The notes under the pieces were generated by a model. It was not told the origin of the DNA. It worked only from the letters and a program-made list of their open reading frames with translations, and searched no databases. The position numbers were made by a program, and so were the translations under genes. Source: an uncultured Candidatus Saccharibacteria bacterium (GTDB taxonomy: Bacteria > Patescibacteriota > Minisyncoccia > UBA6257 > JACRHW01). From it: 15,377 nt of DNA. The stretch is taken from assembly GCA_964388055.1 (NCBI GenBank), contig CAYLXU010000007.1:13661-29037 (forward strand), written 5' to 3'. Positions 1 to 15,377 of the stretch are shown here, piece by piece (positions within the stretch are counted from its first letter, which is position 1; each line of letters starts with the position of its first letter).

Positions 1-104
1 GTGCAGGAGGGGAGCGTAGAAAGGGAAAAATGTTTCGCGTGAAACATTTTGGGTGCAGGAGGGGAGCGTAGAAAGGGAAAAATGTTTCGCGTGAAACATT
101 TTGG
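1..104. repeat. 52-bp tandem direct repeat. Two complete identical copies at 1-52 and 53-104. A third copy begins at 105 (gtg) and then diverges. The array may continue left of the window.
   Basis: Units 1-52 and 53-104 are identical (gtgcaggaggggagcgtagaaagggaaaaatgtttcgcgtgaaacattttgg). Each unit carries the near-palindrome ATGTTTC-gcgt-GAAACAT. Confidence 0.9.
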
Positions 105-194
105 GTGGATTTTGGTACCGTGAAACATGTTTCACAGTATGTGAAACATGTTGTCAATATATAAATGTTTCACATCTTATTAAGCAGGTTGTCA
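30..194. promoter_or_regulatory. Array A of GTGAAACA/TGTTTCAC operator-like sites. 30-47 and 82-99 are ATGTTTCgcgtGAAACAT. 120-135 is the perfect 16-bp palindrome GTGAAACATGTTTCAC. 141-149 is a GTGAAACAT half-site, followed by TTGTCAAT at 151-158. 165-173 is an ATGTTTCAC half-site. A second TTGTCAAT lies at 189-196.
   Basis: Direct reading. Eight half-sites fall within about 145 bp. An 8-mer would be expected less than once in 15 kb by chance. The architecture is shared with array B at 3980-4048. Confidence 0.6.
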
Positions 195-204
195 ATGTAT
201 TTTA

Positions 205-230
205 AAAGAAAAAACGCCACAGGGCGTTTG
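205..230 (-). terminator. Rho-independent terminator of the ligase gene (minus strand).
   Basis: Minus strand reads AAACGCC-ctgt-GGCGTTT followed by TTTCTTTT. Stem arms are 212-218 and 223-229. It lies directly 3' of the ligase stop at 240-242. Confidence 0.7.
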
Positions 231-239
231 TCTAGAAGC

Positions 240-1229
240 TTATGAAGTTGGGTAAATACACTCTTCTGGGGCTTTATCGCCCCGTAAACGAACAAATTGC
301 GGATGTCGCAACGCGCCAGAAGGAAATCTTCTCTGGTACTCAACCTGAACAACTAATGGATATGTTGCATGAGCAAAATCTTCACGCTCTGCATCGCTAA
401 AACCACCACCAACCTCGCCACATGAAACCATCTCTCCCGTCTGTGGATCTATCTGAGCAAGATATAATTTCCCCATTCTATCCTTGTTCTTTCCTGTTCC
501 ATACGTAAAACGCGTAGCTATGAAGTCATCCTCAAAATGAGGTTTCCACTTCCAACACCCATCGGGACGAATAGGCTGATCCTTCCTCCCATCAAGTCGA
601 AAAGCAGTTGGCTTTGTCCCATCGTAAAGAACGAGACCCTCCCACCCTTCTCTAAGAACCTGTTTCCGCGCCTTATTAAAGGAACAACTAAGTACAGGGA
701 CAGGGGAGATTGAAGAAACATGGGAACTGTTTTGATGTCCGCCAAACAAAGACTTAAGCATGTAAAGACGCTCCCTATATGGCTTGTCCGAAGTTATTCG
801 TCCCTCCCAAATAATAGGGTCAAAAATCATATACACGGCCTTACCAGCTTCGCTCTGAAGTGCGATAGCAGCCTCTGGCTTCGACTTCGCAATGCGGGTA
901 AGCATCTCGAACTCATCCCGACCACTATTATCGACCAACATCTCTCCATCAAAAAGAAAGTCTCCTGTAGGCAACCCTAGCCGCAAAAAGTCTTCACAAA
1001 TATGGGGATATAATGCAGTAACATCTTCGATCCCACGAGTATAGATCCTTACACGAGAGGAGGAAACCACTACTAAATGGCGATACCCATCTCTTTTGCG
1101 CGTGATGATCAAATCTCCTTGCTGCTCAAGTTCATACACCTTGCGATCTTCAACGCTGTGTTTTGGTTTAGCCGGAACAAAATTCTTATCAAGAGGATCG
1201 AGAGAAAAGGGGAGTATGTGCTGTAACAC
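240..1229 (-). CDS. ATP-dependent DNA ligase, small single-module type (329 aa). GTG start.
   Basis: Nucleotidyltransferase motifs: motif I KxDGxR (ITRKRDGYRH), motif III (FLFDGEMLV), motif IV (EGLVLY), motif V (WKWKP). SD GGAGGTG lies 5 nt upstream of the GTG start. Confidence 0.8.
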   Translation of the reverse strand: MLQHILPFSLDPLDKNFVPAKPKHSVEDRKVYELEQQGDLIITRKRDGYRHLVVVSSSRVRIYTRGIEDVTALYPHICEDFLRLGLPTGDFLFDGEMLVDNSGRDEFEMLTRIAKSKPEAAIALQSEAGKAVYMIFDPIIWEGRITSDKPYRERLYMLKSLFGGHQNSSHVSSISPVPVLSCSFNKARKQVLREGWEGLVLYDGTKPTAFRLDGRKDQPIRPDGCWKWKPHFEDDFIATRFTYGTGKNKDRMGKLYLAQIDPQTGEMVSCGEVGGGFSDAEREDFAHATYPLVVQVEYQRRFPSGALRHPQFVRLRGDKAPEECIYPTS

Positions 1230-1313
1230 TACGCCACCTCCTATCTTTAGTGTTTATGTGCTGAAAATAAAATACTTTAAAAATGATAAATCGTCAAGGT
1301 TTTGCTCGAGACA

Positions 1314-1342
1314 TTGACGGAATATTGGATATAGGGTTATAT
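1314..1342 (+). promoter_or_regulatory. Candidate sigma70 promoter for the lipoprotein gene. TTGACG (1314-1319), 17-nt spacer, TTATAT (1337-1342).
   Basis: The hexamers and spacing were read directly. It lies about 37 nt upstream of the start at 1379. Confidence 0.45.
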
Positions 1343-1378
1343 AGATCTGGTCATTGAAAACAGAAGGGTGGATAAAAA

Positions 1379-2302
1379 ATGAAGCTCATTGTACTGCTTC
1401 TCTCTTACACACTCCTTGCATGCCCCCAACCAGAAAGGGTGGTTCAGAAAACCACACAACAAATTCTAGAAACAAAAGCTTTTAGCTACAACGCAAAAAT
1501 AAATATTACTATCTTCGCAAACGATAAGGGATCAATTTTTTTAAAAATGGCGGGAGACTATAACAATGAAACGCCACAAGGATCTCTTACGCTCACCGTG
1601 GGGATTGAACCAGATACCATAATCCTGGATCTAGAAACACGAATGGTTGACTCTAAGCTTTATTTTCGACTCTCCCAACTCTCTGAGAAACTTTTTCCTA
1701 AATCATTTTCTGATCCATGTAAAAAAATTTTAAGCCAGTGGGTTGTTGTTGATATGGGGGCCATAGAGACACTTGAAGAAATCAGAAACATGGCCACCAC
1801 TCAAGAGTTTCGAAAACTTCTAGAAGAAAAGCTTGGACAAATTAAAGATGTCTGTATTCGCTCAAATCTTCTCACCATCACCCACGTATTTGAAAACAGG
1901 GAAAACCCTCTTCAAGAGGAAGTCTATCATTACGCCTTTACTCTTAATAAGGAAAATCTTGTGGAGCTCCTTGGAATATTGACATGGATCACTGAGGGAA
2001 GATCCCCGACGGAAGAAGAGATGTCCTTCATTGTTGCATTGGTAAACGAGATAAAAGTACTCTATGGAGAGCTTTGGATTGACCCGGAAACAATGAACCT
2101 TCAAAAACTTCTTTCACGTGGTGTATTTCTTGTGCGAGATCAAGGAAGGAAGATATACGTACACCTTGATGTTTCTGCTTCGTTCAAAAACTTCAACATG
2201 CCCGTTGTGGTCGAAAAACCTTCGGATGCGAAATCACTCGAAGAAATTTTTGAACCCAAAAAGATGCCAACAGACATGCCAGAAGACGATTACAACCACT
2301 GA
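1379..2302 (+). CDS. Hypothetical secreted protein, probable lipoprotein (307 aa).
   Basis: N-terminus is MKLIVLLLSYTLLAC-PQP, a signal peptide with a lipobox-like LLAC. SD AGAAGGGTGG is upstream. A clean terminator lies downstream. I recognise no family motif. Confidence 0.7.
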   Translation: MKLIVLLLSYTLLACPQPERVVQKTTQQILETKAFSYNAKINITIFANDKGSIFLKMAGDYNNETPQGSLTLTVGIEPDTIILDLETRMVDSKLYFRLSQLSEKLFPKSFSDPCKKILSQWVVVDMGAIETLEEIRNMATTQEFRKLLEEKLGQIKDVCIRSNLLTITHVFENRENPLQEEVYHYAFTLNKENLVELLGILTWITEGRSPTEEEMSFIVALVNEIKVLYGELWIDPETMNLQKLLSRGVFLVRDQGRKIYVHLDVSASFKNFNMPVVVEKPSDAKSLEEIFEPKKMPTDMPEDDYNH

Positions 2303-2304
2303 TA

Positions 2305-2338
2305 AAAACAAACCCCTCGAAGAGGGGATTTATTTTTC
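2305..2338. terminator. Bidirectional intrinsic terminator between the convergent lipoprotein and murC genes.
   Basis: CCCCTC-gaa-GAGGGG (2313-2327) is flanked by an A-run on the left and the T-run ATTTATTTTT on the right. Confidence 0.7.
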
Positions 2339-2374
2339 TAAACAGAGAAGAGCCACAATGGACATTATGACACG

Positions 2375-3754
2375 TCACAATGTTTCGGAGAGTTTCTTGG
2401 CAACTTTCCACACATCACCCGCACCGATCGTAATCACCACAGAATTTTTTAAATCGCTTTTTTCTAAAACTTTGTTTACGCATACTAATGCATTTTCCAA
2501 GTTGCGTGCGTATTCAACAATGGTGGGGGAGTGAGCTCTTATTTTTTTAATCAAATCTTTTGAGCTGATTTTGCCTTTTTTCTCACGCGCTGATCCGTAC
2601 ACCTCTAGAACTACAACATGGTCTGCGTGATTAAAGGATTGTGCAAAGTCATCAATCAATGCTTCGGTACGAGAAAATGTATGAGGATGAAAAATGGCAA
2701 TAATTTTCTTCTTGGGAAATTTTTTTCGCGCAGCAGAAAGTGTTGCTTGTACTTCAGTGGGGTGATGCGCGTAGTCATCAATCACAATTGGATTTTTTTT
2801 CTTTATGATCTCAAACCTTCTGCTTGTTCCGTGAAATTTCAAAATCCCATCTTTTATTTTTTTATCACCCACACCCAATACTTTTCCAAGGGTATACACC
2901 GCAGCACTATTCAATGCGTTATGATCTCCCGCGAGCGATGTTTCGAGTGTAATTTCTTTTTTGTTCTTATGTGTGAGTGTGAAAGATTGCCGCACACCTT
3001 CTTCAGAAGATGGGAAAAGACGCACATCATTCTTTGCTCTATGCCCGTAAAATATTTTTTGACATCGCGCCACCTTCGCAACGTCGCGGACATCATCATT
3101 ATCTCCAAACGCAATAAGATATCCGTCTCGAGGAATACGCTTCACAAATTCACGAAATGTATTTTTATATGATTCAAAATCAGGAAAGTAATCAGGATGA
3201 TCATATTCGAGATGTGTGAGTACAACCACCTTCGGATTAAAATGGGAGAGTTTGTTTTGATATTCATCTCCTTCAATTACCCAATATTTTTTCTTTCCCA
3301 CAATTGCATTTGTACCCCACGCGCGAACACGTGACCCGACCACTACCGTAGGATCCAATCTCGCCTCGCGCAATACACTTCCCGCAAGTGCAGTAGTTGT
3401 CGTCTTTCCATGTGTCCCCGTAATAACAATTCCATAATGTCCGTGATTAAAAACCTCGCCCAACATCTCCGCATAAGAAAAAATTTTTATGCCATCTTTC
3501 TTAAGATACGCAAATTCAGGATTGTTTTTTTCATTATAGGCAGAAGATGCAACGTACACGTCAGCCACGTGCTGCACCACGTTATTCTTGTTGAATCCCT
3601 CGAATACTTTTATCTTTAGTTTTCGAAGTACCTCATCGGTGAAAAACTTTTCACTTACATCTGACCCAACGACCTCATACCCATTCGCCTTAAGCAACTG
3701 CGCAAGCGCAGTCATGCCAACCCCCTTAATACCAATAAAATATGCTTTCTTCAT
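2375..3754 (-). CDS. murC: UDP-N-acetylmuramate--L-alanine ligase MurC (459 aa).
   Basis: N-terminal IGIKGVGMTALA dinucleotide-binding segment. P-loop GTHGKTTTT. Typical Mur-ligase length and domain order. A TATAAT is readable on the minus strand at 3833-3828, about 70 nt upstream. Confidence 0.9.
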   Translation of the reverse strand: MKKAYFIGIKGVGMTALAQLLKANGYEVVGSDVSEKFFTDEVLRKLKIKVFEGFNKNNVVQHVADVYVASSAYNEKNNPEFAYLKKDGIKIFSYAEMLGEVFNHGHYGIVITGTHGKTTTTALAGSVLREARLDPTVVVGSRVRAWGTNAIVGKKKYWVIEGDEYQNKLSHFNPKVVVLTHLEYDHPDYFPDFESYKNTFREFVKRIPRDGYLIAFGDNDDVRDVAKVARCQKIFYGHRAKNDVRLFPSSEEGVRQSFTLTHKNKKEITLETSLAGDHNALNSAAVYTLGKVLGVGDKKIKDGILKFHGTSRRFEIIKKKNPIVIDDYAHHPTEVQATLSAARKKFPKKKIIAIFHPHTFSRTEALIDDFAQSFNHADHVVVLEVYGSAREKKGKISSKDLIKKIRAHSPTIVEYARNLENALVCVNKVLEKSDLKNSVVITIGAGDVWKVAKKLSETL

Positions 3755-3979
3755 ACCCGGTTATTACAATTTCGATTCGTAAAACGACATTTTTAAATAG
3801 CTCATGTGTGATCTATACATAGTCGAGATTATAGCAAAAAATGGTGTTCTTCTCTGTGCGTGAGCGCATATCGAAGTTGTAAAACCAGGCATGCTGCAAT
3901 AAACACATATGATATAACACGAAGCCTATACACAAAACAAATCCCTTACCTACATACATAGATGAGGTACAAAGAAAAA

Positions 3980-4048
3980 ATGTTTCACGTGAAACATTTC
4001 GTGAAACATCTTGACAATGTGTTTCACAAAATGTGAAACATGTTTCAC
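3980..4048. promoter_or_regulatory. Array B of the same operator-like motif. 3980-3997 is the perfect 18-bp palindrome ATGTTTCACGTGAAACAT. 4001-4009 is GTGAAACAT, followed by TTGACAAT at 4011-4018. 4019-4027 is gTGTTTCAC. 4033-4048 is the perfect palindrome GTGAAACATGTTTCAC.
   Basis: Direct reading. Six half-sites fall in 69 bp. The layout half-site / TTGACAAT / inverted half-site / 16-bp palindrome matches array A. Confidence 0.6.
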
Positions 4049-4058
4049 GGCGCGGTAA

Positions 4059-5537
4059 TCAAAGTGTCTTGCGCACATAATAGTCCACCGGTGCAAAATC
4101 ATCAGTAAGAATCGGTGTGTCATTTTCTACCTCTCCTTTCCATATCTGTTGCAAATATCCATTAATCTCCTCGTTGTCACTCTCAAAACTTGGAGACACG
4201 TCTGACTTTAGCGCGACCAGTATAATATTTTGTACGCGCGCGTTCTCTAATTTTCTTACAGGAAATAAATACACCTGAGGAAACACACTCTTGTATGTGG
4301 CATATTCAGCACGTAAAAATTCTCCCTGAACACCATTAATAGAAGAAATGATATTAATAATCGCGACCCCGTCGTCATGTAATGCACCAAATATTTTTTC
4401 CGTCGCCTCCCTTGTAGTGAGTTGATAGGGGATAGAATAAAGAGCATGAAACGCATCTCCAAAAATAACATCATATTTATTGCGAGTTGTGTTTAAAAAC
4501 GCTCTCGCATCCTCGTGAAAAATATTCAACCTTGGATCGTCTTTGAGATTAAAATAGCGTCGAGCTAACGCCGTTACCCCTTCATCAATCTCCACCACAT
4601 CAAGATACGCGTTGGGATATTGTTTTAAATAATCTCTTGGATATGTATACCCCGCACCACCTATCACAAGGGATTTTTTAATCTCCGGCTTGAAATGTTT
4701 TGCGATACGATAAAACTTGGTGTAGTCGAACACCAAGTCATCCTCTCCTTCTAGAAAAATGGCAGATTGCGTTCCAAACGGATCAAATGCCATGTTAAGA
4801 GTTTCTCTCTGTGTCTTAGAATCAACGCCCTTATAAATAAACACTCTGCTATATTTTGTATCTACATCAGCAACAAGAGATTTACCATACACAAGATGGG
4901 TACCGTTTTTAAAAAATAAAACGGTAAGAAAAAGTGCTATAAAAATTAATTTAGTTTTTAAAAACTTTTTTGAATCAACAGCAACCGCAACAAGAAGAAG
5001 GGTAAGCGCAAGTAAGATCAAAATTCTCTCCGAGCCAACATGAGGAATAAGAAGAAAACCTCCAAAGAATGTGCCAAAAATACTCCCAACAGTAGAAAGC
5101 GCATATAAATTTCCCGCCGTTGTTCCAGCAGTGTTTACGTTTTCTAATTTAAGCTTTAAAGCATAGGGAGAAATCATCCCCAACAACACGCTTGCCGGGG
5201 CAAATAAAATAAGCGCTGAAAAAAACGATGCAAATTCTATGCTTATCAAGCCCTGAAATGGGACAAGCACCATTCCTTTCATAAAAAGAGTGAACGCAAT
5301 GAGGAGAGCAGAGAAAAAAATAATCAACGAAAAAACTTCAATGCGAGGATTGTTGTCAGCCATTCTTCCACCAAACCAATATCCAAAACTTAGGCTTCCC
5401 AAAATCACCCCAATCAAACTAGTCCATACAAAAATAGAGGTACCTAAATAGGGGGCCAATATCCTCGAGCCAACAAGCTCAAAAATCATCACCACTGCCC
5501 CACATAAAAATACTGAGTATTCTAACTTATATCTCAT
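4059..5537 (-). CDS. Membrane-anchored spermidine/spermine synthase family protein (492 aa). An N-terminal multi-TM domain is fused to a C-terminal aminopropyltransferase-like domain.
   Basis: About 200 aa of hydrophobic helices are followed by a spermidine-synthase-like core. The core includes SLVIGGAGYTYPRDYL (a glycine-rich AdoMet-type loop) and DVIFGDAF. SD AGGAGA is upstream. Confidence 0.75.
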   Translation of the reverse strand: MRYKLEYSVFLCGAVVMIFELVGSRILAPYLGTSIFVWTSLIGVILGSLSFGYWFGGRMADNNPRIEVFSLIIFFSALLIAFTLFMKGMVLVPFQGLISIEFASFFSALILFAPASVLLGMISPYALKLKLENVNTAGTTAGNLYALSTVGSIFGTFFGGFLLIPHVGSERILILLALTLLLVAVAVDSKKFLKTKLIFIALFLTVLFFKNGTHLVYGKSLVADVDTKYSRVFIYKGVDSKTQRETLNMAFDPFGTQSAIFLEGEDDLVFDYTKFYRIAKHFKPEIKKSLVIGGAGYTYPRDYLKQYPNAYLDVVEIDEGVTALARRYFNLKDDPRLNIFHEDARAFLNTTRNKYDVIFGDAFHALYSIPYQLTTREATEKIFGALHDDGVAIINIISSINGVQGEFLRAEYATYKSVFPQVYLFPVRKLENARVQNIILVALKSDVSPSFESDNEEINGYLQQIWKGEVENDTPILTDDFAPVDYYVRKTL

Positions 5538-5593
5538 ACTATCTCCTATGAATTATAAACCACATTCATTCTACACAGAACCCTTTTCCAGTG

Positions 5594-5624
5594 TTATAAA
5601 AACCCCTTCAGTGGGGTTTTTATA
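5594..5624 (-). terminator. Intrinsic terminator downstream of the 119-aa ORF (minus strand). It is structurally bidirectional.
   Basis: Minus strand reads AAAAACCCC-actgaa-GGGGTTTTTAT. The stem is cccc 5603-5606 paired with gggg 5613-5616. Confidence 0.65.
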
Positions 5625-5634
5625 ACAGGACAAA

Positions 5635-5994
5635 TTATGTATCAACCTCTTTCTTTAAAAGATTAATAACCTTCTCTCGCAACCCATATTCTTCGGGAAT
5701 GCGACGCAGATAATATTGCAATGTTTCAATAAATTCATTTGTAGTCATAATAGCTTTACGCTCTTCCTTGGTAAAAAACTTCTGTAGTTTCCCGCGCGCT
5801 TCATCGATACACTGAATCACTTCATCGACTTGATACTCTTTTTCTCCCTCTCCGTGTATCACAGAAAGTATTTTAAGTTCCTTCTTTAAAGCATCGAAAG
5901 AGTCTATGCCTTGAAACGGTGCCTCTGTTTTCGTCGCCCCCACTGCTTCTTGTTGTCTCTTTGTAGAAGCAGGAATTTGTTTTGGTTGTTCCAT
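5635..5994 (-). CDS. Hypothetical protein (119 aa), acidic and hydrophilic.
   Basis: Complete ORF, terminated by the 5594-5624 hairpin. No SD and no recognisable motifs. It lies directly downstream (minus strand) of tRNA-Val and the structured element. Confidence 0.5.
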   Translation of the reverse strand: MEQPKQIPASTKRQQEAVGATKTEAPFQGIDSFDALKKELKILSVIHGEGEKEYQVDEVIQCIDEARGKLQKFFTKEERKAIMTTNEFIETLQYYLRRIPEEYGLREKVINLLKKEVDT

Positions 5995-6041
5995 GAAAAA
6001 GTTAGGCCAAACAAAAGATTTAAATGAATACTCCTCGGCTT

Positions 6042-6060
6042 ACTCTTCAAAACTTTGGAC
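6042..6060. repeat. Left arm of a perfect 19-bp inverted repeat (ACTCTTCAAAACTTTGGAC).
   Basis: Its exact reverse complement lies at 6262-6280. Confidence 0.9.
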
Positions 6061-6061
6061 A

Positions 6062-6080
6062 GTGGACGGTACAGGACTCG
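6062..6080 (-). repeat. 19-nt direct duplicate of the 3' end of tRNA-Val (T-loop through discriminator, gtggacggtacaggactcg).
   Basis: 6062-6080 is identical to 6192-6210. The next 8 nt (gtcacaac) resemble the inverted complement of the adjacent tRNA segment (gtcacagg). Confidence 0.85.
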
Positions 6081-6190
6081 GTCACAACTTTTTTGCTTCG
6101 CAAAAAGTCGCGACCCCGCCTCCCCCGATAGTCATCGGGGTCCGGCTTTCGAGTCCTGGCGCAAACAAATAAATTTGCTTACTTACCCTC
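6081..6190 (-). other. Structured non-coding element between tRNA-Val and the 119-aa ORF. It may be an RNA (attenuator, processing or leader element) or an att-site remnant.
   Basis: Minus-strand hairpins are present. ACTTTTTGC-gaa-GCAAAAAAGT is the plus-strand inverted repeat at about 6086-6109, rc-mapped from plus cttttttgc(6087-6095)...gcaaaaag(6100-6107). CCCCGAT-gact-ATCGGGG comes from the plus-strand palindrome ccccgat(6124-6130)-agtc-atcgggg(6135-6141), and shares its CCCCG with the alternative pairing GACCCCG/CGGGGTC. CAGGACTCG pairs with CGAGTCCTG of the duplicated tRNA tail. Confidence 0.35.
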
Positions 6191-6192
6191 GG

Positions 6193-6265
6193 TGGACGGT
6201 ACAGGACTCGAACCTGTGACCCTCTCGGTGTAAACGAGATGCTCTACCAACTGAGCTAACCGTCC
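6193..6265 (-). tRNA. tRNA-Val, anticodon UAC, 73 nt. CCA is not encoded.
   Basis: Manual cloverleaf: acceptor GGACGGT/ACCGTCC, D-arm GCTC-AGTTGGTA-GAGC, anticodon arm TCTCG-TTTACAC-CGAGA (anticodon TAC), variable loop GGGTC, T-arm ACAGG-TTCGAGT-CCTGT, discriminator A. Confidence 0.9.
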
Positions 6266-6280
6266 AAAGTTTTGAAGAGT
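6262..6280. repeat. Right arm of the perfect 19-bp inverted repeat. It overlaps the first 4 nt of tRNA-Val.
   Basis: The reverse complement of 6262-6280 equals 6042-6060 exactly. Confidence 0.9.
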
Positions 6281-6285
6281 GTAAA

Positions 6286-6336
6286 CGGAGAAAATAAAGA
6301 CCTTTATTTTCTCCTCCAACGAACTGAGCTAAGCAT
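6286..6336. repeat. Perfect 13-bp-stem AT-rich hairpin (GGAGAAAATAAAG-acc-CTTTATTTTCTCC, 6286-6314). It is followed by a tRNA 5'-fragment-like sequence at 6318-6336.
   Basis: The stem was read directly. 6318-6336 (ccaacgaactgagctaagc) resembles the D-arm region of the adjacent tRNA (accaactgagctaaccg). Confidence 0.6.
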
Positions 6337-6387
6337 GCCTTTTATGTATTTCAAAATAAAACATTTTTCCCAAAAAATCAATATACA

Positions 6388-6416
6388 TTGACACGGCGCA
6401 TTGTTCAATGTAATAT
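6388..6416 (+). promoter_or_regulatory. Sigma70 promoter of the 406-aa membrane-protein gene. TTGACA (6388-6393), 17-nt spacer, TAATAT (6411-6416).
   Basis: Consensus -35, exact 17-nt spacer and a near-consensus -10. It lies about 43 nt upstream of the ATG at 6459. SD AAAGGGG is at 6443-6449. Confidence 0.6.
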
Positions 6417-6458
6417 ACTTTCGGCAGCTCATCGACAACCAGAAAGGGGTGTCATCAC

Positions 6459-7679
6459 ATGAAACGAAACATCGCGTTTTTTTTAAGTGTATTTCTTCTA
6501 GCACTTTTTGCGCCAGCCTACGCGACTCCTGAAAATCTTTCCCAGGAAGGAACTCGACTCTTTATACCAAGAGAGCAAGTGGAAGCCCTCCTCCCTATCA
6601 AGTACCGTATTGAGGGGATCATACAAGGAGCAGAAGGGCTGACAGACAAGACAAACGCAAACAAAGCGGTTACACAACAACTTTCTCTTGCAAAAAATAT
6701 TCTTGGACGCGAAACAAATGTGAAAGAACTCCTGAATCTTCAACCACCCCCACCCCCTCAGCTTACCCCGCTTCAAAAGGCGGCAGGTTTTGTAACATTT
6801 GTAAACATCCTTTGGGTCTTTGCGATCTGTTTGCTCCTGATGAGTCTCTGGTATCTTATCCCACGATGGTTCGGGTGGGTAGTGCTCATTTTCCAAATGA
6901 TTCCTGCAGAACTCTACGAACTGCTTCTCTATGCCGCAAGTTTTGGACTTGTCCTCTACGGTGCACAGCTGGATCCAGAAATCGGACAGTATCTTGCCCT
7001 CACCGGATGCCTCTTCCTTATGGGATCACTCACTTTCACGACGTACCTACACGAACTTAAACTAAGCGGAACAGGGTTCTCCGGAATCCTCTTTATTGCA
7101 TGGGCGCTTGCAGCAGTGATTTGCAACAGTCCGCTTGTAGGATTTCTCGCTATCATGGCGCTTATGAGTGCACTTGGGTTCAGCATCATTGTTACACCCA
7201 TGTGTTATGGAATCGGTTTTGAAGAAGAGAGTTTTGTGGGAAGAGCAACCTCTGCAGCATTTATTGTACTTGGCATCTTCGTAGTTCTCCGCATTACAGG
7301 AGCCCAACTCCCCTACATAATGGTATTCGAAAAAGGAGCCCTCTTTATGGGAAGTTTTGTGGGATACCTCGGACTTCTTATTGCATCGTCCCGGTGGTTC
7401 ATGAACCGTAGTCCCGAAGGATACATCGGGTTCCAGCTTCTCACTATTCTTGCCGGAGTTGCAGCGCTCTTTGTAGGATCTACGTGGAACATCGCAGAAC
7501 TTCAAAAAATCGGTGGAACATTCTTCGTCCTATACCTGATCGAAAAAACAATGGAAATTCCGGTAGACAAAAAAGAGCACTACGCATACATCCTACTCTT
7601 TCTCTCACTCCTTATCTATGGGCTTTGTATGTTTATCAAAACACATTTTGATCTCGTCCGCCCATATCTGTTTATGTAA
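6459..7679 (+). CDS. Integral membrane protein of unknown function (406 aa). A signal peptide and a roughly 110-aa extracytoplasmic domain are followed by a PPPPP linker and about 9 TM helices.
   Basis: N-terminus MKRNIAFFLSVFLLALFAPAYA-TPE has a signal-peptidase-I-like AYA|T site. QPPPPPQLTP follows, then repeated hydrophobic segments to the C-terminus. A promoter, SD and terminator are all present. Confidence 0.75.
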   Translation: MKRNIAFFLSVFLLALFAPAYATPENLSQEGTRLFIPREQVEALLPIKYRIEGIIQGAEGLTDKTNANKAVTQQLSLAKNILGRETNVKELLNLQPPPPPQLTPLQKAAGFVTFVNILWVFAICLLLMSLWYLIPRWFGWVVLIFQMIPAELYELLLYAASFGLVLYGAQLDPEIGQYLALTGCLFLMGSLTFTTYLHELKLSGTGFSGILFIAWALAAVICNSPLVGFLAIMALMSALGFSIIVTPMCYGIGFEEESFVGRATSAAFIVLGIFVVLRITGAQLPYIMVFEKGALFMGSFVGYLGLLIASSRWFMNRSPEGYIGFQLLTILAGVAALFVGSTWNIAELQKIGGTFFVLYLIEKTMEIPVDKKEHYAYILLFLSLLIYGLCMFIKTHFDLVRPYLFM

Positions 7680-7724
7680 ACCCTCACCAAATACTCAGCC
7701 CAAAAACTGAGATCCAACGTAGCA

Positions 7725-7760
7725 AAAAAGAAATCCCCAAAGAATGGGGATTTTATTTTT
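7725..7760 (+). terminator. Intrinsic terminator for the membrane-protein gene.
   Basis: ATCCCCA-aagaa-TGGGGAT (7733-7751) followed by TTTTATTTTT. Confidence 0.65.
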
Positions 7761-7761
7761 G

Positions 7762-7788
7762 CACAAAAAAGAGGGGAATCCCCCTCAA
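7762..7788 (-). terminator. Intrinsic terminator for the flotillin gene (minus strand).
   Basis: Minus strand reads GAGGGG-gatt-CCCCTC followed by TTTTTTGTGC. The plus-strand stem is 7771-7786. Confidence 0.6.
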
Positions 7789-7793
7789 ATATT

Positions 7794-9575
7794 TTACTCT
7801 GTTGCAACTTCCTGCTCTTCTTTTTTCTTATCATCATCTTTTACAGACATGCCATCAAGTATCTCTGAAGTAACCCCAATCTTTTCAAGAAGGTTTCCAA
7901 AACCAAGCGCCTTGGCTTTTGCAATAACATTAAAAAACATTTCTGGCGTAAGGTTTGCAAACTTATTAAGAGCCCCGCTACCACTTCCGTTGCTGTTCCC
8001 ACCAAAGTCATACATCCGAATCGAATCAACGCTTGAAAGCGGAGCAGCCATCTGCCCAAACACGTTCGCGAGACCTTGAGGACCGAGCGCCTTCGCAAGA
8101 GCGTCGCCAAGAGATTCCGCGACACGTGGTGCAGCATCAAGCACCTGGAGAAGTTTACCTGTCTGATCAAGTTGCGCAAGCGCCTTAGCAAGTTGCTCTT
8201 TACCCTTCGCTTCAGCAAGAAGTTTCGCCTCTGCACCCTTCGCTTCAGCCATAAGCTCTGCTTCCTTACCCGTTGCATTCGCAACAAGCTCTGCTTCAAC
8301 ACCCGCTGCCGCAGCAAGACGCTTTGCCTTTTCACCATCAGCTTCTGCAGTAAGCCTTGCACGCGTTGCATCCGCATCACCCTGACCACGTTTTGCAGTT
8401 GCCTCTGCATCCGCCTCAGCCTTCGTCTTAATGGCTTGTGCCTGTTTTGCCGCAGCCTCAAATGCTGCCTCTGCCTGAATAATCTGTTTTGATTTTTCTG
8501 CCTCTGCGGAAATAACTTGAGTCTTGCGCTCTGCCTCGGCCTTAATAATGGCGGATTCCCGCTCTGCCTCGGCAGGTTTAATTACTTGGAATTGAAGTTC
8601 TTTTTCTACACGCAGGGTTTCCTGCTCCGCAAGACGAATCTTTGACTCAGTCTCAGCAGCAAGAGCCTCAACCCTCTTCTGTCGCACTTCCTTATCACGC
8701 TCAGCAGTTGCAATAGCACCAGCCTGCTCGGCAATGGCACGCTCACGATCCGTAAGTGCCTTAAACTGGGCAACTTGAACGTCGCGCTCCTTCTGAGCCT
8801 GTGCAACAGCAACTGCGTTCTGGGCAGCAACAAGTTCGGCCTCTTTCTTTGCGTTACTTGCAGCAATATCCGCATCACGCGTCGCCTCGGCTTCACCGAT
8901 CTGCGCATCTCGCTTTACCTCAGCGGTACGCCTCTTGCCCAATGATTCAATATATCCAGACGTATCTGAAATTTGCTGAATGGTAAGAATAGTAACGCGC
9001 ACACCAATCTTCAGAAGCTCAGTCTCTGCACCAGAAAGGACCGCCCTATTAAGAGACTCACGATTTCCAATAAGGTTTTCAATGGTGAGCGTGCCAAGAA
9101 TGGAGCGCAGCTGACCCTCAAGGTTTTCCCGAATAATGGTATTAATGTCTTCGTCCTTTTTCCCCTCAAAGGTTCGCACCGCCGCAATCAGAGTTGCCAT
9201 ATCGGATCCAATCACAACGGTCGCCGTACCTCTAGCATTTACCATAACTCCGCCCTCAGTAGGAATATCTTTCACCTCGAGTGGGATAAGACGCGCATCG
9301 AGACGCAGCTCCGAATAGTCCTCAAAAAATGGCCACACAAGAGCACCACCACCCGTAAGAAGTCGGAATCCCAACTCTTCTTTCTTTTTTGTCCCATCGG
9401 CGCCAGTCACCTCATATGTGTTTTTCCGACCATAAATGATACCAACCCTGCTTGGCGGTACTCGCTTATACCTACTCGTGGCATAACGCGCTGCGCTAAA
9501 AAGTGCCAAACAAACGAGAAGTGCACCAATAATCAATCCAAGATTTGACATAACTACCTTAAGAAGTTCCTCCAT
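7794..9575 (-). CDS. Flotillin (SPFH/band-7 domain protein, FloT/YuaG-like), 593 aa.
   Basis: An N-terminal TM helix is followed by an SPFH domain and a long alanine/glutamate-rich coiled coil with the AEAE(A/K) flotillin repeats (for example AEAEKSKQIIQAEAAFEAAAKQAQAIKTKAEADAEA). The tail is G/S-rich. SD GGAAGGAGA is upstream. The gene sits 4 nt downstream of nfeD. Confidence 0.9.
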   Translation of the reverse strand: MEELLKVVMSNLGLIIGALLVCLALFSAARYATSRYKRVPPSRVGIIYGRKNTYEVTGADGTKKKEELGFRLLTGGGALVWPFFEDYSELRLDARLIPLEVKDIPTEGGVMVNARGTATVVIGSDMATLIAAVRTFEGKKDEDINTIIRENLEGQLRSILGTLTIENLIGNRESLNRAVLSGAETELLKIGVRVTILTIQQISDTSGYIESLGKRRTAEVKRDAQIGEAEATRDADIAASNAKKEAELVAAQNAVAVAQAQKERDVQVAQFKALTDRERAIAEQAGAIATAERDKEVRQKRVEALAAETESKIRLAEQETLRVEKELQFQVIKPAEAERESAIIKAEAERKTQVISAEAEKSKQIIQAEAAFEAAAKQAQAIKTKAEADAEATAKRGQGDADATRARLTAEADGEKAKRLAAAAGVEAELVANATGKEAELMAEAKGAEAKLLAEAKGKEQLAKALAQLDQTGKLLQVLDAAPRVAESLGDALAKALGPQGLANVFGQMAAPLSSVDSIRMYDFGGNSNGSGSGALNKFANLTPEMFFNVIAKAKALGFGNLLEKIGVTSEILDGMSVKDDDKKKEEQEVATE

Positions 9576-9579
9576 GTTA

Positions 9580-10077
9580 TTAGCTCTCCTTCCTTTCTAC
9601 TAAGCAGACACCGCCGGTATCTGCCGTGACCCTTACCGGCGTTCCCGCCGGCAAAGTCTGACCACTTTGAGAACGAGCAACAAACTCTTGAGTACCTCCA
9701 GCAACGTCACACACAATCTTGCCCACACTATTGGAGGGAATCTCGATGGTCACAACCCCAAGCGTATTCAGAAGCCGCGAAGAGGTAACCATAGAATCAC
9801 CTTGCTGTTTACGCATCATCTGCATTAGGCCGAATGCCAAACACCAACACAAAACACCGATCCCAACACCACCAAGGGTGCTCATTCCAACAGGATAGCC
9901 ATTAACCTGCATAAGAGTGCCCACACCACCAAAACCGACAAGAAACCAAGAAACTGTAAAAACAGAAAAAATACCACCATCATGGCCATCGTGGCCGCCC
10001 ACATCGTGATCTCCAAACAGAACGGACACCAACATAAGTGCCACACCAATCACACCAGACACAAGAAATAACGCCAT
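9580..10077 (-). CDS. NfeD-like membrane protein (YuaF-like short form, about 165 aa), the upstream partner of flotillin.
   Basis: The ORF-track start at 10284 is rejected. The internal ATG at 10077 is preceded by AAGGAGGagaatgat. The protein (MALFLVSGVIGVALMLVSV...) has two or three TM helices, then a soluble C-terminal beta-rich domain (GKIVCDVAGGTQEFVARSQSGQTLPAGTPVRVTADTGGVCLVE). This is typical of NfeD OB-fold proteins encoded with SPFH genes. Confidence 0.7.
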   Translation of the reverse strand: MALFLVSGVIGVALMLVSVLFGDHDVGGHDGHDGGIFSVFTVSWFLVGFGGVGTLMQVNGYPVGMSTLGGVGIGVLCWCLAFGLMQMMRKQQGDSMVTSSRLLNTLGVVTIEIPSNSVGKIVCDVAGGTQEFVARSQSGQTLPAGTPVRVTADTGGVCLVERKES

Positions 10078-10109
10078 ATCATTCTCCTCCTTTCTTTTCA
10101 AGGAACATG

Positions 10110-10125
10110 TCGCCAAAATTGGCGA
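10110..10125. promoter_or_regulatory. Perfect 16-bp palindrome TCGCCAAAATTGGCGA in the nfeD 5' leader.
   Basis: Read directly. It lies between the putative minus-strand -35 (TTGACAA, rc of 10161-10167) and the nfeD SD. It may be an operator or a leader hairpin. Confidence 0.4.
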
Positions 10126-10159
10126 TCTAACCAAACAATTTCTTACACAAAGCACCAAC

Positions 10160-10190
10160 CTTGTCAATATATCTTGTTTTATTTTTATGG
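10160..10190. promoter_or_regulatory. Divergent promoter region. The plus strand reads TTGTCAAT and the minus strand reads TTGACAA over the same 8 bp (10161-10168).
   Basis: The minus-strand TTGACA has a 16-17-nt spacer to a weak TAAGAA. The plus-strand TTGTCA lies about 70 nt upstream of the GGAGGTGG SD of the small ORF. The same TTGTCAAT word occurs at 151-158 and 189-196, and TTGACAAT at 4011-4018. Confidence 0.35.
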
Positions 10191-10234
10191 TTATGGCATG
10201 ACTAATACAGAACCTTGAACGGAGGTGGTCAAAC

Positions 10235-10480
10235 TTGAATACAGACGACCCGCTTGCGTCGTTGATTCTCCGCATAAGGACCATTGTGCTGATTTTTATA
10301 GCATTGTATGTAGCGCTCTATATTATAAGACACCAAATTACTCCCGCAGCACCTCAACCTACGCAAGAGGTAAAAATCCAGGCAACGACACCTGTAACCG
10401 AATTGCAGAAGGAGCCGGTCCAAAAACAAAAACCAGAAAAAACACAAACACCAAAGAAACAAAAGAAAAACCCCAGATAG
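10235..10480 (+). CDS. Small single-TM protein with a K/Q/P-rich C-terminal tail (81 aa). TTG start.
   Basis: Strong SD GGAGGTGG lies 6 nt before the TTG. A TM segment TIVLIFIALYVALYII is present. The stop falls in the loop of a perfect terminator hairpin. Confidence 0.5.
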   Translation: MNTDDPLASLILRIRTIVLIFIALYVALYIIRHQITPAAPQPTQEVKIQATTPVTELQKEPVQKQKPEKTQTPKKQKKNPR

Positions 10481-10490
10481 GGGTTTTTAA
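10464..10490. terminator. Bidirectional intrinsic terminator between the small ORF (+) and dcd (-).
   Basis: AAAAACCCC-agata-GGGGTTTTT (stem 10471-10474 paired with 10480-10483). Confidence 0.7.
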
Positions 10491-10509
10491 TTATCCACTT
10501 CCCACCTTT

Positions 10510-11175
10510 CTATTTTCCTACTTCCCGGTCTTGATACAGTCGTGGGAGCATCATGTCTGGCTTCCACGACTTTTTGAGCTTTTCAAAATCCTTCACATTC
10601 TGATACTTTCCATCTGACGCATAATCCTTTGCTGCAATCTCCTTTACATCAAAAAAAATAATCTGCGCGATACGACGCCCGACCACAAGCGGAATAGTAT
10701 AGTGTCTGGAATTATTTGTAATCTCCATCGTCCAGCGATTTACATAACCAACGTCTCCCCATCCCGCACACTTACACACCTCTATAAAATTCCTTCCAAG
10801 CGACGAACGTGCCTTCATCATTGTGGTAATAGTGCCACGCCCACCAATAAACTCATTCGTGTGCCCAAGTATCGTCTCCCCTGGCTCCAAAAGGATGACC
10901 CTATCTTCGGGAGCGATCCCCTTAAAATCAAAGTGCTTTAACACCTTTGCTGCCTTCTCCGCCTTAAAATGTTCCTTACCCCATACACGTTCTACGTGTT
11001 CCTTATTATATATGTTATATAAATGCACATAATTGTCCGGCCTCCTCTCGCGGAAAAAATATTCACCAAGCGATACGTCATAACTTGATGTCTTTAAATT
11101 TTCGGTCTGGTAGGGATCAATAACAATGTTCCCTTGCTCAATTGCTTGTAAAATCGCTTTATCACCTAGAGTCAT
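10510..11175 (-). CDS. dcd: dCTP deaminase family protein (Dcd/dUTPase fold), 221 aa.
   Basis: The N-terminus is Dcd-like (TLGDKAILQAIEQGNIVIDP...SYDVSLG). The ARSSLGR and GW.D.GY segments are conserved. There is no SD. Confidence 0.75.
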   Translation of the reverse strand: MTLGDKAILQAIEQGNIVIDPYQTENLKTSSYDVSLGEYFFRERRPDNYVHLYNIYNKEHVERVWGKEHFKAEKAAKVLKHFDFKGIAPEDRVILLEPGETILGHTNEFIGGRGTITTMMKARSSLGRNFIEVCKCAGWGDVGYVNRWTMEITNNSRHYTIPLVVGRRIAQIIFFDVKEIAAKDYASDGKYQNVKDFEKLKKSWKPDMMLPRLYQDREVGK

Positions 11176-11281
11176 AATTGTAGAAAATAAAAATTAGTAA
11201 CCAAAACTCAGAAATTTGAGTGTATTTTTTTAGACCACCTTCTTAAGTAAGCTTATCGGGTTTAGCTCTTGTCAGAAAGAC

Positions 11282-11310
11282 TTGACATATGTATATATAT
11301 GTGATACACT
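11282..11310 (+). promoter_or_regulatory. Sigma70 promoter for the GC-rich ORF. TTGACA (11282-11287), 17-nt spacer, TACACT (11305-11310).
   Basis: The hexamers and spacer were read directly. SD GGGGG lies at 11328-11332 and the ATG at 11343. Confidence 0.55.
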
Positions 11311-11342
11311 GTAACTAGCACACTGAAAGGGGGTTTGCAGCA

Positions 11343-11702
11343 ATGCAGACTACCAACAACTTCAAAGACATCTTCGGCTTCGAGCCAGCAAAAACGCAGG
11401 CAGCCACGCCGATCGAGACCAGCATCGTGAACTCCAAGCTCGGTGAACTCCTCTGCACGTACGACGGCTTGCACGAGGAGAAGCAGGCGCTCGTGGAGAA
11501 GTACCACGACGGTATTCCCAAGGGCATCAGCATCGAGCAGGCGCTCAAGGACCGAGAGGTCGCGCTCGATCTCGAGAAGAGAACGCGTGAAGCCTGGAAC
11601 GCTTTCGAGGGCTCAGGAAGCATGGCCAAGTCCGCTGGATATGCCGTGGATGACACCAACAAGCTTCGAGAGGACAACAAGAAGGCCACCGTCAACGCGT
11701 AA
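11343..11702 (+). CDS. Hypothetical small acidic protein (119 aa). Its composition (about 60% GC) and codon usage are anomalous, so it is probably horizontally acquired.
   Basis: GC counted at 36/60 for 11401-11460, against 33-42% in sampled flanking genes. Third codon positions are C/G-rich (AAG, GAG, ATC, CTC, GGC, GAC). It has its own promoter, SD and terminator. Other-frame ORFs here are Arg/Ser-rich artefacts. Confidence 0.65.
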   Translation: MQTTNNFKDIFGFEPAKTQAATPIETSIVNSKLGELLCTYDGLHEEKQALVEKYHDGIPKGISIEQALKDREVALDLEKRTREAWNAFEGSGSMAKSAGYAVDDTNKLREDNKKATVNA

Positions 11703-11710
11703 GGCCGCAA

Positions 11711-11746
11711 AGGCAGGGTAACCAACCCCTGCTTTTTCTTTTTTAT
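11711..11746 (+). terminator. Intrinsic terminator of the GC-rich ORF.
   Basis: GCAGGG-taaccaac-CCCTGC (11713-11732) followed by TTTTTCTTTTTTAT. Confidence 0.65.
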
Positions 11747-11891
11747 TCAAACTAAAGCCTAAACAAAACTCTGGGTGTATGCCGAGATATCTTCCACACC
11801 TAAACAACCCCCTACCCCCATTTTCTACTTTATAGGGACGTGCTATCCTAAATCCAGTTCGTTTACAGTATAATAGGAGGAATAAAAACAC

Positions 11892-12713
11892 ATGCGACAA
11901 TATCTCGACCTCCTCAAAGACATTCTAGAAAATGGCGTAGACCGTCCGGATCGTACAGGGGTGGGAAGCAGGGCAGTCTTTGGAAGACAGATGAGATTTG
12001 CTATGGCGGATGGATTTCCGGCAGTAACCACTAAAAAGTTGGCGTTTAAGTTAGTTAAAGCAGAACTTCTGTGGTTCCTTAGTGGAAGTTCCGACGTAAA
12101 CAAGCTCCGTGAACTTGGTTGCACAATTTGGGACGAAAATGCAGAAGCGCCCTATTGGAAACCAAAAGCGCGGTTTGAGGGAGACTTGGGACGAGTATAT
12201 GGGGTACAGTGGCGCTCATGGCGAACCCCCTCAGGAACAGAAGTTGATCAAATCGCCCAACTCATTGACCGCATAAAAACAAATCCACACGACAGACGCC
12301 ACATTGTAAACGCTTGGAATCCTGGCGAGTTAGACCAAATGGCGCTTCCACCATGCCATGCCTTCTTTCAATGTTTTGTAGTAAATGACACCATCTCGCT
12401 TCAAATGTATCAACGAAGCTGCGATATGTTTTTAGGCGTACCATTCAACATTGCCTCTTATTCGCTCTTGCTTCACATGATTGCACAAGTAACCGGATTA
12501 AAAGCAGGGGAGTTTGTCCATACTCTTGGGGACGCACATATCTACCTTGACCACTTTGATCAGGTCAAAGAACAACTCACTCGGGAACCCCTACCACTTC
12601 CGCAACTCTGGCTTAATCCAGACATCAAAGACTTGCACAATTTCACAATGGACGACATTAAGCTTATTGGATATAAAAGCCATGAAGGTATTAAAGCCCG
12701 AATGGCGGTATAA
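11892..12713 (+). CDS. thyA: Thymidylate synthase ThyA (273 aa).
   Basis: Canonical ThyA sequence throughout: MRQYLDLLKDILENG..DRTG.G..FG.QMRF....GFP..TTKK. The active-site region LPPCHAFFQ and the segment MYQRSCDMFLGVPFNIASYSLL are present. SD AGGAGG lies 11 nt upstream. Confidence 0.95.
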   Translation: MRQYLDLLKDILENGVDRPDRTGVGSRAVFGRQMRFAMADGFPAVTTKKLAFKLVKAELLWFLSGSSDVNKLRELGCTIWDENAEAPYWKPKARFEGDLGRVYGVQWRSWRTPSGTEVDQIAQLIDRIKTNPHDRRHIVNAWNPGELDQMALPPCHAFFQCFVVNDTISLQMYQRSCDMFLGVPFNIASYSLLLHMIAQVTGLKAGEFVHTLGDAHIYLDHFDQVKEQLTREPLPLPQLWLNPDIKDLHNFTMDDIKLIGYKSHEGIKARMAV

Positions 12714-12788
12714 CCTCACCTAAAGGGGTATTAAAAATCCGAACCCTCCCACGCCGAGGCTTTGGGGGGTGAATAAGGAGGAAAAACG

Positions 12789-13298
12789 ATGATCACCATC
12801 TCACTCGTTGCAGCAATGGCACACAACCGCATCATTGGGAATAAAAATAAACTTCCATGGAAACTCCCTGCAGACATGAAGCGCTTCAAGGAACTCACGC
12901 GAGGAAAAATTGTCATCATGGGAAGAAAAACATTCGAGTCGATTGGAAAACCCCTCCCTAATAGAACAAACATTGTCATCACATCACAAGATATCGAAAT
13001 TCCAGGATGTATCGTATCACGTGGCGGTGACGGACCATGGCTACGGGCACTCATTGCCCACCTCGATGGAGCGCCGGAAGAAGTGATGGTAATCGGAGGC
13101 GCCTCTGTCTATCAACAATTTCTTCCCAAAGCAGATCGCATTTATCTCACCTATATTGATGCTGAATTTGAAGGCGATGCAACGTTCCCCATCTTTGAGA
13201 ATCCAAACGTATGGGAAGAAACCGAACGAATAACATACGAGCCAGATGAGCAAAACCTTTACCCCTACACCTTCCTCACCTTTGAAAAAAGAAAATGA
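12789..13298 (+). CDS. folA: Dihydrofolate reductase FolA (169 aa).
   Basis: Canonical DHFR N-terminus (ISLVAAMAHNRIIG..NKLPW.LPADMKRFKELT.GK.VIMGRKTFESIG.PLP.R.NIV.TS). SD AAGGAGG is upstream. The gene follows thyA after 75 nt, so co-transcription is likely. Confidence 0.95.
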   Translation: MITISLVAAMAHNRIIGNKNKLPWKLPADMKRFKELTRGKIVIMGRKTFESIGKPLPNRTNIVITSQDIEIPGCIVSRGGDGPWLRALIAHLDGAPEEVMVIGGASVYQQFLPKADRIYLTYIDAEFEGDATFPIFENPNVWEETERITYEPDEQNLYPYTFLTFEKRK

Positions 13299-13309
13299 TA
13301 AACAAAAAA

Positions 13310-13340
13310 CCAAAAAGCCGCCCACAGGCGGCCTTTTACT
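13310..13340 (+). terminator. Intrinsic terminator after folA.
   Basis: GCCGCC-caca-GGCGGC (13317-13332) followed by CTTTTACTT. Confidence 0.55.
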
Positions 13341-13412
13341 TGTCTACGGATGTATGACATATCATACATTTAGTTGATACTCTTTTTTCTTATTTCAATT
13401 TACAATAAAATT

Positions 13413-13889
13413 ATGAAAACATATTCGATTATGATTGGCGGAGTTGCGACCCTCATCACTCTTTTCATTGTTTTTGCGAGCAACACTGGAGATAGTACGT
13501 CACCACACACCGCTCAACAGTCCAAAGTCACAATCGGGTCAACAACCATTTCTGTTGAAATCGCACGCACGCCGCAGGAACGCGCACAGGGGTTGTCACA
13601 CCGCACATCCCTCGATGAAAACAGGGGAATGTTATTTTTATTTGAAAAACCAGATCTTTATGCGTTCTGGATGCCAAACATGAAATTTCCAATCGACATT
13701 ATTTGGATTGATACAAATAACACCATTGTCGATATACATGAAAATGTTCCCCCATTACAGAACGAACTTTACCCCACATATTATAAACCACAACATCCCG
13801 CGATTTCAGTTCTTGAAGTCAACGCGGGATTTGGAAAACGACACAACATCAAAACAGGAGACAAAATCATATTCAATGCTCCAAATTAA
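13413..13889 (+). CDS. DUF192-domain protein with an N-terminal signal anchor (about 158 aa from the ATG at 13413). The ORF track's TTG at 13374 is an alternative start.
   Basis: DUF192 hallmarks: TPQERAQGL, GMLFLF, FWMPNMKFPIDIIWID, VLEVNAGF, IKTGDKI. The hydrophobic N-terminus is IMIGGVATLITLFIVFA. Confidence 0.75.
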   Translation: MKTYSIMIGGVATLITLFIVFASNTGDSTSPHTAQQSKVTIGSTTISVEIARTPQERAQGLSHRTSLDENRGMLFLFEKPDLYAFWMPNMKFPIDIIWIDTNNTIVDIHENVPPLQNELYPTYYKPQHPAISVLEVNAGFGKRHNIKTGDKIIFNAPN

Positions 13890-13916
13890 AAAAACATGCA
13901 CGTGCATGTTTTTTAT
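13887..13916. terminator. Bidirectional intrinsic terminator between the convergent DUF192 gene and the small 2-TM ORF.
   Basis: AAAAAA-ACATGCACGTGCATGT-TTTTT. The perfect palindrome at 13893-13910 is flanked by A-runs and T-runs. Confidence 0.7.
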
Positions 13917-14161
13917 TAGGACAATATTGATGCCATAAACAATTGAATAGTTGCGCAAAAAAGCCATGTTCCGGCAGCGAAAAAGGCCACCCAACTCCCC
14001 TTAAGAGCATCGAGTCCATAATTAACAGAGGCGATTATACAGACAGTCCCCGCAAGAACGTGAATCACAAAACTGCTTTCCCAAAAAAGCGGAATAAGAC
14101 AAACGAGAGCGGCAGCAAAACCAAAAAAAGTCGATTCTGTCCTAATCTTATCTTCTTGCAT
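13916..14161 (-). CDS. Small membrane protein with two predicted TM helices (81 aa).
   Basis: Excellent SD AAAAAGGAGGTG lies 6 nt before the ATG. Hydrophobic segments AAALVCLIPLFW and VAFFAAGTWLFCATIQLFMASIL are present. It is divergent from the amidase gene. Confidence 0.6.
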   Translation of the reverse strand: MQEDKIRTESTFFGFAAALVCLIPLFWESSFVIHVLAGTVCIIASVNYGLDALKGSWVAFFAAGTWLFCATIQLFMASILS

Positions 14162-14194
14162 AAAGCACCTCCTTTTTAAGATGAACTAACAAAA

Positions 14195-14223
14195 TATATA
14201 TCACACGTGTTGACTTGTGTAAA
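14195..14223 (-). promoter_or_regulatory. Candidate promoter for the small 2-TM ORF. TTTACA (rc of 14218-14223), 17-nt spacer, TATATA (rc of 14195-14200).
   Basis: Read directly. It interleaves with the amidase promoter on the other strand. Confidence 0.45.
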
Positions 14224-14238
14224 TGAAACAGGGATAAT
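14210..14238 (+). promoter_or_regulatory. Sigma70 promoter for the amidase gene. TTGACT (14210-14215), 17-nt spacer, GATAAT (14233-14238).
   Basis: Hexamers at 5/6 and 5/6 of consensus with an exact 17-nt spacer. It lies about 27 nt upstream of the GTG start. Confidence 0.6.
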
Positions 14239-14264
14239 GATCCATCGTACATTCACAACCAGAG

Positions 14265-15170
14265 GTGAGATATGTGAAACGCAACATTCTGATAAGCGTT
14301 GTTCTTTTGCTTACGTGTTGTATGGGAGTCATCGCAAAAATACGGCATTGCCCCACAGAACCTGAAATTAAACTTGAAATCCAAAGGCAGAAGACAGCCG
14401 TTGCCGTACTACGTGCAAAAATAAAACAAACTTCCTCACTAAGAAACTATTACGTTGTGATAGATCCGGGGCACGGAGACGGTGACCCTGGAGCAATAAG
14501 AGACGTAGAAATCAAAAAGAATACAACTATTTCTGTATCTGAAAGTGTTCTTACCCTTGACATCTCGCGACGTCTTGCGTGGAATCTTAGGCAACATGGT
14601 TGCAATATCTTCATGACATTGGGTCCCACAACGATTACAGAGGCACAAGATACATACGCCTTCTGGCACCCCTTCTCACCACCATTTATATTAAAAGAGC
14701 TTAAGCCCCTTCTTTCTCCCTCTCCGTATGCATATACCCCACTTGAGCAAGCACTCACCACACGAACAGAGGTGGCAAACCAAAAAGTACGGAGGTTTGG
14801 AAAGAGAAAAGTTCTTTTTACCTCAATACACGTAGACTCTACAACCTCTTCCGTAAGCGGCATGCGAATCTATTCATATTATGGGACAAGATCTCATCTC
14901 AGTGACACGCTTGCCAAAACCGCAAAAGAAAAGAAGATGGCAAGAGTTAAAAGGGTCGGAAACAAAGAGTTCCCATTTTTTTCAAGCCTCAAATCCGGTT
15001 TTATAGTGATCAACCCAGACTTTAATTACGCACAAGATAAGGTCCTGATAGAAACCGCGAACATCAGAAACGATGCAGACTTCAAGCTCCTTTGCACAGC
15101 TGAGGGAAGAGAGCGTATTGCACAAACCATCGCGGAAGGAATCATCCTTTATGTCTCAAAAAAACGATAA
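14265..15170 (+). CDS. N-acetylmuramoyl-L-alanine amidase (Amidase_3 family, AmiC/CwlC-like) with an N-terminal signal or anchor sequence (301 aa). The start is either GTG 14265 or GTG 14274.
   Basis: Zn-amidase signature YVVIDPGHGDGDPGA at the start of the catalytic domain. LFTSIHVDS is the family's second conserved metal-binding segment. A hydrophobic N-terminus ILISVVLLLTCCMGVIA is present. SD AGAGGTGAG overlaps 14261-14269, which favours the GTG at 14274 as the true start. Confidence 0.8.
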   Translation: MRYVKRNILISVVLLLTCCMGVIAKIRHCPTEPEIKLEIQRQKTAVAVLRAKIKQTSSLRNYYVVIDPGHGDGDPGAIRDVEIKKNTTISVSESVLTLDISRRLAWNLRQHGCNIFMTLGPTTITEAQDTYAFWHPFSPPFILKELKPLLSPSPYAYTPLEQALTTRTEVANQKVRRFGKRKVLFTSIHVDSTTSSVSGMRIYSYYGTRSHLSDTLAKTAKEKKMARVKRVGNKEFPFFSSLKSGFIVINPDFNYAQDKVLIETANIRNDADFKLLCTAEGRERIAQTIAEGIILYVSKKR

Positions 15171-15225
15171 TCTCGGCAATCCCGAGATTTTTAATTTTTA
15201 CATTAAATATGCTAAGGTGTGGTCA

Positions 15226-15377
15226 TGGAAAAAGAAAACATTCCTATTATTCTTACCACGCATCCGTCAGCGGATTATGAACTAATCGACAGCGGTAACA
15301 ACGAAAAATTGGAACGCTATGGTCAGGTTATTTTACGCCGCCCGGACCCGCAAGCGCTATGGCACAAAACAAATGAG
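15226..15377 (+). CDS. 5' end of a gene that runs off the window (first 50 codons, MEKENIPIILTTHPSADYELIDSGNNEKLERYGQVILRRPDPQALWHKTNE...). Function unassigned.
   Basis: ATG at 15226 is preceded by SD AAGGTG with a 7-nt spacer. The frame is open to the window end. Fifty residues are too few for a family call. Confidence 0.45.

Follow-up and report, generated by a model that had tools for sequence, protein, structure and literature searches.

The window analysed here, a stretch of 15,377 nucleotides of DNA, carries two repeat clusters, arrays A and B, which are very probably clusters of chromosomal parS, the predicted ParB (Spo0J) loading sites of a Parcubacteria (CPR) bacterium. This identification draws on the match to the parS consensus, on the presence of a ParB gene nearby in the same species, and on the conservation of the sites at the same positions in relatives. 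A centromere-like, parS-type site had been the third alternative listed in a first-pass annotation of this DNA, and it is the one that the parS match, the ParB and the conservation bear out. The locus is an element of an ordinary type with a somewhat unusual, plasmid-like tandem layout, to which conserved accessory elements are added. The coordinates of all features are collected in Table 1.

Table 1. Features of the parS locus and of related contigs. Positions refer to the window unless a contig is named.
Feature	Position	Strand	Remarks
Tandem array A	1-107	.	At least 2.06 identical 52-bp units; left end off window edge; detected by TRF
parS-like site TGTTTCGCGTGAAACA	31-46	.	One mismatch vs consensus
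parS-like site TGTTTCGCGTGAAACA	83-98	.	One mismatch vs consensus
Everted half-site pair GTGAAACA|TGTTTCAC = GTGAAACATGTTTCAC	120-135	.	Not a parS
Inverted half-sites GTGAAACA (141-148) and TGTTTCAC (166-173)	141-173	minus	17 bp between; TTGACAA box within (157-152, minus)
Second TTGACA-N15-TGTGAAAC composite	166-195	minus	TTGACA at 195-190
Intrinsic terminator of ligase gene	212-229	minus	Locus boundary, outside the centromere
ATP-dependent DNA ligase gene	240-1229	minus	Array A lies 3' of it, beyond terminator 212-229
Perfect canonical parS TGTTTCACGTGAAACA, array B	3981-3996	.	No mismatches
Paralogue of array A module, in array B	4001-4048	plus	Half-sites, TTGACA, everted pair
TTGAC(A/G)-N14/15-TGTGAAAC composites	195-166, 157-120; 4011-4040	minus; plus	
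Same-type composites TTGAC(A/G)-N14/15-TGTGAAAC	L068 3532, 3570; L068 3896	plus; minus	
Same-type composites TTGAC(A/G)-N14/15-TGTGAAAC	L076 296; L079 237		
DnaA box TTATCCACA	L068 3751-3759; L079 123-131; L082, L080 and L084 29-37; L083 1058-1066		
parB (P0123, 405 aa)	L074 8959-10176		ParB_N, HTH_ParB and ParB_C domains

Array A has a period of 52 bp, 2.1 copies and 100% identity according to TRF, and the two identical units that had been reported before fill positions 1-104. Each unit consists of a 24-bp A4-parS-T4 block and a 28-bp linker that is G-rich on the plus strand, and each contains ATGTTTC-GCGT-GAAACAT once (30-47 and 82-99), in agreement with the ATGTTTC-N4-GAAACAT element described earlier. 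The palindrome, the half-sites and the repeated word to the right of the units (120-135, 141-173 and 189-196) were likewise found where they had been placed, and the motifs in this part of the array include GTGAAACAT (141-149), TTGTCAAT (151-158 and 189-196) and ATGTTTCAC (165-173). Array B, the second cluster of the word, spans 3976-4050; its module reads, in order, GTGAAACA (4001-4008), TTGACA (4011-4016), TGTTTCAC (4020-4027) and GTGAAACATGTTTCAC (4033-4048). A CRISPR array was considered and rejected, the segments between palindromes being identical within each array and no cas genes being seen, as was an RNA gene, for which Rfam matches reached only E ~0.9 and the hairpins were the palindromes themselves.

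The abundance of the repeated word is far beyond chance, as had been claimed. The window contains 12 copies of TGAAACAT, where 1.14 would be expected and none of 200 shuffles gives as many; six copies lie in 40-172, five in 3980-4047 and one, a stray, at 5721. Overall, the half-site 8-mers appear at about ten times their chance frequency. The earlier figure of eight copies near the left edge holds for six exact half-sites, while the remaining two are TGTTTCGC variants. Over 23.1 kb, comprising the window and its extension on contig L074 (see below), 12 of the 14 GTTTCAC/GTGAAAC 7-mers lie inside the two clusters, which jointly occupy less than 300 bp, and composition predicts 2.9 over this length; no half-sites were found in the 13 kb of L074. 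Isolated half-sites usually have A as the next base, giving TGTTTCACA.

The sequence TGTTTCAC|GTGAAACA is the canonical chromosomal parS palindrome. Its consensus, TGTTTCACGTGAAACA, is tabulated in a review of ParB proteins, for example for Hyphomonas neptunium, and ParB binds the heptamer half-parS GTTTCAC (PMC7022226). The site in array B matches at 16 of 16 positions and those in array A at 15 of 16, all three within the zero to two mismatches of parS family members, and only 0.14 matches with up to three mismatches would be expected in the window. The array A sites, TGTTTCGCGTGAAACA, are the reverse complement of TGTTTCACGCGAAACA, the clade-typical parS variant. The motif had previously been centred on TGAAAC-AT-GTTTCA; the informative palindrome is instead TGTTTCAC-GTGAAACA, that is, parS. 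The 16-mer GTGAAACATGTTTCAC, present at 120-135 and 4033-4048, contains both parS half-sites in everted order, and no mention of it was found in a literature search.

The window is a piece of Parcubacteria chromosome, with genes for MurC, a fused MFS/spermidine synthase, a flotillin, Dcd, ThyA, FolA, a DUF192 protein and an amidase, and rplS also lies near the locus, which together with murC, thyA, folA and dcd defines a chromosomal context. The position of array A just 3' of an ATP-dependent DNA ligase gene, as annotated in the first pass, was verified. In this species alone, the ligase gene and that of a 307-aa protein (no Pfam hit), at 240-2302, separate murC from the array; relatives have a small gene of ~120 aa in their place, and the 240-2302 segment looks like a lineage-specific insertion beside the centromere. 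Elsewhere in the window, an A/C-rich tandem repeat of 16-18 bp (~2.5 copies, 82% identity) lies at 10422-10472, between a gene for a 234-aa protein and dcd.

The candidate cognate ParB was reached through a relative. MurC is 78% identical to its counterpart on the Parcubacteria MAG contig JACRHW010000007.1 (L002), which encodes a full ParB (ParB_N, HTH_ParB and ParB_C) 6-8 kb from its own motif clusters, and a homologue search with this ParB recovered P0123. The contig of P0123, L074, overlaps window positions 10153-15377 with 99.4% identity over 5,229 bp, and therefore belongs to the same species; it extends the window rightwards by 7.8 kb. The P0123 gene lies ~3.7 kb past the right window edge; its distance to array A is ~19 kb and that to array B ~15 kb. 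The earlier remark that the window lacks a gene for a cognate regulator is thus literally true but misleading.

P0123 aligns with Thermus Spo0J at E = 1.7e-43 and contains the GERR motif. At the four positions that define parS versus Noc specificity (PMC7383237), namely 173, 179, 184 and 201, it carries R, T, Q and S. The parS-contacting Arg (R173 equivalent) is retained where Noc has Gln, and no position shows its Noc-type residue (Q, K, K and R, respectively); the L002 homologue is alike in this. The residue equivalent to G201 is Ser and not Gly, so that the exact specificity of P0123 is only inferred. Judged by its residues, P0123 looks like a standard parS-binding ParB, which gives this genome a predicted cognate three-domain GERR protein with parS-type residues. 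Its gene sits between Sua5/TsaC and RelA/SpoT, and no parA was found beside parB in L073, L074 or L076.

The ParB proteins of the clade (L074 8959-10176, P0123; L076 8752-10023, P0121; L073 9846-11033, P0124) have a low-complexity N-terminal extension of 85-125 aa rich in N, Q, P, E and Y, in which no LG(R/K)GL-type ParA-stimulating peptide was seen by eye. As an extra DNA-binding domain reading TTGACA this extension was rejected, being of low complexity, without a Pfam hit and apparently disordered. Among the ParB homologues P0125-P0145, many Parcubacteria members are 620-710 aa long and also match PF00483 in precomputed Pfam assignments. In the relatives, the genes past RelA include topA, dprA, a Y1 transposase and a T4SS-pilin-like gene row (L076 12803-20023; L073 13494-20431).

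A parS cluster is located directly upstream of murC in six of six related genome types (L002/L076, L066, L067/L068, L070, L071/L072 and L073), whose MurC proteins are 75-80% identical where scored; L073 was recovered via ParB, 68% identical. The orthologous site is a parS or a one-mismatch parS, and the usual form of the cluster is GTGAAACA-tttt-GTGAAACATGTTTCACGCGAAACA. Sites that are few, non-random and kept at orthologous positions, as expected of parS, are what the sequences compared here display, with parB 5-8 kb from the clusters in the relatives. In L071 (3373-3440) and L072 (412-479), a 31-bp insertion splits the everted pair upstream of murC and leaves the adjoining one-mismatch parS intact.

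The module and the 52-bp array are found downstream of murC in relatives with MurC 78-80% identical. Homologous arrays were identified in L002/L076, L066, L067, L068, L079 and L083: the L002 array has at least four units and reaches the contig end, that of L066 carries a perfect parS, that of L068 comprises three units fully spanned by the contig, L083 has an N-gap within the array, and L079 represents the far side of the JACRHW MAG array. At this position the array is absent from the more distant relatives L070 and L073, and is therefore not a necessity for the clade. A strain-specific insertion, which the first-pass annotation had proposed to recognise by absence from close relatives, does not fit this distribution, the array being present in other samples of the same species and in the relatives with MurC 78-80% identical, and absent from two distant ones. 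Between the window and the relatives, the A4-parS-T4 block is identical at 22-24 of 24 positions and the linker at 13-14 of 28 (~50%), the period is exactly 52 bp in all relatives compared, and the invariant columns of an alignment of the window with four relatives (A1) are the half-sites, the parS sites and the two TTGAC boxes. By this block and linker comparison, the palindrome is under purifying selection while the linker drifts.

The tandem repeat itself is real and not an artefact of assembly. Two Logan assemblies of the species made independently, L001 (100% identical) and L078 (99.8%), break off at the same window base, 78, inside the array, as expected when a true tandem repeat forms a cycle in a de Bruijn graph. 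Every short-read assembly breaks at the array, and the window begins inside it because the repeat breaks assembly there; the size of the array in the window species is consequently a lower bound of at least 2.06 units. L078, which ends where L001 ends, was found via the cluster representative P0242, and exact-protein look-ups with the ligase, DHFR and the 307-aa protein returned short Logan contigs or nothing. A search with the gene beyond the L068 array recovered the far side in relatives (L079-L084) and not in the window species.

These observations bear on a reading in which the arrays have no dedicated function and are either an artefact of assembly or a MITE- or REP-like repeat of selfish or structural nature. 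Contig breaks at the array in each short-read assembly would agree with it, as would the ~30-bp near-identical inverted repeats that flank the JACRHW MAG array and the duplication of the module between arrays A and B in the window species. We nevertheless consider it highly improbable, given that both loci are the same in species with MurC 75-80% identical, that no further copies were found in ~130 kb of clade sequence, that selection maintains the palindrome against a drifting linker, and that identical break points in independent read sets point to a genuine tandem repeat.

In addition to the parS sites, the clusters contain accessory elements in fixed arrangements. The composite TTGACA-N15-TGTGAAAC occurs twice in array A, on the minus strand, and once in array B; the first composite of array A joins TTGACA at 157-152 to the half-site at 120-127 and is aimed into the array. 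In the relatives, two composites lie on the murC side and one, inverted, on the far side, all of them facing the array. The left and right flank composites of the JACRHW MAG are near-identical 29-mers, and the array is thereby bracketed by inverted repeats. Everted half-site pairs were absent from 62 IMG/VR loci with paired parS. Everted pairs, inverted half-sites spaced by 17 bp and TTGACA boxes all lie outside standard ParB dimer binding; the isolated and everted half-sites, together with the TTGACA boxes, are conserved accessory elements, the simplest guess as to their role being weak binding of half-sites by ParB.

The composite was also evaluated as a canonical promoter and rejected, since it lacks a -10 element at promoter spacing. 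No TATAAT occurs 16-18 nt after the TTGACA boxes, and a promoter scan returned 4 promoter-like sites against 9.8 expected, none of which pairs TTGACA with a -10 hexamer. A perfect extended -10 element, TGCTATAAT, is located at 3828-3836 (minus strand), ~75 nt upstream of the stand-alone murC, and the organism therefore uses canonical sigma-70 -10 elements. By eye, an ECF-sigma -35 (TGAAAC-N16-CGTA) was discarded for want of a CGT at the required spacing, and an IHF site at TTGTCAA as a poor match.

The absence of a -10 element is also relevant to the proposal, made in the first pass, of a LacI/Cra- or LexA-like operator. In its full form, the arrays would be an operator bank on TGAAAC-AT-GTTTCA for a LacI/Cra-, LexA- or Xre-type factor controlling neighbouring promoters. 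LacI-family operators have a central CG, and the regulator usually carries its own box. By our own comparison, the everted palindrome has the 14-bp LacI-family shape TG-AA---TT-CA, TTGACA boxes lie among the sites, and the L002 cluster abuts the murC start codon; however, the centre of the palindrome is AT and not the typical CG, neither the window nor its 7.8-kb extension codes for a regulator of the LacI, LexA or Xre type, and the TTGACA boxes stand without a -10 at promoter spacing, murC having a perfect TGCTATAAT. The Gram-positive LexA (Cheo) box GAAC-N4-GTTC does not match either, the sequences here being GAAAC-AT-GTTTC and GTTTCAC-GTGAAAC. Moreover, an insertion of 31 bp between the everted halves is tolerated in L071 and L072, and the properly oriented palindrome is an exact parS with a predicted cognate ParB nearby. 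An operator function is, in our judgement, scarcely credible, and the half-sites are better described as forming canonical parS.

A further conserved element is a perfect DnaA box, TTATCCACA, 2 nt past the last parS unit, invariant wherever the far side is visible in relatives. parS sites are usually origin-proximal, and the relaxed DnaA box consensus is TTWTNCACA. A replication origin (oriC) or plasmid-type iterons, in which the repeats would be initiator-binding sites, might account for the tandem direct repeats, for the conservation of the perfect DnaA box in L068, L079, L080, L082, L083 and L084, and for the isolated half-sites, which mostly read TGTTTCACA and differ from the relaxed box at one position. 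Against this, GC skew is negative on either flank of the JACRHW MAG array (-0.136 over 11.5 kb and -0.123 over 20 kb) and likewise throughout 23 kb of the window species, so the site of the DnaA box is probably not oriC. There is a single good DnaA box and no cluster, no dnaA, dnaN or rep gene within 10-20 kb, the genes adjoining the array are mostly transcribed towards it, and the repeat core is exactly parS. An iteron region or origin is marked by an initiator gene, a box cluster, an AT-rich unwinding element and a skew switch; of these, the initiator gene, the box cluster and the skew switch were not found at the locus. Consequently, we judge an origin very unlikely, and the plasmid- or phage-type iterons suggested earlier find no Rep gene in the window and its extension and no skew flip in the related MAG. 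The checks of GC skew, dnaA and parAB proximity that had been recommended gave no skew flip, no dnaA near and a parB ~19 kb from array A; neither a dnaA gene nor a GC-skew switch occurs within ~35 kb, in a sample that includes no complete genome.

With the arrays read as parS clusters, a mechanism can be proposed from established ParB biochemistry. ParB dimers would recognise each 16-bp palindrome via their helix-turn-helix domains; once loaded, ParB would bind CTP, close into a sliding clamp and spread on the flanking DNA around murC, and this spreading would give rise to a partition complex by which this part of the chromosome is organised and segregated. In the tandem array, loading sites would recur every 52 bp, or about five helical turns, and the array may act as a high-capacity loader like sopC. 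A more elaborate version, which we hold to be rather unlikely, regards the locus as a clade-specific composite centromere that is more than stacked parS sites. Here, a phased tandem parS loader would be bracketed by inward-facing TTGAC(A/G)-N14/15-TGTGAAACAT elements, which would bind ParB in a non-clamping manner, or a second protein, and would confine or anchor the ParB clamps; through the DnaA box, ParB loading would be tied to DnaA, by titration or by initiation control; and all this would take place in a lineage where the ParB N-terminus is long and apparently disordered and no ParA partner is seen.

As a parS cluster, the locus would mark the segregation centromere of an uncultivated CPR lineage, and no published account of parS in CPR or Patescibacteria turned up in a literature search. 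It provides a concrete candidate ParB-parS pair, P0123 with TGTTTCACG[T/C]GAAACA, and the tandem parS array explains the assembly breaks at the locus in these genomes. If the accessory elements are functional, this would be a chromosomal centromere built up like a plasmid centromere; otherwise, it is an expected element and not a new regulator or operator system.

The locus can be compared with several known systems. The parS of plasmid P1 combines box A heptamers (ATTTCAC-like) and box B hexamers in mixed orientations. The present locus resembles it in having several half-site-like boxes in varied orientations and a second conserved short motif, although that motif is TTGACA and no IHF site was recognised here. 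Isolated heptamer half-sites of the same kind are known from Pseudomonas aeruginosa, whose ParB binds half-parS GTTTCAC/GTTCCAC (PMC7022226); there, hundreds are scattered over the genome, whereas here they are few, packed beside full parS, and held in arrangements conserved between species, such as everted pairs and pairs spaced by 17 bp.

Phages of the phi29 family carry parS sites and exploit the host Spo0J (PMC2731898). In 62 IMG/VR loci, two parS lie 20-50 bp apart, with arrays of up to 8 sites, several of them on phi29-like contigs, which is consistent with the known phi29 sites (PMC2731898). Three of these contigs (L024, L029 and L032, with Phi29_MCP, gp9 and gp16 Pfam matches) have four tandem canonical parS at 26-55 bp spacing, and L055 has eight at 38-63 bp, five of them 38 bp apart. 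Such close or tandem canonical sites, spaced by 26-63 bp, resemble array A, but they belong to phages that hijack host ParB and come without everted pairs (0 of 62) or TTGACA composites. The sopC centromere of the F plasmid, where SopB binds a 16-bp inverted repeat in every one of 12 direct 43-bp repeats (PMC3177203), shares the head-to-tail units with one 16-bp palindrome each for a ParB-family protein. In contrast, the present array is chromosomal, has 52-bp units, uses parS and not the sopC motif, and does not adjoin a parAB operon; the tandem form of a sopC-type plasmid centromere is therefore present without its plasmid and parAB context, and the locus does not belong to that class. Relative to chromosomal parS/ParB (Spo0J) systems (PMC7022226), it departs in that the sites form partly an exact 52-bp tandem array and not dispersed single sites, in that the asymmetric variant TGTTTCACGCGAAACA predominates, and in that no parA stands beside parB. 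In common with those systems, it has the identical 16-bp palindrome, a GERR three-domain ParB nearby, and sites that are few, clustered and within ~20 kb of parB.

Follow-up and report, generated by a model that had tools for sequence, protein, structure and literature searches.

The 69-bp element at positions 3980–4048 of the 15,377-nucleotide stretch of DNA that was analysed here (the window), termed array B, is probably a centromere-like cluster at which ParB nucleates, and the same holds for array A at the left end of the window; the binding of ParB is predicted from the sequence. The full site of array B is identical in sequence to chromosomal parS, its half-site motif is extremely localised, the position of the cluster is conserved in five related species, and a ParB whose recognition residues are of the parS type is encoded in the same species. 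The 69 bp, which the first-pass annotation took for the whole spacer between murC and a speE-like gene, are part of an intergenic region of 304 bp (3755–4058).

The parS site and the half-sites of arrays A and B

The palindrome ATGTTTCACGTGAAACAT, the unit of inverted half-sites and the palindrome GTGAAACATGTTTCAC, described earlier as the three elements of array B, are all present as reported (Table 1). Two palindrome arrangements, CATATG-centred and CACGTG-centred, had also been distinguished; both exist, while the motif itself had gone unrecognised, the CACGTG-centred form being the parS site TGTTTCACGTGAAACA. The array B copy matches canonical chromosomal parS at 16 of 16 positions and the two array A copies at 15 of 16. 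A scan of the window for the parS 16-mer, allowing up to three mismatches, gave three matches (one perfect, two with one mismatch) against 0.14 expected. The conserved consensus for chromosomal parS across phyla is TGTTNCACGTGAAACA (PMC7022226), the duplex co-crystallised with Caulobacter ParB is GATGTTTCACGTGAAACATC, and the exact string TGTTTCACGTGAAACA is in use for parS in the ParB-parS literature. The central 18 bp at the array B site are identical to the co-crystal duplex, and the palindrome around it is perfect over 22 bp (3978–3999). The match to the consensus thus identifies the CACGTG-centred palindrome as parS, and the CATATG-centred one can be read as the same two parS half-sites placed back to back.

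Table 1. Coordinates of the features discussed in the text; positions refer to the window unless a contig is named, and a slash marks abutting half-sites.
Feature	Position	Strand	Description
Array A, first part	1–107	none	52-bp tandem repeat, at least 2.1 copies, 100% identity; cut by the window start
One-mismatch parS TGTTTCGCGTGAAACA	31–46 and 83–98		one in each 52-bp repeat copy of array A
Array A, second part	118–195	-	reverse dyad 120–135, half-sites 141–148 and 166–173, two TTGACAA boxes
Array A TTGACAA boxes	151–157 and 189–195	-	motif scan
murC	2375–3754	-	Pfam Mur_ligase, Mur_ligase_M, Mur_ligase_C; array B upstream in all six species
Array B layout, 5' to 3'	within 3961–4060		aaaaaa-TGTTTCAC/GTGAAACA-tttc-GTGAAACA-tc-TTGACAA-tg-TGTTTCAC-aaaat-GTGAAACA/TGTTTCAC-ggcgcgg
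parS hairpin, then UUUUUUCUUU	3975–4000	- (sense)	RNA fold
parS site TGTTTCACGTGAAACA	3981–3996	none	perfect 16-bp palindrome; 18-bp form ATGTTTCACGTGAAACAT at 3980–3997
Solo half-site GTGAAACA	4001–4008	+	exact 8-mer; no abutting partner half-site
Inverted half-site unit GTGAAACAT-c-TTGACAAT-g-TGTTTCAC	4001–4027		seen in the sequence
TTGACAA box, -35-like	4011–4017	+	between two inverted half-sites
Solo half-site TGTTTCAC	4020–4027	-	exact 8-mer copy
Reverse dyad GTGAAACATGTTTCAC	4033–4048	none	two outward-facing half-sites; identical to 120–135
Perfect DnaA boxes in related contigs	L007 ~3757; L012 ~3585; L050 ~640–680; L053 ~5730–5760		
TTCCG-N-CGGAA palindromes in related contigs	L011 ~700–950; L007 ~3800–3830; L012 ~3640–3660; L003 ~11880–11960	reverse (L011)	

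The half-site is the exact 8-mer GTGAAACA, or TGTTTCAC on the other strand. It occurs 12 times on the two strands of the window, six times within 3981–4048 and six times within 39–173, and each copy contains the heptamer GTTTCAC. Shuffled windows hold 0.63 ± 0.78 copies, and 0 of 200 shuffles reached 12. Half-sites of the same orientation in array B are spaced at 12, 32, 44, 39, 21 and 60 bp, with no clean helical phase, and the array is without tandem repetition. Across the clade the full parS sites are flanked by A4 and T4 tracts, and the solo sites mostly read TGTTTCAC-A.

Array A has one parS in each 52-bp unit, a period of about five helical turns. It lies 3.85 kb from array B and is inverted relative to it: a 43-nt inverted repeat relates 118–160 to 4008–4050 (88% complementary), and the flanks of the full palindromes are alike (21–49 and 73–101 against 3971–3999, 90%). 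These repeats, together with the excess of half-sites, bear out the view that the arrays are homologous and not chance AT-rich sequence. The further claim of a shared module architecture stands as far as the homology goes and fails in its detail, as the arrays are inverted and array A carries minus-strand TTGACAA boxes instead of TTGACAAT. That string occurs once in the window, not above chance, and is missing from array A; TTGACAA has four copies in the window against 4.1 expected, three of them inside the arrays. In relatives the array A repeat runs to three to four or more copies (L003, L005, L012), on contigs that break off within it. Like most of the related contigs, the window has one of its ends within the 52-bp repeat, where the assembly breaks, and array A lies at the contig end in all contigs. 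Each unit of the repeat in relatives (L003 12100–12303, L005 8540–8694, L012 3300–3590) has an extra TGTTTCAC. An ATP-dependent DNA ligase gene (240–1229, minus strand; DNA_ligase_A_M, OB and C-terminal domains), found in this species only, lies between array A and murC.

Conservation in related species and the ParB of the same species

When the regions upstream of orthologous murC genes were compared, as had been proposed, the half-site cluster was found to be kept directly upstream of murC in five related species (L003, L004, L005–9, L012 and L136), three of which have MurC proteins of 75–80% identity (measured for P0001, P0002 and P0004). The usual form of array B in these relatives is GTGAAACA-tttt-GTGAAACA-TGTTTCAC-GcGAAACA, in which a reverse dyad overlaps with a parS of one mismatch, and in L136 it consists of two solo half-sites and a perfect parS. 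L004, L005 and L012 have the 16-mer reverse dyad upstream of murC, and L003 has it with a single mismatch; depending on the relative, about 0 to 480 bp separate the array from the murC start. The array A module is present in five species and adjacent to murC in four. It lies downstream of murC in L003, L005 and L012, and its order in relatives is two TTGACA boxes, three half-sites and the 52-bp tandem repeats with a parS each, the parS sites being perfect in L012. The same array is found on a separate contig (L011) in GCA_016211955.1, beside a UPF0102/YraN gene, and no array lies downstream of murC in that genome.

The weight given earlier to the bracketing of a ligase–lipoprotein–murC block by the two arrays is not borne out, since the cargo is absent from the relatives and array A is placed elsewhere in GCA_016211955.1, so that murC need not be bracketed. 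Among the species compared, only that of the window has the ligase, the lipoprotein, the speE-like gene and the Band-7 block. Positions 4059–5537 (the speE-like gene) and 6459–10284 (encoding a 406-aa protein, a Band-7/SPFH protein and a 234-aa protein) have no counterpart in the syntenic region of the relatives, where dcd is followed by tRNA-Val, a small ORF, array B and murC. The speE-like gene and the 406-aa/Band-7/234-aa block are lineage-specific insertions around the centromere cluster.

In 93 kb of non-redundant clade sequence, 67 of the 73 half-sites fall within 1.67 kb of arrays; the other six, spread over the remaining 91 kb, are close to the random rate, and 13 kb of L134 hold none. 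Because of this confinement the motif is not a dispersed repeat family, which the first-pass annotation had named as the finding that would overturn its own account. A scan of GTDB genomes for the TTGACAA module matched three species and says little on its wider distribution. Palindromes of the form TTCCG-N-CGGAA, for example tttccgaattaccggaaa, which are loosely Noc-site-like, are found beside array A in relatives (Table 1), and none in the window.

The genes of the window encode housekeeping proteins (MurC, ThyA, DHFR, Dcd, an amidase and the ATP-dependent ligase), the last gene being that of a methyltransferase, and no ParB gene is among them; the best homologues of MurC are in Parcubacteria and Patescibacteria MAGs. 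Contig L134, which overlaps positions 10153–15377 at 99.37% identity (5,229 bp), is from the same species, and its sample also contains a copy of the murC region that is 99.8% identical to the window (L001). About 3.7 kb past the window end, L134 encodes Sua5 followed by a 405-aa ParB (P0123), which puts about 15 kb between array B and the ParB gene on its right. P0123 has ParB_N, HTH_ParB and ParB_C domains, Pfam domains that are also found in its orthologues; orthologous ParB genes occur in the same synteny, 6–8 kb from murC, in the relatives L003, L005 and L136.

The HTH of P0123 was mapped onto the positions that determine specificity in Caulobacter ParB (PMC7383237). The specificity residues are R173, T179, Q184 and S201, with R204 kept; P0121 shares R173, T179, S201 and R204, and position 184 is Q or G in the two proteins. 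R173 contacts guanine 1 of parS and is invariant among parS binders, while the usual residue at 201 is Gly, with Ser tolerated by parS-specific variants and S/T common among dual-specificity variants too (PMC7383237). The Noc signature Q173/K179/K184/R201 is absent from P0123 and P0121. Box II of P0123 reads GERRLL, without the last of the three arginines in the common motif GERRxR, so that loading and spreading may differ from those of the model proteins. The clade ParB is also extended at its N terminus by about 100 aa of low complexity, and no parA adjoins parB. Among 120 patescibacterial ParBs (P0121–P0240), box II is GERRLM in 43, GERRLL in 31 and GERRLR in 25, Ser is frequent at specificity position 201, and none of the 120 has a GLG(R/K)GL motif. 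Several ParB homologues of 620–710 aa are fused to an NTP_transferase domain (PF00483).

Proposed mechanism and alternative readings

A CTP-bound ParB dimer would be predicted to nucleate at the parS site of array B, to close into a clamp and to slide onto the flanking DNA, where sliding clamps would build a partition complex for the organisation and segregation of the chromosome. The other exact half-sites of array B (five, among them two solo sites and one outward-facing pair) may serve as auxiliary contacts for one ParB DNA-binding domain each, either raising the local occupancy of ParB or bridging arrays A and B; we infer this role for the half-sites, as well as any effect on the expression of murC. 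A ParB dimer on the canonical dyad leaves the solo half-sites, the outward-facing dyads and the conserved TTGACA boxes unexplained.

The TTGACA box embedded in array B has been considered as the -35 element of a promoter from which transcription would cross the array, perhaps under the control of ParB. Besides the presence of three of the four TTGACAA copies inside the arrays, this is favoured by the alignment of array A, in which the aTTGACR boxes are kept in five species and are followed 16–17 bp later by (G)TGAAACAT or TGAAACA, the spacing at which TGAAACA also follows the array B box (hand count), and by L053 and L103, in which parS and a reverse dyad stand 4 bp upstream of a good TTGACA-16-TATACT promoter (spacer hand-counted). 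The array nevertheless lacks the second half of a promoter: scan and inspection agree that no -10 with A2 and T6 lies 16–18 bp after any of the three TTGACA boxes on either strand, as had been said earlier for the array B box, and the TGAAAC found 17 bp downstream of the latter is without A2 and T6. A sigma-70 promoter scan of 3975–4050 called nothing, which supports the earlier suggestion that the element may not be a simple promoter; moreover, the array B unit faces the 3' end of the speE-like gene in antisense orientation, and TTGACAaaaTGTTTCAC in the unrelated contig L049 is likewise without a -10. We rejected the promoter reading on the empty scan and on the want of a usable -10 for all three boxes, and regard it as very unlikely. 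The real murC promoter is probably the extended -10 TGcTATAAT at 3828–3836 (minus strand), 74 bp upstream of the murC start and 147–220 bp from array B by inspection. It is similarly very doubtful that the main role of the palindromes is played in RNA, as hairpins or as intrinsic terminators of bidirectional form at the end of the speE-like gene. On the sense strand the array B region has a folding energy of -27.2 kcal/mol (z = -3.7), with the parS hairpin followed by the U-run UUUUUUCUUU, and the A4 and T4 tracts around the full parS sites of the clade would suit such a role, yet the fold of the antisense strand is equally good, as any DNA palindrome would have it. The hairpin stem is AU-rich with two G-C pairs (our reading of the fold) and was not called by the terminator scan, because it has fewer than three. 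The four or more tandem copies and the conservation of exact 8-mers, in place of compensatory changes, point to recognition as DNA, and the arrays have no Rfam match, the sole match in the window being tRNA-Val at 6191–6265. An RNA element was accordingly rejected on the lack of an Rfam family at the arrays and the symmetry of the folds on both strands, although the parS hairpin with UUUUUUCUUU may double as a weak terminator of the speE-like gene.

The least credible readings take the arrays for the terminal inverted repeats of a mobile element, for members of a dispersed repeat family, or for a piece of oriC. The 43-nt inverted repeat does flank a 3.8-kb block, L007 and L012 have the perfect DnaA box TTATCCACA after their last tandem repeat, and DnaA boxes border the arrays of L050 and L053. 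The relatives, however, have arrays without the ligase and lipoprotein cargo, their array B is without the repeated arm, and half-sites are essentially absent outside the arrays. A mobile element or invertible segment was rejected on the relatives' lack of both cargo and shared arm and on a gene order and orientation shared by all species. The window has two one-mismatch DnaA boxes against 4.0 expected, none of them in the arrays and without a cluster, and has no dnaA gene; its GC skew is negative throughout, with no switch of sign, and is negative in L134 too. With neither an enrichment of DnaA boxes nor a skew switch, oriC was rejected. The skew is positive across the collinear 21 kb of L136 from a related species, which suggests that the same gene block lies in a different replication orientation there or that the skew is dominated by something else; the skew is therefore no guide to whether the arrays lie near the origin, as parS sites typically do. 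In four contigs (Table 1) a perfect DnaA box (TTATCCACA, complement TGTGGATAA) marks the edge of the parS arrays that faces UPF0102/YraN; the window stops short of the equivalent position. Somewhat less remote, if still unlikely, is that the half-sites are operators of a regulator other than ParB that controls murC or cell-wall genes, perhaps by repression through looping between arrays A and B. Array B is upstream of murC in six species and the array A module, present in five, is next to murC in four; in other lineages arrays of this kind stand on either side of an Amidase_2 gene (L131) or of Mur ligase and FemAB genes (L053); solo and outward-facing half-sites are unlike the canonical ParB dyad; and the isolated reverse dyad of high-GC bacteria looks like an operator. 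On the other side, the full sites match universal parS at 16 of 16 positions with a parS-type ParB encoded nearby, array B lies at no fixed distance from the murC start, GCA_016211955.1 has its array A module away from murC, and tandem 52-bp repeats with a parS each resemble a centromere such as sopC of F. An operator of direct repeats of the MraZ type, prompted by the cell-wall neighbours and by the 10-bp repeats of L127 and L027, was also tried and rejected, as the window arrays are not 10-bp direct repeats. Known MraZ boxes are GTGGG-like and do not match the array motif.

The reading of the arrays as ParB nucleation clusters can be set against known systems. With the chromosomal ParB(Spo0J)-parS systems of the B. 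subtilis, C. crescentus and T. thermophilus type they share the identical 16-bp palindrome, a ParB with ParB_N, HTH_ParB and ParB_C domains, a GERR motif and the parS-contacting R173, and several sites clustered within about 20 kb of parB. They differ in the packing of one full site and five half-sites into 69 bp and in the conserved outward-facing dyads and solo half-sites, and the clade ParB differs in S201, in GERRLL, in its N-terminal extension, and in the lack of GLG(R/K)GL and of an adjoining parA. ParB of P. aeruginosa and several others bind the half-parS heptamer GTTTCAC in vivo, the P. aeruginosa half-sites being GTTCCAC/GTTTCAC (PMC5961200, PMC10419367). The core heptamer GTTTCAC is the same here, and these proteins provide a precedent for occupancy of single half-sites without spreading, whereas the P. 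aeruginosa half-sites are scattered by the hundreds over the genome and the exact 8-mers described here are concentrated in a centromere cluster of conserved position. In the sopC locus of the F plasmid a 43-bp repeat that contains a 16-bp SopB site occurs 12 times in tandem (PMC3597684). Array A alone is similar, its head-to-tail 52-bp units each containing one 16-bp ParB-type palindrome; unlike sopC, the context and the parS sequence are chromosomal, and array B has no tandem repeats. Transcriptional effects mediated by ParB have been described, for example for the S. pneumoniae parS near comCDE (PMC4488948). As with that site and with KorB-OB operators, a ParB-family site lies upstream of a gene, and in L053 and L103 it abuts a good promoter, but no fixed operator-promoter geometry is seen at murC. 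What we describe is therefore a known system in which the full site is ordinary and the packed, partly back-to-front layout of half-sites is conserved and previously undescribed.

Half-sites in other lineages and what the arrays may mean

A metagenome scan for the reverse dyad GTGAAACATGTTTCAC returned at least 120 stretches. Among the 120 matches listed, 10 have a perfect parS within 200 bp, 17 have at least two further half-sites, and 93 are isolated reverse dyads, 38 of these in high-GC contigs. Two to five perfect parS sites are mixed with reverse dyads in L050, L053 and L112, the L053 array adjoining UPF0102 and a Mur ligase. Arrays lie on both sides of an Amidase_2 gene in L131, and one array lies beside such a gene in L038. 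The short contigs L127, L027/L057, L097 and L073 hold arrays of half-sites only, with no full parS, some of them arranged as 10-bp direct repeats or as GTGAAACA-nn-TGTTTCAC pairs. Elsewhere, too, arrays of parS and half-sites flank peptidoglycan genes (L131 9960–11000, Amidase_2; L053 5815–11570, Mur ligase and FemAB), a recurrence that echoes murC and could reflect shared synteny or a functional link.

The isolated form (A)GTGAAACATGTTTCAC(T) is seen in contigs of 60–75% GC (L018, L020, L022, L031, L056, L061, L124 and about 30 others), and the high-GC dyads that were examined are upstream of catabolic genes; neighbours encode aldehyde dehydrogenase, a KshA-type Rieske oxygenase, acyl-CoA dehydrogenase, amidohydrolase and GH92. 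In these contigs the reverse dyad is probably the operator of an unrelated regulator. Its occurrence alone upstream of catabolic genes in high-GC contigs means that the 16-mer by itself is not diagnostic of ParB.

The arrangements observed, outward-facing pairs with a gap of 0 or 2 bp and direct repeats at a 10-bp phase, lead us to a tentative suggestion, offered with low confidence: patescibacterial centromeres may replace the single canonical dyad with a grammar of half-sites, in which ParB, or its DNA-binding domain, would bind one per exact GTGAAACA in any orientation. If so, ParB could be recruited or loaded with no need for a parS dyad, and loading at half-sites might be coupled to the TTGACA boxes and to the cell-wall genes murC, Amidase_2 and Mur ligase with FemAB.

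Literature searches for ParB-parS in Parcubacteria (CPR) found nothing, so that with these arrays a parS locus would be described from a lineage of this group for the first time, and palindromes that had been unexplained are assigned to the best-known bacterial centromere system. The interest of the architecture lies in exact half-sites in non-canonical orientation that are conserved beside a full site and recur in independent uncultivated lineages. Should ParB make use of these half-sites, they would bear on how CTP-dependent clamps are recruited and loaded and on whether a symmetric dyad is needed.

Follow-up and report, generated by a model that had tools for sequence, protein, structure and literature searches.

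A conserved folded unit, here called X, lies directly behind the only tRNA gene placed in a 15,377-nt stretch of DNA from an uncultured Candidatus Saccharibacteria bacterium (the window, meaning the whole stretch analysed). X is about 130–150 nt long, and comparison with two further copies showed a conserved structure on the tRNA-sense strand behind three different tRNAs. At slightly better than even odds (a probability of about 0.55), we consider X to be a small, non-autonomous, sporadically distributed folded element that inserts at tRNA 3′ ends in Patescibacteria. The 111-nt “spacer” between the two 19-nt repeats of the tRNA tail is the body of X, a conserved folded unit and not debris or random residue.

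ARAGORN and Rfam placed one tRNA in the window, a minus-strand tRNA-Val(TAC) (6265..6191/6193 by ARAGORN), whose cloverleaf with its anticodon scored 73.2 bits against RF00005 (gathering threshold 29), bearing out the tRNA-Val of the original prediction. The duplication of its 19-nt tail was exact (6062–6080 = 6192–6210), two matches being found in 0 of 200 shuffles; on the tRNA strand this 19-mer, termed S below, comprises tRNA positions 56–73 and one further base. The sequence of the window tRNA-Val is identical in metagenome loci L073, L074 and L076, and despite this identity the duplicated tail was not found in any of them. Two smaller features that had been predicted upstream were also recovered, namely the perfect 13-bp hairpin and the tRNA 5′-like fragment, 14 nt of which (6319–6332) are 93% identical to tRNA-Val nt 8–21 (6246–6259). 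In relatives, tRNA-Ile(TAT) lies directly upstream of tRNA-Val(TAC). ARAGORN called no tRNA at the 5′-like fragment, even with introns allowed, and the fragment (GGCATGCTTAGCTCAGTTCGTTGGAG) is probably a decayed tRNA piece. A hidden outer or intron-bearing tRNA was also sought in the window and in L076 by ARAGORN with introns allowed and a low threshold, and none was obtained. The coordinates of all features are listed in Table 1.

Table 1 Features of the tRNA-Val(TAC) and X region in the window.
Feature	Position	Strand	Description
Promoter candidate, sigma-70-like	6380..6408	(-)	TTGAAC, 17 nt, TATATT; upstream of the tRNA unit; consensus match
tRNA 5′-like fragment	6314..6339	(-)	GGCATGCTTAGCTCAGTTCGTTGGAG; occupies the place of the relatives' tRNA-Ile(TAT)
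Perfect 13-bp hairpin	6287-6299 / 6302-6314 (6287..6314)	(.)	Between the tRNA fragment and the outer-helix arm
Outer helix 5′ arm	6259..6280	(-)	15-nt leader (ACTCTTCAAAACTTT) plus tRNA nt 1-7; pairs with 6042-6063 in the minimum-energy fold
tRNA-Val(TAC)	6193..6265	(-)	Intact, canonical; CCA not encoded
Proximal S (last 19 nt of the tRNA unit)	6192..6210	(-)	T-loop 56-60, 3′ T-stem, 3′ acceptor strand, A73, one C
X arm P1-5′	6184..6190	(-)	GAGGGTA; complementary in 6/7 to TACCGTC in either S copy; predicted folds
X hairpin A	6161..6182	(-)	Conserved apex GCAAATTTATTTG; helix 1 with 9 pairs, 4 changed on both sides, 100% paired
X anti-T arm (stem B 5′ strand)	6148..6158 (6158..6148)	(-)	CAGGACTCGAA; exact 11-nt complement of T-loop plus 3′ T-stem
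X core	6081..6147	(-)	Junction GAAAGCCGGA, hairpin C, block GAGGCGGGGTCGCGAC, hairpin D, GTTGTGAC
Distal S (X 3′ arm)	6062..6080	(-)	Stem B 3′ strand (CGAGTCCTG), P1 3′ strand (TACCGTC), then CAC
Outer helix 3′ arm	6042..6063	(-)	ACTGTCCAAAGTTTTGAAGAGT; repeat search and fold

On the tRNA strand, all three copies of X have the same layout, in which a tRNA ending in S is followed by arms complementary to S and split by hairpin A, then by a two-hairpin core (C and D) and then by a 3′ arm resembling S. The arms are ordered as a short segment complementary to the 3′ strand of the acceptor stem, hairpin A, and an 11-nt segment complementary to the T-loop and 3′ T-stem; the latter (CAGGACTCGAA in the window) had been overlooked in the original prediction. 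Equivalents of P1-5′ were found in the two homologues (CGAGG in L078 and GTGCAC in L115), each matching its own upstream tRNA. The core corresponds to helices 3–6 of the consensus fold, and helix 5 holds two invariant G·U pairs. Of the 8 pairs of stem B (helix 2), 4 vary in a compensatory manner among the three homologues, and in the window the distal S is identical to the tRNA end at 19 of 19 positions. Because the same layout recurs in three copies, we read the window's second 19-mer, on these comparisons, as the 3′ arm of X, forming the 3′ strand of stem B and P1, and not as the edge of a lost genomic island. The original prediction had taken this distal repeat for an integration footprint, a view that the two conserved helices argue against. 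The 111 nt contain no ORF, X was not called as a tRNA by Rfam or ARAGORN, and Rfam 15 held no family for the window or the L078 spacer, giving chance-level matches only (E ≥ 2.7).

A metagenome scan with a 37-mer of tRNA-Val gave 16 loci, and short-word BLAST over all fetched loci identified a homologue in L078 as two collinear blocks on the tRNA strand, between tRNA-Leu(GAG) and tRNA-Val(GAC). The alignment of the window with L078 includes a 16/16 block, and the conserved blocks are GCAAATTTATTTG, GAA(A/G)GCCGGA, GAGGCGGGGTCGCGAC and GTTGTG(A/G)CC; the stems between them differ in sequence and keep their pairing. The two-sequence RNAalifold consensus had 40 pairs, of which 13 were changed on both sides (compensatory). 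A covariance model built from the window and L078 copies found no match in the first ~325 kb of loci. Relatives of L078 were then collected via the RluA gene and scanned with this model, which returned a third copy (L115, 4964–5113; 52 bits, E = 2e-13) located 3 nt behind a tRNA-Arg(TCG). L078 and L115 are other Patescibacteria contigs, carrying X behind tRNA-Leu(GAG) and tRNA-Arg(TCG), respectively, and the L078 copy was found in three assemblies. In the L078 and L115 genomes, sampling gave one X copy per roughly 14–20 kb.

The three-copy alignment was fitted to the model, which biases its pair counts towards structure, and it had 36 shared pairs that were 99% paired, 15 of them changed on both sides. 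Slid controls, in which the partners were moved by 1–3 columns, gave 39–45% pairing and at most two pairs changed on both sides. With L115, hairpin A and stem D gained further compensatory changes. Both these new pair types and the outcome of the slid controls argue that the covariation signal in these sequences is real despite the model-fitted alignment. G·U cells accounted for 15 of 101, two G·U pairs being invariant, and the fold of X is therefore assigned to the tRNA-sense strand and is strand-specific. Searches of other collections gave no further copies: the spacer had no blastn match in the phage collection, the exact pattern of its core had 0 matches in metagenomes, the exact pattern of hairpin C had 0 in viral contigs, and the conserved 16-mer and gapped core patterns gave none or GC-rich chance matches in viral contigs.

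The arms of X match the tRNA that precedes them. By ungapped identity counts, the anti-T arm was complementary to its upstream tRNA at 11 of 11 positions in the window and L115 and at 9 of 11 in L078 (10 counting G·U), and no other tRNA of the locus matched it as well; ranking whole-arm duplexes over 50 tRNA tails proved too noisy. In a survey of 66 tRNAs, an 11/11 match within 300 nt downstream was limited to the window tRNA-Val and the L115 tRNA-Arg, and upstream controls reached at most 9. The 3′ arm appears as a solid copy of the neighbouring tRNA tail in the window, a partial one in L115, where S is diverged yet recognisable (CGATT then CGGGCGCAC) and the C-to-U changes preserve G·U pairs, and a weak one in L078, which has only CAAATCC and CTCG in common with the tRNA-Leu tail. 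In L115, the anti-T arm fits the real tRNA better than it fits X's own 3′ arm. This asymmetry, with an arm perfect to the tRNA and a drifting 3′ arm, suggests a constraint on the arm from two partners, and it is a hint that X acts at the RNA level and is not purely selfish. It keeps a cis-regulatory reading alive, and that reading is compatible with the one of a mobile element.

The L078 relatives share the gene order FtsH, tRNA-Ile(TAT), tRNA-Val(TAC), RluA, L19, tRNA-Leu(GAG), tRNA-Val(GAC). The spacer between the last two genes is 159 nt in L078, where it contains X, and X is absent from it in L107 (7 nt), L115 (8 nt), L113 (9 nt), L104 (12 nt), L103 (29 nt), L094 (60 nt) and L117 (96 nt). 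At the second site, L107 and L115 have an identical tRNA-Arg gene and the same downstream gene, with a gap of 8 nt in L107 and X in L115. In the L078/L115 clade, two genomes have one X each, at different sites, and the window adds a third kind of tRNA. Both sites are free of X in sister genomes that retain the gene order, so that X has the character of a sporadic insertion, and the distribution of the three copies, at two sites in one clade and one in the window lineage, suggests that it is mobile. X was not found at 15 other tRNA-Val(TAC) loci. The search for an empty site that the original prediction had proposed thus succeeded for the homologues (L107 and other sisters) and yielded none at the window's own site in a close relative, the nearest relatives having ~50% protein identity and not being syntenic. 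An X-less allele of the window would read from the tRNA directly into TGTCCAAAG.

The perfect 19-bp inverted repeat of the original prediction was confirmed in its coordinates, with 6042–6060 pairing exactly with 6262–6280, 201 nt between the arms and a 4-nt overlap with the tRNA; 0 of 200 shuffles gave a match. It extends to 22 nt at 95% (6042–6063 / 6259–6280), the lone mismatch being a G·U pair in RNA, and its arm overlaps tRNA nt 1–4 in the 19-nt version or nt 1–7 in the 22-nt version. The 19/22-bp repeat is an outer helix of leader against trailer that closes the tRNA together with X, and it could have originated as a native leader–trailer pair, as part of X or as an inverted duplication. 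The flanks form a continuous duplex of 22 bp with one G·U, against the ~20 bp or more of an RNase III helix, and this predicted geometry is compatible with RNase III processing. The helix takes in tRNA nt 1–7, so that its formation or cleavage would compete with the acceptor stem. An 8-bp outer helix (TAAAACTA / TGGTTTTG) closes X in the same position in L078, no outer-helix complementarity was seen on reading the X flanks in L115, and the outer helix is not conserved at other tRNA-Val loci. Leader–trailer pairing was not general (median z = -0.15 over 54 tRNAs) and was limited to a few of the loci scanned, namely L076, L085 and the tRNA-Ile of L074.

Folding and transcription signals were examined on the minus strand. 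Thermodynamic prediction, which ignores tRNA tertiary structure, gave a free minimum of -123.4 kcal/mol for 6035–6290 (z = -9.7), against a best value of -109.4 kcal/mol for 6290..6035 with the tRNA held as a cloverleaf. In the predicted free minimum, the arms of X pair with the tRNA tail, the distal S completes the T-stem, and the leader–trailer helix takes the place of the acceptor stem; in prefix folds, the arms are predicted to invade the tRNA 3′ half once they are transcribed. Between 5900 and 6500 there were three promoter-like sites (0.6 expected), the minus-strand candidate being divergent from a plus-strand candidate at 6388–6416. The terminator scan of 5900–6500 found none, including between the tRNA, X and the 119-aa ORF.

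Under the preferred reading of X as a non-autonomous element inserting at tRNA 3′ ends, the promoter-like site at 6408..6380 would give rise to a transcript containing both the tRNA and X, in which the arms would have two possible partners, the tail of the tRNA itself and the copy of that tail in X. Its spread may depend on an enzyme whose gene lies outside the window and on a pathway in which the final ~19 nt of the tRNA are used or duplicated. The direct repeat is in keeping with recombination at S by an integrase supplied in trans, and the agreement of the arms with three different tRNAs is in keeping with their use as guides. The constant position at which hairpin A interrupts the complementary arms is not easily accounted for by templated insertion. 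The earlier description of a small non-autonomous element built from tRNA pieces agrees in part with these data, in that X is small, partly tRNA-like, located at a tRNA 3′ end and accompanied by no recombinase in the window, and that its homologues have empty sites. We entertain more tentatively a bolder version, in which X would be a mobile RNA-level element of an undescribed class whose arms guide it to the last ~18 nt of one tRNA or tRNA gene, with the 3′ arm masking its own target copy and changes in the arms retargeting it as in guide-bearing introns, or else a built-in switch holding the neighbouring tRNA in a non-native form.

The same pairing could instead be regulatory. X would then be a cis-acting functional RNA module of the tRNA transcript and not a selfish one; its arms would compete with the tRNA 3′ half, and the choice between tail and decoy, along with the 22-bp RNase III-type site, would control tRNA-Val maturation or the separation of the tRNA from the downstream mRNA. 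Strand-specific structure with invariant G·U pairs, a predicted minimum fold in which the arms invade the tRNA 3′ half (-123.4 vs -109.4 kcal/mol), the L115 arm that is complementary to the real tRNA at 11 of 11 positions while C-to-U drift of the 3′ arm keeps G·U, as under a two-partner constraint, and the lack of a terminator between the tRNA, X and the 119-aa ORF all point this way. The energy model, however, leaves out tRNA tertiary structure, the outer helix, long in the window, shrinks to 8 bp in L078 and is not apparent in L115, and X stands behind three unrelated tRNAs while the same tRNAs occur in sister genomes without it and 15 other tRNA-Val(TAC) loci lack it. We regard a cis-acting function of this kind as unlikely, though worth keeping in view.

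Other explanations fared worse. A scarred integration hotspot had been proposed; spelled out, a phage or island with a tyrosine integrase would have entered the tRNA-Val 3′ end and left 19-bp attL/attR repeats, the interior being later deleted to 111 bp. The hotspot part stands, in that tRNA 3′ ends are classical hot spots, the direct repeat spans the T-loop to the discriminator, the usual att position, and IMG/VR phages integrated in tRNA-Val genes elsewhere in bacteria have this very 19-mer as their attP/attL core. The scar of a large island does not: homologues of the 111 bp lie behind two other tRNAs in other genomes, where boundaries and fold are the same, an outcome on which independent deletions would not converge, no integrase is encoded in the 15 kb, and the spacer has no match in phage collections, so that the scar reading is largely refuted and we hold it to be improbable. 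We give still less credit to a MITE-like cassette with 19-bp terminal inverted repeats, carrying tRNA-Val and X as cargo and moved by a cut-and-paste transposase. The perfect inverted repeat at the outer ends and the bracketing of tRNA-Val(TAC) by unrelated inverted repeats in L076 (13 bp) and L085 speak for it. Yet the predicted MITE family did not materialise: the 19-mer arm occurs twice in the window and, among the other loci and IMG/VR, only in Logan contigs of the window's own organism (L001, L067) and in one IMG/VR match that lacks a tRNA or X-like context and equals roughly the number estimated for chance. The homologues have different or no outer ends, the innermost 4–7 nt of the arm belong to the acceptor strand of the tRNA itself, no target-site duplication adjoins the arms (the flanks GTTTAC and AAGCCG have nothing in common), and the window encodes no transposase. 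It is very improbable indeed that the arrangement is an assembly artefact produced by a chimeric join at the conserved tRNA. Same-sample Logan contigs do break at 6108 and 6230, leaving 6109–6229 uncovered, but a chimeric join would not produce a leader and trailer perfectly complementary over 19 nt, homologous copies of X occur in independent assemblies, and the 19-nt repeat is shorter than the usual assembly k-mers.

X shares traits with att duplications, MITE-like repeats and mobile introns, and fits none of them. Like att duplications, it has a direct repeat of the T-loop-to-discriminator segment beside an intact tRNA and is absent in sister genomes, and the same tRNA-Val core serves phages elsewhere (IMG/VR). 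Unlike those of tyrosine integrases (prophages, islands and cis-mobilisable remnants), its repeats are 111 nt apart with no integrase or island genes between them; they match at 19 of 19 positions in the window, partially in L115 and weakly in L078, and X has arms complementary to the core, a covarying strand-specific fold and the same body behind three tRNAs. Neisseria Correia and Rickettsia palindromic elements are bacterial MITE-type repeats that are co-transcribed and folded. X resembles them in being small, non-coding, sporadic and strongly folded, with an outer helix that is a possible RNase III substrate, and differs in that its ends vary between copies and are not shared terminal inverted repeats, it lacks a short target duplication, its arms track the neighbouring tRNA, and its copy number seems low.

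Mobile introns pair with their targets through guides, the internal guide sequence in group I and EBS/IBS in group II, and X likewise has segments that are the complement of what immediately precedes its site of insertion. Group I introns occur in Patescibacteria tRNA genes (PMC13011429), and we count this known intron-hosting as a further likeness. X differs in lying after the tRNA and not inside it and in carrying a second copy of the target; the tRNA upstream of X is intact, and Rfam gave no intron match (no Intron_gpI). Even the smallest group I introns known to us are also much larger than X. Primer-binding sites of retroviruses and LTR elements are complementary to tRNA 3′ ends, and X is similar in that ~18 nt of it are complementary to a single, specific tRNA, over its T-loop, T-stem and 3′ acceptor strand. 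A primer-binding role of the arms is nevertheless unlikely, because the pairing ends before CCA, so that a mature tRNA end could not prime; the arm is also split by a hairpin, and there is no reverse transcriptase nearby. In rRNA and tRNA precursors, helices of leader and trailer are cut by RNase III. The window helix is comparable as a continuous 22 bp formed by sequences flanking the mature RNA, and unlike such helices it includes tRNA nt 1–7 and is not conserved at other tRNA-Val loci. Literature searches gave no description of an X-like element, the nearest being the group I introns of Patescibacteria tRNAs (PMC13011429).

On three copies, we place X among the small non-coding insertions at tRNA genes, as a variant of its own, with a real chance of its being more unusual than that. 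The ends of tRNA genes are the best-known landing sites of mobile DNA, and their known residents are either large elements that encode proteins or plain repeats, whereas X would be a folded RNA resident of ~130 nt with arms tailored to whichever tRNA precedes it. If so, it may represent a new guide-like choice of tRNA targets in bacteria with tiny genomes or, alternatively, a new coupling of tRNA folding to a neighbouring RNA. For annotation, duplicated tRNA tails in such genomes need not mean lost islands.

Homologues of the flanking genes gave no closely related locus. The nearest loci and proteins were from Patescibacteria MAGs with only about 50–55% identity, and these did not keep the order of genes near the tRNA; in GTDB genomes, identity at loci of the 492-aa neighbour reached 55% at most, with no tRNA-Val nearby, and homologues of the 406-aa neighbour had at best 51% identity and were not syntenic. 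As the original prediction had noted for integrases, no integrase, transposase, reverse transcriptase or recombinase domain was present in any ORF of the 15-kb window. Its genes encode a Mur ligase, a spermidine-synthase-like membrane protein, a Band-7 protein, dCTP deaminase, ThyA, DHFR, an amidase and an ATP-dependent ligase, and the 119-aa ORF downstream of X is an orphan.

The tRNA-Val(TAC) gene was immediately preceded on its 5' side by tRNA-Ile(TAT) in the comparison loci L074, L076, L078, L083, L094, L103, L104, L107, L113, and L117. The slot occupied by this gene in the relatives held just a 26-nt fragment resembling the 5' part of a tRNA, along with a 13-bp hairpin, in the window (6281-6372, minus strand), and tRNA-Ile(TAT) therefore seems to have been lost from this position or to have moved elsewhere. 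The spacer between the two genes was 6-16 nt long in L094, L104, and L107, whereas it reached 139-145 nt in L078 and L103. The partial tRNA-Ile copy found in these long spacers lacked the first ~15 nt, and its anticodon loop carried, after position 37, a hairpin-rich insert of ~62 nt bordered by a TATA repeat. In each of the two loci, the partial copy had an acceptor variant that was absent from the intact tRNA-Ile.

Coordinates of features in the window and the comparison loci
Feature	Locus and position	Strand	Remarks
Long Ile-Val spacers	L078 1013-1157; L103 2854-2992		Occupied by a second, partial tRNA-Ile copy
119-aa ORF	Window 5635-5994	Minus	Start 47 nt past the outer helix (leader-trailer pairing that closes tRNA-Val and X)
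Invariant internal loop GCC-GGA ... GA-GGC	Window 6118-6146 and equivalent positions in L078 and L115		Base of hairpin C, 3/3 copies
tRNA 5'-end duplications	L074 646-708; L083 about 4890-4990; L117 9366-9504		In L083, upstream of tRNA-Ile at 4711
tRNA-Val(TAC) in inverted repeat	L076 3362-3572	Minus	Sequence identical to the window's tRNA-Val

The 19-mer that ends tRNA-Val in the window and recurs as the 3' arm of X, the conserved folded element directly 3' of this gene, was also located in viral sequences. This exact sequence, CGAGTCCTGTACCGTCCAC, was examined in the IMG/VR contigs L002-L012; it corresponds to the 3' terminus of tRNA-Val(GAC)-type genes. Several viral contigs of ~40 kb from other hosts (L005, L007-L009, and L011) contained it as an isolated piece of tRNA tail. 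A tRNA-phage junction was visible in the IMG/VR contig L010. These free-standing tails and the junction indicate that the tRNA-Val tail is in use as an attachment site elsewhere.

In sample ERR15087765, the Logan contigs bearing the two flanking genes ended at window positions 6108 and 6230, leaving 6109-6229, namely the 5' half of X and the 3' half of the tRNA, without coverage. The 6230 break falls just upstream of a 37-mer (6228..6192) common to many other organisms. Within X, the tandem G/A positions of the internal loop at the base of hairpin C could form sheared pairs, making this loop a possible protein-binding or kink-like motif. No terminator was found between the tRNA plus X and the 119-aa ORF, which had no homologue but itself among 5.8 billion proteins searched and no match in Pfam or PHROG.

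Partial tRNA duplication took another form in L074, L083, and L117, where the first ~14 nt of an intact tRNA were repeated directly 5' of that tRNA. Where a D-loop would be expected, this repeat ran into either a hairpin or a double hairpin of ~100 nt; the 3' strand of the D-stem (GGTAGAGC or GGTTAGAGCG) came next, ahead of the normal leader. The arrangement looks like a second type of small structured insert that comes with a partly duplicated tRNA. The tRNA-Val(TAC) of the metagenome locus L076 was enclosed by a 13-bp inverted repeat (CCCCCACCGGATTT / AAATCCGGAGGGG), outside which one flank bore a tRNA-like 5' half (GGGCAATTAGCTCAG...) and the other a tRNA-like 3' half, its T-arm intact, with a matching acceptor strand and CCA. 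The outer halves paired with each other in the minimum-energy fold, and the locus looks like a tRNA nested within a split pseudo-tRNA.

Follow-up and report, generated by a model that had tools for sequence, protein, structure and literature searches.

A structured candidate mobile module behind a tRNA-Val gene and its relatives at tRNA genes of Patescibacteria

What is the structured DNA that lies between a tRNA-Val gene and the 119-aa ORF (ORF119) downstream of it? The window (the whole stretch of 15,377 nucleotides that was analysed) contains tRNA-Val(TAC) as its sole tRNA, and the original prediction held that the 110 nt behind this gene form a switch-like RNA with alternative conformers and a tRNA-like 3' part. 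That the segment is structured beyond chance is borne out by the analysis. Positions 6081-6190 fold with −44.7 kcal/mol at a z-score of −4.83, and none of 200 shuffled sequences is as good; positions 6062-6158 reach −50.7 kcal/mol (z −5.57 against shuffles), and the antisense strand of the element has a z-score of only −2.73. The features of the locus are as follows, with the element given on the minus strand, which is the tRNA-sense strand.

6266..6408, minus: upstream context of the transcription unit (promoter-like sites, tRNA fragment, hairpin, remnant, leader)
6338..6319, minus: 5' tRNA-Val-like fragment upstream of tRNA-Val
6314..6287, minus: upstream hairpin, between the tRNA-Val-like fragment and the leader
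6265..6191, minus: tRNA-Val(TAC), intact (ARAGORN; Rfam tRNA, 73.2 bits)
6192-6210, minus: proximal tail copy, the last 19 nt of tRNA-Val (direct repeat)
6161..6182, minus: H1, a weak AU/GU-rich hairpin, GUAAGCAAA-uuua-UUUGUUUGC, between tRNA and anti-tail (MFE fold)
6148..6158, minus: anti-tail CAGGACTCGAA, the 5' strand of helix P1 (inverted-repeat search)
6118..6146, minus: P2, with basal GCC/GGC, internal loop GGA/GA and apical CCCCGAU-gacu-AUCGGGG (folds)
6080..6117, minus: junction GG and P3, with base GGUCGC/GUGACC, a variable apical stem-loop and the motif GGCGGGGTCGC (folds, comparison)
6062..6080, minus: distal, displaced tail copy CGAGTCCTGTACCGTCCAC (exact 19-nt direct repeat; second assembly)
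6042..6063, minus: original 3' trailer, complementary over 22 nt (95%) to the leader and first tRNA bases (6259-6280)
5994..5635, minus: 119-aa ORF (ORF list)
5620..5597, minus: intrinsic-terminator-like hairpin after ORF119 (inverted repeat and T run)

The displaced tRNA tail and the fold of the insert

The key to the locus is the 3' end of tRNA-Val, which is present twice. As the original prediction had it, the tail is duplicated: positions 6192-6210 and 6062-6080 are identical at 19 of 19 nt, with none expected by chance, and the repeated segment begins at C56 in the T-loop and extends one base beyond the discriminator. The trailer behind the distal copy forms a duplex of −35.7 kcal/mol with the leader and first tRNA bases, and because this pairing partner follows the distal tail, the distal tail is the gene's original 3' end. 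The duplication and the position of the trailer together indicate that about 130 bp, one tail plus 111 nt, was inserted in the T-loop-to-3'-end part of the gene, with tRNA-Val regenerated intact. The 111 nt between the repeats contain no ORF. Two explanations were rejected. The junction of insert and distal tail recurs in the independent Logan assembly L001, which comes from a near-identical strain with two SNPs upstream, and it is therefore not an assembly artefact. A simple tandem duplication was dropped as the origin because the first 35 nt of the insert are not significantly similar to the post-trailer sequence (8 of 300 shuffles are as good).

Promoter-like sites mark a promoter region at about 6351-6408, and an anticodon-loop remnant, CGTTTACAC, and a 15-nt leader precede tRNA-Val; this upstream arrangement and its TTGATT box are conserved in two Parcubacteria loci, L013 and L102, which are discussed below. 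Since no terminator-like site occurs from the promoter region to the hairpin at 5620..5597 (a terminator scan of 5900-6550 returned none), tRNA-Val, module and ORF119 are probably co-transcribed, as judged from the sequence. ORF119, for which no homologue was found, lacks a Shine-Dalgarno sequence near its ATG, as had been predicted, the only AGGAG lying about 40 nt upstream. The adjoining genes are ordinary (ATP-dependent ligase, Mur ligase, fused MFS/spermidine synthase, SPFH, dCTP deaminase, ThyA and DHFR), and a domain search found no integrase among the window ORFs. The 406-aa ORF that adjoins the tRNA has homologues named Candidatus Paceibacterota, Yanofskybacteria and Niyogibacteria, the nearest non-self one being 51% identical; the window is read as a piece of chromosome from a Parcubacteria/Paceibacterota-like member of the Patescibacteria.

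Three flanking proteins were used in looking for the orthologous locus. ORF119 has no homologue, homologues of the 406-aa protein are at most 51% identical and are without synteny, and homologues of the spermidine-synthase-like protein are at most 66% identical and have no tRNA-Val or element nearby. The window species has no close relative in the collections searched, so that neither an empty site nor covariation at the orthologous locus was obtained for the window's own tRNA-Val, and the insertion here is accordingly deduced from the repeat and its polarity only. Exact-match scans for the insert core and both junctions gave no matches in viral contigs and none in metagenome contigs, a scan of metagenomes for the tail-trailer junction gave a single chance match in a repeat-protein gene, and BLAST against a phage collection matched nothing except the tRNA.

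What does the insert fold into? The anti-tail is the exact 11-nt complement of tRNA TTCGAGTCCTG, which comprises T-loop and 3' T-stem strand (none expected by chance), and the first 9 nt of the distal tail are the 3' strand of P1. The 9-bp long-range pairing of the original prediction is an exact inverted repeat, CAGGACTCG (6158..6150) with CGAGTCCTG (6080..6072), and its left arm extends to the 11-nt tRNA complement. Anti-tail and distal tail in this way form P1, which closes a three-way junction with P2 and P3 and has a probability of 0.90 when the element is folded alone. P3 contains a 16-bp stem, GGUCGCGACUUUUUGC/GCAAAAAAGUUGUGACC (6115..6080). A 9-bp AT hairpin proposed earlier, ACTTTTTGC-gaa-GCAAAAAAGT, is present at 6108..6087, but it pairs only with a 1-nt bulge; it is the variable apical stem-loop of P3 and makes up no more than the end of the 16-bp stem. 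H1 occupies the place where the units of four other loci (L102, L013, L065 and L093) have a terminator hairpin, and it fails the terminator scan.

Is the element a switch? The two mutually exclusive GC-rich pairings on which that idea was built both exist in the sequence, but the helix GACCCCG/CGGGGTC has a probability of about 1e-6, against a mean pair probability of 0.97 for the P2 apical hairpin CCCCGAT-gact-ATCGGGG (6140..6123), and the competition is therefore only nominal. The alternative helix, thermodynamically negligible here, is also missing from the other members of the family described below. A different competition is predicted by the thermodynamic model of the whole precursor, in which the anti-tail pairs preferentially with the tail within the tRNA itself (0.96) rather than with the distal copy, so that P1 with the distal tail stands against an 11-bp helix with the proximal tail. 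As modelled, these two identical tails competing for one anti-tail are the region's only genuine 'switch'; the model is purely thermodynamic, and in vivo the cloverleaf folds first.

A family of modules behind tRNA genes

Does the insert have relatives? A scan of GTDB genomes with the tRNA tail supplied several Patescibacteria loci, and a short-word BLAST of the insert against these loci gave a collinear match in L102. About 13 copies from about 8 genomes were available, and copies were found at the following places.

L102 (Parcubacteria): two full units and one partial unit behind tRNA-Leu(GAG); also behind tRNA-Arg(TCT)
L013 (Parcubacteria, related to L102): units behind tRNA-Arg(TCT) and tRNA-Leu(GAG)
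L065, L093 and L033 (three Saccharibacteria): units behind tRNA-Gly(GCC)
L077 (Paceibacterota MAG): unit behind tRNA-Val(CAC)
Window copy (6062-6190, minus): behind tRNA-Val(TAC), 91.9 bits with a covariance model trained partly on it

The units follow one plan. From 5' to 3' they consist of the tRNA tail, usually a bidirectional terminator, the anti-tail, AAA..., one or more P2 hairpins, GGCGGGGTCGC, P3, GTGACC and the direct tail, the last often followed by a second terminator; in some units the anti-tail runs on into the acceptor strand. They measure about 80-200 nt, and none is protein-coding. Both arms, inverted and direct, correspond to the local tRNA at each of these places (for the anti-tail, at nine loci besides the window); for example, the arms read CCTG for Val, CCCC for Leu and AATCG for TTCGATT T-loops. 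T54 is always the last position of the inverted arm, and the direct arm begins at about position 56, which places a fixed boundary in the T-loop. P1, the helix made from the duplicated tail that the original prediction had likened to a T-arm, is the defining feature of the whole family. The window copy, the one copy that a covariance-model search finds within the 15 kb, carries all of the family motifs (matching arms, the P2 GGA/GA loop, GGCGGGGTCGC and the P3 base) on the tRNA-sense strand, and the core motifs are common to Saccharibacteria and Parcubacteria copies.

What defines a member is the tRNA upstream of it and no particular downstream gene, and terminators stand on both sides of several members. 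Among about 45 tRNA genes in the Patescibacteria DNA that was examined, about 9 have a unit behind them, roughly a fifth. No recombinase, reverse transcriptase or other candidate mobilising gene was identified beside any copy, and a search of viral contigs with a degenerate core pattern returned only GC-rich chance matches that had no inverted arm. None of the Rfam families covers the elements in the window or in the related loci: only the tRNA reaches its gathering score in the window, and 5900-6500 yields chance-level matches only at E≤10. We found no description of the element in the literature, and the modules apparently form a family new to description. In addition, about 150 kb of extra Parcubacteria DNA, reached through homologues of the 406-aa protein, contains a related three-way junction that does not adjoin a tRNA (L268) and an anti-tail without the core (L267).

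Each copy, folded alone by minimum free energy, yields the P1-P2-P3 three-way junction. For the window copy and two L102 copies, RNAalifold gives 31 pairs, 12 of them with compensatory double changes; for the three Saccharibacteria copies it gives 48 pairs (14 compensatory), including a hairpin that displays an invariant GAAUACUUGGA loop on covarying stems. Compensatory changes in P2 include GCC/GGC to AAC/GUU as well as changes in the apical stem, double changes affect 13 of the 16 P3 pairs, and the P3 base has a G.U pair that is conserved in 8 of 10 copies. A covariance model trained on three copies, the window copy among them, recovers seven non-training copies, each of them on the same strand as its adjacent tRNA, with E values from 2e-5 to 4e-8. 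In a 10-copy alignment that was itself fitted to the model, 94.6% of the cells are paired (shuffles give 67%, slid controls about 40%), and 26 of 31 pairs show double changes; none of 500 shuffles reaches any of these measures. In 12 of 12 copies the tRNA-sense strand gives the more stable fold, with a mean advantage of 8.5 kcal/mol over the complement, and across these copies 31 G.U pairs fall on the sense strand and 8 on the antisense strand. The strand bias and the G.U excess argue that the constraint acts on one single strand, most simply RNA. The prediction of a structured element is thus upheld, and the family copies with compensatory changes show it to be conserved and strand-specific.

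The two related Parcubacteria genomes show how the units turn over. L013 and L102 share their flanks at tRNA-Leu and tRNA-Arg, and they differ in the units that lie between each tRNA and a conserved distal terminator. Behind tRNA-Leu, L102 is about 300 nt longer than L013, with extra units directly at the tRNA tail; behind tRNA-Arg, L013 is about 150 nt longer than L102, a duplicated terminator included. The P3 variant GTACTTATGAGCGAAG.GAATTAGTAAC is found at Arg in L013, at Leu in L102 and also in L077, and the variant GAGAAATTTTT... is found at Leu in L013 and at Arg in L102. The older, distal tails are decayed. This pattern of unit number, variants and decay looks like repeated insertion at the tRNA tail with recombination among copies, and it does not look like a universal tRNA-processing device.

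Mobile module, host RNA, scar or switch

How did the unit come to lie behind tRNA-Val? On balance, we lean towards reading the window element as one unit of a probably mobile module, non-coding and defined by its structure, that enters tRNA genes at the T-loop and 3' end and folds on the tRNA-sense strand. The unit would have entered by recombination within the T-loop-to-3'-end part of tRNA-Val; its proximal tail would have regenerated the tRNA, and the old tail, together with the leader-pairing trailer, would have been displaced 130 bp downstream. On the tRNA-sense strand, most simply a read-through transcript, anti-tail and displaced tail would then pair as P1 and close the junction. The empty site is predicted to read ...ACAGGTT-CGAGTCCTGTACCGTCCAC-TGTCCAAAG with the full tRNA upstream, and a circle or excision junction would read ...GTTGTGAC-CGAGTCCTGTACCGTCCAC-CGAGGGTAAG. 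The conserved core may be what the responsible recombination or processing machinery recognises, and since no unit encodes a protein, the units, if mobile now or formerly, would be mobilised in trans. In the window, the module may act as a folded spacer in the co-transcript of tRNA-Val and ORF119, its own tail copy perhaps keeping the anti-tail from invading the tRNA. The polarity of the duplication, family membership, covariation, strand bias, arm matching and differences in unit number all count for this reading. Several points count against it: recombination through a double-stranded circle of only 130-200 bp would be awkward, a host-selected RNA would account just as well for the compensatory changes and the strand bias, no empty site was obtained for the window's tRNA-Val, no candidate mobilising gene was identified beside a copy, the sample is about 13 copies, and the junction of L268 does not adjoin a tRNA.

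The most substantial rival, which we consider rather unlikely, is such a host-selected functional RNA, in which the three-way junction acts in cis within tRNA read-through transcripts or forms a small stable RNA. Its closing helix would mimic the acceptor/T-stem stack and end in a genuine tRNA 3' tail, and it could offer RNase Z, RNase P or the CCA-adding enzyme a tRNA-like signal for processing or punctuation, stabilise downstream RNA, or act as a protein-binding scaffold. The G.U-enriched folding on one strand in 12 of 12 copies, the conserved P3 G.U pair, conserved loops such as that of the three Saccharibacteria copies, and core motifs kept from Saccharibacteria to Parcubacteria are what this rival would lead one to expect, as are the closing helix of L065, in which the T-stem and five acceptor pairs leave a GCUCCA 3' overhang, and the absence in the window of a terminator between the module and either tRNA or ORF119. 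It sits poorly with the patchy occurrence (a unit at about 9 of the roughly 45 tRNA genes that the examined Patescibacteria loci contain), with tandem arrays, degenerate copies and a unit number that varies between related genomes, with distal tails that are often decayed, and with the bidirectional terminators that bracket several copies and argue against efficient transcription. An inert scar is improbable. It would be left by a large integrative element (phage, ICE or island) that entered tRNA-Val and was mostly deleted, leaving attL and attR 111 nt apart and hairpins as leftovers of att arms. A scar would show a direct repeat of the tRNA 3' part from the T-loop, flanked by the intact gene on one side and a gene fragment on the other, and would show the leader/trailer polarity seen here. 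The original prediction had named the degenerate arm of an integration scar as the alternative, and the evidence lies midway: the signature of insertion (tail duplication and polarity) is present, but the inserted piece is a conserved structured module and not random debris. The 111 nt match the covariance model of a family found at other tRNAs in other genomes with compensatory changes, all family members observed are small, no full-length integrase-bearing parent was seen between any pair of tails, and neither insert nor junctions are matched in viral contigs.

Control of ORF119 by a riboswitch, attenuator or conformational switch, as originally suggested, we regard as very improbable. In its favour are the high degree of structure, the position of the element upstream of a same-strand ORF and the competition of two identical tails for the anti-tail; but no Rfam match appears even at E≤10, no terminator-like site is present, the alternative GC helix (about 1e-6) is not conserved, and the family is tied to no particular downstream gene, ORF119 being an orphan. 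Transcription attenuation in particular was rejected on the zero terminator-like sites in 5900-6550 and the weakness of the competing helix, and tRNA sensing of the T-box kind was rejected because the anti-tail targets paired parts of the tRNA.

Returning to the mobile module, we suggest, more tentatively, a more novel proposal. The modules could be an undescribed class of non-coding mobile element or selfish structured RNA of Patescibacteria that homes to the tRNA T-loop and 3' end, in which the anti-tail would be the target guide and the folded strand (P1 as duplex tail, P2 and P3 as recognition core) would be the substrate of recombination or retro-homing; equally novel would be a tRNA-minihelix mimic on which the enzymes of tRNA maturation act. 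The modules stand behind roughly a fifth of the tRNA genes sampled, although the genomes of Patescibacteria (CPR) are tiny. If mobile, they would represent a new way to colonise tRNA genes, by a protein-free unit with target-matching arms, and would open a way to study how an uncultivated phylum carries out recombination or retro-homing; as host RNAs, they would instead form a new class of structured RNA linked to the 3' ends of tRNAs. The modules would also account for pseudo-fragments of tRNA tails and for contigs that break at tRNA loci in CPR MAGs, and they give a covariance model that can be run across the phylum.

Comparison with known systems

Which described systems do the modules resemble? 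Site-specific integration into tRNA genes reportedly leaves a direct repeat of the tRNA 3' part, as Williams is said to have set out in 2002. In the fixed T-loop boundary, tail duplication and tandem arrays, the modules resemble such integration. A direct repeat of the tRNA 3' part with an intact gene and a fragment is the classic integration outcome (PMC9897764), and the window has just this: a 19/19-nt repeat starting in the T-loop, an intact proximal tRNA and a displaced distal fragment. Similarly, tandem arrays behind one tRNA, with content that differs between relatives, are common to both. Unlike tRNA att-site duplications, the repeats here are only 111 nt apart and enclose no integrase, other mobile gene or cargo, and no attP-like junction was found in viral contigs. 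Described tRNA-integrating phages, ICEs and islands are not known to have a conserved structured core or a tRNA-matching inverted tail, both of which are present here.

MITEs and CIMEs (att-flanked, cis-mobilisable ICE remnants) are, like the modules, small and non-coding with terminal inverted repeats (here anti-tail and tail), and occur in multiple diverged, modularly shuffled copies that are presumably mobilised in trans. In contrast to the TIRs of MITEs, the inverted arms of the modules copy the target tRNA and differ from tRNA to tRNA, and in place of a short target-site duplication there is a direct repeat of at least 19 nt (19 nt in the window, with its single copy) that overlaps one of the arms. 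A strand-asymmetric fold with conserved G.U pairs is, furthermore, unexpected of a double-stranded transposon end, and the modules have both.

A structural parallel may also be drawn with integron attC sites. These too have imperfect inverted repeats around a variable, sometimes branched centre, conserve structure over sequence, fold strand-specifically, form arrays beside a fixed primary site and fall in a size range of about 60-150 nt. P1 recreating a duplex tRNA tail is reminiscent of the attC fold, by analogy only. The modules differ from attC sites in that they lack RYYYAAC/GTTRRRY core sites, their arms in the window being those of P1, and no integron integrase is nearby; their primary site is the tRNA T-loop and tail, and their conserved core is GGCGGGGTCGC...GTGACC.

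Catalytic RNAs were rejected as candidates. Published Patescibacteria tRNA group I introns sit in the anticodon loop (PMC13011429). A group I intron fold takes at least 200 nt and interrupts the gene there, whereas the module is about 100 nt long, lies behind an uninterrupted tRNA with its boundary in the T-loop, and has no Intron_gpI match. Hammerhead and other small ribozymes gave no Rfam match, and the GAUGA of P2 is not conserved.

Finally, the original prediction had compared the element with bacterial Y RNA and other tRNA-like small RNAs. Neither Y_RNA nor YrlA is matched, the best such hit being a Tymo_tRNA-like one on the opposite strand (E=3), and the modules differ from tRNA-like RNAs in having no T-loop/D-loop elbow mimic, because the T-loop is consumed in P1, and in always being linked to the parent tRNA gene. 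What they do share with tRNA-like RNAs (Y RNA/YrlA, viral 3' structures and mascRNA-type RNAs) is a long helix made from the two ends and the reuse of T-stem and acceptor sequence, and some copies of the module end in a tRNA-like 3' overhang.

Possible split tRNA copies around tRNA-Val

What stands on the 5' side of tRNA-Val(TAC)? Upstream of the window gene lies a tRNA-Val-like 5' fragment composed of the acceptor 5' strand and the D arm; it is followed by a hairpin of variable sequence and then by CGTTTAC(A), which corresponds to the anticodon loop to approximately nt 37. This order, together with an upstream TTGATT −35-like box, is kept in two other Parcubacteria, L013 and L102. The arrangement resembles an older copy of tRNA-Val broken at 37/38, the canonical position, which is now part of the leader.

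Window 6287-6338, minus strand: tRNA-Val-like 5' fragment, hairpin and anticodon-loop remnant, upstream of tRNA-Val
L013 3640-3700: counterpart of the window arrangement
L102 about 4400-4470: counterpart of the window arrangement
L013 3690-3880: direct 3' tRNA fragments behind tRNA-Val(TAC)
L102 4455-4660: direct 3' tRNA fragments behind tRNA-Val(TAC)
L065 about 4620-4730: direct copy of the tRNA-Val 5' end
L093 about 2350-2456: direct copy of the tRNA-Val 5' end

Behind tRNA-Val(TAC), L013 and L102 contain 3' tRNA fragments in direct orientation, one or two in number, that start at approximately nt 38-41, and each fragment carries its own trailer. The order of the two trailers is swapped between L013 and L102, a segment of the leader is complementary to each trailer, and the L102 distal trailer is perfectly complementary to the L013 leader. 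These observations suggest nested or shuffled leader-tRNA-trailer cassettes.

At two Saccharibacteria loci, L065 and L093, the first 12-13 nt of tRNA-Val (GGGACGGTTAGCT) are directly copied approximately 100 nt upstream of the gene, with hairpins standing between copy and gene, a 5'-end duplication in mirror image. Between the clustered tRNAs, small hairpins of the TTTGCTAAAGC type appear repeatedly.

Partial and possibly analogous modules

L267 8975-9055: tRNA-Asp tail, bidirectional terminator and inverted tail
L268 1125-1205, minus strand: Niyogibacteria MAG, three-way junction flanked by ftsW and rpoB

In L267 the tRNA-Asp tail is followed by the bidirectional terminator and then by a 16-nt inverted tail (GCGACCGGATTTGAAC), and this interval contains neither the P2/P3 hairpin core nor a direct tail; therefore, the anti-tail, or inverted tail copy, can stand alone. 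The L268 junction has no tRNA nearby, and its closing stem of 16-18 bp is related to no tRNA, while its P2 hairpin, CGGAGCGCGACGGCGCGAG, also occurs in L102 and L013 units. CAGCAG-type hairpin loops are recurrent across these modules.

Outside Patescibacteria, an inverted copy of the full tRNA 3' end lies 3' of the tRNA terminator at six Oscillospiraceae/Faecalibacterium tRNA-Val(GAC) loci.

L042, L098, L082, L020, L114 and L113: Oscillospiraceae/Faecalibacterium tRNA-Val(GAC) loci

The inverted copy takes in the CCA complement (TGGTGGGCGGTACAGGACTCGAAC) and precedes a conserved GC-rich, hairpin-rich core, at times in tandem; L113 additionally contains a direct 25-nt tail copy 142 nt downstream. 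This inverted-tail module has no match in Rfam, and it may be an analogous tRNA-tail-flanked module.

Neighboring genes and other window repeats

The 119-aa ORF downstream of the window module (5635-5994) matches only itself among 5.8 billion proteins, and a clean terminator-like hairpin (5620..5597) directly follows its stop. This stretch is an orphan gene or else belongs to the tRNA transcript as a non-coding part. In the window, the gene of a 406-aa unknown protein adjoins the tRNA-Val promoter region. In the Yanofskybacteria-like contigs L246-L251, its homologue shares a block with a HATPase protein, a PIF1-type helicase and a large serine recombinase; these neighbors suggest that the context there is mobile or prophage-like.

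Window 1-202 and 3971-4050, two intergenic regions: repeated palindromic motifs AAATGTTTCGCGTGAAACATTT and TGTTTCACA..TGTGAAACA
Window 8196-8360, within the SPFH/Band-7 gene (7794-9575, minus strand): 33-nt (11-codon) repeat in five tandem copies

The palindromic motifs resemble operators through which a single regulator would act on two promoter regions. Among them, positions 1-104 form an exact 52-nt tandem duplication, and 118-160 match 4008-4050 in inverted orientation over 43 nt. The 33-nt repeats of the SPFH/Band-7 gene show 64-79% identity to the first copy.

Follow-up and report, generated by a model that had tools for sequence, protein, structure and literature searches.

Streamlined CPR genomes are believed to rely on gene exchange. 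In bacteria, orphan genes and DNA of recent acquisition are as a rule richer in AT than their host, as Daubin and Ochman reportedly found in 2004; the gene considered here and its entire family differ from these usual orphans in deviating towards GC. Among described systems, the closest are "moron"-type cassettes and other laterally acquired orphans, which the gene resembles in being a short monocistronic unit that has promoter and terminator matches of its own, in being inserted between genes with the flanking operons undisturbed, and in being absent from the orthologous site of relatives while having an atypical composition. Unlike moron-type cassettes, it lies outside any prophage or recognizable mobile element and has no phage homologs. 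Horizontal transfer into Patescibacteria has been documented, with thyA among the transferred genes (PMC12455944).

The gene, which we call ORFX, is the open reading frame at 11343-11702 (plus strand) of the window, i.e. the whole 15,377-nt stretch of DNA that was analyzed. The window comes from an uncultured Candidatus Saccharibacteria assembly, and we refer to the host as a member of the Parcubacteria/Paceibacteria (CPR). An earlier note on the same DNA had read the gene as a compositionally foreign, recently acquired cassette under local expression signals. The reading that we favor, with a probability of roughly 0.6, is that ORFX is a real, lineage-specific accessory cassette that was laterally gained by this CPR genome and that belongs to an uncharacterized family of helical-hairpin proteins. 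The coding status of ORFX and the anatomy of the cassette are much more certain than this figure conveys, and the function of the protein is much less certain.

A gene of atypical composition in the dcd-thyA spacer

ORFX occupies a spacer of 716 bp (11176-11891) between native genes. To its left and divergent from it is dcd (10510-11175, minus strand; dCTP deaminase, PF22769), with a GC3 of 0.45; to its right, on the plus strand, are thyA (11892-12713) and folA (12789-13298), a flank that spans 11892-13298 with a GC3 of 0.43. Pfam confirms dcd, thyA and folA, just as the earlier note had named them, and also the DUF192 gene. The note had the frame exactly right as well, in its coordinates (11343-11702, plus strand) and in its 119-aa product; the coding sequence, stop codon included, begins at the earliest possible start codon.

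ORFX is a genuine protein-coding gene with a strongly atypical codon composition. Its GC content is 0.572 as against 0.429 in the remaining window, and the window-wise GC profile that the earlier note had suggested computing (in steps of 300 bp) has its peak at 0.593. The excess is 14 points rather than the 20 points, at about 60% GC, that had been claimed. The anomaly sits almost wholly in the third codon position: GC1 (0.55) and GC2 (0.375) are both ordinary, whereas GC3 is 0.79 (95/120), compared with a pooled 0.399 in 13 neighboring genes (4087 codons; Fisher p = 6e-18) that individually range from 0.33 to 0.45. Codon counts (GAG 10, AAG 10, AAC 7, CTC 7, GAC 6, ATC 5, GCC 5, GGC 4) agree with the list of favored G/C-ending codons given previously (AAG, GAG, ATC, CTC, GGC, GAC). 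Among two-fold NNY codons the ratio of C to T is 25:3 in ORFX and 307:566 in the neighbors, and among NNR codons the ratio of G to A is 25:4 and 355:442, respectively; because C-ending and G-ending codons are both enriched, the pattern resembles a shift in base composition more than tRNA-matched selection. For scale, across 971 non-overlapping ORFs from about 80 related Paceibacteria loci, the deviation in GC3 has a standard deviation of 0.08 and exceeds +0.3 in four ORFs only, one of which is the antisense shadow of ORFX; ORFX thus falls within the top 0.4%. The window has a second GC-rich stretch at about 7950-9000, which is a flotillin gene with a GC3 of 0.40 and a GC1 of 0.66; its high GC1 and ordinary GC3 point to amino-acid composition and not to foreign codon usage.

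The gene is found in two strains. A locus from another sample, put together by another assembler (L093; Logan ERR15087765), is 99.4% identical to the window over 5.2 kb (10153-15377), has the same dcd-ORF-thyA order with zero differences in either spacer, and carries the frame intact, with three substitutions, at three sites only, all of them non-synonymous, that give H55R and N106G. A JGI contig (L001) also has ORFX next to dcd and ends exactly at its stop codon. Together, this contig and an independent assembly with identical junctions exclude a chimeric assembly.

Around the coding sequence, the signals that the earlier note had described, namely a promoter, a Shine-Dalgarno sequence and a hairpin terminator, can all be located, the promoter and terminator as consensus or pattern matches and hence as predicted elements. 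The sigma-70-type promoter match (11282-11310, plus strand) consists of TTGACA (11282-11287), a 17-bp spacing and TACACT (11305-11310) with an upstream TG (extended -10); it agrees with the consensus at 10 of 12 positions and is among three promoter-like sites only in the 3 kb scanned. Transcription would start near 11317, leaving a 5' UTR of about 26 nt in which the Shine-Dalgarno sequence GAAAGGGGG (11325-11333, plus strand), as read from the sequence, lies 9 nt upstream of the ATG. Downstream, a pattern scan places an intrinsic-terminator-like hairpin (AAAGGCAGGG-TAACCAAC-CCCTGCTTTT; hairpin at 11709-11736) followed by a T-run, the whole element spanning 11709-11746 on the plus strand. From promoter match through Shine-Dalgarno and coding sequence to terminator match, ORFX has the predicted anatomy of a monocistronic, self-contained cassette.

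A rare protein family with shared composition and signals

The ORFX product is, as had been noted, a small, acidic and hydrophilic protein (pI 5.2, GRAVY -0.68), and relatives of it are scarce. A word-indexed search of 5.8 billion clusters returned the ORFX protein itself only, whereas an exhaustive phmmer search of 1.84 billion representatives found eight small relatives (P0003-P0010; 111-124 aa; 22-44% identical; E 1.8e-6 to 6e-4), all of them unannotated and all colinear with ORFX along their entire length. A profile search through the word-indexed database recovered five of the nine known members and no new ones. Pairwise identities within the family are 18-44%, with ORFX about equidistant from every relative (28-32% when the whole family is aligned, 37% in the best local alignment), and eight residues are invariant across the nine members: F11, G12, F13, L33, L36, Y54, A95 and G99, the first three of which make up an N-terminal FGF motif. 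Scans of ORFX and all family members against Pfam, PHROGs and PADLOC gave no credible family, and a PDB sequence profile search gave coiled-coil noise only. The statement that the protein has no motif that can be placed is therefore right insofar as known families are concerned and wrong insofar as distant relatives and an invariant motif exist. By these searches the family appears to be a very rare, fast-evolving, unannotated group of proteins of about 115 aa, with about 10 sequences among 15 billion proteins, no name, no Pfam domain and few occurrences of each. Two other candidates for kinship were rejected: a 4007-aa repeat protein (P0002, E = 1e-19), whose score sums 20 weak repeat matches of about 4 bits each to residues 42-96, and the ORF at 5635-5994 of the same window, which also encodes a helical protein of 119 aa and with which no relationship was found.

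The homology search and structure prediction that had been advised thus yield a distant unannotated family and a confident fold with no named family. AlphaFold2 predicts the ORFX protein with a pLDDT of 92.6 and a pTM of 0.80 as helices at residues 7-11, 22-53, 64-97 and 105-118, in which the N-terminal FGF segment packs against a long hairpin of two antiparallel helices, after which comes a C-terminal helix. No specific structural match to this predicted fold was found. What might such a protein do? The conserved positions are mostly core Phe, Leu, Tyr, Ala and Gly, with a few conserved charged positions, and the family alignment has no catalytic-looking motif; this pattern of conservation is the sole basis for our guess that the ORFX protein may be a non-enzymatic binding or regulatory protein.

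The relatives sit in genomic contexts that are unrelated to each other, and none is beside nucleotide-metabolism genes. One (P0003, locus L087) has an AbiEii/DUF6922 pair as its neighbor, within an islet flanked by dprA and topA; two are linked to rpsO, with P0005 (L094) between a tyrosine recombinase gene and rpsO and P0004 (L095) upstream of rpsO; P0009 (L004) is flanked by proS and a histidine-phosphatase gene, P0007 (L096) follows a cytochrome c gene, and P0008 (L003) follows a BNR-repeat gene; and P0010 (L002) shares a mosaic contig with a tRNA and with nucleases that are DpnI-like and HSDR_N-like. Despite this diversity of surroundings, high GC3 relative to the carrier genome is a trait of the family, whatever the genome. 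In the eight members with called neighbors, the excess over those neighbors is +0.39 (window), +0.26, +0.14, +0.25, +0.28, +0.22, +0.08 and +0.07, i.e. positive in 8/8 and with p<0.01 in 6/8, and the member that has no called neighbor (P0006, L006) has a GC content of 0.633 as against 0.509 in its remaining contig. The two rpsO-linked copies are syntenic, with S15 proteins that are 77% identical, a nucleotide identity of 71% and family proteins that are 37% identical; both have a GC3 near 0.8, and the adjacent rpsO genes do not share the bias. Since the excess is family-wide, the high GC of ORFX is no clean clock of recent transfer. It could reflect either a GC-rich mobile reservoir that seeds genomes or a gene-specific force such as synonymous-site selection or biased conversion.

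Expression signals recur in the same manner. An exact TTGACA at -35, with plausible spacing to a -10, precedes seven of the nine family genes (ORFX and six homologs), and a terminator-like hairpin lies downstream of most; the majority of members are stand-alone genes. As these elements occur in unrelated contexts, it is more likely that the promoter travels with the gene, and the promoter match of ORFX is probably not a borrowed host signal; the promoter-gene-terminator layout, judged by the same pattern matches, would be a feature of the family and not a local borrowing by the window copy. The idea of local, host-like expression signals in the earlier note does not sit well with an exact TTGACA in 7/9 genes across different genomes and contexts.

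Five relatives (L094, L095, L006, L096 and L004) have a GC-rich leader, conserved among them and about 105 nt long, that separates the promoter from the start codon. It is predicted to form three hairpins; a C(C/U)AAA loop caps the second and also the third, which directly adjoins the Shine-Dalgarno sequence. Over the five sequences 86% of cells pair, with compensatory changes in 12 of 27 pairs, a result matched by 0/500 shuffles, the structure having been derived from the same small five-sequence alignment on which pairing was scored. Between L094 and L095, nucleotide identity is 74% in the leader and 64% in the coding sequence. The leader has no match in Rfam; a covariance model found it nowhere beyond the five relatives in 864 kb that included the window and L087, and pattern scans of JGI metagenomes (two exact patterns) and IMG/VR gave zero matches. 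By the covariance model (R1), the 5' UTR of ORFX has no structured leader, and the ORFX copy is for this reason presumed to be unregulated and constitutive. One could imagine that ORFX is the leaderless member of an undescribed module, in which a GC3-rich helical-hairpin family includes one subgroup with a twin-hairpin leader that acts as an autoregulatory site bound by the encoded protein or in a riboswitch-like manner. We regard this as unlikely; if it were true, ORFX would be a copy that a Parcubacterium has captured and that, freed from regulation, is expressed constitutively.

Origin of ORFX

The slot between dcd and thyA is empty in the four nearest sampled species, in keeping with the description of ORFX as a cassette inserted there. 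The best matches of the dcd protein, 82-90% identical, are in Parcubacteria/Paceibacteria MAGs (L007 and L008, both groundwater Parcubacteria, L009 and L010), and all four keep the order amidase-DUF192-folA-thyA<->dcd. Their thyA/dcd spacers measure 73 bp (L007), 72 bp (L008), 187 bp (L009) and about 90 bp (L010), as against 716 bp here, and contain no ORF; comparison of the slot in related genomes, another check that had been proposed, thus finds ORFX absent from L007-L010, and the exhaustive phmmer search (1.84 billion proteins) found no family members from these genomes. Pairwise identities of five proteins give the tree (L009,(window,(L010,(L007,L008)))), a topology that requires one gain in the window lineage as opposed to two losses. 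The same five proteins separate the window lineage from its sister clade at 72-74% identity; with gene-less relatives this distant (about 74%), the gain could be old, and the sister clades may instead have lost the gene. For this reason, and because the GC3 excess is common to the family, the argument that ORFX is recently acquired since it is compositionally foreign finds no support. The region 11176-11891 bears no visible mark of a mechanism: flanking direct or inverted repeats and target-site duplications gave chance-sized matches only, no integrase, transposase, attachment site or other mobility trace was found around it, and the sole tRNA of the window (Val, 6191-6265) is 5 kb from ORFX. 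No donor for ORFX was found among 15 billion proteins, and with relatives that are remote and about equidistant there is neither a donor nor a discordant phylogeny to point to; what speaks for horizontal transfer is the atypical composition, a deviation that is common to the family, and the absence at the orthologous site that favors gain.

How well do other explanations account for these data? It is somewhat unlikely, in our judgment, that ORFX is native and long resident, that gene-specific selection (for very high expression or mRNA stability) or GC-biased conversion maintains its G/C-ending codons, and that it was lost from the sampled relatives. Such a history would agree with the GC3 excess in all eight members with called neighbors, with the near-consensus promoters of most members, which suggest high expression, and with the syntenic rpsO-linked copies, whose GC3 has stayed near 0.8 through a divergence for which mutational equilibrium alone should not suffice. 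It is at odds with parsimony on the five-genome tree, with the failure to detect any homolog from the four relatives' genomes, and with a genomic context that differs for almost every member; moreover, rpsO, a highly expressed gene beside two of the homologs, does not have the bias (a proxy, as ribosomal-protein genes are absent from the ORFX genome sequence at hand), C-ending and G-ending codons are enriched alike, and the mRNA structure of the ORFX coding sequence is not significant compared with synonymous permutations (z = -1.13). Quite improbable is the proposal, close to that of the earlier note, that ORFX is a phage-derived or otherwise mobile moron encoding an anti-defense protein, an inhibitor or a nucleotide-pool modulator, and that it was placed in a nucleotide cluster for that reason. 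The autonomous promoter-gene-terminator layout is moron-like, the low identity of the syntenic family proteins (37%, with S15 at 77%) indicates fast evolution, and some of the company kept by the relatives is suggestive, in particular the AbiEii/DUF6922 pair in the dprA-topA islet beside P0003, the nucleases of the mosaic contig around P0010, and the tyrosine recombinase that P0005 adjoins. However, searches for homologs of ORFX in PHROGs, PADLOC and BFVD structures gave no hits, scans of GenBank phages and plasmids (tblastn) and of IMG/VR with ORFX and P0003 gave nothing, and the window contains no phage genes. In PADLOC, two homologs have single weak matches, with E of about 0.01, and linkage to defense genes (AbiEii or nucleases) is seen in 2/9 family contexts only. 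The slot beside dcd is merely variable across Paceibacteria, and the homologs adjoin rpsO, proS, dprA/topA, cytochrome c and restriction-type nuclease genes instead of nucleotide-metabolism genes, so the position of ORFX between dcd and thyA looks incidental.

Finally, ORFX might be no protein gene at all and instead be a GC-rich structured noncoding RNA, the shadow of a gene on the opposite strand, or an assembly piece that is chimeric or a contaminant, readings that we consider largely refuted and very improbable. Structured RNAs often form GC-rich islands in AT-rich genomes, and the ORFX transcript, terminator included, folds somewhat better than dinucleotide shuffles do (z = -2.4); on the other hand, the strong three-periodicity of GC along codons is a sign of translation and is no property of an RNA gene, Rfam has no match at ORFX at E<=1 (its only match in the window being the tRNA), and against synonymous permutations, as already stated, the structure of the coding sequence is unremarkable, with mixed values across the family (z +0.05 to -2.6). 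The antisense frame (11315-11725, minus strand), which is open over 136 codons, is left open by just 3% of synonymous permutations. In seven of the eight homologs, however, the equivalent frame is closed by 2-5 stops, and in the one in which it is open (L004) this is expected by chance (P0 0.74); we therefore rejected it as a gene and judge it to be a shadow of the GC3-rich gene. The precise end of the JGI contig at the ORFX stop codon could hint at an artifact, and against this stand the identical junctions and unchanged spacers of the independent assembly. The earlier note had itself allowed for the true coding frame being different or absent: protein homologs, codon periodicity and the intact strain copy, along with the confident predicted fold, all come out for the ORFX frame.

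Lateral gain of a real accessory cassette is therefore the account that we prefer, and the sequence of events may have been as follows. A self-contained unit of about 0.5-0.6 kb would have been gained in the divergent dcd/thyA spacer, lateral transfer being the most probable route, once the window lineage had diverged from the nearest relatives sampled. Having no structured leader, this copy would produce its protein constitutively, and the protein might then, at low confidence, bind another macromolecule as its adaptor, inhibitor or regulator. The G/C-ending codons of the gene would stem from a GC-rich mobile reservoir, or else from selection specific to the gene or from biased conversion, and would not merely be the signature of a fresh donor.

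Comparison with known regulators and implications

As a cleanly documented case of a streamlined CPR genome gaining a small gene, ORFX is a useful but ordinary example. Its family offers more. If "foreign" GC can mark a gene family and not the time of a transfer, then composition-based detection of horizontal transfer calls for some caution. With its few sequences, its confident predicted fold, its consensus-like promoters and, in some members, a conserved structured leader that Rfam lacks, the family is also a compact candidate, and one open to testing, for an unknown regulator or a pairing of RNA and protein, in organisms of which hardly any small proteins have been characterized.

With respect to protein architecture, the predicted fold invites comparison with TraM (the TraR anti-activator), Rop, SrfA, the DksA/Gre coiled-coil and similar small regulators and binders of the helical-hairpin type, to which ORFX has no sequence similarity. 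A secondary-channel factor of the DksA/Gre type was considered and rejected: conservation is lacking at the tip, and DksA aligns with a TM score of only 0.51 at E 4.7. Unlike DksA, ORFX has neither a C4 zinc finger nor the DxxDxA tip. WXG100/ESAT-6-like proteins are alike in their length of about 100 aa, their helix-turn-helix hairpin, their acidity and their small, strongly expressed genes; membership in WXG100 was rejected as well, as the inter-helix loop (residues 54-63, YHDGIPKGIS) has no W-x-G and Pfam gives no WXG100 match, and no type VII secretion genes are near ORFX. What distinguishes ORFX from TraM, Rop, SrfA and DksA alike is an N-terminal FGF segment peculiar to its family, together with one more helix at the C-terminus. 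Orphan genes gained laterally are, in sum, a known kind of thing; unusual in this case are the extension of the GC3 excess to the whole family and the leader RNA associated with it.

Codon composition and divergence of the ORFX family

The GC3 excess of ORFX, the 119-aa window ORF between dcd and thyA, extends across its family. In all eight members that could be tested, namely those with called neighbour genes (window 11343–11702 on the forward strand and the homologues on loci L087, L094, L095, L096, L004, L003 and L002), GC3 is higher than in those neighbours, with the excess ranging from +0.07 to +0.39 and reaching p<0.01 in six of the eight. Two syntenic copies that adjoin rpsO are among the enriched members, and rpsO itself has no such bias. 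What produces this excess? It may stem from a GC-rich reservoir, from selection or from biased conversion.

The S15 proteins of L094 and L095 share 77% identity, whereas for the syntenic ORFX-family proteins the figure is only 37%; judged by sequence comparison, the family is evolving much faster than the genes that adjoin it. The closest-scoring homologue, P0003, sits in a small accessory islet (L087:8918–10336) between dprA and topA, together with an AbiEii toxin gene and a DUF6922 gene. This layout is found in six contigs from several samples (L087 and L088–L092). The genome carrying P0003 has 40% GC, and its RelA and ParB are 44–67% identical to those of the window strain in tblastx segments.

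A conserved leader upstream of five homologues

A GC-rich 5′ leader of ∼105 nt is conserved upstream of five ORFX homologues, all outside the window (L094:1133–1241, L095:41–149, L006:192–300, L096:689–802 and L004:1113–1220). The leader folds into three hairpins, with identical C(C/U)AAA loops in two, immediately 5′ of the Shine–Dalgarno sequence. The structure is supported by covariation: in the five leaders, which are also the sequences from which the structure model was derived, compensatory changes occur at 12 of the 27 pairs, a level that none of 500 shuffles reached. The leader has no match in Rfam, and searches of JGI metagenomes, of IMG/VR and of the 864 kb of collected loci turned up no additional copies. 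We consider this leader to be a candidate for a new cis-regulatory RNA.

Other features of the window and its contigs

A second lineage-specific block spans window 3755–10509, between murC and dcd, and encodes a spermidine-synthase-like membrane protein, a coiled-coil ORF of 119 aa, tRNA-Val(TAC) (6191–6265, reverse strand), a 406-aa membrane protein, flotillin (7794–9575) and an NfeD-like protein. The distance from murC to dcd is about 200 bp in the related loci L007 and L010 and about 1.5 kb in L008; the second strain's Logan assembly (ERR15087765) is interrupted on either side of 6000–10150. GC rises to 0.50–0.54 in the flotillin gene region (7950–9000). Since GC3 there is native-like (0.40) and GC1 is 0.66, this peak stems from an Ala/Glu/Gly-rich protein composition and not from a foreign origin.

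The JGI 3300029893 contig of the window organism (L001:1–1380) terminates precisely at the stop codon of ORFX, and its dcd gene contains a run of Ns; the break could reflect a population that is heterogeneous at the cassette's 3′ edge, or just coverage. At its left end, the window carries an ATP-dependent DNA ligase gene (240–1229, reverse strand), with DNA_ligase_A_M and OB domains in the precomputed Pfam matches on L097.

The surroundings of dcd in other Paceibacteria

In other Paceibacteria, the gene adjoining dcd is frequently thyX (Pfam Thy1), thyA or thymidylate kinase, and its GC3 lies 0.17–0.29 over the locus median (L035:5054–5929, L053:6747–8135, L037:6774–8162 and L055:6751–8136, as well as thyA or tmk on L017, L047, L023 and L053). 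Near dcd, the thyA, thyX and folA genes are arranged in widely differing orders and orientations among these Paceibacteria, and the surroundings of dcd seem liable to gene replacement.
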